In this document: one piece after another, positions 1 to 64,000 of the stretch
How the letters are laid out: every line of letters starts with the position of its first letter
How positions within the stretch are numbered: position 1 is the first letter of the stretch
From: the human T2T-CHM13v2.0 reference genome, Homo sapiens
Assembly (NCBI RefSeq): GCF_009914755.1
Contig: NC_060929.1
Direction: 5' to 3' (one strand)
DNA length: 64,000 nucleotides
Program-made: the position numbers and the translations under genes
Notes under the pieces: model-generated
Told to the model about the DNA's origin: nothing
The model's input: the letters and a program-made list of their open reading frames with translations, nothing else
Database searches by the model: none

Positions 1-540
1 AGTATTATCAGGCCCATGTTTTACACTAACTTTAAAGTGCAATCATATAATTCCTTTAGCATGATGATCACAATCCTAGTGACAGAGGCTATGGTTTGGG
101 GGGTCTCCAACACTGCTCAGATGGGGAGAGGACATTTCCAGTTTCATGTACATGGAGAAGTCCACCAGTTAAAATACTTGAAGCCAAACACACCATTCTC
201 ATTTAATGATCTGAATTTTGCCACGAATTTACTATACTAAAACAAAGAGGAAAAATGTTTTTAAGGATAACTCATTTTTTACAGAACATGTTAAGACAAC
301 TCCTGTAGTCTCACACAAGGAAAGAAACTCACATGATTAAAAATTAAAGATTTACAAATGTGTCAGCAAATGAAAACAACTGGCATGCCCTAGAGAACCA
401 CCTCTTAAACTGATGTGGCTCATATGTACAAAAGGAATATAGCCCCCAAGTAGGCAAATAACAGATACTACTTCATCAACTGGCAATTTCTCTTTCACAG
501 GGGTTTTTCTGACCTTGTAAATAGCATTACAAAAGAAACA

Positions 541-966
541 GACTGGATAAAGAAAATGTGGTACATATACACCATGGAATACTATGCAGCCATAAAAAGG
601 AACGAGATGATGTCCTTTGCAGGGACATAGATGAAGGTGGATGCCATAATACTCAGCAAAATAACACAGGAACAGAAAACCAAACACCACATGTTCTCAT
701 ACATGGGAGTTGAACAGTGATAACACATGGACACAGCAACGGGAACAACACACACCGGGGCCTAGGGGAGGTCGGGGTTGAGGAAAGGGAGAGCATTAGG
801 ACAAATAACTAATGCATGGAGCTTAAAACCTAGATGATGGGTTGATGGGTGCAGCAAACCACCATGGCACACGTATACCTATGTAACAAATCTGTATGTT
901 TTTCACATTTATCCCAGAACTTAAAGTAAAATTTTAAAAAATAAATACATAAATTTGGGGAAAAAA
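541..966 (+). mobile_element. 5'-truncated L1PA (L1PA7-10-like) 3' end with degenerate A-tail
   Basis: GACTGGATAAAGAAAATGTGGTACATATACACCATGGAATACTATGCAGCC (end of ORF2), then the L1 3'UTR. TSD AAAAGAAACAGA(C/T)TG at 531-545 and 963-977. Confidence 0.92.
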
Positions 967-1348
967 GAAACAGATTGATTATAAATGTTCTACACATTGG
1001 CATATATTTTGTGACTCATTAAGAAATTTATATTGCAAGAATATTAAAATGCTTTATTGAAACTTATGTTTGGGATGGGTTTACTGCATTTGAGATTATG
1101 ATATTTCTGAAATAACTTTGCTCTAATTGAAGGTAACAAAAAAACCTAATGAAAATTAATTAACAGTGATTTAAGTCTAAGAACTTTATCTACAAGAATT
1201 ATTTTAGTAATGAAGTTTAACAAGTATGTTAAATAAGAATGATGGGGAGTTGCAAATAAAATGCATCTCTAGAAAATAATTTACCAGTTTCCTTTCTCAC
1301 AAAATCCTGTTTAGTCCCCTTTTAAACAATCCTTGATTTCACTAACAG

Positions 1349-1500
1349 TACAAGAGTTATGGAACAGAATTCCTCTCCATCCTCTTTTACAAACTGCATA
1401 TTCGAACATCGGGTGGGAAGGAGGTCTTGTCTCAGAACACTTTGGTATCATGGTATCTGTCACACTGCAACCTCCAATGAAAGTGAAGTTTGTCTCCATT
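1349..1500 (+). other. candidate 152-nt exon (unassigned; lncRNA or cryptic)
   Basis: CACTAACAG acceptor ending at 1348 and ATT|GTGAGT donor at 1501. Non-repeat sequence with two of three frames open. No protein recognised. Confidence 0.3.
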
Positions 1501-1583
1501 GTGAGTTACAGTAATCATTTAGCTACTCCATACATGGCAAGCAAAAATAAATAAATAGATAAACAAGGAAAATAATAAGCTCT

Positions 1584-1586
<3 letters not shown>

Positions 1587-1621
<35 letters not shown>
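1587..1621. repeat. (TG)n microsatellite, ~17 units
   Basis: Read directly from sequence. Confidence 0.98.
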
Positions 1622-1626
<5 letters not shown>

Positions 1627-2379
1627 CAAACACACATTTTCACTCCCGAGATTTTGTGATACTCTAGCTTTAACAAGAATTGTTCAGCTATTTCCCTAGC
1701 ATTAGAGGTTAAAAGATATTGAGCTTACTGACATCTAAGCTTTGGGGCTGCCACTGAGGTTATTTATTTTCAATTTTGTATCAAGTGGCAGCAACAATGC
1801 TGTGCTGTGAATTAAGTAGCTTTGATTCTCTGTTAAGTGTGAATTCAAAGCTTGAATACGGATATAAACAGCCATGATAAAGACGCAGTCCAACAGAGGT
1901 CCTGCCAATAACAGGATTTAGTTTAAATAGCTGAGTATTCAACATGAACTCTCCCTTCATTCTATATAGCAAGTAGTGACCATTGTAATTAAGAATTAAA
2001 TGTACTAACACCAGGAACTACAGGAAAATAAATTGAGATGTCAACAATAACATTTATTGTACTCCATAATTATGCAATTATTTGATTTTTATTCCCTGTC
2101 TGCATCACCAAAATATATATGCGAATAGGGCAGACATCTTGTCTTTCCTATTCATCATATATTTATAAGTAGTTAGAAGAATAATGTCTAGCACAGGGTA
2201 AGCATTTGGTAAATATATGATGGATTAAAATAGATTGAAGGATTAATGAATAAATTAATAGAAACGAATGTTTGAATGAATACTGGAATCAATTCTAGAA
2301 TGGAGATTTAATTTTTAAAGCACAATTGATATATGCTTTTTATTAATTTTATTTATAATTAATAAATAATTCAATTTAT

Positions 2380-3130
2380 TTATAATTGACACATAAGTGT
2401 ACATGTTTATGGGACAGTGTGCTGTTTCAATGCATGTATACATTGTATAATGATCATAACAGGGTATGATGTGGTTTCGATCTATGTCCCCACCCAGATC
2501 TCATGTTGAATTTTAACCCCCAGTGTTGGGGGAGGGACCTGGTGGGAGGGGACTGGATCATAGTGGTGTATTTCCCCTTTGCTGTTGTGATAGTGAGTGA
2601 GTTCTCACAAGATCTCACTCATGAGATTTGAAAGCATTTCCCAGTTCTCTCTCTTTGTCCTGCTCCGACAGGTGAAGATGTTCTTACTTCCCCTTCGGCC
2701 ATGACCGTAAGTTTCCTGAGGCCTCCAAGACATGCTTCTTGTGCAGCCTGCAGAACTGTGAGTCAATTAAACCTCTTTTCTTCATAAATTACCCAGTCTT
2801 GGGTAGTTTTTATTGCAGTGTGAGAATGAACTAATACAGATGATAATAGTCAAAATCTTCTCTTTTAGCTATTTTGAAAAATACACAGCACTGGTATTAG
2901 CTATAGTTACCCTACTGTGAAATAGAATACCAGAACTTATTCTTCCCGTCTAACAGTAACTTTGTACTCATTGACAAACTTTCTCCATCCCTCCTACTCC
3001 CTACCTCCCCAGCTTCTGGTAATCTGTGAAATCAACTCCTCTAGAATCCACAGATGAGTAAGCTCATGTGCCGTTTGTCTTTCTGTGCCTGGCTTACAAC
3101 ACTTAGCGTAATGCCCACAAGGTTCATTTG
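2380..3130 (-). mobile_element. L1MA-type 3' end, interrupted by an MST LTR
   Basis: TTTATAATTGACACATAAGTGTACATG... and ...GTTACCCTACTGTGAAATAGAATACCAGAACTTATTC... match the antisense L1MA 3'UTR on both sides of the LTR. Confidence 0.8.
2467..2838 (+). mobile_element. MaLR solo LTR (MSTA-like)
   Basis: TGATGTGGTTTCGATCTATGTCCCCACCCAGATCTCATGTTGAA ... AATTAAACCTCTTTTC ... CTAATACA; TG...CA termini. Confidence 0.9.
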
Positions 3131-3365
3131 ACTTTTTTTGCTTCCTAGTTAACAACCAACTCCAGAGACTGATTTTTTAAACTATTATAATCATAACACT
3201 TTTTAATTTGTAATTCATTCCCAGAGCAAAAAAAGAGAGAGATCTTACTATGAATAAAATAGTAAAAACAATTAAAAGTGATTAAAACAAATACTCATTT
3301 CACATTAGCTGAAAAGTAAAAGCTAGAGACTGTTCATGTCAGAGATCAGGTGGCATGGGTAACCA

Positions 3366-3845
3366 TATTTATTTCCTCAGGCCACCATAAAAAGTACCAC
3401 AAACTACACGGCCTACAACTACAGAAGGATATTCTATCATAGTTCTGGAGGCTAGAAATTCAAAATCAAGGTGTCAGCAGGGTAGTTCCTCTGGAAATTC
3501 GAGTTAGAATCTGTTCCATGCTTCTCTCCTAGCTTCTGGTGGCTGCCTACAGCTCTTAGTGTTACCCGGCTTGGAGCCTCATGTGTGATTTCAATCTCTG
3601 CCTCTTTCTTCCTATGGCCTCTTCTCTGTGCCTCTGCGTCTCTGTGTCTCAAATCTTCTTCCCTCTCTCTTATAGAGACACCAGTCGTTAGATTGAGTGT
3701 CCACCCTAAATCCAAAATGATCTTATCTCAAAATCCTTAACTTAATTACACCTACAAAGACTATTTCCAAATAAGGTCGTATTCACAGAAACCAGGCTTA
3801 GGAATAGGACATATCTCTTTGAGAAACACAGTTCAACCTATGACA
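3366..3845 (-). mobile_element. MaLR solo LTR (MLT1B/C-like)
   Basis: AGTTCTGGAGGCTAGAAATTCAAAATCAAGGTGTCAGCAGGG ... CCAAATAAGGTCGTATTCACAG ... ACACAGTTCAACCTATGACA. Confidence 0.85.
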
Positions 3846-4100
3846 GTAACTTTCAGGTACTGGCCAATGGAAGCCAATACCAATACTTTCCAGAACGACA
3901 CATTCAGTTTGAGTTCACCTTATTTCCCCATACTGGTCTCTGAATGGAGTGCTCTAACCCCTCCACATATAGGTTCAGAGGCACTTCAATCCCAGAATAA
4001 TCCTGTTTGGCTCTTCCTTTTCAATTGAATTCCTGTCTGTGAACTCCTGTTACATGGTCATCTGGAAAAATGACCACCTGCCTTCTCAGCCCCCAAGTGA

Positions 4101-4787
<687 letters not shown>

Positions 4788-5424
4788 GGATCTGAATTTT
4801 TCTAATGTTTTCCTAGAACTGTCCTGCCTTCTGTCCAGTAATTCTCACTAGTAATTTTACTGCTTTTTCCCCAGGAACATTGCAGTGGGATAATATCATA
4901 TTTTCCCCAAAATGCAGTCAGCATTATTTTATTTCAAGTTTAATATAGATAATATTGCTGGCCCTGTAGAACTTTTAGGACAATAAAAGTTGCTCTAACA
5001 TACAGTTCTTGGAGTTTTGTGAGAAATAGTTTTTCTTTTTATAGGCACCATGTTTTTCCAGATATTACATTGAACCTGAGAGGGACCTGGCTTTCCATCC
5101 CAAGAAAGCCACTAACAGGCTTTGTCAGCTCAAACCATGGGGAACTTAGCTTCCTCCATCCAAATAAACCAGCACAGGTCTTAAATTCATCTGAACTGTA
5201 AAAAAGGTACAGTTATAATGGTTAAAGAGAGCCTAATATTAAAAAAAGAAAATAGAATTGCAATAGAAATCTGCTAGCTCTAGAAAGTAGCAGACATTAG
5301 TGATTTCATGTTGATACCTAATGCTGTAACACACACTGTGTCACCAAATTGAAAAAACGGCCTCTGTGAAAGCAGAGATCACAAATGCTGATAGTCTGTC
5401 AGACTTCTAAAATTAATAATTTCA

Positions 5425-5680
5425 TATCAAATCTAAATTTCCAGCTTCTCTTGAAAAATCAGAAACTCTCCAGCACTAATCATGTGTGCCCACAAGCCAT
5501 CAAACAACTGGTGTTAAGTTGCTGGTGCTCACTTTAGATAGGGAATGGGGTTTCCATTTTGCACAGTCCCCACCATTCCCCCTTATTTCCCTAAACTGAG
5601 GTTGCAAATCAGTGGTTATGCCTGTGCTGTTTTTCCTATACCAGGCCTGTTTCAGGCATTTACAACACGAACCTGTCCTC
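5425..5680. mobile_element. hAT-Charlie MITE relic (MER102-like)
   Basis: AAATCTAAATTTCCAGCTTCTCTTGAAAAATCAGAAAC resembles the recalled MER102 consensus. Confidence 0.45.
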
Positions 5681-8600
5681 TAGAAGAATTGTAATTTGCA
5701 ACTTATGGTGCAACATATCCTTAGACTTCCTCTAAACGAAAGTATGTTTGTATTGGTTGGCAGGCATTTTCTGTGGAAAAAAAAAATAGGTCTTTCAGAA
5801 CGGAGACTTCTAGAGGCAGAAAAGACCTTGATTGTGAGCCTTTGCTCTATTCGGTAGCTATTGAATTGTGGATTTACTAGGTGCCGGGAACTGCGTAATT
5901 TTTGTAACACAAAAATTCTACCCATGAAGACCTCAATAGTACTCTGAAAGGACAATGCAGGTGTGGGGAATAGTAAGCATTCAGTTTTTCTTGCTTTCTT
6001 TTTCTTTTTCTTACATTTATAAACCTTTATTGGATTTAGATTCTTAAAAATAATACCTGCAGGTATTATTTTAATAACACAGAAGCTTATAAAACAATTA
6101 CAAAATAAACATAAAAGCCCTTTTTTCCCTCAATCTCACTCCTTTCTTATAGCGCTTCCTCTCTAAGCTGAGCTTCTCCCATTTTTTGTGCAAGACTGTA
6201 ACAATTGTTGAAAGATCTCTAAATCGCTTTGGAAATAAATTTTGTGATATATACTTACCATTGTATGAATTTGAGATTAGCTATCTTCTTCCATGTTGTA
6301 GAAGACGAAGAACATGTCTTTTGGGAAACTTCTATGTAAGAGCCCATTTAGGTTTTTGCAGACTTGAAAGATCAGGCAGGATCAATTGATCTGTTTGCAA
6401 TGCAATACCTCAAGCTGACCAAGGATAAAATCTCATAGAAGAAAAGCAAATTAAATCAATTTTCATCTGTTCCTTAGCTAAATATTGCTAATAGCAGGCT
6501 TTTCATACTTCTTCAACTCCCTTAGCTGCTTTTGAGATTTTTCCATTCCAGGACAGAAGAAAAATGAAACAGAACCTATAATCATAACTCAAAATGAAGC
6601 CCAGTCCCCTTTCCCACATGAGAAAAATAAAACAGGGGAAGGAGGGAGAAACAACAAATATGCAACATGTTGGGATAACTAGATGATATTATAATCAGTT
6701 TTTTAAGAATTTATCAAGATATCATCAAAGCAATATATTTCCTCTCCTCTTATGTGAATATTAATAGATATTTAATATGGTGTAAACATTGTATAGTTAT
6801 GTAGTTTTCCAGACAGCAACAATAGTTAGAATTGCAAAATTTGCTTGCACAGGCAACTTGTATGATGAGGTAAGACAACTTGTATGATGTCTAAATATAT
6901 TACTTTACTGATTGGGTAGCGTGTTCTTCAACTGATGGAGAGAATATTAGTTTTATAACCTGATAGCAACTTAGGTCAAAAAATTGAGAGTTTTTAAACC
7001 ACTGAAATGGTCTCTGACTTTATCAATATCCCTTTAACCTTTGCTGGGAAAGCTATACGATTCCTCACAATCTAGAGAGTTTCCATTAGAGTCAGCCTTT
7101 GCCTTGAGACTTCTCCTGGAAAGTATCTGACTTTCTCTCCTATTAATTCTAAATGAACTTTGCTGATGAGAGAGATTATAAAGATGACCACTATTTGTCA
7201 TGGTAATCAAAAATTTCATCTCGGTCCGCAAATTCCTGAATCAAATATCAGCTGTTTACAATAGCCATCCACTGGTCAAGTAATTACTATACTAATTCTA
7301 GTTACTTTATGTGTCAAACTCCAAATACAAAATATATATTCAGCCTTAGTATTCTTTTTAAGTAAACAAAGATCAAACTCTAGTGTGTGGAACTCCTTGG
7401 AGATGAAATCTGCAATTTTTAAAAACATCAAAAAATAAGATAGATTGATGGATGGCCAGAGGGATGATGTGTGTGTGTTTACATATATATATATGAAAAT
7501 ATAGCAAAACCTTAATTGCAGAATCTAGGTTGTGGATAAACGGGTTTTCATTGTACAATTCTTTTGGCTTTTCAGTAAACAATTAGCAGAGATAGGCTAG
7601 TTATTTCTATTGAAACATCCTTGCTATTTACTCTGAAATCTAGGAACTTTTCAAGACATAAGAACTACAGTTATGAGGTAAGAGCCCTGACCTCTAAAAG
7701 CTGCCTCTTTTGTGAATATAAAGATTTACATTGAAAAACGATAAAAAATATAATTTATAAAACTTGAGAAAATAAAATTAACTTTAATTACTTCTTTATT
7801 AATTGCACAGCAGAAGTAAAACAATTAACTTTTCATCAAATTGCTTCTTTTTAATTTTTTTTTCTTCCAACTTCTATTTTACGTTCAAGGGGCCCATGTG
7901 CAGGTTTGCTGCATGGGTAAATTGTATGTCACTGGTTTTGGCTCACAAATTATTGCATCGCCCAGGTATTAAACATAGTACTCAATATATAGGCTTTTTT
8001 CTTATCCTCACCCTCTTCCACCCTCCACCCTCAAGTAGACTCTGGTGTCTATTGTTCCCTTCTTTGTGTCCATGTGTTCTCCATGTTTAGCTCCCACTTG
8101 TAAATGACAACCTGTGACATTTGGTTTTCTGATCTTGTGTTAATTTGCTTAAGAAAATGGCATCCACCTCCATCCATGCTGCTGCAAAGGACATGGTTTT
8201 GTTCTTTTTAATGGCTGCATAGTATTCCATGGTGTATATGTGCCATATTTTCTTTATCAGATCCGCTATTGGTGGGCTTCTAGGTTGATTCCGTGTCTTT
8301 GCTATTGTGAGAAGTGCCATGATGAACATACACATGCATGTGTCTTTCTGGTAGAATGATTTCTGTTCCTTTGGGTATATACCCCGTAATGAGATTGCTG
8401 GGCCAGATGGTAGTTGTTTTTAGTTCTTTGAGAAATCTCCAAATGGCTTTCCACAATGAACTAATGAACTAGTTTACATTCTAGCCAATTTGTAAGCATT
8501 CTCTTTTCTCAGAAACCCTGCCAGCCTCTGTTATTTTTTTAATAGCCATTCTTACTGGTATGAGATGGTATCTCATTGTGATTTTGATTTGCATTTCTCT

Positions 8601-10851
8601 AATGATTAGCGATGTTGAGCACTTTTTCGTATGCTTATTGGCTGAATGTATGTCTTTAAGAAGTATTTGTTCACATCCTTTGCTCATTTTTTAATGGGGT
8701 GGCTTGCTTTTTGTTTGTTCATTTGTATAAATTCCTTACAGATTCTGGATATTAGACCTTTGATGCACTGCTTGTGAATATTTTCTCCCATTCTGTAGGG
8801 TGTCTGTTTATACTGTTGATAGTTTCTTTTGATGTGCAGAAGCTCTTGGGTTTAATTAGGTCTCACTTATAAATTTTTGTTTTTGTTGCAATTGCTTTTG
8901 GAGTGTTCATCAGGAAATCTTTGCCAGGGCCTATTTCTAGAATGGAATCTCTTAGGTTTTCTTCTGGAGTTTTTTATAGTTTTAGATTTTACATTTAAGT
9001 CTTTAACCCATCTTGAGTTGATTTTTGTAAATGGTAAAAGGAAGGGCTCCAGTTTTAATCTTCTGCATATTGCTAATCAGTTATCACAGCACAATATATT
9101 AAAGAAAGACACATTTCCCCATTGCTTGTTATTTTCAACTTTGTCACAGATCAGATGGTTATAGGAGTGCAGCTTTATGTCTGGGTTCCATAACCTGTTC
9201 CTTCGGTCTATGTGTCTGGTTTTGTACCAGTACTAAACTGTTTCAGTTCCTGTAGCCTTGTAGTATACTTTGAAGTCAAGTAGTGTAATGCCTCCAGCTT
9301 TGTTCTTTTTGCTTAGGAATTCTTTAGTTATTCAGGCTCTTTATTGGTTCCATATGAAATGTGGAATAGTTTTTTCTAATTCTGTGATGAATGTCATGGG
9401 TAGTTTGATAGAAATAGCATTGAATCTGTAAATCGCTTTGGGCAGTATGGCCATTTTAAAAACTTTCTTTCTTCCTGTCCATGAACATGGAATGTTTTTC
9501 CATTTGTTTGTGTAGTCTCTGATTCTTTCAACAGTGTTTTGTGATTTCCATTGTAGATATCTTTCACCTCCCTGGTTAGCTGTATTCCTGGGTGTTTTAT
9601 CTTATTTTATTTTGTTTTATTTTTTGTGGCTATTGAGAATGGGATTGTATTCTTGATTTGCCTCTCAGCTTAGACGTTGTTGGTGTATAAAAACGTTACT
9701 GATTTTTGTACAGTGATTTTGTATCCTGAAACTTTGCCTAAGATAGTTATCAGATCTAAGAGCACTGGGGCAGGGACTATAGGACTTCCTAGGTATAGGA
9801 TCATATTATCTGCAAACAGCGATAGTTTGACTTCCTCTTGTCCTGTCTTCCCATTTGAGTACCTGGTATTTTATTTCTCTTTCCTGCATGATTTTTCTGG
9901 CTAGGACTTCCAGAACTATGTTGGATAGGAGGGTTGAGAGTGGGCATCCTTATCTTTTTCTTGTTCTCAAAGGGGAGTTCTTTCAGCTTTTGTCCATTCA
10001 GTATAATGCTGGCTGTGGGTTTGTCATAGCTAGCTCTTATTATTTGGAGATATGTTCCTTTGATACCCAGTTTGCTGAGGATTTTCAACATGAAGGGATG
10101 TTGAAGTTTATTGAAAGCCTTTTTTGCATCTGTTTATATGATCATGTAATTTTTATTCTTAGTTCTGTTTACATAATGAATCACATTTATTGATTTGCAT
10201 ATGTTGAACGAACCTTGCATCCCAGAAATAAAGCCTACGTGACCATGATGGATTAGCATTTTGATGTGCTGCCGGATTTGGTTTGCTAGTATTTTCTTGA
10301 GGATTTTTGCATCTATGTTAATCAGGTATATTGGCCTAGAGTTTTTTTGTTTGTTGTGTTTCTGCCAAGTTATGGTATTAGAATGATGCTGGCTTCATAG
10401 AATAAATTAGGAAGGAATCCTCCCTCTTCAATTTTTTGGAATAGTTTCAGAAGGATTGGTACCAGTTCTTTATATATCTGGTAGAATTCAGCTGTGAATC
10501 TGTCTGGTCCAGGGCTTTTTCTGTTTGCTAAGCTTTTTATTACTGATTAAATTTCAGAACTCATTAATTTTAGAACCAAGGTTTCTATTTCTTCTTGATT
10601 CAATCTTGAGAGGGTGTACATTTCCAGGGATTTTTCCATTTCTCCTAGGTTTTCCAGTTTGCAAGCACAGAGGTGTCTGTAATAGTCTCACAAGGTTGCT
10701 TTTATTTTAATTTCTTTGGGGTCAGTGGTAATATTCTCCGTGTCATTTCTCATTGTGTTTATTTGGATCTTCTCTCTTTTTTATTAGTCTAGTAGTGGTC
10801 TATGAATCCTTTCAAAAATCTAACCTTTTGTTTCACTGCTCTTTTGTATGG

Positions 10852-11165
<314 letters not shown>

Positions 11166-11958
11166 TGACATCTCTATTTCATTCTCTTCAGCTCTGATTT
11201 TGGTTATTTGTTGTCTTCTGCTAGCTTTGGGCTGCTTTGCTCTTGTTTTTCTAGCTCCTCTAGGTGTGATGCTACTTTGAGATCTTTCTAACTTTTTGAT
11301 GTGGACCTTTAGCACTATAATCTTTCCTTTTATTAATAACATTGCTTTAGCTGTGTCCCAGACGTTGTTATTTTATATCTTTCATTAGCCTCAAAGAGTT
11401 TCTTGATTTCTTCCTTAATTTCATCGTTTACCCAAAGCCATTCAGGTCTAGATAGTTTAATATCCATGTAATTGTATGGTTGGTTTTCAGAGATCTTCTT
11501 GGTATTGATTTCTATTTTTATTGTGCTGTTACCTGAGACTGTGGTTGATATAATTTTGGTGTTTTTTTTTTTCAAATTGTTGAGAATTGCCTTATGGCCA
11601 ACCATGTGGTTGATTTTAAAGTATGTGTCATATGCACATGAGAAGAATGTACATTCTGATGTTGTTGGGTGGAGTGTCCCATACATGTCTGTCAGGTCCA
11701 TTTGGTCAAGTGTCAAGTTAAGGTCCCAAATATCTTCGTTAGTTTTCTGCTTGGATAAGCTATCTAATAATATCAGTGGGGTGTTGAAACCTGTCACTAT
11801 TATTGTGTGGTTATCTAAATCTCTTTATATGTCTATAAGAGCTTGTTTTATGAATCTGGGTGCTCCAGTATTGGATGCAAATATGTTTAGAATAGTTAAG
11901 TCTTCTTGTTGAATTGAACATCATGATGTAATTCCCTTGTCCTTTTCATTGTTGTTTA

Positions 11959-12441
11959 TAGAAAAAAAAAGGTGCAGCTGGCTGCCAGCGCTTATTTAAT
12001 TTTATGTAAACATGCTCTTTGAGGCTGAAGCAAATCTGACTGATTTTCAATGTGAAAATAAAACATAAAACTGGTATTGGAGTTATTTTTAAACAGAACT
12101 AACATCAGAATCGTCTTTTTCAAAAAAAATCAGATTCATCCAATGAATCTTGGGCCAACCACTGTTCAAGAACAATATTTATATCACACGTAGAAATGCT
12201 ACATTTTCTAAGATTTGACATTTTCAGTGATCAAGAATTACTATATTTTATAAATAGGAAATATCACTGCTAAAAACAGAATGCTATAAATAGAATGATG
12301 TCTTTTGTTTCCAAAGTTGATATACTAGAGTGATGTGAAATAATAATACAAGTAAGTTATTTCATGGCAAAAGTGTCTCAGAGTAAACACTGTAGCCGCA
12401 AGTGCCACCAGCATGTGTTCTCGGGGCAAACAGGAAAAGGG
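11959..12441 (-). mobile_element. MER75 piggyBac non-autonomous element nested in L1
   Basis: Ends ...CTCGGGGCAAACAGGAAAAGGG|TTAA (piggyBac terminus plus TTAA target, 12442-12445). Internal GAGGCTGAAGCAAATCTGACTGATTTTCAATGTG and CAGAACTAACATCAGAATCGTC match recalled MER75. L1 resumes at TTAAAGTCTGTTTT. Confidence 0.9.
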
Positions 12442-13510
12442 TTAAAGTCTGTTTTTTCTGAAATAAGAATAGCAACCCCTGCTTTATTTTTTGTTTTCTT
12501 TCTTTTTTAATAGGTCTTTCTCCATCACTTTATTTTGAGCCTGTTGGTGTCACTGCACATGAGATAGGTCTCATAAAGACACCATACATTTTGGTCTTGC
12601 TTCTTTATCCAACTTGCAACACTATGCCTTCTAAAGTGGGGCATTTAGCCCACGTACATTCAAGATTAATATTTATATGTGTGAATCTGATCCTGTCATT
12701 GTGTTGTTAGCTGGTTGCTATGTAGATTTAATTGTATAGTTGCCTTATAGTGTCAATGGTCTATGATCTTAAGTGTGTTTTTGTGGTGACTGGTACTGGT
12801 CTTTTGTTCCGATGTTTAGTACATCCTTAAGGACCATGTATAAGGTAGATCTTGTGGTAAAAAAAATTCCCTTAGCATTTGCTTGTCTGAAAAAAAATTT
12901 TATTTCTCCTTTGTTTATGAAGCTTAGTTTGGCTAGATATGAAATTCTTGATTGGAATTTCTTTTTTTTTTTTTTTTTTTTGGTGCAGAATACAGGTCCT
13001 CAGTGTCTCCTGGCTTGTAGTGTTTGTGCTGAAATGTCTGCTATTTGCATGATGGGGTTCCCTTTGTAGGTTACCTGCTCCTTCTCTCTAGCTGCCTTTA
13101 ATATTTTTTGTGTGTGTTGACCGTGGAGAATCTGATAACTATGTGCTTTCAGGATCATTGCCTTGTATTATATCTCACAGGGATTCTCTGAGTTTCCTGA
13201 ATTTGCATGTTGACTTATCTAGCAAAGTTGGGGACATTTTTGTGAAGAATACCCTCAAATATGTTTTCCAAGTTGCTTGCCCTCTCTCTCTCTCTCCCTT
13301 TCCTTCAGGGATGCCAGTGAATCCAATGAGTTACAGGTTTGGCCTCTTTACATAATCTCATATTGTTCAGAGATTTCATTCATTTTTTAAAGTATTTTTT
13401 CTTTTTTTTTTCTGACTGAGTTAATTCAAAGAACTTGTCTCTTAGAGCTCTGATATTCTTTCCTCAGCTTGGTCTATTCTGTTGTCAATACTTCAGGTTA
13501 TATTATAAGG

Positions 13511-13817
13511 TTCTTTTTTTTTTACTTGAGACAGGGTTTTGCCCTGTCACCCAGGCTGGAGTACCATGGTGCCATCACGGCTCACTGCAACCTTGACCTT
13601 CCAGGCTCAAGTGATCTTCCCACCTCAGCCTCCTAAGTAGCTGGGACTACAGGTGCATGCCACCATGCTCAGCTAATTTTTGTACATTTTATACAGATTC
13701 ATTTTCACCATGTTTTCCAGGCTGGTTTTGAACTCCTGGGCTCAAATGATCTTCCCATCCTCCCACCTCAGCTTCCCAAAGTACTAGGATTAGAGCTGTG
13801 AGCCACTGCACCTGACA
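13511..13817 (-). mobile_element. AluJ nested in L1
   Basis: GAGACAGGG..., GGCTCAAGTGATCTTCCCACCTCAGCC and CTCCTGGGCTCAA are AluJ diagnostics; highly diverged. Confidence 0.9.
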
Positions 13818-15478
13818 TGAAATTTTGTAGTGAGCTTTTCGGCTCTACCAGATCAGTTTAGTTGTTTCTGAAAATTGCTATTTCATCTTTCAGGTCATGA
13901 ATCATTTTACTGGATTGCAAAGGTTCCTCAGATTGGGTTTCGGTGTTCTCCTAAATCTTGATGATCTTCACTGCCATCCTGATTCTTAATTCTATGTCCC
14001 TCATTTCAGCCATTTTATCAGTAAAGGACAATTTTTGGAGATGTAGTATGGTATTTTGGAGGTAAAAAAGACACTCTCTCTGACTTTTACAGTTGCAGTT
14101 CTTGCACAGATTCTTTCTCATCTCTGTGGGCTGATATTTCTTTAATCTTTAAGTTGCTGTTCTTTGGAAGGAGCTTTTTGCTTTTAAATTATCTGATGCC
14201 CTTGAGGATTTGACCATGATATAAGTTGGGTTTGGTTGACTGGCTTCATTTCTGGATGATCTCAGGTGGCTAAGACTCAGTTCATCACTCCTAGGCTGTG
14301 TGCTCTTACCCTGGGGTCTGGGAACAGGTCCATGGCTTTGTTCTCTTGTCCCTTGATGTCAAGCATCTGCTGCACTGTAGGGGCCAAGGTATTCCCAGAC
14401 CACTGGCAACAACACTCTGAAGCAGGGTTCCAGCAAAAGCTTTTTGTGGAGGTAATGGTAGTGTGTTTCATGCTCACATGTGCACACCAGGGAAAGTGGA
14501 GCAATAGTACAGCTAAGTCCATGCCTACATGTCAGCAATGGCTGGGAGCAGGGTACATGTGTATGCATGCAATGGTTGAGGAGGGGGCAATGGTGAGGTC
14601 CATGCATGTACACACACTGGCAAAGTGATGGGGTAAGGCTCTGAGCGAATGTGCACTGGTTGGGGTGGAGCCATGGTGAGGTCCATGCATGTACACACAC
14701 TGACAAAGCAGTGGTGTGAGGCTATGCACAAGTGAGCACTGGCACAGTGGTTGGGGGAAGCTGTAGGTGAGTGAGTGCTGGCAGGAACCCATCTGCAAAA
14801 ACTCTCTGACAGTTAGCTGGGGTCTGTCAGTGAAAGAGCTATAACCACGGCCACTGGGATGCTCCCTGTTTTGATATCCAAGGCTGTACTGCAAGCAGAT
14901 GCAGCCAGACAGGGACCCTGGGAGAAGCTGGCAGACAAGGGACACTCAGATCAGATTGTCACCATTCCATGGGCAAGATAGCCCTGTTCTGTCCAGGTTA
15001 GAGAATGAACGAAAGCCAAAGTCACCTATAGGAGTATGGTGAGCCTTGGGCATCCCTGCTTGTGCTCCTTTGCAGCCAATACCATGTGAAACCCTCTGAG
15101 CTCCACACAAGCTGGAGTCCTGTCTCTGGCAACACACTAAGCAGCACTCTCTGCCAGCTCAAATGTCCATGGGGTTGTAGGGTCTCCTGCAGCTAGGATT
15201 CCAGAGGTTTGTGATAAGAGTGAACCAGTTCATGCCTATTTAACTTGCCCCTTCACTAGAAGCTGTTTGGGGCCAGAAATGAGTCCTGGTGCTTGGTAAC
15301 CCCATGCAGGGTTCCCAGCTTCCTCCTCCTTCAGCCCAAGGTCTGTGTCCTCTCTCTGTCCATTCTCGACAACTTCCTTCCGAAGATCTGCTCATAGTGT
15401 GCCGGTCTTCTTGATGGTCTGGTCTCTCAGTGAGAGAAGCTCTTCCTGGATGCATCTAGTCAACCACCTTCGCACCAC

Positions 15479-15918
15479 AATGATCGCCATTCCAACTGGT
15501 GTGAGATGGTATCTCATTGTGGTTTTGATTTGCATTTCTCTGATGGCCAGTGATGATGAGCATTTTTTCATGTGTCCTTTGGCTGCATAAATGTCGTCGT
15601 TTGAGAAGTGTTTGTTCATGTCCTTCGCCCACTTGTTGATGGGTTTGTTTGTTTTTTTCTTGTAAATTTGTTTGAGTTATTTGTAAATTCTGGATATTAG
15701 CCCTTTGTCAGATGAGTAGATTGTAAAAATTTTCTCCCATTCTGTAGGATGCCTGTTCACTCTGATGGTAGTTTCTTTTGCTGTGCAGAAGCTCTTTAGT
15801 TTAATTAGATCCCATTTTGTCAGTTTTGGCTTTTGTGGCCATTGCTTTTGGTGTTTTAGACATGAAGTCCTTGCCCATTACACTGTTGGTGGGACTGTAA
15901 ACTAGTTCAACCATTGTG
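15479..15918 (-). repeat. 440-bp inverted duplication of 17681-18120 (young L1 sequence including its inversion junction)
   Basis: Reverse complement of 17681-18120 with about 5 substitutions by eye; contains the junction CCTTGCCCAT|TACACTGTTGG. Confidence 0.95.
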
Positions 15919-16283
15919 CAAGCTCTTTCAGGTCATTAGACAAATGCAATTTCTTGACATGGTAGAGCCAAGGTCCCCGTTTCCTTGCTGGCTGTCATTC
16001 AGGAATGAGTATTTGCTTCTGTAAACTCCATGCAATCCTTCTCATGCCTACCATATGGCCTCCCTCCAGCAACAACAGAATGGGAGTCCCTCTCACACTT
16101 TGAATCCCTTCCCCTTCTGCCATATTTCTCTGCCTTCCTCTTCTGCCTCTAGCTGGAAGTAGTTCTCTACTTTTAAGGACTCCTGTGACACAATGGGCCC
16201 ACCTCCGTAATCCAGGATAATCTCTCTATTTTAAGGCCATAACATATTTGCATTTGAAAGGAGGAGGCATTCTGCCTACTACA
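15919..16283 (-). mobile_element. partial MaLR LTR (MLT1E/F-like), truncated at the left
   Basis: GTCCCCGTTTCCTTGCTGGCTGTC, GGGCCCACCTCCGTAATCCAGGATAATCTC, terminus ATTCTGCCTACTACA. Confidence 0.75.
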
Positions 16284-16424
16284 GAGGTATTAATGACTTT
16301 CCTCATCCTGTATGGACTTCACTTAGGTAAAATACTTTGATCTAATAAATTAAACCTACTATTGATGTAGTGCATGGAAGTAAAAAAAAAAATTATAAAA
16401 TCTCTCTGCAGCAAAACTTGTCTG

Positions 16425-16545
16425 AGTTTGGTGATGGCTGCACAACTTTTGGAAACACTAAAAGCCAATTAGTTTGTATACTTTTAATGTCTGAATTTTG
16501 TGGTATATAAATTATAACTCAAGAAATGTGTTATTTAAAGCAAAA
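16425..16545 (+). mobile_element. old L1M 3' end fragment
   Basis: GGTGATGGCTGCACAAC...TGAATTTTGTGGTATATAAATTATAACTCAA. Confidence 0.6.
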
Positions 16546-16699
16546 ACAATAAACTTGCCTTGCAACACTCTTCTGCCTTGCAAGATAAGTCTATTCACAT
16601 GGAAGACTCCAGAAGAACAGTTATATAAAGAAAATGTTAAAGTTTAGGCTTACTTGCAAAAATAGCATCTCCATTATACCTACATGAGGTGATGAGGTA

Positions 16700-16932
16700 A
16701 TAATTGCCAGTAATTAAAAGGCAGTCATTATACACTAGAACCAGCTTTAAGCATGGTATGCATGTTAACATATTTAATCTAATCAACAAGCCTGTGAAAT
16801 GGATAACATTAACATGCTCATTTTGCAAAGGAAACTGAATCACAGACCGTTTAAGTCAAACCTGCCAATGAATGCTGAGAGTTAGGATTCAAAACTCGGC
16901 ACTGTGGCTCCTGAGTTTATGCTCTTAACCAC
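16700..16932 (-). mobile_element. MIR
   Basis: CATTTTGCAAAGGAAACTGAATCACAGA core; GGATTCAAAACTCGG...GCTCTTAACCAC. Confidence 0.75.
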
Positions 16933-17070
16933 CGTTAGGAAGCAAGAAGGTCTTTGATGAGGGCACTCGGTGACAATGTGACATTTAAATAGACCAATGT
17001 TTTAAAGCTAGACCTACTTCTTATTAATTATCATTAGGAAGACTGGTTATTTAATCTGAGACTCAGTTTT

Positions 17071-18186
17071 TTTTATTTTTTTATATATTTGTAAGTTTTC
17101 ATTTATTTATTTTGTATTATACTTTAAGTTTTAGGGTACATGTACACAATGTGCAGGCTTGTTACATATGTATACATGTGCCATGTTGGTGTGCTGCACA
17201 CATTAACTCATCATTTACATTAGGTATATCTCCTAATGCTATCCCTCCCCCCTCCCCCCACCCCACAACAGGCCCTGGTGTGTGATGTTCCCCCTCCTGT
17301 GTCCATGTGTTCTCATTGTTCAATTCCCACCTATGAGTGAGAACATGTGGTGTTTGGTATTTTGTCCTTGTGATAGCTTGCTGAGAATGATGGTTTCCAG
17401 CTTCATCCATGTCTCCACAAAGGACATGAACTCATCATTTTTTATGGCTGCATAGCATTCCATGTCATATATGTGCCACATTTTCTTAATCCAGTCTATC
17501 ATTGTTGGACATTTGGGTTGGTTCCAAGTCCTTGCTATTGTGAATAGTGCCTCAATAAACATACGTGTGCATGTGTCTTTACAGCAGCATGATTTATTTG
17601 GGTATATACTCAGTAATGGGATGGCTGGGTCAAATGGTATTTCTAGTTCTAGATCCCTGAGGAATCGCCACACTGACTTCCACAATGGTTGAACTAGTTT
17701 ACAGTCCCACCAACAGTGTAATGGGCAAGGACTTCATGTCTAAAACACCAAAAGTAATGGCAACAAAAGCCAAAATTGACAAAATGGGATCTAATTAAAC
17801 TAAAGAGCTTCTGCACAGCAAAAGAAACTACCATCAGAGTGAACAGGCATCCTACAGAATGGGAGAAAATTTTTACAATCTACTCATCTGACAAAGGGCT
17901 AATATCCAGAATTTACAAATAACTCAAACAAATTTACAAGAAAAAAACAAACAACCCCATCAACAAGTGGGCGAAGGATATGAACAAACACTTCTCAAAC
18001 GACGACATTTATGCAGCCAAAGGACACATGAAAAAATGCTCATCATCACTGGCCATCAGAGAAATGCAAATCAAAACCACAATGAGATACCATCTCACAC
18101 CAGTTGGAATGGCGATCATTAAAAAGTCAGGAAACAACAGGTGCTGGAGAGAATGTGGAGAAATAGGAACACTTTTACACTGTTGG
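17071..18186 (-). mobile_element. young L1PA (PA3-5-like), 5'-truncated with 5' inversion (twin priming), inserted in a MIR
   Basis: Antisense 3' segment 17071-17720 and sense segment 17721-18186. TSD TGAGACTCAGTTTT at 17057-17070 and 18187-18200. TTACACTGTTGGTG is present at the break in both segments. Confidence 0.95.
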
Positions 18187-18218
18187 TGAGACTCAGTTTT
18201 ATTATCTGCAAAAAGGGG

Positions 18219-18686
18219 TGTATCAGTTTTCTAAGGTTTCCATAACAGAGTATTACAAATTTAAAGAGAAATTCATCTGGCTTAAACAGCAGAATTTTAT
18301 TGTCTCACAGTTCTGGAGGCCAGAAGTCCAAGATCAAGATATCCAAAGTTTGGTTACTTTAGAACTAAAACCATGAGACAAAAGTTGACTCCATGCTTTT
18401 CTCCTGGCTTCTGATGACTTGCTGGGAATCTTTGGCATTCCTCGGCATGTAGATCCCTGTCTTCGTCTTCACATGGCTTTCTCCCTGTGTGGATGATTCT
18501 GTCTCTAAATTTTCCCATTTTATGAGGACACCATTCACATCACATCGGATTAGGGATGTCTAATGACCTCATCTTAACCAATAATATCTACAATGATCCT
18601 ATTTCAAAATAAGGTCAAATTCTGAGGTACTAGGGATTAGGATCTCAGCATGTGAATTTTCAAGGGACACGATTTAACCCATAACA
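18219..18686 (-). mobile_element. MaLR solo LTR (MLT1C-like) inserted in the same MIR
   Basis: TGTATCAGTTTTCTAAGG ... TCTCACAGTTCTGGAGGCCAGAAGTCCAAGATCAAG ... GATTTAACCCATAACA. Confidence 0.88.
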
Positions 18687-18689
18687 GGG

Positions 18690-18800
18690 CATTATTATAT
18701 TTACCATGGAGTGCAGCAGTGAGAGAGAAATGAGATTGTGCACATAAAGTACCCAGAACAGTGCCTGGCCCATAATAGGATGTCGGTAAATGTAGCAGTG
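18690..18800 (+). mobile_element. MIR 3' part (5' part at ~17030-17070 and 18190-18218)
   Basis: AAATGAGATTGTGCACATAAAGTACCCAGAACAGTGCCTGGCCCATAATAGG. Confidence 0.75.
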
Positions 18801-19209
18801 ATTTCATGCAACAATGTCAACATTAAAAGTAACAAAGGAGTTTTTAGAGCAAAAATTGAGGAGAAAGGGAAGGCAACTAATTGCATTCTGATTGGGCTTT
18901 TGGGATGAATAGTTTTGGCAACCCAAGTGCACCTTGGAGTCTACGAGATTCTGCTGCCCAGTCTAACCTCAGACAAACATCCCCCACCTACTGTACTCAC
19001 AAATGCTTTTCCTGCTGCTGACCTAACCAATTCCACAAGTATGTATAAGCACCCACTAGAGCAGGGAGGAAAAGAGATGTGGAAATCAAGTAGGACAAGT
19101 CCCAGGACTCTTCCTAAAGAGAGTTCCAAGTTCCTCAGGTCATATTTTAGGAAAGAAGTCATGTTTTATGCGAAAGATCAAGAGGCAGATGTAAGGGAAT
19201 GGGCAGCAG

Positions 19210-19370
19210 ACAGGAATTTAGGAGACCAGATCTGAGTTCCAGCTTTCGCGAGCTGGTTGTAGAAATTTACCTGAGTCCCTTGATCTGTAGCATATTCAAA
19301 TGTTCTCAACTATAGAATATGAGACTTAGAGAGTTGCTTTTAAAGAACCCTTCCAGCTCCAATGTTCTCT
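19210..19370 (+). mobile_element. MIR3/MIRc relic
   Basis: AGGAGACCAGATCTGAGTTCCAGC ... CCCTTCCAGCTCCAATGTTCT. Confidence 0.5.
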
Positions 19371-19391
19371 ATTTTTTTTTCTTAAGTTTTC

Positions 19392-19500
19392 ATCCCTAAG
19401 ATAACTCATTATGTATAGGTAAATATCCCTAAATTTTAAAAGAATCCAAAATCTGAAACACTTCTGAGTCCAAGCATTTCAGATAAGGGATATTCAGCCT
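19392..19500. mobile_element. Tigger4/MER46 (TcMar) terminal fragment
   Basis: TCCAAAATCTGAAACACTTCTGAGTCCAAGCATTTCAGATAAGGGATATTCAGCCT. Confidence 0.8.
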
Positions 19501-19696
19501 TTAGCTATTTATTTTCTTGCTTTGCATAACTTACCCCACCCTTTTATTCTTCTTTCTTAGGTAAGTTAATAGATGTACCTACCTAAGGTAAAATTTAAAA
19601 ATTTGCTGCTTCCAAATTTTGCTGGCCTAAGGTTCTGTCTATCTCAATGAGAATAAGCAAAGGCACTTTGAGATAGCTTATATCTATAAAGGACAA

Positions 19697-20640
19697 TTTT
19701 CTTTCTTTTTTTAATTATACTTTAAGTTCTGGGATATGTGTGCAGAACATGCAGGTTTGTTACATAGGTATATGCCTGCCATGGTGGTTTGCTGAACCTA
19801 TCAACCTGTCATCTACACTAGGTATTCCTCCTAATGCTATCCCTTTCCTAGCCCCCACGCCGCAACAGGCCCCAGTGTGTGATGTCCATGTGTCCTCCTT
19901 GTTCAACTCCCACTTATGAATGAGAACATGCAGTGTTTGGTGTTCTGTTCTTGTGTTAGTTTGCTGAGAATAATGGTTTCCAGCTTCATCCATGTTCCCA
20001 CAAAGGACATGAACTCATCCTTTTTTATTGCTGAATAATATTCCATGGTGTATATGTGCCACATTTTCTTTATCCAGTCTATCATTGATGGGCATTTGGG
20101 TTGGTTACAAGAATGAACAGGCAACCTACAGAGGGGAGAAAATTTTTGCAATCTATCCATCTGACAAAGGGCTAATATCCAGAATGTATAAAGAACTTTA
20201 ACAAATTTACAAGAATAAAACAAACAACCTCATCAAAAAGTAGGTGAAGGATATGAACAGACACTTTTCAAACGAAGACATTTATGCAGCCAACATACAT
20301 ATGAAAAAAAAGCTCATCATCACTAGTCATTAGAGAAATGCAAATCAAAACCACAATAAGATACAATCTCATGTCACTTAGAATGGCGAACACTAAAAAG
20401 TTAGGAAACAACAGATGCTGGAGAGGATGTGGAGAAATAGGAATGCTCTTACACTGTTGGTGGGAGTGTAAATTAGTTCAGCCATTGTGGAAGACAGTGT
20501 GGCGATTCCTTTCCTCAAGGCTCTAGAACCAGAAATACCATTTGACCCAGCAATCCCATTACTCGGTATATACCCAAAGGATTATGAATCATTCTACTAC
20601 AAAGACACATGCACATGTATGTTTATTGCAGCACTGTTCT
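19697..20640 (-). mobile_element. L1PA (PA6-8-like), 5'-truncated with 5' inversion
   Basis: Antisense 3' end 19697-~20110, then a sense ORF2 segment ~20111-20640 ending GCAGCACTGTTC, just upstream (in L1 coordinates) of where the antisense part stops. TSD unclear. Confidence 0.9.
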
Positions 20641-22389
20641 ATTTTTTATCTCTAAAGTTTTCTTGAAAGAAGGTAAAAGCTCCAAGCTGTAATTGCCATT
20701 CCTTTAACATGGAAGATAAAAAAATGAGGGAAAAAGATTTAAAAAGAGAAAACCAAAAGGCAAAATGCTATGAAATACATTCAATGATAAAAGACTTTTA
20801 TCTGTGTGGGGGTTTCTAACCTGCAAGGCACATTCATGTGCATTACCAAGGAGGTGCAGGAGGTTGGATCTATGGTTCAGAAAAGGAAAATGAGGCTACG
20901 GAATTAAATTGCCTAGCTTCCATCCCGTGAAAACCCACAGTGTAGAGTGAGGAATCACAGAAACAACATACAGACTATATTTTTTTCACATTGTCTCTGT
21001 TAGTGTGTGGAGCTATCCCTTCAGTTCTGATGATATTGTGGAGAATCTATTTTTAACACTTGTGGTACAAGATCATGTGAGTTTACCAATATGGGCCAAT
21101 GACAGGTACAGACCTCTCAGATGCCCACTTTACTTGTGGCTCTGAAGTATTTTGGGACCCAGAGGATCCCTGTCTATGATGAGAATAAAGATCAAACAAT
21201 ACAGAGAAGGAAAATGAGTCATTACAGTGAAGACAGAAGGGTTTGTCCCAAATCTAACTGTTTGCTTCCTGCATTTCCTATAAGGCATGTCATCCACCAC
21301 AGAAGGCTAAACTCGAGAGCATGAGTGCTGGTTTATATAATTTATCTCCTAGCTGATTTTATAATATTAGAAGAGTCAGGCAATATGTAGAAAAATGTGA
21401 CCAATTTAGACAGTACGGCAAAACATGCCATTTGGTCTCATTTATCATAATAGGGATTTAAAAGGACACTCATGAGCCATTTAGAACCCATGAGTTAGTT
21501 GAGCAGAACAAGTGGTTTTGCATAAGCTCTACCCTTAAATCATTTAGTGCTTTCTTGCATCATTAAAAGCAAGTGATATTTTTAAAAACTGCAAGAGTCA
21601 TAACAATTAACATCAGAAAAACAATTTTACCACCACTTAAAGGGCTTGCAGGGGTCAAGAGGACCACCTTTATTGTTTTGAGACACCTCAGTGTATTTTT
21701 CCCCTGCTCATATGATGGGGAAATCGAGTTTGCTGGGCCACCTCCAGCATCCTTTGTGACAGTCTCCAGCTACAGTGTGGAGTAGCCTGACTCGCTGGGA
21801 ACTCTCAGTCCAGCGGAAGAGAGAAGACACCTGGCAGCCATTCTGAAACAAGCAACATTGAACACAGAGCAAGAGCAAAACCAGAGGGGACAGCTTTGTG
21901 CAGTGGGCTGGTCTGCACTTTAGACACATTACAAACCGGATGTAGCCTTCTATTTGGTGGGCACCATGCCACTTTCATAAAAGTCTACAGCTGATCAAAA
22001 AAAAAAAAATCTACAGCGGAAAGGAATACTATCTCCCCATCCCACCCCATCCAGTCAACATCAGAACCCAGACTGGGATCTCTTCATTGCTTGTGAGTCT
22101 GTTTTTCTATGAACACAGGAGATCGAGACTTATAGTAAAGGGACAATTTTGAATACCCAGGACAGTTGGTCAGACCTCTCCTGAGAGGCAGAAATCCCGC
22201 TAATGGGTTCATGTGCCCATACTAAGAACCAAGGATACAAAAATTATCTATTATACATGAGAATTCCCAATGGGCTACCTAATGTGGCTACTGTAAACAT
22301 CGTTTTTGCTGACCTCTATTACAGCTTTTGTCACTATGCATCAAAATAATGTATTTAAATAGTAATAGGGATAAGTTAAACCTTACATA

Positions 22390-22545
22390 TGTTAGCTCTC
22401 TTGGTCCATACAGTAATCTAAAGAAGTAGATGCCATGATTGCCCTCCATTATAGGTGAGGAGCTGAGCAGAGGTAAGGTTAGGTCTTTTTCCCTAGATCA
22501 CACAGTAGCACTAACCCAGGTCTGACTCCAGAGACTAGCCCTGGA
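22390..22545 (-). mobile_element. MIR
   Basis: CCATTATAGGTGAGGAGCTGAG...AGATCACACAG...AACCCAGGTCTGACTCCAGAG. Confidence 0.7.
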
Positions 22546-22574
22546 TCCTGTACTGATAGTGCCTATAATGACAT

Positions 22575-22660
22575 GCCTTCCCTGCTGGGTAGTAAGCTCC
22601 CTAAGGGCAGAGGCTGCTTATTATACATCTCTGAATTCCTGATACCTGACACACTCCACT
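22575..22660 (+). mobile_element. L2 3' end relic
   Basis: GTAAGCTCCCTAAGGGCAGAGGCTG...CCTGATACCTGACAC. Confidence 0.6.
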
Positions 22661-23781
22661 GACTCTTCTGGCTAAAATATCCTTTCTTGAGGGTCATGAA
22701 CAAAGACTCACTCATAGAAAAAAAACAGATTAAGGAGCTAGTAAAGAGCTGTTAAGGAGCTGGCCAATAAAACGTCCTAAATTGGCTGTGGTACTGAACA
22801 GTTGCCCTTTTGAAGCTGTTGGAGGCCAAGCTGACAAACTCATTTGGCAAAGTTTCCTTGACTCACTACTATTCTGTTTTATATTTGAGTTATTCACCAA
22901 GCTATAATTTTATTCACTCGTTTACTAAAGCAAAGAAGACCTACATAATCATTGCCTAGAGATAGTAACAAGTATCACCTTTTTCTTTATTACCCAATTA
23001 AGGGATGAGTTTTGAAAAAATTACAATTATAAAAGTATGCAAATAAAAAGATTAAATTCCCCATACATTCCCTCAATTGTGTATTTTCCTTCTAGAGACA
23101 ATGACTGTGAATAGTTGAGTATGTATTTTTGCTTCATTTTTATATACAACTTTGTTCCCAGATAAATAAGATTGTATAAATTGTTGCTGGACTTGGTGCA
23201 CTGAAACTAGGTTACATCCCACAACAACATAAGAAACAGGATGGAAGTATATAACACTTCCATCAGCAAGGGTTGCTTGTGGAGTCACTGGGTGGGTCTC
23301 TGGGACCCTGGCTCCTAGCCTTCATCCTTATCACCTTTTTCTTTATTAAGAAATTGAAAGCTGACTCATTCACTAATATGCTCAATCTCTGGTGCATTCT
23401 CTCTGCTGCTTAGTTGTGGCTTGGTTAGTAATTGTGGATTCATACACTTATAAGAGTAATTTTAAGTGAATGAGTCCACAATTTCAGCATTAAGAGCAAG
23501 CCTTCTGGATGGGCCTCCCTCAGAGGTAACATGATACCTGTTGATTTTTAAACAAGCATGTCTTGGGCATCATTTTATGCTTCTTAACAACTGAGTGATA
23601 TTCTCTAGTATGACTGTTCCATACTATTAATTACCTATTTGCCATTGCATGAAGGAAATTTAGGCTCTTTCTAATTCTGTTGCTATTAGAAACACTACTA
23701 CGTTTTCCATATTTAAAAGGTAGCTGGAGCTTACAGAAAAAAAAGTGCAAAATGTGTATAAAAATACCAAAAAAAGGCAAC

Positions 23782-24167
23782 AGTTATGGACTGCATGTTT
23801 GTGCCCTCCACGAAAAAATGTATATGTCGAAACTCTAATCTCCAATAGAATGATGTTCAGAGGTAAGACCTTTGGGAGATAATTAGGTTTCAATGAGGTC
23901 ATGAGGTTGGAGCCACCATGATGTGATTAGTGGCCTTACAAGGAAAAAATAGGCTAGAGCTATTTTTCTGTCCCCACTCTCTGTCCCCACTATGTGAGGT
24001 TACAGCAAGAAGATCTGCATACCAGAATAGAGCCTTCAGCAGGAATCCAGTCTACAAACACCTTGATCCTAACTTTCCAGGCTGCAGACTGGGAAAGATG
24101 AATTACTATTATTTAAGCTACCCAGTCTACAATATTGTTATTATAGCAGTCCAAACTGGTTAAGACA
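23782..24167 (+). mobile_element. MaLR solo LTR (MLT1A0-like)
   Basis: GTTATGGACTGCATGTTTGTGCCCTCC ... TTTAAGCTACCCAGTCTAC ... CCAAACTGGTTAAGACA. Confidence 0.85.
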
Positions 24168-24887
24168 GAAATCTTACCTTAAAAAGATAATTTCTGTACT
24201 ATTTTGAAATATTTACTTATTTTGAATTTTTTTTGTTATTTTTAATCCTTTTTCTAAGGATATAAAATATTACATTTATATATCTGGTGAAATGCCATAT
24301 TTTGATTGTGTATTCTGCTTTGCATTACACTTAACATTATATCATAACATTGCCCAATCCATTTTTTATTAAAAACATGACTTTTAAAGGTCACATACTG
24401 CATCATACTTACATAACAAAATTTATTTGTCCATTCCTCTATCTTGGCCACTTACATCATTTTGAAATTTTCACTTATAAACAATGGACAAATGAATATT
24501 ATAGAAAATAAATCTTTGAACAATTCTTAAGTTATTTTCTTAAATCACTTTGTAAGGTGGTAAAGAGCTGTTATTTTTTCTCCTGATTATATTGCATCAC
24601 TTTAAGTTGAACATTGGCTGGTTAAGGTTGACATTTTTGTCTCTCATGTATTAAAGACTATTTTTCTATTCCTGGTCTGTATTAATAAACCACATAAATG
24701 GCTTGTGGACTTTATCACATATTTTGAGAGCCTGTGTATTTTGTTGTTGTAATTGTTAAATTGTATTGTTGATATTATTTTTCTAGAATTTTCACATTAA
24801 TATCAATTTGATATAATACTATGTTTTCTGGGCTTTAATTTTTAGATTTTGTTATCAGAATTTGCTAACTTCAAAAATTGAAGTATA

Positions 24888-25172
24888 GGCCAGGCATGTT
24901 GGCTCACGCCTGTAATCCCAGCACTTTGGGAGGCTGAGGCAGGTGGATCTCTTAAGGCCAGGAGGTCGAGACCAGCCTGGCCAACATGAGGAAACCCCAC
25001 CTCTACAAAAAGTACAAAAGTTAGGTGGGCATGGTGGCATACACCTGTAATCCCAACTACTACTCAGGAGGCTGAGTCACAAGAATCCCTTAAACCCAAG
25101 AGGTGGAGGTTTCAGTGAGCCGAGATCACATCACTATACCCTAGCTTGAGCAACAAAGCAAGACTCTCTCAA

Positions 25173-25200
<28 letters not shown>
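24888..25200 (+). mobile_element. Alu (Jb/Sz-like)
   Basis: GGCCAGGCATGTTGGCTCACGCCTGTAATCCCAGC ... A-tail from 25171; degenerate TSD AA(A/G)TTGAAGT. Confidence 0.95.
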
Positions 25201-25203
<3 letters not shown>

Positions 25204-25560
25204 GTTGAAGTGTATAGTCTTCCTTTCTTTTCACATACATGTTTCACTTACCTAGCACATGGATTTTAAGTTTTTCAGAGTTTACAAGAACTTAGTAAAA
25301 GTCTGATTCTGTCATCTATTGTTTTGAAGTAATGCTATGATATTTTTTTTCGATTTTTCTTTTTTTTGCATCAAATCCACCATGATGTTACTTGGGCTAT
25401 TTATTTCATCATCAGTTTCTCTCCGTAAAATGATGGTAATAATAATACAAATTCTATGAATTGTTCTAAGTCTCACAAATAGTAGCACAAATATAGTGCC
25501 CAAGAGTTTATAAAGGTTTGTTTAGTGGCTTTTATTTCTAACATAAAGAGATTTTTTTTG

Positions 25561-27481
25561 GAAGCTCGAACTGGGTGAAGCCCACCACAGCTCAAGGAGG
25601 CCTGCCTGCCTCTGTACGCTCCACCTCTGGGGGCAGGGCACAGACAAACAAAAGACAGCAATAACCTCTGCAACTTAAATGTCCCTGTCTGACAGCATTG
25701 AAGAGAGTAGTGGTTCTCCCAGCATGCAGCTTGAGATCTGAGAATGGGCAGACTGCCTCCTCAAGTGGGTCCCTGACCCCCAAGTAGCCTAACTGGGAGG
25801 CACCCCCCAGTAGGGGCTGACTGACACCTCACACGGCCTGGTACTCCTCTGAGACAAAACTTCCAGAGGAACGATCAGGCAGCAGCATTTGCAGTTCACC
25901 AATATCCGCTGTTCTGCAGCCACCGCTGCTGATACCCAGGCAAACAGGGTCTGGAGTGGACCTCCAGCAAACTCCAACAGACCTGCAGCTGAGGGTCCTG
26001 ACTGTTAGAAGGAAAACTAACAAACAGAAAGGACATCCACACCAAAAACCCATCTGTATGTCACCATCATCAAAGACCAAAGGTAGATAAAACCACAAAG
26101 ATGGGGAAAAAACAGAGCAGAAAAACCGGAAACTCTAAAAATCAGAGCGCCTCCCCTCCTCCAAAGGAACACAGCTCTTCATCAGCAACAGAACAAAGCT
26201 GGATGGAGAATGACTTTGATGAGTTGAGAGAGGAAGGCTTCAGAAGATCAAACTACTCCAAGCTAAAGAAGGAAGTTCAAACCCATGGCAAAGAAGTTTA
26301 AAACCTTGAAAAAAAATTAGACGAATGGATAACTAGAATAACCAATGCAGAGAAGTCCTTAAAGGACCTGATGGAGCTGAAAACCACGGCACGAGAACTA
26401 CGTGATGAATGCACAAGCCTCAGTAACCGATGCAATCAACTGGAAGAAAGGGAATCAGCAATGGAAGATGAAATAAATGAAATGAAGCGTGAAGAGAAGT
26501 TTAGAGAAAAAAGAATAAAAAGAAATGAACAAAGTCTCCAAGAAATATGGGACTATGTGAAAGACAAAATCTACATCTGATTGGTGTACCTGAAAGTGAC
26601 GGGGAGAATGGAACCAAGTTGGAAAACACTCTGCAGGATATTATCCAGGAGAACTTCCCCAATCTAGCAAGGCAGGCCAACATTCAAATTCAGGAAATAC
26701 AGAGAATGCCACAAAGATACTCCTCGAGAAGAGCAACTCCAAGACACATAATTGTCAGATTCAGCAAAGTTGAAATGAAGGAAAAAATGTTAAGGGCAGC
26801 CAGAGGGAAAGGTTGGGTTACCCACAAAGGGAAGCCCATCAGACTGACAGCGGATCTCTCGGCAGAAACTCTACAAGCCAGAAGACAGTGGGGGCCAATA
26901 TTCAACATTCTTAAAGAAAAGAATTTTCAACCCAGAATTTCGTATCCAGACAAACTAAGCTTCATAAGTGAAGGAGAAATAAAATCCTTTACAGACAAGC
27001 AAATGCTGAGAGATTTTGCACCACCAGGAACAACCGGTACCAGCCACTGCAATAACATGCCAAATTGTAAAGACCGTCGAGGCTAGGAAGAAACCGCATC
27101 AACTAATGAGCAAAATAACCAGCTAACATCATAATGACAGGACCAAATTCACACATAACAATACTAACGTTAAATGTAAATGGGCTAAATGCTCCAATTA
27201 AAAGGCACAGACTGGCAAATTGGATAAAGAGTCAAGATCCCTCAGTGTGCTGTATTCAGGAAACCCACCTCATGTTCAGAGACACACATAGGCTCAAAAT
27301 AAAGGGATGGAGGAAGATCTACCAAGCAAATGGAAAACAAAAAAGTCAGGGGTTGCAATCCTAATCTCTTGATAAAACAGACTTTAAACCAACAAAGATC
27401 AAAAGAGACAAAGAAGGCCATTACATAATGGTAAAGGGATCAATTCAACAAGAAGAGCTAACTATCCTAAATATATATGCA
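25561..27481 (+). mobile_element. young L1PA internal fragment: partial 5'UTR, disrupted ORF1 (from 26101), start of ORF2 endonuclease (from 27134)
   Basis: ORF track gives MGKKQSRKTGNSKNQSASPPPKE (ORF1p) and MTGPNSHITILTLNVNGLNAPIKRHRL (ORF2p EN). Stops and frameshifts present. Ends abruptly at ATATATATGCA with no 3'UTR, poly-A or TSD. Confidence 0.95.
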
Positions 27482-27624
27482 TTGCAATCCACTTTTTAAA
27501 AGTTTGTTCTGTGCTTGATTGATGATTTTAATTATTGTACTTAGCTTTTTAATTAATATTGAATTTCTTTTGAGTTATGATATAAAGTTTAACTTTATTT
27601 TCATATTAGTATTAGTATAATTAA

Positions 27625-29919
27625 TGATATCGTTTGGCTCTGTGTACCATTCAAATCTCATCTCAAATTGTAATCCTCTTATGTCAATGGGAGGAACCTG
27701 GTGGGAGGTGACTGGATGATGGGGGCGGTTTCCCCCATGTTATTCTGATGATAGTGAGTGAGTTCTCACGAGATCTGATGGTTTTATAAGGAGCCCTTTC
27801 CCTTTCATTCAGCACTTCTCCTTTCTGTCACCTTGTGAAGAAGGTGCCTTGCTTCCCCTTCACCTTCTGCCATGACTGTAAGTTTCCTGAGGTCTCCCCA
27901 GCCATGCAGAACTGTGAGTTAAACTTCTTTCCTTTATAAATTAACCAGTCTCAGTATCGTTACAGCAGTGTGAAAATGGACTGATACATAGAATTTGTAC
28001 CAAGAGTGGAGTACTGCTAGAAAGATAATCTGAAAATGTGGAAGCAACTTTGGAACTGGGTAACACGTAGAGGTTGGAACAGTTCGGAAGACAGGAAAAT
28101 TTGGGAAAGTTTAGAACTTCCTAGAGACTTGTTGAATGGTTTTGACCAAAATGCTGATAGTGATATGGACAATAAAGTCCAGGCTGAGGTGGTCTCAGAT
28201 GGAGATGAGGAACTTACTGGGAATTGGAGCAAAGGTCATTCTTGCTATGGTTTAACAGAGACTGGTGGCATTTTGCCCTGCCCTAGACATCTGGGGACTT
28301 TGAACTTGAGAGAGATATTTTAGGGTACCTAGTGGAAGAAATTTCTAAGCAGCAAAGTATTCAAGAGGTAACCAGGCTTATTCTGAAAGTGCTCAGTTAA
28401 ATGCATTCACAAAGAGATGGTTTAAAATTAGAACTTACGTTTAAAAAGGAAGCAGAGCATAAAGGTTTGGAAATTTTGCAGCCTGACCATATGATGGAAA
28501 AGAAAAGCCCATTTTCTGAGAAGAAATTCAAACCAGCTGCAGAAATTTGCATAAGTAATGAGGAGCCAAATGTTAATAGCAAAGACAATGGGGAAAAATA
28601 TCTCCAGGGCATATCAGTGATCTTCACAGTAGCCACTCACCTCACAGGCCTGGAGGCCTAGGAGGAAAAAAATGGTTTCATAGGCCAGGCCCAGGTCTCC
28701 ACTGCTCTGTGCAGCCCTGTGACATGGCACCCTGCTTCCCAGCCACTCCAGCTCCAGCCATGGCTAAAAGGGGCCAAAGTACAGCTGGGGCCATTGCTTC
28801 AGAGGGTGAAAGCCCCAAGTCTTGGTGACTTCCATGTGGTGTTGGGCCTGCAGTTATGGAGAAGATAAGAGTTGAACTTTGGGAACCTCCACCTAGATTT
28901 TAGAGGATGTATGAAAAAGCCTGGATGTCCAAGCAGAAGTCTGCACAGGGACAGAGCCCTCATGGAGAACCTCTGCTAGAGCAGTATGGAAAGAAAATGT
29001 GGGGTTGGAGCCCCCACACAGAGTCCCCATTGAGGCACTAGCTAGTGGAGCTGTGAGAAGAAGGCCACCATCTTCCAGACCCTAGAATGGTAGATCCACC
29101 AACAGCTTGCACCTCAGGAACTCAATGCCAGCTCATGAAAGCCACAGAGACCATACCCTGCAGAGCCACAGGGGTGAAACTGCCCAAGGCCCTGGGAGCC
29201 CACCCCTTTCATCAGTGTGCCCTGGATGTGAGACATGGAGTCAAATGAGATTTTGGAGCTTTAAGATTTAGTGACTGCCTGGCCAGGTTTCAGACTTGCA
29301 TGGGGCCTGTGACCCCTTTATTTTGGCCAATTTCTCCCATTTGGAATGGGGACATGTATCCAATGCCTGTATCCCCATTGTATCTTGGAAGTAAGGAACT
29401 TGCTTTTGATTTTACAGGCTGATAGGCAGAAGGAACTTGACTTATCTCAGATGGGCCTTTGGACTCGGACTTTGGGGTTAATGCTGGAAAGAGTTAAGAC
29501 TTTGGGGGACTGTTGGGAAGGCATGATTCATTTTGAAATGTGAAAGGGACATGAGATTTGAGAGGGGTTGGAGCAGAATTATATCAATTTGGCTCTGTGT
29601 CCCCAACCAAATCTCATCTCAAACTGTGGTCCCCACATGTCAAGGGAGGGACCTGGTGGGAGATGATTGGATCATGGAAGCAGTTTCCCCCATGCTGTTA
29701 TCATGATAGTGAGTTTGCACAAGATCTGGCTGTTTGATAAGTGTCTGGCCCATCCCCCTTCTCCCTTTCTTTCTCCTGCCTCCATGTAAGACGTGCCTTG
29801 TTTCCCCTTCACTTTCCCCCATGATAGCTGTGTGGAACTGAGTCAGTTAAACCTCTTCCTTTATAAATTACCCAGTCTCACATAGTATCTTTACAGCTGT
29901 GTGAAAACAGACTGATACA
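27625..29919 (+). mobile_element. full-length THE1 (C/D) MaLR provirus: LTR 27625-27988, internal, LTR ~29579-29919
   Basis: Two THE1 LTRs flank a typical THE1-int (GGAAGCAACTTTGGAACTGGGTAAC...). Perfect 5-bp TSD ATTAA at 27620-27624 and 29920-29924. Confidence 0.95.
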
Positions 29920-30193
29920 ATTAATTTTCAGGCTTTTCTTTGTGAATAAAGATTCAGAGTTTATATTTGTCAGAAAAACATTACTTCTTCATTGGCATTT
30001 TCAAATTTATTAGCAGAAGTTTGTAAATATTATTTTCTTAAAATGTTTCTATGACTTCCACATATATTATCTCCATTAGCTCATTCTTAATTTTGTGATT
30101 TATACCACTCCCAACTGGATTTGAAAAACAAGAAATTAAACGTGGTTTTGTGGTTTTATTTAAAAAAATAGACCTTGGGTGTACTTACAATTC

Positions 30194-30224
<31 letters not shown>
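30194..30224. repeat. interrupted (TG)n
   Basis: Read directly from sequence. Confidence 0.9.
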
Positions 30225-30319
30225 TTCCTGCCACTAATACATAATGTTCTGCTTTTATGTTTACTACTTGTCTGCTTAAGCTGTCTCCAATTATTTATTT
30301 GGTTTTGAGTTGAGTCATT

Positions 30320-30470
30320 TGCCTTCCTCCCTTCCTTTTTTCCTCTTATTCTCCCTTCTTTTTGCCTTTCTCCTTCTATCTCTCTCCTTCCTTTGTTCCA
30401 TCCCTCCCACTTATCTTCCTTCTTTTCTTTTTTCCTTTATTCATTTTCTTTCTTTTTTCCATTCTTATTT
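30320..30470. repeat. CT-rich low-complexity tract
   Basis: Read directly from sequence. Confidence 0.8.
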
Positions 30471-31481
30471 TCAATATATTTCTTTACCCCTTTTTAAAAT
30501 TTGTCTTGAGTGTATCTTTAATGATTCCTCTAAGTTTTGACATGAAATGTTCAGAATTTGCAATATAAATATTTTGAAATAGTATTTTTAGATTTTTCTT
30601 AGCTCAATAGTTAACTGTGAGACTCTATTTTAAAACTTTTATTTGGTTTTGATTTGTTGTTCAAATTTGTCACTAGTTTTTAATTTTGTTACATTGTGTG
30701 ATTTCTATAATTTTGTCTTTTTAAATTTATTGAGATTTCATTGTGGCCAATTATGACAACTATTTTTGGAAATGTTTTAATGACATGTAAAGATAACACA
30801 GTTCTTGTTTCACAGTATATACATGCACAAACACACGATATTATAAATTATGTTACTCTAACTCCTTATTCAGTTATTACTGCATCTGGCAATAACTGGA
30901 AATAATAATATGAGATTTTGAAAATGTCCCTATGAACTTACACAAATAATTCATCATCTCTTTGTGGTATTTATGTGTATATACCATACATACATACATG
31001 TTTATGTATTAATCACAAATAATAATTATTTTATTTATAATTATTTAAACATTCAGCTAATATCTTGATAAATGGATGATTGCTATAAAGTCTCCAGTGA
31101 CACATTTCAGTCAATTAGTCTCTGAATTTGTATTTTTTCTATTTTTGTATTACATATTTTGTTATTATAAAATTTATTTTTCTAACCTGGCGTATTCTCC
31201 CAGTGTTTCCTAACTCAAAGAACGACATCAATATCAATGAATTGATTATAAAACCTTGAAATCATTTTTGGCCCTCGTCCATAAACCTACCAACTTACAC
31301 ACTGATTTCACTTTGTTAAATAAATATATGCCAAATCTATTCATCATTCTCCATTGGCATCACTAACCTCCCAACATCTGCCAACTGACTGAGAGCAATG
31401 GCCTCTCAACTGATTTCCCCGTACTCTTTATTTGTTGAGTAAGTGACTAAATTAATAAATATTTTTTATTATACAATGGTT

Positions 31482-31844
31482 TGTCTGAGTCTGCTCAGGA
31501 TACTACAACAAAATACTATAGCCTGGGTGATTTAAACAACAATTTTTTTTTCTCACAGTTCTGGATGCTGTGAAATTCAAAATCAAGATGCCAGTATATT
31601 TGGTGTCTGGTAAGGGCCTTCTTCCTGGTTTACCAATAGGCACCTTCTTGCTGTCCCTTTAAGTGATAGAGAGGGAGAGGTCATTTCTCTCACTTTTCTT
31701 ATATAGGCGCTAATTGCTTCATGAATGCTCTACCCCCATGACTTAATCACCTTCCAAAGATCTCACCTCCAAATGCTATTCCCACTGTGAATCAAAGCTC
31801 CAGCGTATACATTTAGGGGAGACACAAACATTCAATTCATAACA
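31482..31844 (-). mobile_element. MaLR solo LTR (MLT1A/MSTD-like)
   Basis: TGTCTGAGTCTGCTCAGG ... TCTCACAGTTCTGGA ... GGGGGAGACACAAACATTCAATTCATAACA. Confidence 0.85.
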
Positions 31845-32417
31845 GTGTTCATAAAACATATGCCTATTTTAATATATAATGTTTATTCATTGATTTCTAC
31901 ATTGTTTAAAATTTGTCTGATTGCCCTACATTATTTTTCTTTTTGTTTTATAATTTATACTCATTATTTCTGTTTTGCTATTCTCTCTTGGATATGTTCC
32001 TGTACACATTATAAATTTTTTTTGTTTTGAACTCTATCTGGGTTGTCTTTTAATAAGTTAGTTAAAATTTATGCTTGTAACTGTAATGCATATAGTCTGT
32101 CTTGCTACTGTTTCTTGTTTCTGAGGAATCTGATTTTTGCTTTTATTTTTTATATTGATTTTCAATGTATAAATAATAGATTTTGCTAATTGGTTAGCAT
32201 TGTGCATTATTGTAAGCTTTGTATTTCTGTGTGCAGTTGGATTTGCAGTTGGAATTGGTGCCTAGTCTCCATTATAAACAGAAGTACTCGCAATATATTT
32301 TAATAGTTCCCTCTTAGTCAAAGAATTCAATTTTGTGAAAAGAATGATGATGATGATAATAACAACAATAAATAACACATTTAGCACTTGCTATGTGCCA
32401 AACACTTTGTTAAGAAC

Positions 32418-32915
32418 TGTGAAGAGTTTGAGCTTTTACTCTACTTCAAGCTAAGAAGTTACCCTGTTACAGTATCAAGAAAACTGCAGAAAACACAAGT
32501 TTCGTGAATCAGAGACAAAAGTATTTCTTACCCACAGCAACGACAGTACCCAGAACATCAGCATTTTCACCAGTTCCCTGAACCTCAGTTCCCACAGGGT
32601 GACACAAAGAGGGACAAGTCAGCCTGAACACAGAGTGAGTTGTATTACAGGAGAACAAAAGCCTTTTATATGGGAATGATTTTTTATAATGATCTTTTAT
32701 CATGGGAAGTTAACAAACCAGTCTGATCTTTACTCTGAATAACATATTATTTTCATTATACTGGATGGTATGTAAACCTGCCATCTCTTCTAGAGGGAGA
32801 CACTGTCTCTATATTTTAAGGCTATTCTCTACCCAAATATTCGTGAAGAGAGTCTAAAGAAAAGGCAGTCGGTGACTCCGCTTGTAGAATGTATAGAAAC
32901 ACAAAAACCATGAAT
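32418..32915 (-). mobile_element. ERVL solo LTR (LTR40-like) inserted in a MIR (32345-32417, 32920-33050)
   Basis: TGTGAAGAGTTTGAGCTTTTACTCTACTTCAAGCTAAGAAGTTA ... TCAGAGACAAAAG ... CTCAGTTCCCACAGGGTGACAC resembles recalled LTR40; MIR halves lie on both sides. Confidence 0.7.
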
Positions 32916-34384
32916 ACTATTCTAAGCATTTTTAAGTGCTGCAAATATACATACTCATTTCATCCTCACAACAAACCAATAGGGTGGATAATATTATAAA
33001 GAACAGTTTATATATAGGGACCCTGAGCCACAGGAAGGCAAAGTATCTTGTTAAATAGAGGAAGTATATGAAATAGAGAAGAAGAAATAATAGTAACTTG
33101 TTTCACACATTACCCTCTCTCCCTCGATTACCTTACTACCTACAAAAAGCATTAGGAAGACAAAGTCAAAATGTTGAAATTATCTTCGCAAGAAAATGTT
33201 ATCATATAAGTAAAAGTGGTCCAGATATTAAACCAAAATTTAAGGTGAAACTCTATTCTAGGAAAAGAGTCAAATATAGCAGAACTATCACTTAATTTTT
33301 ATTTCGTAGGAATTTGTCTAAAAATGACAAAATGACTACTTCGTGTATATTGGATAAAAAAAAAACCTTGTATTATGTGGTTAGAAAATTGGCTATTCTC
33401 ATTCTATACTTCCTTGGTAATTTCTTGTTACATTTGAGTTGATTCCCTAGAAAAACTGTGTTCTACAGATCCTATCTAATTTATTACCAGTTTAGTTTTT
33501 AAAGTAGAACTAATTTATACCAATGTGAATGATCTCCATAATTTCTAAATCTCTTTGGATCATTTCTGAAAGATAAGTCTAAGGCCATGTATGTTTTTGG
33601 TGGTTTACGTTTTCATATCTAGGGTCTATAAGCTACAGAACCTAGTGAAAACATGTTTCTTAGAAAGCAAAAATATCGTGGGCTATATAGAGGGTGAAAT
33701 TTCTTAATGGTTGGTACTAGTAGTAATACTAGGTAACTCCTGTGGTTGCAATCCTATTGTCTAATAAAGGACACTATTGTCTAATAAATTAAAATAAATA
33801 AAATAAAATGAAAAACGTAGTACAAGAATATAAAATAAATGGAAAAAAGAGAATGAATAGTGAGGTACATTAAAGAGGTAGATACTGTACATGATTGAGA
33901 TAATGCCAAAAAAATTGCAACAGTTAACATTTAATATAGCAAATACTATATGTTACCTATGTTTTTCAGAAAAGATTCCAAAAAAATTTCATTTGGGTTG
34001 GAAATTATAAAGCAGTTCACTCAATATAAACTGTATATCACATCCTTTCAACAAGTCATAATCAATATTAGATCTTACAGACATTTTATAACCAATGTTT
34101 CCACCACCCACTATAGTCATGAAAGATACCTTTTCTCAGTTCTAAGGATCTTTGGTAGGAAAGAGTGTCTGTTTAGAAGTGGTAACTCCTACCCATTCCC
34201 CAAAATCGTGATGCAGTCAATTCTCCTTCTGTTATCAAATGTCCCACCCGCTACAAGTCGATTCTAACTTCCTATCCCAATTTCCACTCTTTCCTAACCA
34301 TCACTTTTCTAATCTGAAAATTGTGATAAATCAAAACATTTCTGATTCATTCAGAAATCCCTACATATCAAGTGTTTTTTGTTA

Positions 34385-34810
34385 ATTTTTTCAGTTGCAA
34401 GGAATAGAAATCTCCACTCAAATTAGCTTGAAACTTCTAATGGAAATACATACTTGGCTCATGTTACTGCAAATCCAGAGGCAGCTCTGAATCCAGGAAA
34501 GGCTTGATCCAGTGGCTTGAAAGTGGTCACAAAAACTCCATTCTTCTCTGTCCCTTTGCTTTTCTATCGGTGGTATTTACTGTGTCCTCAGGCTCTCCAA
34601 AGGGGCCTATCAACAGCTCTGGGCTGGTAATAGGCCTGGTATAACCAATGGTTACTACAGTTCCAAATATTGCATGCTCACACCATATCAACCATGAGAA
34701 GAGAGAAAACATCCATGTTCTAGAAACATAAGTAAACATCTTGTGTCTCATTGACTCTGATTAAAGTTTGGAATAGCTAGAAGAAAAGGATTGTTGACTG
34801 GGTTTAGTTG
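34385..34810 (-). mobile_element. old MaLR LTR (MLT1J/K-like)
   Basis: TTCAGTTGCAAGGAATAGAAA...TTGGCTCATGTTACTG...GGCTTGATCCAG. Confidence 0.6.
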
Positions 34811-35899
34811 ATGATGACTCAAGGCTGTAACTAAAAGTAGGGTAGAGACTATTCAAAACACATAGCTGCCATCAGGAGAGATTTGGTACCCCAAAACAAA
34901 ATTGGACAACAATTTTGGATAAGAGAGGAATTAGATGCCAGCCAATAAGCACAACAACAGATGCCTATTATAGTTGTTGTACATAATGTTTTTAAAGAAG
35001 GAAGATGTTGAAGAGATGAAAGGTAATGATAACATGGCAGCACATCAAATCCAGAAGTCATTTAAGGTCTCTAAAAAGGAACAGGACCAAGAAAGAATTA
35101 AGTCATAATACTTCACATGTCAACAAACATAACCTCGGGAAAAGTATCTTTTCACTTTTCTGGGTTGCATCTACCTGATAAATATTTAATATCATTTTCC
35201 TCATCATTGCTGAAGTTAATCAATTTTGAAAGAGCAAGTATTAACTTTCAAAAGTTGGAAGAAACAGAACACATTTCAAACATACATTAATGTAGCAGCA
35301 CACCTCCTAAAAAGCAGATAATAATAAATTATGTAGACATTCTCGATCTTTAGTATCACAGGGGAAAAAAAATCAGACCCATTCTAAATGGAATACGAAT
35401 TTATTGTAGGAGACAGATTTTAACGCTCCTTTCTGAGAGCTGTTACAGTCTATTATGTCAACTCTCACACCTCCCACAACACAGCTTTGTCAGTGCATAC
35501 CCTTTCAAAATATGAAAAATCATAGACTTCAAAATGTTTAGAAATCTGTGGTTTGTTGGCAGTGCATTAGAAGAAAACATATTTAATAAGATCATAAAAT
35601 CCAACAAAAGTCAGTCATTCTCTGAAAGTTGAAATGCATTCCCTGCAGGTATTCAGAGAAAAGTTTGCATCATGAAGATCAACACGCAGGCTCCAATGCT
35701 CCCAGGAATTGACTGACAGCAATTCTTATCCATTACACCTCTGAGCTCCTCTCCTACCTTCAAAATGGCAGTCTAACCCAAGCACCTGTACGTTTCATTG
35801 TGGTACAAGTATATAAAACTCAGTCTGCTGCCTCAGAGCATGTTGGCGTAAGAGATGATGAGTTAAAAAGATGTGTGGCATTGACTGCAAAGGATATTT

Positions 35900-36200
35900 C
35901 AACTCATTCATTCAATTAATAAACAATTACTAAATATATTTTATGTGCCAGGTATTATGATATGTTATAGTAATATAAACCATGAGTAATAAGGTTTAGT
36001 GAAGAATACTGACAAAACTACTGTATGATATAGCCTAGGCCTGTAATTGAGAATTCAGACATGGAATGGGTCCATGGGATCAAAGAGAAAGAGAAGTCAA
36101 TCTAGAACGGCTTGGTCTATGGTCAAAAAGAAGGAGAGCAAAGAGTAGGGGGAAACTGGAAAATACATCATGGGTGAGCTTGAGCTTAGGTTGAATATTT
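35900..36200 (-). mobile_element. L2 3' end relic
   Basis: TCATTCATTCAATTAATAAACAATTACTAAA...TATGTGCCAGG. Confidence 0.6.
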
Positions 36201-36311
36201 AAGTGTGTATATTCAAGATTATTTGTAAATACTCATTGCAAATAGGTATTTCCTAAAACTGCATTTCAAGCCATTGTGCAATATAATGAAAAACTATTAA
36301 GTGATATACGT

Positions 36312-36442
36312 GGGGCAGCCATTTGTCCCATTTTGCCTGAGACAATGCAGATATACACTTGTTGTTACAGCATATTTATTAATAACACCCTCTACACCCT
36401 CAAAAGTATCCTGGTATGGATAATAAATTGTGTGATTACCCT
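36312..36442 (-). mobile_element. MER94 (hAT-Blackjack MITE)
   Basis: GTCCCATTTTGCCTGAGACA ... TATTAATAACACCC ... CTCAAAAGTATCCTGGTATGGATAATAAATTGTGTGATTACCCT. Confidence 0.75.
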
Positions 36443-38554
36443 ATTCTAACAAATGTCTGTATGGTCTTTTGTCACTCAGAGATTTAAGTGAATTTGACTA
36501 GAATCTTCTTCCTTCCTACACAATTTCTTGACTTTTGGAAGCTTAATCCACTCCCTGAGAATGATACGAATTCTCAGTATCAGAAACTAACCTGGTCATC
36601 TGAGCTCCCATGACATTGCATTCTCCCTCTGTGCTGCCCCTACGGCCTCAGACAGGAAACCCATCCCCTCAAATTCCACAAAAAAATGCACTCCTATAAT
36701 TAACATTGAGATTATTTATTAGCGACTACAAGTGGAAACAGAGCAGAGGTGTGCAACGCTCATCACCCAGATAACTAATTTGCCCTTTAAATTGCATACC
36801 TGCCTCTTAAGGGAAATAGTTCCAAAGTTTCCTTCCTACCTCCCCTCCAAGGAAGTATCCAGTCTTACAGTTTCCCAGGTCCTCTCCTCTTCCTTTCCCT
36901 TCTTTCCAGGCATCGATTTAACAATTTTTCCCTTTGTCATATAAACCTTTGACATGATTCTTGGGATCTGCTAACATCTATTCTCACCGACCACAAGAGA
37001 ACACAGTCAGTTCTCTCTTTAATTGCAGCTCTAGTGTCAGTAGAAGTAGAACTAGAAATATGGAAAAAGAGAAACAAATGGAGATTTAGAGGTAGTATGT
37101 CTTGGCAGCGACTAAGACAAGAGATAGCACAGACAGACACCCAGATTAATACTCAGGTGCCTATACTTATTATCCTAAACCTCAAGATTTGATTATTTAT
37201 GTTCATATGTATTTATTGTTCTGGAAAAGAAATAAATCTATGACTTTTTCTCATAATACAAATAATAAGGTAAAACATATGAAGGGGAAACATTGAAAAA
37301 GAAAAAATATTTAGCACATTTTTTAAAAATGCATTTTATAAATGCACCTATTAATATATATGATAGAGGTGGGCTGCAGATTCATCTCAGTGCTTCCTAG
37401 CAGTAAAAGCAAAGAATGAAATAAAACCAGTGAAAACATTCGTGGTACTCATAAGAGTTCTTTTTAAACTTAGGTACAGATAGCTTTCTTGATACCAGAG
37501 ATCTGAAAAGAACTTCTTCCATAAATTTTCATTAAAATCATACTATGAGATGTAACAACCCACTTCCTTAGTGATACCCCTTTAAGAACTTTAAGTAGGG
37601 TTCCTTTGTTTATTCCATGCAAGCTAATGTCACATGTGTGATACAATTGATTTAAATCAATTTTAGAAGAGGCTACATAGTGTAAGTATGCAACATTCTG
37701 ATGGTGTAATACAAAGACTATAAAATACATTCAATGGCTTTTATAGCCTCAGTCAATCCTCCTTCATTATAATTTCTCAAAAGCAAGATTTTGATAGGAA
37801 TTGAACAGCAAAGAATTCAAAATTGTGTTCTCTGGCTAGAACTTGCAGTGCAAACATTCTGAGCTGCTGATTAAGGGCAAATGCATATTCTTTGACAATC
37901 AGCTGAGTAGGTTTCTTGTAGTAACTAAATTGCCTAATCAAGGTTTATTGCTGAATAGATGGTCAGCACACCTCCACACAGAGGTGGGTCAATAAACCCA
38001 TATTGGCAGAGCAAAGAATTTCCTCAGACCTCATCACTGGGTCTGCTCCAACACACTGACAAATATGCAATCAAGACCTAGGAGTTCTATGCTTTAGAGC
38101 ATGGCCATAATAAAGCATCCATTCAAGTCTTACTTTGAGCCATGTTACTTCCCACTGTGCTCTATTCTAGTTTGCAAAAATGCACTCTATGTATAATATT
38201 GGATCTGCTGAATGGGGTTGGATGGTCTCAAGCTATTAAATCTTAGGTGACATCTGCTGAAAATAGCAATTTGGTTTTGAAACAGATTATTTTGAACCAT
38301 TCTCTATAACAACAATTAGCTAACAGAATTTGTTGAAGCCATTTGTTACTAAGTACATTAAAACAGAGTGGAGAAGAATGAATAAGTTTCTGTTTTCCAT
38401 AATACTGGTGCCAAGAGAGAAAAGAAGATATCATTCTTCAGTAGGCTGAACAACCTCTTGAAGAAGTGGGCGATTCATGCTTGAAATGCACAGAGGTACC
38501 AGCCTAACTCCACCAGAAACAAAATGCAGGGAAGGGTAGTGGAGGTGCAGGGCT

Positions 38555-38930
38555 GTAACCTGTAGGTCAGGACCTGGGTTCTGGGTGGAGTTTTACTTAC
38601 ACGATGTGACCTAAACCTAACACTTAACCTCTATGGATCTTTGTCTTTCCTCTATAAAATGAGGGGAGAGGAAAATCCAGACCAGATCAGTGGCTCTCAA
38701 CCATTTTAAGGTAGAGAATTTCTTCAAATAAAAGCTTACTTCTTATCCTAGTGTACAACATGAGTGAAGGTAAAGGTGAGGTTGCTCTGGCTGAAACTTG
38801 GCCAGGAGTATATACCCATTTCGGCAAAGGCAGCCCCTATATGGTTTCTGAGAAAATCTTAAAATTATATAGAACTAAGTCTTGAAAATAAACTGGTCTA
38901 GGTGATCTAGAACGTGAGCTCTGACCATGA
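38555..38930 (+). mobile_element. MIR-type SINE interrupted by a hAT-Charlie MITE (~38688-38895)
   Basis: GACCTGGGTTC...ACTTAACCTCTATGG...TATAAAATGAGG; insert with termini CAGTGGCTCTCAA ... TTGAAAATAAACTG. Confidence 0.55.
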
Positions 38931-39457
38931 CATCAGAGATTATCTAGCAAAAGATGTTTATTGTACAGATAAGAAGCTGAAGACATTAGCAAAGAATTTG
39001 AGTGGCTTTGTAAATGCCAGAACAGTAACTCAAAATGCCAGGCTCTTTATCCAGGAATCTATTCACTATACTTCAGCCAAGTACAAGAAGAAAAAAATAT
39101 ATTTTTGGAGGGAATAGCCTTCTACATAGTGTGTGCTGAGTTAAAGTGACTTTAATCAAATTAAATTAAAATACTTTATCATATCAAATAAGGCATTACT
39201 GAAGCATATCACCAATTTACATTTTTATACTACCAGAGAATCAGATAAGATTTCTTGACCTACTTCGATGGTGACCACTACCACTCTCTTCCCATCTAAA
39301 CTGTTCCCATCCAAGCTGTTGTTTTTACCAACAGTTAAATCTGTGGCTTTGCCTTTTTCTTTTTTGTTTTTAATTACAATAATTATAGTTGAGCTAGTAT
39401 TAGAGCTAAGCTGAAGATTTTGAAAGCTCTCAGAATTCTTATGATGCTGGCTGATTT

Positions 39458-39600
39458 AGAAGGAAAGAAGGAAGGAAGGAAGGGAGAAAAAGAGTTAAAA
39501 AGAAAGAGAAAGGAAGAAAGAAGAAAGAAAAAAGAAAGAAAGAAAGGGAAAGAAAGAAGGAAGGAAGGAAGAAAGAAGAAGGAAGGAAGGAAGGAAGGAA

Positions 39601-39666
<66 letters not shown>

Positions 39667-39762
39667 AAAGAAAGAAAGAAAGAAGAAATGGAAAGAGAGA
39701 GAAAAGGAAAGAAGGAAGGGAGGGAGGGAGGGAGGGAAAGGAGGGAGGGAGGAAGAAAGGGA
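39458..39762. repeat. compound purine-rich STR (GGAA)n/(GAAA)n/(GGGA)n, ~300 bp
   Basis: Read directly from sequence; pure (GAAA)n run at ~39605-39665. Confidence 0.98.
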
Positions 39763-41102
39763 GTAAGTTGGTTGCATCAAAACAATTTAACAGAGTTTAG
39801 AAGCAATTTTTATTTTTCTAAGTTAATTCATCTTCCAACTTAGAATAATTAATGTCTATCATTTACCTTCATTAAAAAAGGGCAATGAGGAGCTATAGAT
39901 AAAATATACACTATACTTCTATATACTCTTGGAATACTCCAACAAAGGTATGGTTTTATTCTCCATTCGCCGTATATAACTTTTGTGTAATTTTATAAAT
40001 ATGAAGAAATGTATCAATGGTGTTTCTATGTTCTCAATGTGGGCAAGTGTCACTCCAGAGTTCCTTCATTTACAGATCTTCATTTTTTTACAGTGCTTTT
40101 TAAAAATGTGCATAAATGTATATCTTTATTTTAATAAAAATCATTTTCTTTAATGTTTTCTATGAGCAAACTTAATTGTAAGACATCTTACTATTTTGGT
40201 GCTATACAGGTCAATTTATACAAAAAACCTCTCACAGGAAACAAAAATTGAGATCATTTTTCATTTGAAAGAATCAGAATTTTAATTTTGAGTTTCTGTA
40301 TAACTTAACTGATGTCATGTGCTAGCCAAGTGGCTCCTACATATTTCATTGTCAAATGTTTCCTTCTGAACCAAATTGGACCCTTCAAACACAAAGAAAT
40401 CCACCATAGAAAAAAAAATCAATTTAAATAACACGGTGATGATGAATGTGTGAGTTCCAACTCTTCTTAGTAAGAACTGACACTCCCATGCTAATCGTAC
40501 TGGAATGAAGTATGTGCAATGTACACCATCACAGGAAAACACATTTTCCCCTACTCAATAATCGTCTATACATTTCAAATGGCTTTAATCTTTTAAACAG
40601 ATTTCCTCTTTCATGACTCTTTAAACTAAGATTATGTTTTCTAGCTAGCTAGCCTTCATTTCATTAAAAAATAAAATTGTTATTTAAAAAATAACCTTGC
40701 TTTTGAGGTTGTGTCACATACTACTCAAATTATGCCCAGGATTCACCAGCCAAAGTGCAAAATTTGAACTATAATTTATTTCTCTGTTTTATCCTCATAG
40801 ATAGACCTGAAGGCTGAAGGAGAATCCACTATCCAAGAAGCATCAGTCCACATAGAAGGGGACCAAAATGTATTCAGAATTTTTCAGAAGACACGTGGTT
40901 AGGTGAAAAATGTATCAAGATAGGTAATCTTTAGCAGCTTGGAAACTGATGTGTGTGTATATACATACATAAAATCTTAAAACTGCTCTCCTTTCAAGTG
41001 AGAAAACTATTTCATTTGTTCTACTTGGAAGTCGCTAAAACAATACACCCAACTCCTTCCGCAGCATTTTAATAGAAAAAAACTTAACTATGAAGGTGAA
41101 TA

Positions 41103-41116
41103 CTGCCATCTTGTGG
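41103..41116 (-). promoter_or_regulatory. candidate CTCF (and overlapping YY1) motif
   Basis: Minus strand CCACAAGATGGCAG versus the CTCF core CCASYAGRKGGCRS (one mismatch); unique sequence. Confidence 0.5.
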
Positions 41117-41895
41117 TTATTGTTAAAGTAACATGTTTTAACTGACAAATGTAATTCACAAAATCATAAGGAATATCACTGCCATTTATCGATTCTTTCC
41201 TGAGTCCCAGGCACCACATTAGGACTCTCCATATGCTATCTTATTTAATACTCAAAACAGGACAAAAAGGGATGTGCCACTTAAATCTCACAGTAAATTA
41301 TGTAATTTTATAATATAAAAATAATTTAGTACATCTACAATCCCATTTTTTAACTTCACAGATAAGAATAACAGAAGTCCTCGTTGTTGAAGGGCTTATA
41401 GTCATTGACTAGTCATTTACCCTAATAGAGCTCACATCTCTTGGTTTCTACTATTGTGCTAAAATATTCCATGCCATTTTGTGTTATACTATTCTGTTAT
41501 ATGTGGACCTCTAATTTAAAACTATAGATGTTATTATTTTCAAGTTCTTTCTATAGAAATAAATAGTATTATTTATTTTTGGAAATTGAATATAGAGTTA
41601 CAATTGCTCTCTTACTGGGGGGAGAAGGGTTTCATTTTTATTACCTAATGCTAGAACAGGCCAAAATGCTACTTTTGATTAGTCAAAGGTCACTGAAAAA
41701 TATCCAGAAGAAAGAACAGATACAGCAGGTCTTCAGACTAATGACAAAGGTTCCAAAAAGAACATAGTAGGAAATTCCATGACTAGAAATATACATTATT
41801 AACAAGCTAATTTTATAAAAATAAGTAATCCAACCTCCATGCCATGGAGCTCATTTTACTGTATCATCTAATTCTAGCAAATCAGTAAGTGATGA

Positions 41896-41923
41896 GCGAG
41901 AGAGACAGAGAGAGAGAGAGAGA
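41896..41923. repeat. (GA)n microsatellite
   Basis: Read directly from sequence. Confidence 0.85.
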
Positions 41924-43406
41924 TACTCATTACAGTCACATCTCCTTTAAAGAGAAAGTAACATTTTCTGGAACTGTTCCTTGTGAACATTTGTTAGATT
42001 TACTCTAAAGACTTCCCAGCAGATGCAGGAAGCAGAATAAGATATTACTTTACTGTGGGAAGTCCTCCATTTCATAGACCCCAATTATAGGTTACTGTTT
42101 TGGAGGCCTCTGCCTTAGATCATGGCAAGGAGCAAAGCCTGAATAAGGATTTCCATTTTTTAAAGCTTGCTTAAGCTTGGAAAAGATAAGATTGGTCAGA
42201 TAAAGCCATTCATCATAATCATTGCTGTTTGGTTATTTCCAGCCTGTTGACAATGTGCAGATCCTATTTTGTGCAAGGAGTAGGAAACAATTGCTACCTT
42301 AGCCCTTGCCCGCGCCTTAACACACAACAGATCTACAGAAACTGAAGAGAACATGCTTCTATAAGCTGATATAAGCAGGAAGGATGGAGCTTTCTGACCT
42401 ATTTTCGTATCATTATTAGGAATCCATACTTTTCACATTTAAATTAGTTTGAATAACATAAAATAAATATTTAAGTTAATAAAGGAATCAATAGGACTGT
42501 ATGTTCTTACTGAAAGAAAAAGAGCAAGAATTATACGGTCACACCCTAATTCTTGCAAGCTAAGATTTGGTTTTTAAGTCAATCTAGTGTTAGAAAAGTA
42601 TACCCTAATGAGCGTTTTAAAATTATTTTTAAAAATGAGTCTAAATATTGTTTAATCTTTTTATATGAAAAACACTTTGAACACCAGGGCAATTTCCAGC
42701 TGAGCAAAATATGATACCATTTTCAGATGTATGCAATACTATATACCATACTAAGATAGATTATTAGTTTGTTTTCATATTTTAAAAACAGACCAAATTT
42801 TTTTAAGTGGCCTTCATTCTTGCATATTTCAAATGCATAACTGAATGTCCAACTCTTCATACTATATACGAGATAAAAATTTTTCATCTTATAGCAAAAA
42901 AAAGTCATTTTATGACTTCTTAAATATCTTAAGTTATATCTAGAGACTAGCACTGCAAGTTAAAAGCTTGCCTTAGAAATCAGGTGTATTCTAGTACTCT
43001 TGGACAACAAGCAAAAGATCATGTGTGCTGCACAAATTAGCTGCTTCCTAGAGGGGGTGAGCAACTCAGTAACAAACTATACTAGGTATAATAGTCTTCG
43101 CAGCCTGAAAGATCTCCTGAGGTCATATCTTCAACATCTGTATGCATGACTTAGCACATGAGCTATTGTTAAAATTGAGATACCAAGCTGGGATATGTAC
43201 AATGACCAAATTAGCACACCACTGTTTCTTGCTATTGTTAAAATTCTACCAGGCTTTCTTCCTCACGAATTATGTTATTAACTCCTTCCACTAACGATAG
43301 CAATTGAATAAAACAGATACATAAGCAAACGGAATCAAATCCAAAAGTCCCATGTAGATTCAAGTTCTCTAAAATAATAGGATACCCATAGAAGACTCTG
43401 GAAATA

Positions 43407-43787
<381 letters not shown>

Positions 43788-46700
43788 CTATCCATTAAGA
43801 AGGTTATAGCTTTATATCCTCAAGAAACTTGAGGATTCTTAATCACCCTTAGGGGAGAAACAGAATGCTCCCCAATTCCTAATTCACTGTAGACTCTGAA
43901 AGAAGAATGAGATGTACAAAAGACTGTAATAGCTCTCTTAAGGGATCTTTCAAGGCCCTTCCAAGTAGAAATATAAACTCTATATGCCCAGCCCTGTAAT
44001 GCTGACAGTGCTTGGGGCAGATTGGAGGCAAGGCAGGAAGTTACTTCACCGCACACATAGGACTGGAATGGCCTCAATGGAATATGGGGCCATTCACAGG
44101 ATCCTCATTCAAGGAACACAAAAGTGTCCTCAGAAATATCACTCTTTCTCTTTGAAGGCCCTGAATTGCCAACATTCTAGATTCACTCATTTCACTTCAA
44201 AGCTGGAATGCTTTGACTGTCAGGAGGTCCTTACTGAAAAGCAGATTATTTTTGTGCAAGGTAAAACCCCTCTACAGTTAACACATAAGTGAAGATTAGT
44301 TGGGCCTTTGCTGAAGAGAATTTGAAGGACAAGATAGTGTCTGGATTACCTAGCAGCAGAATGAGAACAAATGGAGAAAGCCTAAGTTTTATAAAAATTC
44401 AATTTGTCTAGGATCTAGTTTTTGCAGGGGCTGATACTCTGCTTTTATTCAAAATATCTGTTACTGGTGGCTTCTCAGGGATTACAAAACTATGATTTGG
44501 GCCTCTCAAAATAAATATAAAGGCTTTAGGAAATATCTTATCTTCTCCCTAATTGACAGGAACAGGACATGTTCTGCATTTGGATAAACTGCATTCTGAT
44601 ATCTATCATGGAGATTTCTACTAGTCTAGTTTTCAGGAGCATCACAGCGTTGAGATAATTCATTACAAAAGGGAAGCACATCAAAAAGCAAGCAAGAAGT
44701 TAGTGATAAACCTGAGTCTTGTCATTCCTATTGCAAAGCTTTTCACCTCCATTTTATTATGAAATATTTCTTAATATTTGTAGTTTCATTAATCGGTAAA
44801 CCTTCATTGTCTGGGTTAATAGGACATAGCCTACCTGGCTGGATTCTGACTAACTTCTCTGTGTTCTACAACTGTGGGAAGAGATCGTTAACAGAAAGGG
44901 TGCCAGCTGGGAAAGATTATTATAAAAGGAGACACTAAAACATTGCTGCAGACTTCCTCTCTACAAAGCTCAAACTCATGTAGGTGTGTCCCCGCTTCCA
45001 GGGGCAAACCAGTTCCACTATTCTTAACATTTTACCCCCTAGAAAAAAACGCGATATTTACTGAGCCAATTTCAAGAAGGTGATCTAGCCATCCTATCTA
45101 GGGTCCATCATTCTCTCTTAGGGCCCCAACTTGAGAACAACTATTGGTGAATTAAATACTTAAAGGATGAGAGATTGTTCTCATCTGCTTGGAGTATAAA
45201 CTTCTTTAAGATATCAGCATCTCTACACACATTACATTTGCTATCTTACTATTCCCTTTGTGAAGAAGGGAGTCATTGAACAAGTTTCTCTCCTCATAAA
45301 ACTCTTCAATTAGATTTTTGACATTTCAACTTTTTTCATCTGATCCAAGTAAGAAAAAAATGTCAGAACCCCCAAAATATGGGTAGGATTTCTTTCTCTT
45401 CTACTTGGATTAAATGATTTCTACTCTATTTCTAACAGACTGGATCAGTTTATTGCTGTCCCATTTGGTTGCAGATAATCCTGGATTATATTTTTAAAGC
45501 AAAGAAAGAAGACCACAAATATTGGTGTACAATGTGTCACATTTCTGAAACTTTTTAATAGGAGATTTATTGTCTGTTCAAATTTGGGAAAAAATGCTAG
45601 GAACTTCAAAGCTTAAAATGCTTTGTAGATTCTTGCCGAAAGGTAACCAGAAGATAGGTAACAAATACTGAATATTAGATTTAGTTGATAAATGTTTCTT
45701 CAAATAATGTAAAGTGTTTATCAAATTCTTTTCATCCTAGCTATGTAATGCTAAATTTGCAACGTTTGAAGTTGTGGGTTCCTAGTTACTGAAGCAACCA
45801 GTCTGTGGTGCTCAGTTTTGTTTACATTTGGCAAATGGTGTCTTCCTGCTTTCAGGAAAAGAAGGCTTAAGTAGGCTTATGACTACCTAGACATCAAATG
45901 GTTTCTACAGACATCTTCCTTCTTAAATATAAGTTAGATATGTATGTAATAATTAGAAAGTTGAACTAAAATGGTCAGAACAAAATGCAGGAGATACTAG
46001 TCCAATCAACTCTTACATATTTGAAAGCTCTCTTGAGGGGTTCACAAAATCAAAACTGCAACTGAATTCCCACTTCCTTCACATAACACCATCTTGGCTA
46101 TAAAAACTTAGCTTACTTCCAGAAAAGGATGTTTACTGGACCAATCCCAGGAATACACAGTGAGTAAACTCTGAACTTCATTCTCAAGGGTTCTTCAAGC
46201 CCAGAGAGCATGCAAATGAGACTTTTTAAAGTCTAAAATGATTTTAGTTGTTAAAAATGTGTACAGATTCATATAAATATTTAAATTATAATTATAAATA
46301 CATATAGCATTATATTATAATAGTTCCCGATAAAGATTGATAACAATTTTATTTTAAAAATATATTAAACTTTTAATCTCCCATCCTTTAGTTAACTCCT
46401 TTTTTTAAGCATCTGGCAACTTATATGCAGTTTCTGAAAAGAAAACCTAAGATTCAACACCTGTCTATGTAGGTCGGATTGTCTATCCATGGACAAATGG
46501 CATAGCAAAGGAAAACCAAATGAATCTAGACACTGTTAAGGACCAATAAGTCCACCAAGACTAAGGAAAATGCTTGCCACAAGACTTAGCATTCCTTCAT
46601 ACAGTAAAATTTCCCTCATTCAGACTGATATCAAGATGCTTTTAACAATTAAATCAGGAAATTTATGTCTGTGGCAGTTGCAAATATTTCTATCAATCCT

Positions 46701-48650
46701 GACAGAAGAACAGAGGCCTGAGAAAATCTGAAGAAATGAAAAGAACTCAATCAAACATGAATCCAAGAAGCTCTGAGGATTGTGTGAGATTAATTCCAGG
46801 AAGGTGAACAGCAAAATCTAAAATGTCTCTACTCTCAAAGAATTCATGTTCCACCAATGTAATGAATCTTTAAGATGGCCGTCATTTGGATTCAGCCTTA
46901 AGATGAAAAACTATCATGCATCCAAAAAAGGTGTTTTTTTCATTAATCTCACAACAGAACATCAAACAAAGCAATTCAAATGGATCAGCTCCAATTCATC
47001 TGGAGTGGTCAGACTGTGGGAAGGATTTCCAATCACACAGTGAAGACCATAAATAAAAGCTATATCAAAATATGGTGATCTCCTTCCTCCGTACGCCGTC
47101 CTTTCCACCAACTACCTTACCCCATGACCTCAAATAATCACCGAATCTGGGAAACATTAGTAGAGTTGCTCCAGCTGACCTCCATTACTGTCCCCAGTAG
47201 GTGAAGGTAGTCTCTGAGGTAGCGAATGTCAAAGTTTAGTGTGAAGTGTAATGTTCATTTCAGACACAAAAACACTCGGTTAGAAATAAAGAGGCCATTG
47301 ATGGAGAAGTGCATAAATGTCTTACAAGCCTAGAACAATATCCTGGGTGAGGAAGTGATAAATAATAAGTTATTCTGACAACACCTGCTACTCATTAAGT
47401 GACAGAAGCCTCTTGGCCACCATTAATACTTGCAGCATCAGCCAAAGGAAATACAGGGCTTTGTAAAGGAAAAAATGTTTTTAAACGGTGGTGGTAGAAC
47501 TGAGCAGATGTGCATCTATTCGTTGATTACATTATAGTGGGATTTAGTGAATAAAGGTTTAATAATTAAAGCTGAGGCATAAATGACATAGATCAAACAC
47601 AAGGTATCTAAGAAATTAAAGACGTTCAGTTTAACTCAGAAAGACTTTGTTCTAGTACTCACTCTGCAGTTAACACTGTGTAATTAAAAGTTATTTATTG
47701 ACTACTGGGACATTCTTCAGAGTTTCTATAAAATGAGATTTCCTATACATAGTTTTTGGATTTAGGGGTTTAGGGTGAAAATGAAGACTATAAATAGGAG
47801 CCAATCTTTCCTCCACAAAATGGGAAGTTCACTGCTTGAAGAATGTATATTAGCAACATGATGTGGCCCCATAGCCTCTTACAAGGTGCTGTCACTGGGG
47901 AAAGAGAGCAGAGGTGTGGAGATAAGTCCTCTTCATCTTCTCAGACTGAATATGGAAGCTACCCCAAGAATGGTCTCACTGTGCTTGAGAATGAGGACAA
48001 GGGAACCAGCAAAAGTGCAGACCTCTGGGAACACTGAAATTTGCACATTTCTCTCTTTCTAACAGGAATCACTGCTGGAACCCAAAATAAAAAAGCTGCA
48101 TTGGAAAACAGACCCCAGACTGGAGTTCTGTCATCCTTGTGAGGCTACTTCCTTGAGAGTTTGACTCCAACCCTGGATTGAGTCAGAAAAAGAAAAGGAA
48201 ATGTAGTAAATCTGCAGTGAATTAATTTTCTATTCGAAAATCATTTGGCCCAATTTGTCAGAGTCTGACTTTCTTGAAAAAAAAAAATTAGTAGGAGCTT
48301 TAAGTCTTTAGGACCACTAAGGGATAATTTTAATCATTACTGCTGAGCTGCTCTCTGGCTCCAAATCTATCTCTAGTGGCCTTTCAGTGTGACTGACTTC
48401 TTCCCAGTGTCACCATGGGCACTGAAGGAAAGCGATTTGATCACTCACTATTGAAATCTTGATTAAAAGCAAGTGTTCTCTCAGCGTACTTTAGCTCTCT
48501 CTCAAGGATCTGATTTTTTTGTTGTTGTTCTATCTCAACAGCTAAGCTTTAATTCTAACTCCTAAATACAACATTTGCTATTTCCAGTTGCAACCACAAG
48601 ATAGCAGGATAACTTAATTTGAGTTTCAACTGGTGAGGTAATGGATTCTA

Positions 48651-48934
<284 letters not shown>

Positions 48935-50317
48935 TTATAGAAACATGATTATTATGTGGTACAAGATGAAATACAATTAGATAAACTTCATTGTTTAAAA
49001 AATGTTTTTAAAAATACAATGCCTGAATGTATTATTTTATTAATAGTCAATGATAAAGAAATATTAATATATAGAAATTTATAAATTACATAGCAAAGTG
49101 AGTACATTACTAATACAATGATAGCCATTAATATAAAAATCCCTTTTAAGTTGTCAGAGATAAAAATAATATATGTTAATATGTGTGTTTGTTAATAATT
49201 TCTAGCCTTTATTATTGGGAATAAGTGTTGCTGTAAAATTTGTAGCTGAATTATAGAACTGACATTAAAAAGAAGAGAATATTATATTGGTTTTTTTTTA
49301 ATTAACTCTTGAACTGATAAAATGTTCTGTAAGAATATTTGAGCAGAATAAAATGGCTCATCTTAATAGTCATGGATGATTCTTCACAGAGCTAAACTAT
49401 AAACTTGTCTCAAGAATTTCAGCCAGTCCCTGGAGATTTCACAGAGCTTCCTTCACATCTCTCCCTAAGAAGAGAAGCCTGAGAAAACAGATGGGTCTTC
49501 CTCTGTGACTCTGAGATCAGCAGCCCAGCCTCTGGCAACTAATCAAGGGGAAGAATTCCAGGGCCAATGGCCCTTCTGAAAAAAATATTCTGCTTCCTTT
49601 TTCCCAGAACTCAAAGTGAAACTCGAATTTATCGAGTTGGTTATCTTGTATCTCAACAAATCACTAAATGTTTCCCCAGATTTAGTACAAAAGAAGAAAA
49701 GAAAAAGATAGACAAAGATGGGAGAGTGCACATACACTTAGGTAATACGGTCACTCTCAGGAGAAGCCAAATAGCTCATAAGATTATGTTGCAATTATGA
49801 ACTGAAGTAAAATAAGAATAAAATGAAGCAAATTAGCCTTGATTGATATCAACAAAAGTGAAGGTACTAAACTTTATAAGAATGAATAGTCAGTACCACA
49901 GTTGGGGGCTTAAGTATATGAAGTATACAATATGATGGAATATTATGCAAAATATTTTCTCAGCTTAAGGATTTTTGAAAACATTTGCAAGGATGAGCCA
50001 ATATATTTTTTTCTCTACATTAGAAAAAAAAACTCAGTAAATAAGTCCTGGAAAGACTATAACCATCTTTATTTTTATTTCTGTCTCCAGAAAGACTTGA
50101 TCTCCTAAACAATATATAAGAAAAAAGTTTGAGCCTATGACCTGTTTTACAGAATCACAAATGGAAGTAAGGAACCAAAAGATTGTGTTCTACTTTTATC
50201 AAAAATGTCTCCTCTCATTGCATTTTAAATACATTATTCTTCAGACACTAACACAAATTATCTGTCATTTCAACTAGTAATTAGAAAAGAACAGATATTA
50301 TGGTCTCTCTAAAATGC

Positions 50318-50527
50318 TGTGTGTGTGTGTGTGTCTGTGTATGTGCTGAAAAGAACAATATTCATACTTGAAGGAAACTAATTTCATCTTTCTTGCTCTA
50401 AGCTATATAAAAAAGGAAGGAAGAGTTTTGAAGAAAGACAATCTTTTTCTATATTACCTAGAGCAAACGAGATGAAATTAGTTTCCTTCAAGCATAAATA
50501 TTTTTCTTTTCAACACACACACACACA
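50318..50527. repeat. imperfect inverted repeat, ~85-bp arms, ~27-bp spacer, TG/CA ends
   Basis: CTTGAAGGAAACTAATTTCATCT (50367-50389) is the exact reverse complement of 50470-50492; pairing extends on both sides with scattered mismatches. Confidence 0.95.
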
Positions 50528-50579
50528 ATGACAAATCACGTCACAGAAAGACTTTAGGCCAGCTTCTCCTTGCATCGTT

Positions 50580-51550
50580 TTCCCACAGCCATGTTTGTAT
50601 TTTAATCTAAAATCTGATGAACCCCAAATTACACCTCCAGCTCAGACTGCTCTCCTGCAATCATATTTCTATGTTTAGCTGCCTCGTGGATACCTGGAAG
50701 GTCTAGAGGCTCCACAAGTTCAGCCAGTCCAAAGCTTTAAGGAATGAATGAGTACATCTTTTCCTGCCAAAGCATTTTATCTTCATTGTATGTTTTCTTC
50801 ATTAACTCCATTTCCATTCACTTACCAGTCATTCATTCCTTGGGTTCTTTCTCCTCTTCCTCTCTGCCCCTGCATTAAGATGATATCTCTATGCCTATTG
50901 TATTCCATCAAAATTTTAAGTTACCTCTGCTGCTTCCCATTTTGAATCCTTCCATTCTCCTACCAAAGAGGACCTTCAGAAAAGCACATCTAGAACAGTT
51001 ACTCTCTACTTAAAACTCTTAATGGCTTCCGTATAGGAGAAAACCAAAACTTCTTAAGATGGTATACAAAGTCCTCCACACATGCTTACAATTAAGGCTT
51101 CAGGTCTAATTCATTCCCTTAACACTGCCCTTCCTTCTTTATGCATTATTCACCTTGTGTTCTAGACACTCAGAATTACATGTAGCTTTCCTTGTGTCAT
51201 GCTGTTTCACACCTCGAGGCCTCTGCTCAAATTCTTCAGGCTCTTTAGGATTTCATTATTTTTATACTCCTGGATAAACTTCCTTCGAGTACTTTAAGAT
51301 CCAGATTTCCCAGGATTTCTTACTCTACAAAATTGTCCTTAAGTCATCCACTCAGATTTTATTACTCTTTCCTTTGTGCCAGACTGTACCTAGAACACAA
51401 TTTAATATTCAAGCATACATTGTATTTTAAAATAATTTCCAGAATGTCTTACCTGATAGGCCTTGAAAACCGTATAACAGAGAAATGTCTTTGTTTCCCC
51501 TGCGTATTCCCAATACTTAGAGATGGGTGGTATATAAGAAACACTGAAAC
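50580..51550 (+). mobile_element. L2 relic
   Basis: CCTCCAGCTCAGACTGCTCTCCTG, TTAAAACTCTTAATGGCTTCC, ACACCTCGAGGCCTCTGCTCA are L2-like motifs. Confidence 0.6.
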
Positions 51551-51744
51551 AATTTAAATTAAAAAATAGTTAAGAACTGAATAAGATTATATGAGTTTTA
51601 CAATTTGTATGTCATTATTCTAAGTGTTGTGTGGAATATAAATAAAACAGTGTTCTACTCTTCATGAACTAATAGCACATGTTTATAAATAAAAATATAT
51701 AGCAAGATAGAAAGTGACTCTGCTGTGGGAAATTAGAGAGAGGG

Positions 51745-51797
51745 TTTTTTTGTTTGTTCTGTTTTGTTTTTGTTTTTGTTTTTGTTGTTTTGTTTTC
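51745..51797. repeat. (TTTTG)n simple repeat
   Basis: Read directly from sequence. Confidence 0.85.
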
Positions 51798-52167
51798 AAT
51801 CAAAAGGTCTAGAAAGTTTTCATGGAGAAAGAGGAATTAGGGTAGAGATGGGAATTGAGAATCATGAAACCCAAATCTGGACTGAAGTACATGGGCTTTA
51901 CCTGGAATTAATCATGAGCCCTCAAAGTTTCACAGCATGAGAATAAATGTTCAGAGCTAAGCTTCAACATGGTTAATTTGAGAGCAGTAGTTAGGATAAA
52001 TAGAATCAGTGAAGGCTGGAAACAGAGGCCATTTAAATAATTATTATAATTAATCATTATTATTAATTGTTAATAATTATTGTATATTTAATTATTTGAT
52101 TATAATTATTCAAACTGTTCTAAAGGACTTGATATTTGAATCTCAGAAATGGGGTTGGAGAGTTCTC

Positions 52168-52900
52168 GAGGGGAAAATGGCGGATAGGAGGCAAGACTAG
52201 ATTTGAGACTCACTCGCATTATGAACTTTTGCTCCAGAACTACTGCAGGAATATACCAGGAAAGCCGAGAGAATCCACAGATCCTCTGAAGGAAGCGGAT
52301 TGCTCCTGCAGGACTGGGGAGAAAGCCCAAATACTTGTCTGCCTAGTCGAGGAGGAGTGCCTCCCAGGCTTGGAGGGCTGGTGTCGAGTTGCGGACCTCA
52401 CCGTGTTGACCCTACCTACCTCACATGTGTCAAGACTCTCATGTCACAAGCGTATCTTGCTGCCCCACCTGCAGCACCATGCAGGACGTGGATCAGCTGA
52501 AGATGCTCCTCAGGAAAGAGGAGAGTCACAGCCGACGTCCTGGCCACGAAGTGAGAGAGCACTGCCCAGAAGCACAGCTCGGTTGGCTTCTGAGAACGGG
52601 ACTCTGTGCTTCAGGGAACATCTGATGGCTGAGATTTGTTTGCACGGCAGCTGCGGGACAAACCGTTGATGCTGAATCGGCAGAAATTGTCACAGAGGGC
52701 AGCAGGGACAGGACTGGCAAGGACTTGCAGCCTGGAGACCCCGTCTGGCCCCAGCTGGCCCCAAGCTGATCAAGTGACGGGCAAGTCATGTGACCTTCAC
52801 CAGGCTCTGCTTCCGAATCAGCAAAAGGGAGGCAGAGGCTGCCAGGCTGGGCGACAGAGCAAGACTCCATCTCAAAACAAAAAACAAACAAACAAACAAA
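52168..52900 (+). pseudogene. putative processed retrocopy of a spliced L1-promoter chimeric transcript (L1PB 5'UTR 52168-52335 + foreign GC-rich sequence + MIR + Alu 3' end + A-tail)
   Basis: L1PB 5' start GAGGGGAAAATGGCGGATAGGAGGCAAGACTAG. L1 homology stops at CCAAATACT, where the recalled consensus continues GTGAGT. CpG-rich body; ends GGGCGACAGAGCAAGACTCCATCTC(AAAC)n. Confidence 0.65.
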
Positions 52901-53749
52901 GTCTTTGATTCTCAGAGAGCATTTGTCTAATATAATAAAAAAGTGGCTTTCATAAAACCTCAAAACTGTTAAGGCATCTTCTAGGCTTCATGGATTCTTG
53001 ACATTTAATCGTTCTGTTCAGAAAAGTTTATAGAAGTCAAATAATTCTGTATAAATTATGGAAATCCGCAATACTTTTTTGTTGTTGAGATTTAAAGTTC
53101 TAAGGGATTGTCAATAGATATCAAAATATTAATCACTGGACAAACGCTCTTCAAAAACTTGTGGGTTTTTTTCTGTTGTATACATTTGAGTCCTGCATGC
53201 TGCGAAATTCTGAGAATAGAAGCATTAAATTGGTTTCTCTCGGGGGAAAACACAAAGAAATGGGGTTGCAGCTGGGAAAGCAAAGAGATAGGAACACACG
53301 TGGGACATATGGAGGACAGGATCCTTGAAACTCGGCAAAAGATTTCACAGAGTCAAACAAAAGGCATATGCACCCAAGAAGAATTAGAAGTTGTGAATCT
53401 GAGGAACTGAAAGAATCTCCATGCCATTAAGAGAAACAGGGAAAATGTGAAGAAGAGCTTTGGAAAGAACATTACCTCTGTTTTTTGTCAGGAAAAGATT
53501 TTGGCCATTCGTACAAAGATATTTAAAGACATCAGAATGAGTGTTAATGCCCAGGAATAAAATGTAGGAAATGTACAAAAGAAGTCTGGGAACAACTTAC
53601 ATGTAAGAAACTGGAGGAAGAAAGGAACCCCAGAAAAGGAGGAGAAAACAGGAAAACAATCATGAGATCGTGATCATTCAACCAAGGAAAAGCAAAGTGT
53701 CAGCATGAAGGTGCTGTTGACAAGATCTAGGGACGCTGAGGTATTGAAG

Positions 53750-53949
53750 CTGTACAGTCCAATACAGTAGCCAATGGCTATGAGTGCCTGTTTAAATGTA
53801 AATCAGACTAAATTTAAAATGTATTTCCTCAGTTGCATTAGCCACATTGTAAGTGTTTAATACCCACAAGAGGCAAGTGGGTTGTGTATAAAAATAGTGC
53901 AGCTATAGAACAAATTTATTTTGGCAGAAAGTTCTTTTAGATAGTATTG
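53750..53949. mobile_element. MER3 (hAT-Charlie MITE)
   Basis: GTCCAATACAGTAGCC...TTCCTCAGTTGCATTAGCCACATT...GCAGAAAGTTCT. Confidence 0.8.
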
Positions 53950-53999
53950 GATTGAGGAATATAAAGACTGAAATAAAAGTCAACATGAAGGTGGTCTCT

Positions 54000-54195
54000 C
54001 AAGGCAGTTAAGGAGTTAAGATTAGATCAGAATTCCTTACTCACTTACCCTAAGTGTGTCCTTCCACAAATTACTTGATCTCTTTAGACCCAATTATTAG
54101 CATTTACCTCCTGGAGTTGTTTTTTAAGTGATTAAATAGTAATATGTATGTATTTTATTGTTATTCCTGGACCACTGTTAGTCCTCAATAAAAGG
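54000..54195 (+). mobile_element. MIR relic
   Basis: CTCACTTAC...AAATTACTTGATCTCTTTAGACC...GTGATTAAATAG. Confidence 0.5.
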
Positions 54196-57100
54196 AAAGA
54201 GCAGCTGCAGCAGTGGAATACAGAGGGGTTAGAAGCCCTATTGCTATTGATTAAGAAGAAAGTCGGAGGTTAATATGTGGATGCCGCAGGCCTAGACCAC
54301 ACTTTAATAGATCCAGAAAGCTAGGAAGGCAGATTGTGCGGGTAACAGTTTGGGGAGGAGTTCTTTTCTGGTAAGTGTCCCAGAGGAAGTATGGGCATGA
54401 GGGGATAACAGAGAAAGTACAGGAAGAGGGAACAAATAGGAAGAAAGCTGGAAAGGATGTGTAAGCATCAATCTATGTCTTCTGATTGTTGAAGGGATGG
54501 TTGTGTTGTCTGACAAAGATAATATCACACATCAGTGGGGAGATTGGATAGGGGAATTTTTACTGGGAAAGGGCAAGGAGGAAGTCAAAGTAGGAGCAAG
54601 AAGTGTTCCCCATTCTCCCTGAAATTGCATTATTACAAGGGCAAGAATTGGTTTTATTTCTAAAACCTTAACCTGACTTTGTTAGTATTTGCCACCGCCT
54701 GAAATCCTATGTTAACAATCATTCTGAGGCTGTATTTGGACTCACTGGGAAGTAGTGCATGAATAAAGAACCATTTCATGGACATAGAAATCTTGCCCTA
54801 AGGTCAACAGTGCATATGAACCTGGTTTAACTGGTTTCAAGTGGCCAAATGATCACAGCCAGAAAGAACCATCCTTGGCTTTTTCTGCCCTGAAGGTTTC
54901 TTGCTTCTGGGACACACGGACTTCAAGGACTTAGATTCTGCCTCTGGAGAACTGTGCTCTGGTGTCTCACACCCATGTAACCCACAGGTCATATCCTATT
55001 CCTTCACCAAATCATAGTAAATTCCAAGCCCCAATTCCCCATCCTTCCTGTGCTTCAAGACTTTAGATGGCCTCGATGCTGATATTCCTTCCAAAGAGCA
55101 TTAGTAGCCACTTGAACCTTGAAAGACAGAGAATAGTTCATTGAACCAGTTAAGAACACCTAAGTCATGGAAGATGGAGGCTGGGATGAAAACAGAGTAG
55201 TGATACAAAGGATTTAGTCTAGACCCTTTTTTGTTTTCTTGCATTTCCATATAGGAATGAAAATGATGAACGTTGAACTGATATAAAGAAATGCCTCATT
55301 AAACATGATTTTACAAATTCAGAACCTAGAAAAGGAAATTTTAAATATTCTTTATTGCAGTCTCCATATATTATTCATTTTTGTATGAACTTTAAGTACC
55401 TACTAATGATCAATCAATGCATTTGACACTGGTGATAAAATTATGAACAAGATGCCACTTCTGACTTCAGGGCAATTAAGGCCCTGCATCTAGTGGGCAC
55501 ACAATGATTTCTGTTGCTTTTAAATGAATTGAGGAAAATAATGAGGGTTTTATTTGACTACACATATGGGGAAATTAATTGCAATAATTATGTGATCGTT
55601 TACATATATCGTGCCTAAAAACTTCCTAGAACAATAATCATAGTGATCACTAAATGTGTCAAAACAACTTAGTCATAAGATATATTTGATTAGAATATCT
55701 AATTCACTTTAATGTATTAGATTCTCTTCATAATTTTTAGTCATAGTCCAGTATCCCCCATACTTGAAGAAAACACAGAGAATATTGCTCACATCTTAGT
55801 TCCCAATCAATTAAAAGCCCAGCATAGCTGCTTATTCCTACCCCCTCCCACCCTCTCCAACAAAATATTCAGTTTGGGAAGAAACGCTAATTTTGACCTG
55901 AATTAGGTCAAGGTTTGCCAAAAATATAGTGGCGAGACATTAACACACATTTAGCTGTTCTGCTTTCATATTATTGTTTTTTCTTAAATGGAGTCATTTA
56001 TGATAGGTTCATGGAGAACTCAGAGAAAATGGAAGAATTGGTTTGAATGATTCTGTTCAGTAGGAAAAAGACGGGAGTATGGCTAATCCTTAAGGTTTTA
56101 TTCTCCATGATCAAATGACTTTGAAAAATTAAAGAGTTTGGAAAATGAGACAAGGAGCATTTAAACTAAAACAGGGAACTCTCAGAAGTTTGTTGAGCTA
56201 GACTAAAAAAAAAAAAAAAAAAAACAGGGGAATGTGAAATTCAAAGAAGCCTTGCTCTTTGAATCTCAGTGCTGTTACACAGGAGCTAGTGGCTTTTGGA
56301 GTCCAACAGAACCTTTCATTTCTCTCTGAGGCAAAATGTTTACATGTAGATACAAGAGCTCTGTAAATCAACCAAATCAGTGCATCAACTCTCTTTCTGT
56401 TTATATACACTAAGCATATGCTTCCTGTGACCACTTCAAAAGAAATATAACTTTCTTGAATATTATTTAAGTGCAGCTCGATGGCTGTGAAAGAGAGAAA
56501 GTATAACTGACTTTGAATCTTTTACTACATGGGTGGAGAAAGAAGGAAGGAGTGATTGAAATGTTACACTGACCAGTCTAGGAAATGGGTAATAACTTGT
56601 GATTAAATGCAGATGTTAACCTGAAAAATTCAGTTAATCACAGATATTAAACATGCCTGGAAGCCATAAAAAGGCAGAAGGTAAACCAATGAATAACCTT
56701 GCGTTGAAATCGTGTAGTGACACACAATTCACATTGGAATAAAATAATGGACTAAATTTAAATTACTTCAACTTTTCCATCTTGTATAAATGTTTATGTA
56801 CAAATGAACAGACCAGTACATGGACTAGTAACCAGGGAACATTGGCAACTTGAATATATCAAAATCAAAATGGAAAGATCCAGGAACAACAGGTATGTAA
56901 GTACCACTTGGAAAGGAACAAGCTGAAAAATATTCCATTTGAGTAAGCATAAACCACATTAGAAACAAACATTATAAATAGGTTTTAAAATCCAGAATAC
57001 CTGTTACATCTAGCGATACTGCACTAATATAAAAAGCAGATCATAATTTTCCATAAGTGGTGCTTGGAAATCACAACTAGGCATTTCATAGCTAATGCTC

Positions 57101-58175
57101 CACAGTCTAGTACTGGACTTGGGATATAATAATCGACACTCAATAAATGTTGGTTCTGATTTATTGTTAGCAGTGCTCCTCAAAATAAAAAGCCAGAACG
57201 TTCTATAAATAAGAAGACTTCAAAAACATTGAAATAAGCAAGTATAATTGCTACTATAATACATATATTCATACATTTTGCCAGCAGTCACCACTCTTTG
57301 CCACCTCAAGTTACCAATCTAACATTGTTGACAAGCACCTATATTTCACTTTGAGTTCCAATCAGTCTCGCATTCATCATTTTCAGCTGCTGATTTATCA
57401 CTTTCAGCAGCTGGTTCTTCAAAGCCCACTGTAAATACAGGCAGGAGCTTGGTGATAGAATAGGATAACCACAAGTTGCAAAGTGGCTTTTGCAAACAGA
57501 AAATAAAACGATTTCCCACCATTTCTGCTTTCCAAGCACCCTCCAAGATGTAGTCTAGCAAAATGTGGGGACTCCCCATGTCCATATTTCAAAAAAGTTC
57601 AGTCTTGCGAGCCACAATCTTGGTCAAATTACATTAGAGAAATTGAAAGAGGATTTCAAAGTTATGAAGTAATGGACAATCAAAATAAAAAGGAGTTTAA
57701 TGTTGAAGGAAACCACTGAGACTGAAAATTGTGAATTCCTACTATTATTGATCCAATTGCTTATGGAGTTGAATTTTTTTTCTGGTAGATTAAAAGATTG
57801 AGGCAGTGTTGTTGGTGTACAGAGAGAGTTTTGTTGAAAAACAAATGGAAAGGGTAATCAACAGAATTGGCAAATAGTGATTATAATAATAACAGTAATA
57901 ATGAAAACAAACCCTAATTGCACATGTAATTCTGCATAGAATATAAAGGAAATGGGGTCAAATGGATGACTGAGTGGAAGGATAAGAGCATTTAAGTAGT
58001 CGAAGAACAGTGGCTGTACTAGTTAAGAGTGTAACCACACAGATTCTCTGACCCATGAGACACATTGAATGTGAAGAAGGAAACGGCAGTCTTTTTGTGG
58101 CAAGAATGGAAGATGAAGAACATGAAAGTTAAAAGTTAAAAGTTAAAAGTCACGTCTGATCTCATACCTACAGTC

Positions 58176-58464
58176 TTTTTTTTTTGGAGACAGACTCTCG
58201 CTCTATTGCCTGGCTGGAGGGTAGTGGCGCAATCTCGGCTCACTGCAACCTCCGAATCCCTGGTTAGAGCGATTCTCCTGCCTCAGCCTCCTAGTAGCTG
58301 GGATTACAGGCACACACCACCACACCTGGCTAATTTTTGTATTTTTAGTAGAGACGGGATTTCACCGTGTTGGCCAGGATGGTCTTGGTCTCCTGACCTC
58401 ATGATCTGCCCACCTTGGCCTCCTGAACTGCTGGGATTACAGGAATGAGCCATCGTGCCTGGCC
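58176..58464 (-). mobile_element. AluSc-like
   Basis: GCCAGGATGGTCTTG, GACCTCATGATCTGCC; TSD ACCTACAGTC at 58166-58175 and 58465-58474. Confidence 0.95.
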
Positions 58465-59729
58465 ACCTACAGTCCTTTAATAATAACCGAAAAGAAAAAT
58501 TTAGTTAATGAGGCACATGGGACTCCATCAAATGTAATTTCTTGCCCATTCAAGCATACAAACATTTTTGATGGGCCAATGACTGGCAAAGTTCGTAATG
58601 TTATCATTGTGTTTCTACAGATCACAGGAAAAAATACTCCACAAAACAGGCTGAAAAAAAAACTGCAAAACAAATTCCAACTCATTTCCTGTGTTGAATT
58701 GGAAAACGTAATACCAAAGAGCATTGGTCATCATTGTCACAACTGGAGTCTTAAATGTAACTTCATAAGTTTCAGTTTCTCATTGAGAATCTATGCCTAT
58801 CAACAAGGAAATATAAATACATTTGTTCAATTAGAGAGAAACTAATTCTTCTGACATTTTTCTTCCTTGTTATTCCCCTGGGCACAGTCCTGAAATAAAA
58901 ATAGAATTATTCCCATCATCTTTTATTCAATTTAAGTTTAAACTATAATTGGGTATATCCAGGGATAAAATAATGAGTGTATTTAAGGATAGAAATAGAG
59001 TCTGTAACCTCTTAAGAATTTAGTGAAATTCTATCCCTTGTGAGTTGCGGTTTACCCAGGCAGCTTTGCCAGAAGATCCCTATTCCATTTGATGAGGTGA
59101 GTCACCTTGTTTATCACAGGCTTCTTCACGTTTAAGACTTTTCTTGGTTCATCAATGCTGGCTCCATCACCAGAGATCTTTCCGTGTTTCTTCACCCTCT
59201 AAAATCTTTGTAGATTTTGATGCTTATATTTGATCTGAGGTTTCTTTATCTGAAAGCAATGATTCTGTTTGAAGGGATCAGAGTTCACTTTGATGCATCA
59301 TAACATAAAATAAGAAAGTATCGATGAAGCAGCCTGCAAATATTAGCAAATTGAAATTATAAATCCAGTTGATCTTAGCATACCACAAATGCTTTTATTC
59401 AGAAAATACATTCATTAAAGCCAAGAACAAATATATTGTTTGTAACTCCAGTGCCTATAAGAGTGCCTAATTCACAATAGGTGCTCGACAACTATTTATT
59501 GACTGACAGTGAATGACTGTTGACAGAAAAATAATTTAGATTTAGAAATGGCCTTAATTGAAGGATCCTGATGCCTATAACATTAACTTGCTGTCCTAGA
59601 AAACTGATTGGGGTAGGGGATGGTCGGGGGAAAGTTCTAGATGATTATTTATGATCTTGTCTGAGATTGCTAACTCAGTAAAAGATACAAAGTGAAGCCC
59701 AAAACACTCAATTGTGTTTCCACCATGTC

Positions 59730-59950
59730 TTTTTAAAAAAAATTATTTTGAAATAATTGTGACTCATAAACAATTATAAGAAAAAACAGTCAGAAATTGC
59801 ACTGAACATTTACCCAGTCTCCCCAGCACTGTAAAATTTCCAACCAGGAATTTTACAGTGATACAATCAATACACCTTAGTTTTACATGCATTTATTTGT
59901 GTGTGTATTTAGTTCAATGCAATTTTATCACGGGTGTAGATTCGTGATCC
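59730..59950 (-). mobile_element. L1MC-type 3' end relic
   Basis: TTATTTTGAAATAATTGTGACTCA...TTTACCCAGTCTCCCC...CAACCAGGA...GATACAATC. Confidence 0.65.
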
Positions 59951-60396
59951 ACTTAGATATCTTCTATTATTTTTAACACAATTTTATATCAAAGAAATTT
60001 CTGCCAGGGGTGAAGGTACCCTTACGGAAATGACAGAAATCAGAGAATCTACTACTGGATGTGGGTATGTGAGTAAGCACAAAAGTCAAAGTTCAGCTAG
60101 ATTGTCTGCAGTACTATAAATAGAGGGAGATATGAACAGAATAAGATAAAACCTCCCTGGAGCTACACAGATAAATTAGGAGCTGGTAAAACTCTTATGA
60201 AGGAATCACGTAAACTGCAGAATATGAGAGAGGATAGGAACTCGGAAATTTGTTAATATGAAAAAGGCAGGACAGATAGAAACAAAATCCAGATGTTGGT
60301 CAATATGGGGAAAATATTGAGGGAAAGATTTAGGGCAATGAAAGAAGGTAATAGATACACAGAGAGAAAGATAGCAAGAGAGATTGATTATAGGGA

Positions 60397-64000
<3,604 letters not shown>

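What the first reader, a model, noticed from the sequence alone, without database searches (positions are those of the whole stretch)
15474..18120. 440-bp inverted templated copy of a neighbouring L1's private inversion junction
Seen: 15479-15918 is the reverse complement of 17681-18120 with about 5 substitutions. It includes the twin-priming junction (GCCCAT|TACACTG), which is unique to that insertion, and shares non-consensus bases (GACGACATTT, GACAAAATGGG, GGCATCCTAC). It has no poly-A or TSD, so it is not an independent retrotransposition. It sits where the old L1's 5' TSD and the left part of an MLT1 LTR should be. Inference: a deletion repaired by copying DNA from 1.76 kb away on the opposite strand (FoSTeS/MMBIR or SDSA-like). 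The ~1% divergence suggests a recent event, possibly restricted to great apes.
Basis: partly seen in the sequence, partly recalled or inferred. Interest (0 to 1): 0.75.

Follow-up and report, generated by a model that had tools for sequence, protein, structure and literature searches.

The report
Neighbour-copied L1 patch at a deletion
A 440-base piece of an old jumping-gene relic sits flipped 1.8 kb from a near-identical neighbour, at a spot where humans and chimpanzees lack about 1.7 kb of DNA; it was published as an insertion made from RNA, but it was likely copied from the neighbouring DNA during break repair, and a second published case likely arose the same way.

Summary
Confirmed. 15479-15918 is the reverse complement of 17681-18120 (440 bp, 5 substitutions). 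It carries the neighbour's inversion junction, found twice in the whole genome (both here), and 11 bases private to the pair; the 26 other L1 copies compared differ at 17-19 of 400 sites, the neighbour at 5. The locus is already in print: size, structure and an exact two-number AT fingerprint identify it as NCLI38 of Sen et al. 2007, shared by human and chimpanzee, absent from rhesus, replacing 1,692 bp. That paper read it as endonuclease-independent capture of free L1 mRNA with twin priming and argued against neighbouring-DNA templates. The sequence contradicts this: the twin-priming scar was inherited from the neighbour. It fits the known inverted-duplication-with-deletion class (under 1 kb, within 5 kb of its source), most likely made by fold-back of the broken end. 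Of three other NCLI loci I looked for, one (probably NCLI51) is also an inverted copy of DNA 2.15 kb away, one (probably NCLI23) has no template in 20 kb, one was not found. Known class, likely neutral; the value is the correction of published in vivo evidence.

The parts
7846..15478 (-). Old, apparently full-length L1; its 5' end abuts the event and its 5' target-site duplication is missing
   Evidence: Sequence; 19 relatives end a few bases after the aligned point; no convincing duplicate of the 3' flank in 15460-17060
15463..15478 (+). 16 bases counted as non-L1 filler in NCLI38; partly resembles the old L1's own terminus, partly 17967-17977
   Evidence: Boundaries from the exact AT fingerprint and Table 1 of PMC1920257; 11-of-12 match to the source segment, shuffle p 0.03, 11 of 545 other windows do as well: suggestive only
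15479..15918 (+). The inverted copy (400 bp of antisense L1 joined to 40 bp of sense L1 at 15878/15879); no poly-A, no target-site duplication
15919..16283 (+). Right part of an LTR relic (MLT1-type, name recalled) cut by the event; about 190-200 bp of its left part are gone
   Evidence: Relatives from the genome and their pairwise left extent; missing part not found next to the locus
15919..17680 (.). 1,762-bp spacer between the arms, the loop in the fold-back model and the part an inversion between the arms would flip
   Evidence: Coordinates; role inferred
17057..18200 (-). Younger 5'-truncated, 5'-inverted (twin-primed) L1 with poly-A and a 14-bp target-site duplication; about 3.3% from the majority of relatives
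17681..18120 (+). Source segment inside the younger L1, spanning its inversion junction at 17721

Best explanation
The 440-bp piece is an inverted duplicate of the L1 relic 1.76 kb away and was likely copied from that neighbouring DNA, not from an L1 transcript, in a single repair event that likely also removed the 1.7 kb missing here. Shown: the copy descends from this one neighbour (junction, private bases) and the neighbour is the original (poly-A, target-site duplication, extends past both ends of the copy). From print: 1,692 bp deleted, human plus chimpanzee, not rhesus. Inferred steps: a break or stalled fork in the lost 1.7 kb; the right-hand 3' end at 15919 folded back on its own strand 1,762 bases away at 17681, primed with at most 3 of 4 paired bases, copied 440 bases to 18120, let go, perhaps re-primed briefly (16-base filler) and was joined to the left end at the old L1's 5' terminus. 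Read on the minus strand the switch order is 3-2-1-4, which allows an intra-strand switch. I put about 0.55 on fold-back and 0.3 on a switch to the other strand or sister chromatid; both are DNA-templated.
For: Junction in 2 places genome-wide, both here. 11 shared private sites; no single one of 26 other copies carries more than 2 of the 10 substitutions among them. Copy to neighbour 5 of 400 differences, to the others 17-19. Those 11 sites are most simply decay gathered at this locus before copying: the copy was made in the last 19% (6-42%) of the neighbour's life. Same locus as NCLI38: AT 53.50 and 61.77 match Table 1 exactly. Size and distance fit the inverted duplications of Sudmant 2015 (under 1 kb, within 5 kb, not typically retrotransposition) and Schloissnig 2025 (median 284 bp). 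Switch-order rule from Walker 2021. A second probable NCLI locus has the same anatomy with 5-bp microhomology at the fold-back side.
Against: Microhomology here is poor: 3 of 4 bases with a terminal mismatch on the right, none testable on the left because the ancestral bases are deleted. Yeast fold-back insertions are mostly 5-34 bp (abstract of PMC11724301), far shorter than this. Sequence alone cannot tell a DNA template from a nascent RNA of the same locus. I had no ape or monkey sequence; deletion size and lineage come from the paper, and that deletion and copy were one event is inferred from their shared borders. The 26 comparison copies were the best BLAST hits among 40 scored of 5,758 candidates, not all L1s.
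Confidence: 0.85

Rival explanations
1. Published reading (Sen et al. 2007, NCLI38): a free L1 mRNA was captured at a double-strand break without endonuclease, and twin priming during that capture made the inversion.
For: No poly-A, no target-site duplication, a target deletion and filler: all four NCLI criteria hold.
Against: An independent reaction would have to repeat the neighbour's junction to the base (2 matches genome-wide), repeat 11 private bases and land 1.76 kb from it. The paper's text never mentions the neighbour for this locus.
Confidence: 0.02
2. A transcript running through the neighbouring L1 relic was reverse-transcribed (by L1 ORF2p or a repair polymerase) into a break close to its own locus.
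For: It would carry the junction and private bases too. Break patches from RNA of distant loci are described (PMC5110952, first quarter read).
Against: No transcript is annotated over the source (nearest ends 39 kb away, hub table). The experimental patches in that review came from distant places, not nearby. Landing within 2 kb of the source needs tethering that DNA gives for free. Same anatomy is common for non-repeat DNA.
Confidence: 0.06
3. Two steps: first an inversion of spacer plus source with the 440 bp duplicated at the breakpoints, later a flip back of the 1.76-kb spacer by recombination between the arms.
For: Both arrangements have the same two junction sequences, so the present allele cannot exclude it; the arms are 98.9% alike.
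Against: Needs an extra event. No coordinate containing 53459 or 53461 in the T2T inversion table of PMC10150506 (22 chr5 hits in that file, 2 rows seen).
Confidence: 0.05
4. An older independent L1 fragment was later overwritten by gene conversion from the neighbour.
For: Inverted repeats can convert each other; this would also make the arms look younger.
Against: Rhesus has 1,692 bp of other sequence at the site; identity to the neighbour runs to both ends of the copy and across the junction.
Confidence: 0.02

Closest known systems
NCLI38, non-classical L1 insertion (Sen et al. 2007, PMC1920257; passages and parts 2-5 of 7 read: methods end, results, discussion)
   Same: The same locus: chr5, 441 + 16 bp, truncation/inversion structure, AT 53.5 and 61.77 reproduced exactly at 15463-15919.
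   Different: The paper infers capture of free L1 mRNA and fresh twin priming, and argues that SDSA from neighbouring DNA is not preferred; here the template is the adjacent decayed L1.
Inverted duplications and 'Ins with Dup and Del' of the 1000 Genomes Project (Sudmant 2015, PMC4617611, passages; Schloissnig 2025, PMC12350158, passages)
   Same: Under 1 kb, inverted, within 5 kb of the source, at a deletion, no retrotransposition marks.
   Different: Those are polymorphic in people; this one is shared with chimpanzee, and its template happens to be L1, so it passes for an L1 insertion. Microhomology is weaker than the usual 1-15 bp.
Four-point short-range template switches in great apes (Walker 2021, PMC7954356, passages)
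   Same: Order 1-4-3-2 / 3-2-1-4, which yields one inverted repeat.
   Different: Their search covers tens to hundreds of bases and at most 50 deleted bases; this event is 440 bp, 1.76 kb away, with 1,692 bp deleted.
Class 2 templated sequence insertion polymorphisms (Onozawa and Aplan 2016, PMC5110952, first quarter read)
   Same: A patch at a break, no poly-A or target-site duplication.
   Different: Defined by a distant template; here the template is local and inverted.
Fold-back templated inversions at yeast breaks (Yu 2024, PMC11724301, abstract and outline only)
   Same: A broken end primes on its own strand, then is end-joined.
   Different: Mostly 5-34 bp and next to the break; this is over ten times longer.

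Membership tests
Inverted duplication with deletion | Second copy in opposite orientation, under 1 kb, within 5 kb of the source | tested here: met
   440 bp, 1,762 bp apart
Inverted duplication with deletion | Copy descends from that source and not from another repeat copy | tested here: met
   Junction 2 matches genome-wide; 5 versus 17-19 differences
Inverted duplication with deletion | Sequence lost at the insertion site | tested here: met
   About 190-200 bp of LTR and the old L1's duplication are missing; 1,692 bp from print, not re-measured
Inverted duplication with deletion | Microhomology of 1-15 bp at the junctions | tested here: inconclusive
   3 of 4 bases with terminal mismatch on the right; left side needs the ancestral allele
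NCLI (endonuclease-independent L1 insertion) | 3' truncation, no poly-A, no target-site duplication | tested here: met
NCLI (endonuclease-independent L1 insertion) | Template is a free L1 mRNA, independent of nearby genomic copies | tested here: not met
   Shares junction and 11 private bases with the neighbour
NCLI (endonuclease-independent L1 insertion) | Reverse transcriptase made the insert | not testable with these tools
   No intron or tail that would mark an RNA step
Classical twin-primed L1 insertion (the source L1) | Poly-A, target-site duplication, inverted 5' part | tested here: met
   17057-18200; not met by the copy
Class 2 TSIP | Template from a distant region | tested here: not met
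   Template 1.76 kb away
Class 2 TSIP | Polymorphic in people | not testable with these tools
   One human assembly held; paper reports it shared with chimpanzee
Inversion between inverted repeats | Spacer found in both orientations among haplotypes | tested here: inconclusive
   No matching coordinate in one T2T inversion table; no matching id in a cut supplement

The most novel reading that the evidence does not exclude
A large share of the published genomic examples of endonuclease-independent L1 insertion, above all those with deletions of hundreds to thousands of bases, are not retrotransposition at all but inverted fold-back copies of an L1 lying about 2 kb away; tail-less young-looking L1 fragments across primate genomes are then a fossil record of germline fold-back repair with kilobase loops.
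Probability: 0.35. Interest if true: 0.7.

Novelty: new member of a known kind. Interest (0 to 1): 0.5.

Why it matters
The event itself is ordinary in kind and lies away from genes, so no function is claimed. It matters because Sen et al. 2007 presents itself as the first whole-genome set of endonuclease-independent L1 insertions in a normal genome, and this locus is one of its only two internally rearranged examples. Here the rearrangement was inherited from a neighbour, so the locus is no evidence for RNA capture or for twin priming without endonuclease. A second locus probably fails the same way. The question of how many tail-less L1 fragments came from RNA and how many from nearby DNA is directly testable on complete ape genomes with a self-alignment and a count of private bases. 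The private junction also fixes which arm is the source, which most inverted duplications do not allow.

Tried and rejected
Assembly artefact: rejected, arms differ at 5 sites and the locus was PCR-checked in print. Common junction: rejected. Old L1 inserted into the LTR, leaving its left part on the far side: not supported; of 8 natural LTR copies used as queries, best hits fell on other LTRs (18218-18428, 3366-3515), and two weak hits left of the old L1 (6945-7134 score 44, 7626-7708 score 38) are at background level. A 14-base near match between 7818 and 16543 as a displaced target-site duplication: judged chance in AT-rich DNA, no control run. Error-prone copying: 4 changes in the copy against 1 in the source, p = 0.375. 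Filler as a second templated piece: p 0.008 only for a 12-base cut chosen after looking; 0.03 for the 16 bases of the paper. Anchoring the old coordinates with a gene from print: PELO located in this assembly but the two papers listed were not opened; the AT fingerprint served instead. Prior re-analysis: 'NCLI38' occurs only in the original paper among the 30 of 54 listed hits; two searches showed no re-analysis in their listings; most subscription papers are not searched. The inversion table of Porubsky 2022 was not held; one search used an id format that table does not have. NCLI11: a 20-kb stretch at the estimated place held no 1,223-bp candidate, so untested. Six further loci that I had planned were not examined.

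Full report
Observation. The window holds one long, near-perfect inverted pair: 15479-15918 against 17681-18120, 440 bp without gaps and with 5 substitutions, 1,762 bp apart. The right arm lies inside a 5'-truncated, 5'-inverted L1 (17057-18200) that has a poly-A tract and a 14-bp target-site duplication. The left arm has neither and stops short of both ends of that L1, so the right arm is the source. The left arm includes the L1's inversion junction: a 30-base stretch across it matches the 3.1-Gb genome twice at up to 3 mismatches, both times here, and in 8 intact copies checked the joined parts are about 450 bp apart on opposite strands.

Descent. I compared both arms with 26 other L1 copies (the best hits, 40 scored of 5,758 candidates). 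Eleven sites are shared by both arms against the majority of these copies, 4 are peculiar to the copy and 1 to the source. Over the 400-bp part the copy differs from its neighbour at 5 sites and from the others at 17-19; no other copy has more than 2 of the 10 shared substitutions. The neighbour had therefore most likely sat and decayed at this locus for most of its life before it was copied: the post-copy share is 0.19 (95% range 0.06-0.42), and the arms differ by 1.14% (0.37-2.65). That is about the human-chimpanzee distance (recalled, about 1.2%); conversion between the arms could hide a greater age.

What was lost. The left flank is the 5' end of an old minus-strand L1; 19 relatives end within a few bases of this point, and no convincing target-site duplicate follows. 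The right flank starts inside an LTR relic (MLT1-type, name recalled) whose relatives run about 190-200 bp further left; that part was not found beside the locus.

It is in print. Table 1 of Sen et al. 2007 (PMC1920257; passages and parts 2-5 of 7 read) lists NCLI38 on chr5: 441 bp of L1 plus 16 bp of other sequence, 1,692 bp deleted, shared by human and chimpanzee, absent from rhesus, AT 53.5% and 61.77% in the flanks. Taking 15463-15919, the 100-bp flanks give 53.50 and the 10-kb flanks 61.77 (the 10-kb value ranges 60.2-65.1 over other positions of the 72 kb; two starts 3-4 bases away give 61.76). It is the same locus. The paper says all loci were checked by PCR and resequencing, which removes the artefact worry, and supplies the outgroup test that I could not run. 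[quoted passage not shown] For this locus that reading does not hold: the twin-priming scar is the neighbour's.

Mechanism. With A the left flank, Z the lost 1,692 bp, Y the spacer and X the source, the ancestor was A-Z-Y-X and the present allele is A-X'-Y-X (ancestral order of Y and X fixed by the L1's target-site duplication). Read on the minus strand, synthesis or a resected end passes X and Y, turns back 1,762 bases to the start of X, copies 440 bases and rejoins beyond Z: order 3-2-1-4, in which the template is already on the same strand, the condition for an intra-strand switch in Walker 2021 (passages). A switch to the opposite strand or the sister chromatid gives the same product. Junction evidence does not choose: 3 of 4 bases pair at the turn, with a terminal mismatch; the filler has an 11-of-12 match inside X that is only suggestive (p 0.03 for the paper's 16 bases). 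I favour fold-back (about 0.55) over an inter-strand switch (about 0.3); a nascent RNA of the neighbour cannot be excluded (0.06). All these steps are inferred.

Known kind. Sudmant 2015 found that 54% of 229 characterised inversions were inverted duplications, nearly all under 1 kb and within 5 kb of the other copy, not typically retrotransposition, and that a duplicated insert at a deletion was the commonest complex class (passages). Schloissnig 2025 counts 277 of 733, median 284 bp, mostly with 1-15 bp microhomology (passages). This locus fits that class as an old member shared with chimpanzee.

Do other NCLI loci behave alike? I looked for 3 of the other 20, at places estimated from recalled assembly offsets, 20 kb each. 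(a) chr11: a 475-bp, 98.9% inverted pair 2.15 kb apart inside one L1. A 464-bp cut from the exact left junction gives the paper's 58.0 for the 100-bp flanks (as do 4 other of 30 starts tried), but 65.66 rather than 63.31 for the 10-kb flanks; leaving out a 1.1-kb, 98% AT array gives 63.52. The paper says NCLI51 lies in an existing L1, as this does. So probably NCLI51. The neighbour is the best of 39 other scored matches (1,002 candidates), with 5 differences against 7-11 for the next 20; the shared sites are weak (carried by 1, 5, 9 and 9 of 20 relatives), so the case is thinner than on chr5. The left junction has 5 bases of microhomology (the flank plus those bases occurs 4,696 times in the genome). 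(b) chr2: a tail-less L1 of about 2,246 bp with the paper's 65.0 at a cut that ends at the L1 end (probably NCLI23) has no template in the 20 kb apart from a 177-bp, 95.5% direct match, and its best matches are scattered at 97%: against generalising. (c) chr19: NCLI11 not located. So, with this locus, 2 of 3 located loci look like local inverted copies; both carry deletions over 600 bp, the third 17 bp. The sample is small, and I chose loci whose place I could estimate, with long inserts.

Print status of the re-reading. 'NCLI38' appears only in the original paper among the listed hits (30 of 54 listed); searches list no re-analysis. Subscription journals are mostly outside the library, so a prior remark cannot be excluded. 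No inversion of the spacer was found in the T2T table of PMC10150506 by coordinate search or in a cut supplement of PMC12350158; both are weak negatives.

Verdict. Real, correctly read by the first stage, a new member of a known class, at a locus already published under a mechanism that the sequence contradicts. No gene is touched (hub table). Interest 0.5, carried by the correction and by the cheap genome-wide test that it suggests.

Noticed in passing
L071:868-1342 and L070:8243-8717 (G000:C11:34828868-34829342 and 34826243-34826717): 475-bp, 98.9% inverted copy 2.15 kb from its source inside one L1, with 5-bp microhomology; probably NCLI51 of Sen 2007 (human-specific, 615 bp deleted).
   Followed up: partly
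L095:9803-10000 continuing into L096:1-2048 (G000:C2:29555803-29558048): Tail-less L1 of about 2,246 bp, probably NCLI23; no local template in 20 kb; a separate L1 3' end 3.5 kb upstream overlaps its last 177 bp at 95.5%.
   Followed up: partly
window 15479-18120: The two arms could in principle flip the 1,762-bp spacer by recombination; no such call found in two partial look-ups.
   Followed up: partly
window 15467-15482 and 15912-15925: The left junction resembles the reverse complement of the right junction, and the 8 bases 15475-15482 equal 17680-17687 at the far end of the source; significance not tested.
   Followed up: no
window 19698-20640: A third, older 5'-inverted L1 2.6 kb right of the source, with a different junction.
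   Followed up: no
window 18213-18626: An apparently whole LTR relic starts 13 bases after the source L1's target-site duplication.
   Followed up: no
window 11960-12440: About 480 bp inside the old L1 that do not align to other L1s; looks like a piggyBac-type non-autonomous element (recalled).
   Followed up: no
window 14584-14742: Tandem duplication of an 83-bp unit (82% alike) in the old L1's 5' region.
   Followed up: no
L070:5501-6644: 1.1-kb tandem array of 98% AT next to the chr11 L1; may be much shorter in older assemblies, which would explain the AT mismatch.
   Followed up: partly

What the first reader, a model, noticed from the sequence alone, without database searches (positions are those of the whole stretch)
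52168..52900. GC/CpG-rich island that looks like a retrocopied, spliced L1-promoter chimeric RNA
Seen: a ~730 bp GC- and CpG-rich block in AT-rich, CpG-poor L2-derived DNA. It has four parts: an L1PB-type 5' end (52168-52335), ~370 bp of non-repeat sequence, a GC-rich MIR-like piece (~52700-52826), and an internally deleted Alu 3' end with an (AAAC)n tail. Recalled knowledge: the L1PB 5'UTR reads ...CCAAATACT GTGAGTGCCC, and here L1 homology stops exactly before that canonical GTGAGT donor. Inference: an L1 elsewhere began transcription at its own +1, spliced from its 5'UTR donor into host exons of a GC-rich region, and the RNA was reverse-transcribed from an Alu A-tail and inserted here. The copy would carry its own internal promoter, which would make it an SVA-like composite or a fossil of an unannotated lncRNA. 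The TSD is not clean. TTCTC (52163-52167) matches only the end of a possible 16-bp TSD AAAGTCTTTGATTCTC (52898-52913).
Basis: partly seen in the sequence, partly recalled or inferred. Interest (0 to 1): 0.85.

Follow-up and report, generated by a model that had tools for sequence, protein, structure and literature searches.

The report
Retrocopied L1-promoter / DCUN1D2 3'UTR chimera
The GC-rich block is most of an old, single-copy retrocopy of a hybrid RNA that joined the first stretch of an L1 retrotransposon, cut exactly at its splice donor, to the tail of the chromosome 13 gene DCUN1D2; it is a rare kind of fossil, not a new repeat family.

Summary
In detail: 52168-52900 is GC-rich and has more CpG than its surroundings. 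It has an L1PB 5' end, unique sequence, and an Alu 3' fragment with an (AAAC)n tail; the MIR piece I identified by recall only.

The unit is larger than reported. The unique body (52336-52814) and the AT-rich DNA beyond the Alu tail (52899-53244) both match one other genome place. That place is a contiguous stretch of chr13, minus strand, 1.3-2.2 kb 3' of the stop codon of a DCUN1-family gene that I take to be DCUN1D2.

The chr5 copy ends 15 nt after an ATTAAA, followed by an A-rich remnant. An exact 13-bp duplication (52145-52157 and 53256-53268) flanks the whole insert, so the insert is 52158-53255. The Alu piece is a secondary feature, not the priming tail.

L1 homology stops exactly at AAATACT|GTGAGT. 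Other L1PB copies in this genome join that same donor to three internal AG acceptors, so the donor was used in vivo.

Two things weaken the splicing reading:
- chr13 now has CG, not AG, at the join, although it follows a 13-of-16 pyrimidine tract.
- No L1PB 5'UTR lies in the ~207 kb upstream that I searched.

Verdict: an L1-exon-1::DCUN1D2-3'UTR chimeric retrocopy. It was probably made by splicing (cis or trans) and less probably by reverse-transcriptase template switching. It is single copy, with no sign of an SVA-like family.

The parts
52145..52157 (+). Left target-site duplication, AGAAATGGGGTTG
   Evidence: It is an exact 13-nt repeat of 53256-53268. It was found as the longest common substring of the 40 nt outside the two independently defined insert ends. 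Only 2 of 5000 random segment pairs at the same spacing in this window reach 13.
52158..52169 (+). 12-nt filler of unknown origin between the TSD and the L1 start
   Evidence: It is not part of the L1 alignment. The 26-nt tag made of the filler plus the L1 start occurs only here in the genome at up to 3 mismatches.
52170..52335 (+). L1PB-type 5'UTR from the element's own 5' end to its splice donor, with a ~29-nt internal deletion between 52203 and 52212
   Evidence: 1436 genome candidates; 29 of 39 scored non-self matches end at 52335. In the alignment with 19 copies the start coincides with the 5' ends of full-length copies and the end falls at AAATACT|GTGAGT. Mean identity to those copies is 0.891; the copies among themselves average 0.867.
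52336..52830 (+). Copy of chr13 sequence (putative DCUN1D2 3'UTR), GC-rich part, including a MIR-like stretch (MIR by recall)
   Evidence: The only other genome match is C13:112715048-112715525, minus strand, 79% by BLAST and contiguous. Identity is 82.5% in the global alignment, or 88.1% without CpG transitions.
52831..52898 (+). Alu 3' fragment with a ~28-nt internal deletion and an (AAAC)n tail, replacing ~23 bp of the parent sequence
   Evidence: It is absent from chr13, which keeps its own ~23 bp there instead of an Alu. It matches the 3' end of the window's Alu at 48664-48921. GGGA (52827-52830) is shared by both sequences at the left join.
52899..53246 (+). Copy of chr13 sequence (putative DCUN1D2 3'UTR), AT-rich terminal part
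   Evidence: The only other genome match is C13:112714662-112715010, minus strand, 89%. It adjoins the first chr13 block. Identity is 88.3%, or 89.8% without CpG transitions.
53224..53229 (+). ATTAAA polyadenylation signal
   Evidence: It is present in both the chr5 and chr13 copies. Homology to chr13 ends 15 nt after it.
53247..53255 (+). A-rich remnant of the poly(A) tail (AAAACACAA)
   Evidence: It follows the last base homologous to chr13 and is absent from chr13, which continues with T/G-rich sequence.
53256..53268 (+). Right target-site duplication, AGAAATGGGGTTG
   Evidence: Exact repeat of 52145-52157.

Best explanation
An L1PB element was transcribed from its own 5' end. Its 5'UTR donor (AAATACT|GTGAGT) was joined by the spliceosome, in cis or in trans, to a point 1.34 kb into the 3'UTR of the chr13 gene DCUN1D2. 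The resulting RNA ended at that gene's ATTAAA poly(A) site. L1 proteins then reverse-transcribed this ~1.0-kb poly(A) RNA into chr5 by target-primed reverse transcription, leaving a 13-bp TSD. A short Alu 3' fragment replaced ~23 bp of the copy, either later or by template jumps during the same reverse transcription.

Shown: the anatomy, the parent locus, the TSD, the poly(A) site, the exact stop at the donor, and that this donor was spliced in vivo in the same L1 family.

Inferred: that this particular junction was made by splicing, where the source L1 sat, and that the gene is DCUN1D2. The gene name rests on recalled gene order.

The confidence of 0.6 is for the spliceosomal join. That the locus is a retrocopy of an L1::DCUN1D2-3'UTR chimeric RNA, however joined, I hold at about 0.9.
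For: - Retrocopy. The host part has one parent, contiguous on chr13. It ends 15 nt after ATTAAA, followed by an A-rich remnant that chr13 lacks. The exact 13-bp TSD is matched by only 2 of 5000 random pairs.
- Parent. It lies on the same strand as a DCUN1-family last coding exon ending ...GGKRSLF*, 1,344-2,207 nt 3' of the stop codon. A Na/H-exchanger-family gene lies further upstream on the other strand.
- Donor. L1 homology stops exactly before GTGAGT.
- Donor use elsewhere. The same donor is joined in other genomic L1PB copies to three different internal acceptors, each preceded by a pyrimidine tract and AG...gagcag|GTGCTGG...cccacag|CAGCCAC and ...tttctcag|CTGGGAGG. For the first junction, all 40 scored candidates of 1627 span a 120-nt junction probe.
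- Acceptor context. The chr13 join follows TTATCATCTGTTTCTC, 13 of 16 pyrimidines. Only 39 of 2187 positions in that 2.2-kb stretch are as pyrimidine-rich.
- One age. Without CpG transitions the two host parts are 88.1% and 89.8% identical to chr13. The L1 piece is 89.1% identical to family members.
Against: - chr13 reads ...TTTCTCG|TGTCC at the join: CG, not AG. No AG lies from 25 nt upstream to 13 nt downstream of it. Splicing there needs a later change in chr13, such as loss or change of one base, which I could not test without other primates.
- The join is inside a terminal exon, not at a known exon boundary.
- No L1PB 5'UTR lies in chr13 112,705,001-112,922,000, which covers ~207 kb upstream. 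Only the first 1.6 kb of L1 was used as the probe.
- The 12-nt filler gives no lead to a source L1.
- The A-tail remnant is short, at 9 nt.
Confidence: 0.6

Rival explanations
1. This is a template-switch chimera with no splicing. L1 reverse transcriptase copied 864 nt of DCUN1D2 mRNA from its poly(A) tail, then jumped onto an L1 RNA and copied it to its 5' end, as proposed for bipartite and tripartite chimeric retrogenes.
For: - The parent has no AG at the join, and the join is inside an exon.
- No L1 lies near the parent.
- Template-switch chimeras flanked by one TSD are documented, including double switches (PMC2104539, passages read).
- The Alu fragment inside the copy could be a further pair of jumps, with GGGA shared at one join.
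Against: - The jump would have landed exactly at a proven splice donor, one position among thousands in an L1 RNA.
- It would also have left the DCUN1D2 RNA right after an unusual pyrimidine tract (39 of 2187 positions).
- There is no microhomology at the L1/host join.
- In the mammalian chimeras described in PMC2104539 the 5' partner is mostly U6 or another small nuclear RNA.
Confidence: 0.2
2. The join depends on the donor but is not a completed splice. For example, the reverse transcriptase jumped end-to-end from a broken or paused DCUN1D2 template onto the free L1 first exon released by the first step of splicing.
For: This explains an exact donor end together with a non-AG partner. In the mirror-image host-exon::L1 chimeras, splice sites are likewise often found on only one side of the junction (Law and Burns preprint 10.1101/2025.02.02.635956, passages read).
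Against: No precedent was found in my searches. It does not explain the pyrimidine tract before the chr13 join. It needs a spliceosome-bound intermediate to serve as a template.
Confidence: 0.08
3. A multi-exon host RNA was spliced from the L1 donor, primed on the Alu A-tail at 52860-52900, and gave an SVA-like composite with its own promoter.
For: The L1 5' end and the donor stop are real. An Alu 3' fragment with an A-rich tail is present.
Against: - The host part is one contiguous block in the parent.
- Homology to the parent continues 346 nt past the Alu tail.
- chr13 has no Alu at that spot and keeps its own ~23 bp there instead.
- The exact TSD encloses 52158-53255.
- Only two genome places exist, so there is no family.
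Confidence: 0.02
4. The structure comes from separate DNA-level events: a 5'-truncated DCUN1D2 3'UTR retrocopy and an unrelated L1 5' fragment brought together by deletion or rearrangement. The 13-bp repeat would then belong to only one of them or be chance.
For: The 12-nt filler at the 5' junction and the 29-nt deletion inside the L1 piece show that the region has suffered small rearrangements.
Against: - An L1 fragment consisting only of its first ~195 nt cannot insert on its own by target-primed reverse transcription.
- A deletion would have had to end exactly at the donor.
- All parts show the same divergence.
- The TSD encloses both parts.
Confidence: 0.05

Closest known systems
SpIREs (spliced integrated retrotransposed elements; Larson et al. 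2018, PMC5860796, passages read)
   Same: A donor in the L1 5'UTR is used, and the spliced RNA is then retrotransposed with a TSD and a poly(A) tail.
   Different: In SpIREs the acceptor is inside the same L1, and the insert keeps the L1 body and 3' end. Here the partner is a host gene's 3'UTR, and no other L1 sequence is present. Larson et al. used L1.3-based probes and found no SpIRE97/622 in L1PB.
Host-exon::L1 chimeric insertions (Law and Burns 2025 preprint, 10.1101/2025.02.02.635956; abstract, section 32 and passages read)
   Same: A host RNA and an L1 RNA are fused in sense within one TSD. The junction falls at a splice site on one side, often with no partner site on the other. Most of the gene loci they examined have no L1 nearby (15 of 17), which led them to propose trans-splicing.
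   Different: This is the mirror image. In their set the host's first exons are 5' and a near full-length L1 is 3'. Here the L1 first exon is 5' and the host 3'UTR is 3'. Their pipeline looked only at sequence 5' of L1.
Template-switch chimeric retrogenes (Buzdin/Gogvadze type; PMC2104539, passages read)
   Same: Two or three transcripts are fused in the same orientation, flanked by one TSD, with a 3' part that carries the poly(A) tail.
   Different: Their 5' parts in mammals are mostly U6 and other small nuclear RNAs. Here the 5' part ends at a splice donor.
L1 3' transduction, orphan transduction and SVA exon trapping
   Same: Host sequence is mobilised because it forms part of a retroelement-initiated transcript that ends at a downstream host poly(A) site.
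   Different: Here almost the whole L1 would have been removed as an intron. No source L1 next to the parent survives. There was no amplification.

Membership tests
L1-mediated retrocopy (processed pseudogene) | Flanking target-site duplication | tested here: met
   Exact 13-bp repeat at 52145-52157 and 53256-53268; only 2 of 5000 random pairs reach 13.
L1-mediated retrocopy (processed pseudogene) | Ends at a poly(A) site of the parent transcript, with an A tail absent from the parent | tested here: met
   ATTAAA at 53224-53229. Homology ends 15 nt later, followed by AAAACACAA, which chr13 lacks. The tail remnant is short.
L1-mediated retrocopy (processed pseudogene) | A parent locus elsewhere, transcribed in the same sense | tested here: met
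   The single parent lies on the chr13 minus strand, the same strand as the DCUN1-family coding exons, 3' of the stop codon. Transcription of that stretch as 3'UTR is inferred.
Spliced chimeric transcript (L1 donor to host acceptor) | Junction exactly at a GT donor | tested here: met
   AAATACT|GTGAGT. The donor is used with three AG acceptors in other copies.
Spliced chimeric transcript (L1 donor to host acceptor) | AG acceptor at the parent's side of the junction | tested here: not met
   chr13 now reads TTTCTCG|TGTCC. A pyrimidine tract is present (13 of 16). The ancestral state could not be tested.
Spliced chimeric transcript (L1 donor to host acceptor) | Sense L1 upstream of the host acceptor (cis splicing) | tested here: not met
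   No L1PB 5'UTR hit in chr13 112,705,001-112,922,000.
SpIRE | Acceptor within the same L1, with the L1 3' end retained | tested here: not met
   Everything 3' of 52335 is chr13-derived or Alu.
SVA-like composite retrotransposon family | Multiple dispersed copies of the same composite | tested here: not met
   The body and the 3' part each have two places in the genome, self and parent.
CpG island (Gardiner-Garden and Frommer criteria, recalled) | GC above 0.5 and CpG o/e above 0.6 over 200 bp or more | tested here: not met
   GC is 0.546 but o/e is 0.42 for 52168-52900. The parent stretch has o/e 0.32.
Template-switch chimeric retrogene | The 5' partner is a whole small RNA, or breakpoints are unrelated to RNA processing sites | tested here: not met
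   The L1 piece ends at a spliced donor. The host breakpoint follows a rare pyrimidine tract.

The most novel reading that the evidence does not exclude
This is the first recognised fossil of the reverse class of L1/host RNA recombination. An L1 first exon was spliced, possibly in trans, onto a host mRNA's 3'UTR and the product was retrotransposed, carrying an L1 promoter fragment to a new locus. Together with the abundant internally spliced L1PB copies seen here, it would mean that the L1PB 5'UTR donor was a promiscuous, frequently used splice site in the germline of early primates. A genome-wide scan at that donor should then reveal more such chimeras.
Probability: 0.35. Interest if true: 0.55.

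Novelty: new variant of a known kind. Interest (0 to 1): 0.4.

Why it matters
- It gives a physical record that an L1 sense-strand donor was joined to a host mRNA and that the product was mobilised. This is the mirror image of the host-exon::L1 chimeras recently catalogued.
- It bears on whether L1 RNAs recombine with cellular RNAs by splicing in trans.
- It shows how an L1 promoter fragment can be carried to a new place without the L1 body.
- It corrects the local picture. The GC-rich block is imported chr13 3'UTR sequence, not a CpG-island promoter or a new repeat family.
- It is one ancient copy with no annotated function, so its direct biological weight is small.

Tried and rejected
- Rfam scan of 51000-54000 at E up to 1: no match.
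- Source L1 near the parent: no L1PB 5'UTR hit in 217 kb of chr13. All hits were to positions ~760-1018 of the probe copy L008, which I read as an Alu inserted in that copy.
- Source L1 via the 12-nt filler: the 26-nt tag occurs only here.
- Listing unspliced donors on chr13: 624 matches, control 4, but only 100 rows were listed and none from chr13, so this gave no answer for the parent region.
- Independent check of the empty site through a repeat copy spanning both flanks: two short weak hits for the left flank (E 3e-4 and 0.005) and none for the right, and no copy spanning both flanks, so the L2 origin of the flanks is untested.
- Pfam Cullin_binding search of the genome: it did not pick up the chr13 gene. 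I found the gene instead with paralogue exon peptides.
- Capture-recapture estimate of ancestral CpG number (about 63 in 480 bp): implausible, so not used.
- Belancio et al. 2006 and 2008 are not held. What I say about them is recalled or taken from Larson et al.'s citations.
- Not in print, as far as my searches reach: searches turned up no description of a retrocopied L1-5'UTR-donor::host-3'UTR chimera, nor of spliced L1PB copies. Supplements were not consulted.
Introns of the parent gene were therefore probed only with the first 1.6 kb of L1.

Full report
**1. The observation**

The block is real. GC is 0.53-0.575 in 200-nt windows from 52200 to 52899, and 0.28-0.30 on either side. For 52168-52900, GC is 0.546 with 23 CpG and o/e 0.42. 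The two 2-kb flanks have o/e 0.16 and 0.14, and the whole window 0.18. So the block is CpG-enriched about 2.5-fold, but it is not a CpG island by the usual o/e 0.6 criterion (recalled). Rfam finds nothing in 51000-54000.

**2. The host part has one parent, and it extends past the Alu tail**

- The unique body 52336-52830 has exactly one other match in the genome: C13:112715048-112715525, minus strand, 79% identity, contiguous over query 1-479 of 495.
- The AT-rich DNA after the (AAAC)n tail, 52899-53300, also has exactly one other match: C13:112714662-112715010, minus strand, 89% over 1-346 of 402.
- The two chr13 blocks adjoin. The copied unit is therefore 52336-53244 with the Alu piece left out.
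- In the global alignment, chr13 has no Alu where chr5 has the Alu fragment. It keeps ~23 bp of its own sequence there, which I read as the rest of the MIR-like stretch (MIR is my recall, not tested). The Alu fragment is therefore a derived feature of the chr5 copy.
- GGGA is shared by both sequences at its left join.
- Compared with the window's Alu at 48664-48921, the fragment is the last ~46 nt of an Alu with a ~28-nt internal deletion, plus its tail.

**3. Retrocopy hallmarks**

- Homology to chr13 ends at 53244-53246, which is 15 nt after an ATTAAA present in both copies. chr5 then reads AAAACACAA, whereas chr13 goes on with T/G-rich sequence.
- I defined the insert ends without reference to any repeat: the L1 start at 52170 and the end of chr13 homology at 53246. 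The longest exact match between the 40 nt outside each end is AGAAATGGGGTTG, 13 nt, at 52145-52157 and 53256-53268.
- Only 2 of 5000 random pairs of 40-mers at the same spacing in this window reach 13.
- The TSD starts A-rich, as expected for L1 endonuclease targets (established knowledge).
- Twelve nucleotides (52158-52169) between the TSD and the L1 start are unexplained.

**4. What the parent is**

- Peptides translated from two exons of a chr3 Cullin_binding-domain gene hit the chr13 minus strand at 112733105-112732962 and 112718251-112718153, at 75% and 91% identity.
- The last coding exon, [25 protein letters not shown], starts at 112716946.
- Na/H-exchanger-domain exons lie at 112762309 and 112798239 on the plus strand.
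- From recalled gene order at 13q34 (DCUN1D2 head-to-head with TMCO3), I name the gene DCUN1D2.
- The parent stretch lies 1,344 to 2,207 nt 3' of its stop codon on the same strand. It is most simply the distal part of its 3'UTR, ending at the ATTAAA site. I could not see an annotation for chr13, so this is inferred.

**5. The L1 part and its donor**

- 52160-52340 has 1436 first-look candidates, of which 40 were scored. Of the 39 non-self long matches, 29 end exactly at 52335, 7 end at 52333-52334, and 3 at 52337-52338.
- In an alignment with 19 fetched copies, the window's piece starts where full-length copies start (GGGGAAAATGG...). It has a ~29-nt internal deletion and ends at AAATACT.
- Sixteen of the 19 copies continue with GTGAGT or a near variant: exact in 10, with 1-2 differences in 6.
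- The other 3 copies (L010, L012, L014) continue with sequence that lies ~950 nt further on in unspliced copies, where it is preceded by ...gagcag| in 6 of the 7 copies shown. This is a GT-AG intron removed.
- A 120-nt probe across that junction is spanned over at least 114 nt by all 40 scored candidates of 1627, including the probe's own locus.
- A pattern for the donor region followed by any base but G gives 49 hits against a control of 2. Of these, 27 have C, 16 have A, and 6 have T including this locus.
- I fetched 12 of the 49: 3 of the C class, 4 of the A class and the 5 other T class.
  - Eight are ordinary L1 with a mutated donor.
  - The 3 C-class copies join the donor to two further internal acceptors, ...cccacag|CAGCCAC and ...tttctcag|CTGGGAGG.
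  - One (L060) runs into AT-rich sequence that matches none of my L1 copies.
- The intact donor motif has 624 matches at up to 2 mismatches, against a control of 4.
- The donor was therefore a working splice site in this family, used with at least three acceptors.

**6. The junction with the host part**

- chr5 reads AAATACT|TGTCTGCC, and chr13 reads ...TTATCATCTGTTTCTCG|TGTCCGCC.
- The 16 nt ending one base before the join are 13 of 16 pyrimidines. Only 39 of 2187 positions in the 2.2-kb stretch are as rich.
- The dinucleotide at the join is CG, not AG. No AG lies between 25 nt upstream and 13 nt downstream of the join.
- There is no microhomology between L1 and chr13 at the join.
- No L1PB 5'UTR is present in chr13 112,705,001-112,922,000. 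The filler-plus-L1 tag finds no source element.

**7. Age**

- The GC-rich part is 82.5% identical to chr13. Of its 82 mismatches, 30 are CpG transitions, and without them identity is 88.1%.
- The AT-rich part is 88.3% identical, or 89.8% without CpG transitions.
- The L1 piece is on average 89.1% identical to the 19 copies, which are 86.7% identical to each other. Those copies were chosen as best matches, which biases the comparison.
- All parts therefore look equally old and as old as the L1PB family itself, that is, tens of millions of years. No finer dating is possible without orthologues.

**8. Weighing the mechanisms**

- That this is a retrocopy of a chimeric L1::DCUN1D2-3'UTR RNA I hold at about 0.9.
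- For how the two RNAs were joined, the exact stop at a proven donor and the rare pyrimidine tract favour the spliceosome. The missing AG and the missing upstream L1 count against simple cis-splicing.
- Cis-splicing would need two things. First, a sense L1 in or just upstream of the 3'UTR that was never fixed, which is plausible for a deleterious insertion. Second, one later base change or loss at the acceptor.
- Trans-splicing removes the first need. Law and Burns propose it for the mirror-image host-exon::L1 chimeras. In their set 15 of 17 gene loci lack an intronic L1, and splice sites are often found on only one side of the junction.
- Template switching by the L1 reverse transcriptase is documented for chimeric retrogenes, including double switches. 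It would also explain the Alu fragment. But it makes the donor position and the pyrimidine tract coincidences.

**9. Comparison with what is known, and novelty**

- It is not a SpIRE, because the acceptor is not in L1 and there is no L1 3' end.
- It is not an SVA-like family, because only two places exist in the genome.
- It is not a CpG island.
- It works like a SpIRE or a spliced 3' transduction, and it is the mirror image of the host-exon::L1 chimeras.
- My literature searches found no description of this arrangement.
- Larson et al. report no SpIRE97/622 in L1PB, using L1.3-derived probes.
- I rate it a new variant of a known kind, of moderate interest. It is a single ancient copy with no annotated function in the hub's table.

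Noticed in passing
L010:1565-1684, L012, L014, L054, L055, L056 (other chromosomes of G000): Many L1PB copies lack an intron-like segment that starts at the same AAATACT|GTGAGT donor and ends at one of three internal AG acceptors, about 470, 670 and 950 nt downstream. For the 950-nt class, all 40 scored candidates of 1627 span the junction. Larson et al. 2018 found no SpIRE97/622 in L1PB with L1.3 probes. Whether these copies are independent splicing events or a propagating short-5'UTR subfamily is open. L010 and L012 share a variant with the unspliced L013 and L025, whereas L014 does not, which hints at more than one origin.
   Followed up: partly
L060 = G000:C7:14528668-14528766 (minus strand): A second place where L1PB homology stops exactly at AAATACT and is followed by AT-rich sequence that matches none of the L1 copies held. 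It could be another donor-joined chimera or a truncated or deleted L1.
   Followed up: no
window 52161-52180 and 53233-53252: The 5' junction (..GTTCTCGAGGGGAAAATGG) resembles the 3' end of the copied RNA plus its tail (..TTTCTCTCGGGGGAAAACAC), matching at about 15 of 19 positions. This could be chance in low-complexity sequence or a trace of a further template jump. It is unexplained.
   Followed up: no
window 52203-52212: The L1 piece lacks ~29 nt that are present in all 19 aligned L1PB copies. GAGACTC occurs at the deletion edge, which suggests a small deletion between short repeats.
   Followed up: partly
window 51745-51800: A T-rich (TTTTG)n-like run. It could be the reverse-strand A-tail of an older retroelement upstream of the insert.
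   Followed up: no
window 52035-52115: About 80 nt made almost wholly of A and T with repeated ATTATT/TAATTA units, just upstream of the insertion site. This fits the A/T-rich targets that L1 endonuclease prefers.
   Followed up: no
L004 about 3715-4022 (chr13 about 112,715,715-112,716,022): An Alu in the sense orientation of the gene sits in the putative DCUN1D2 3'UTR, about 190 nt upstream of the point where the chr5 copy begins. Its tail carries two AATAAA motifs. It is not part of the chr5 copy.
   Followed up: no
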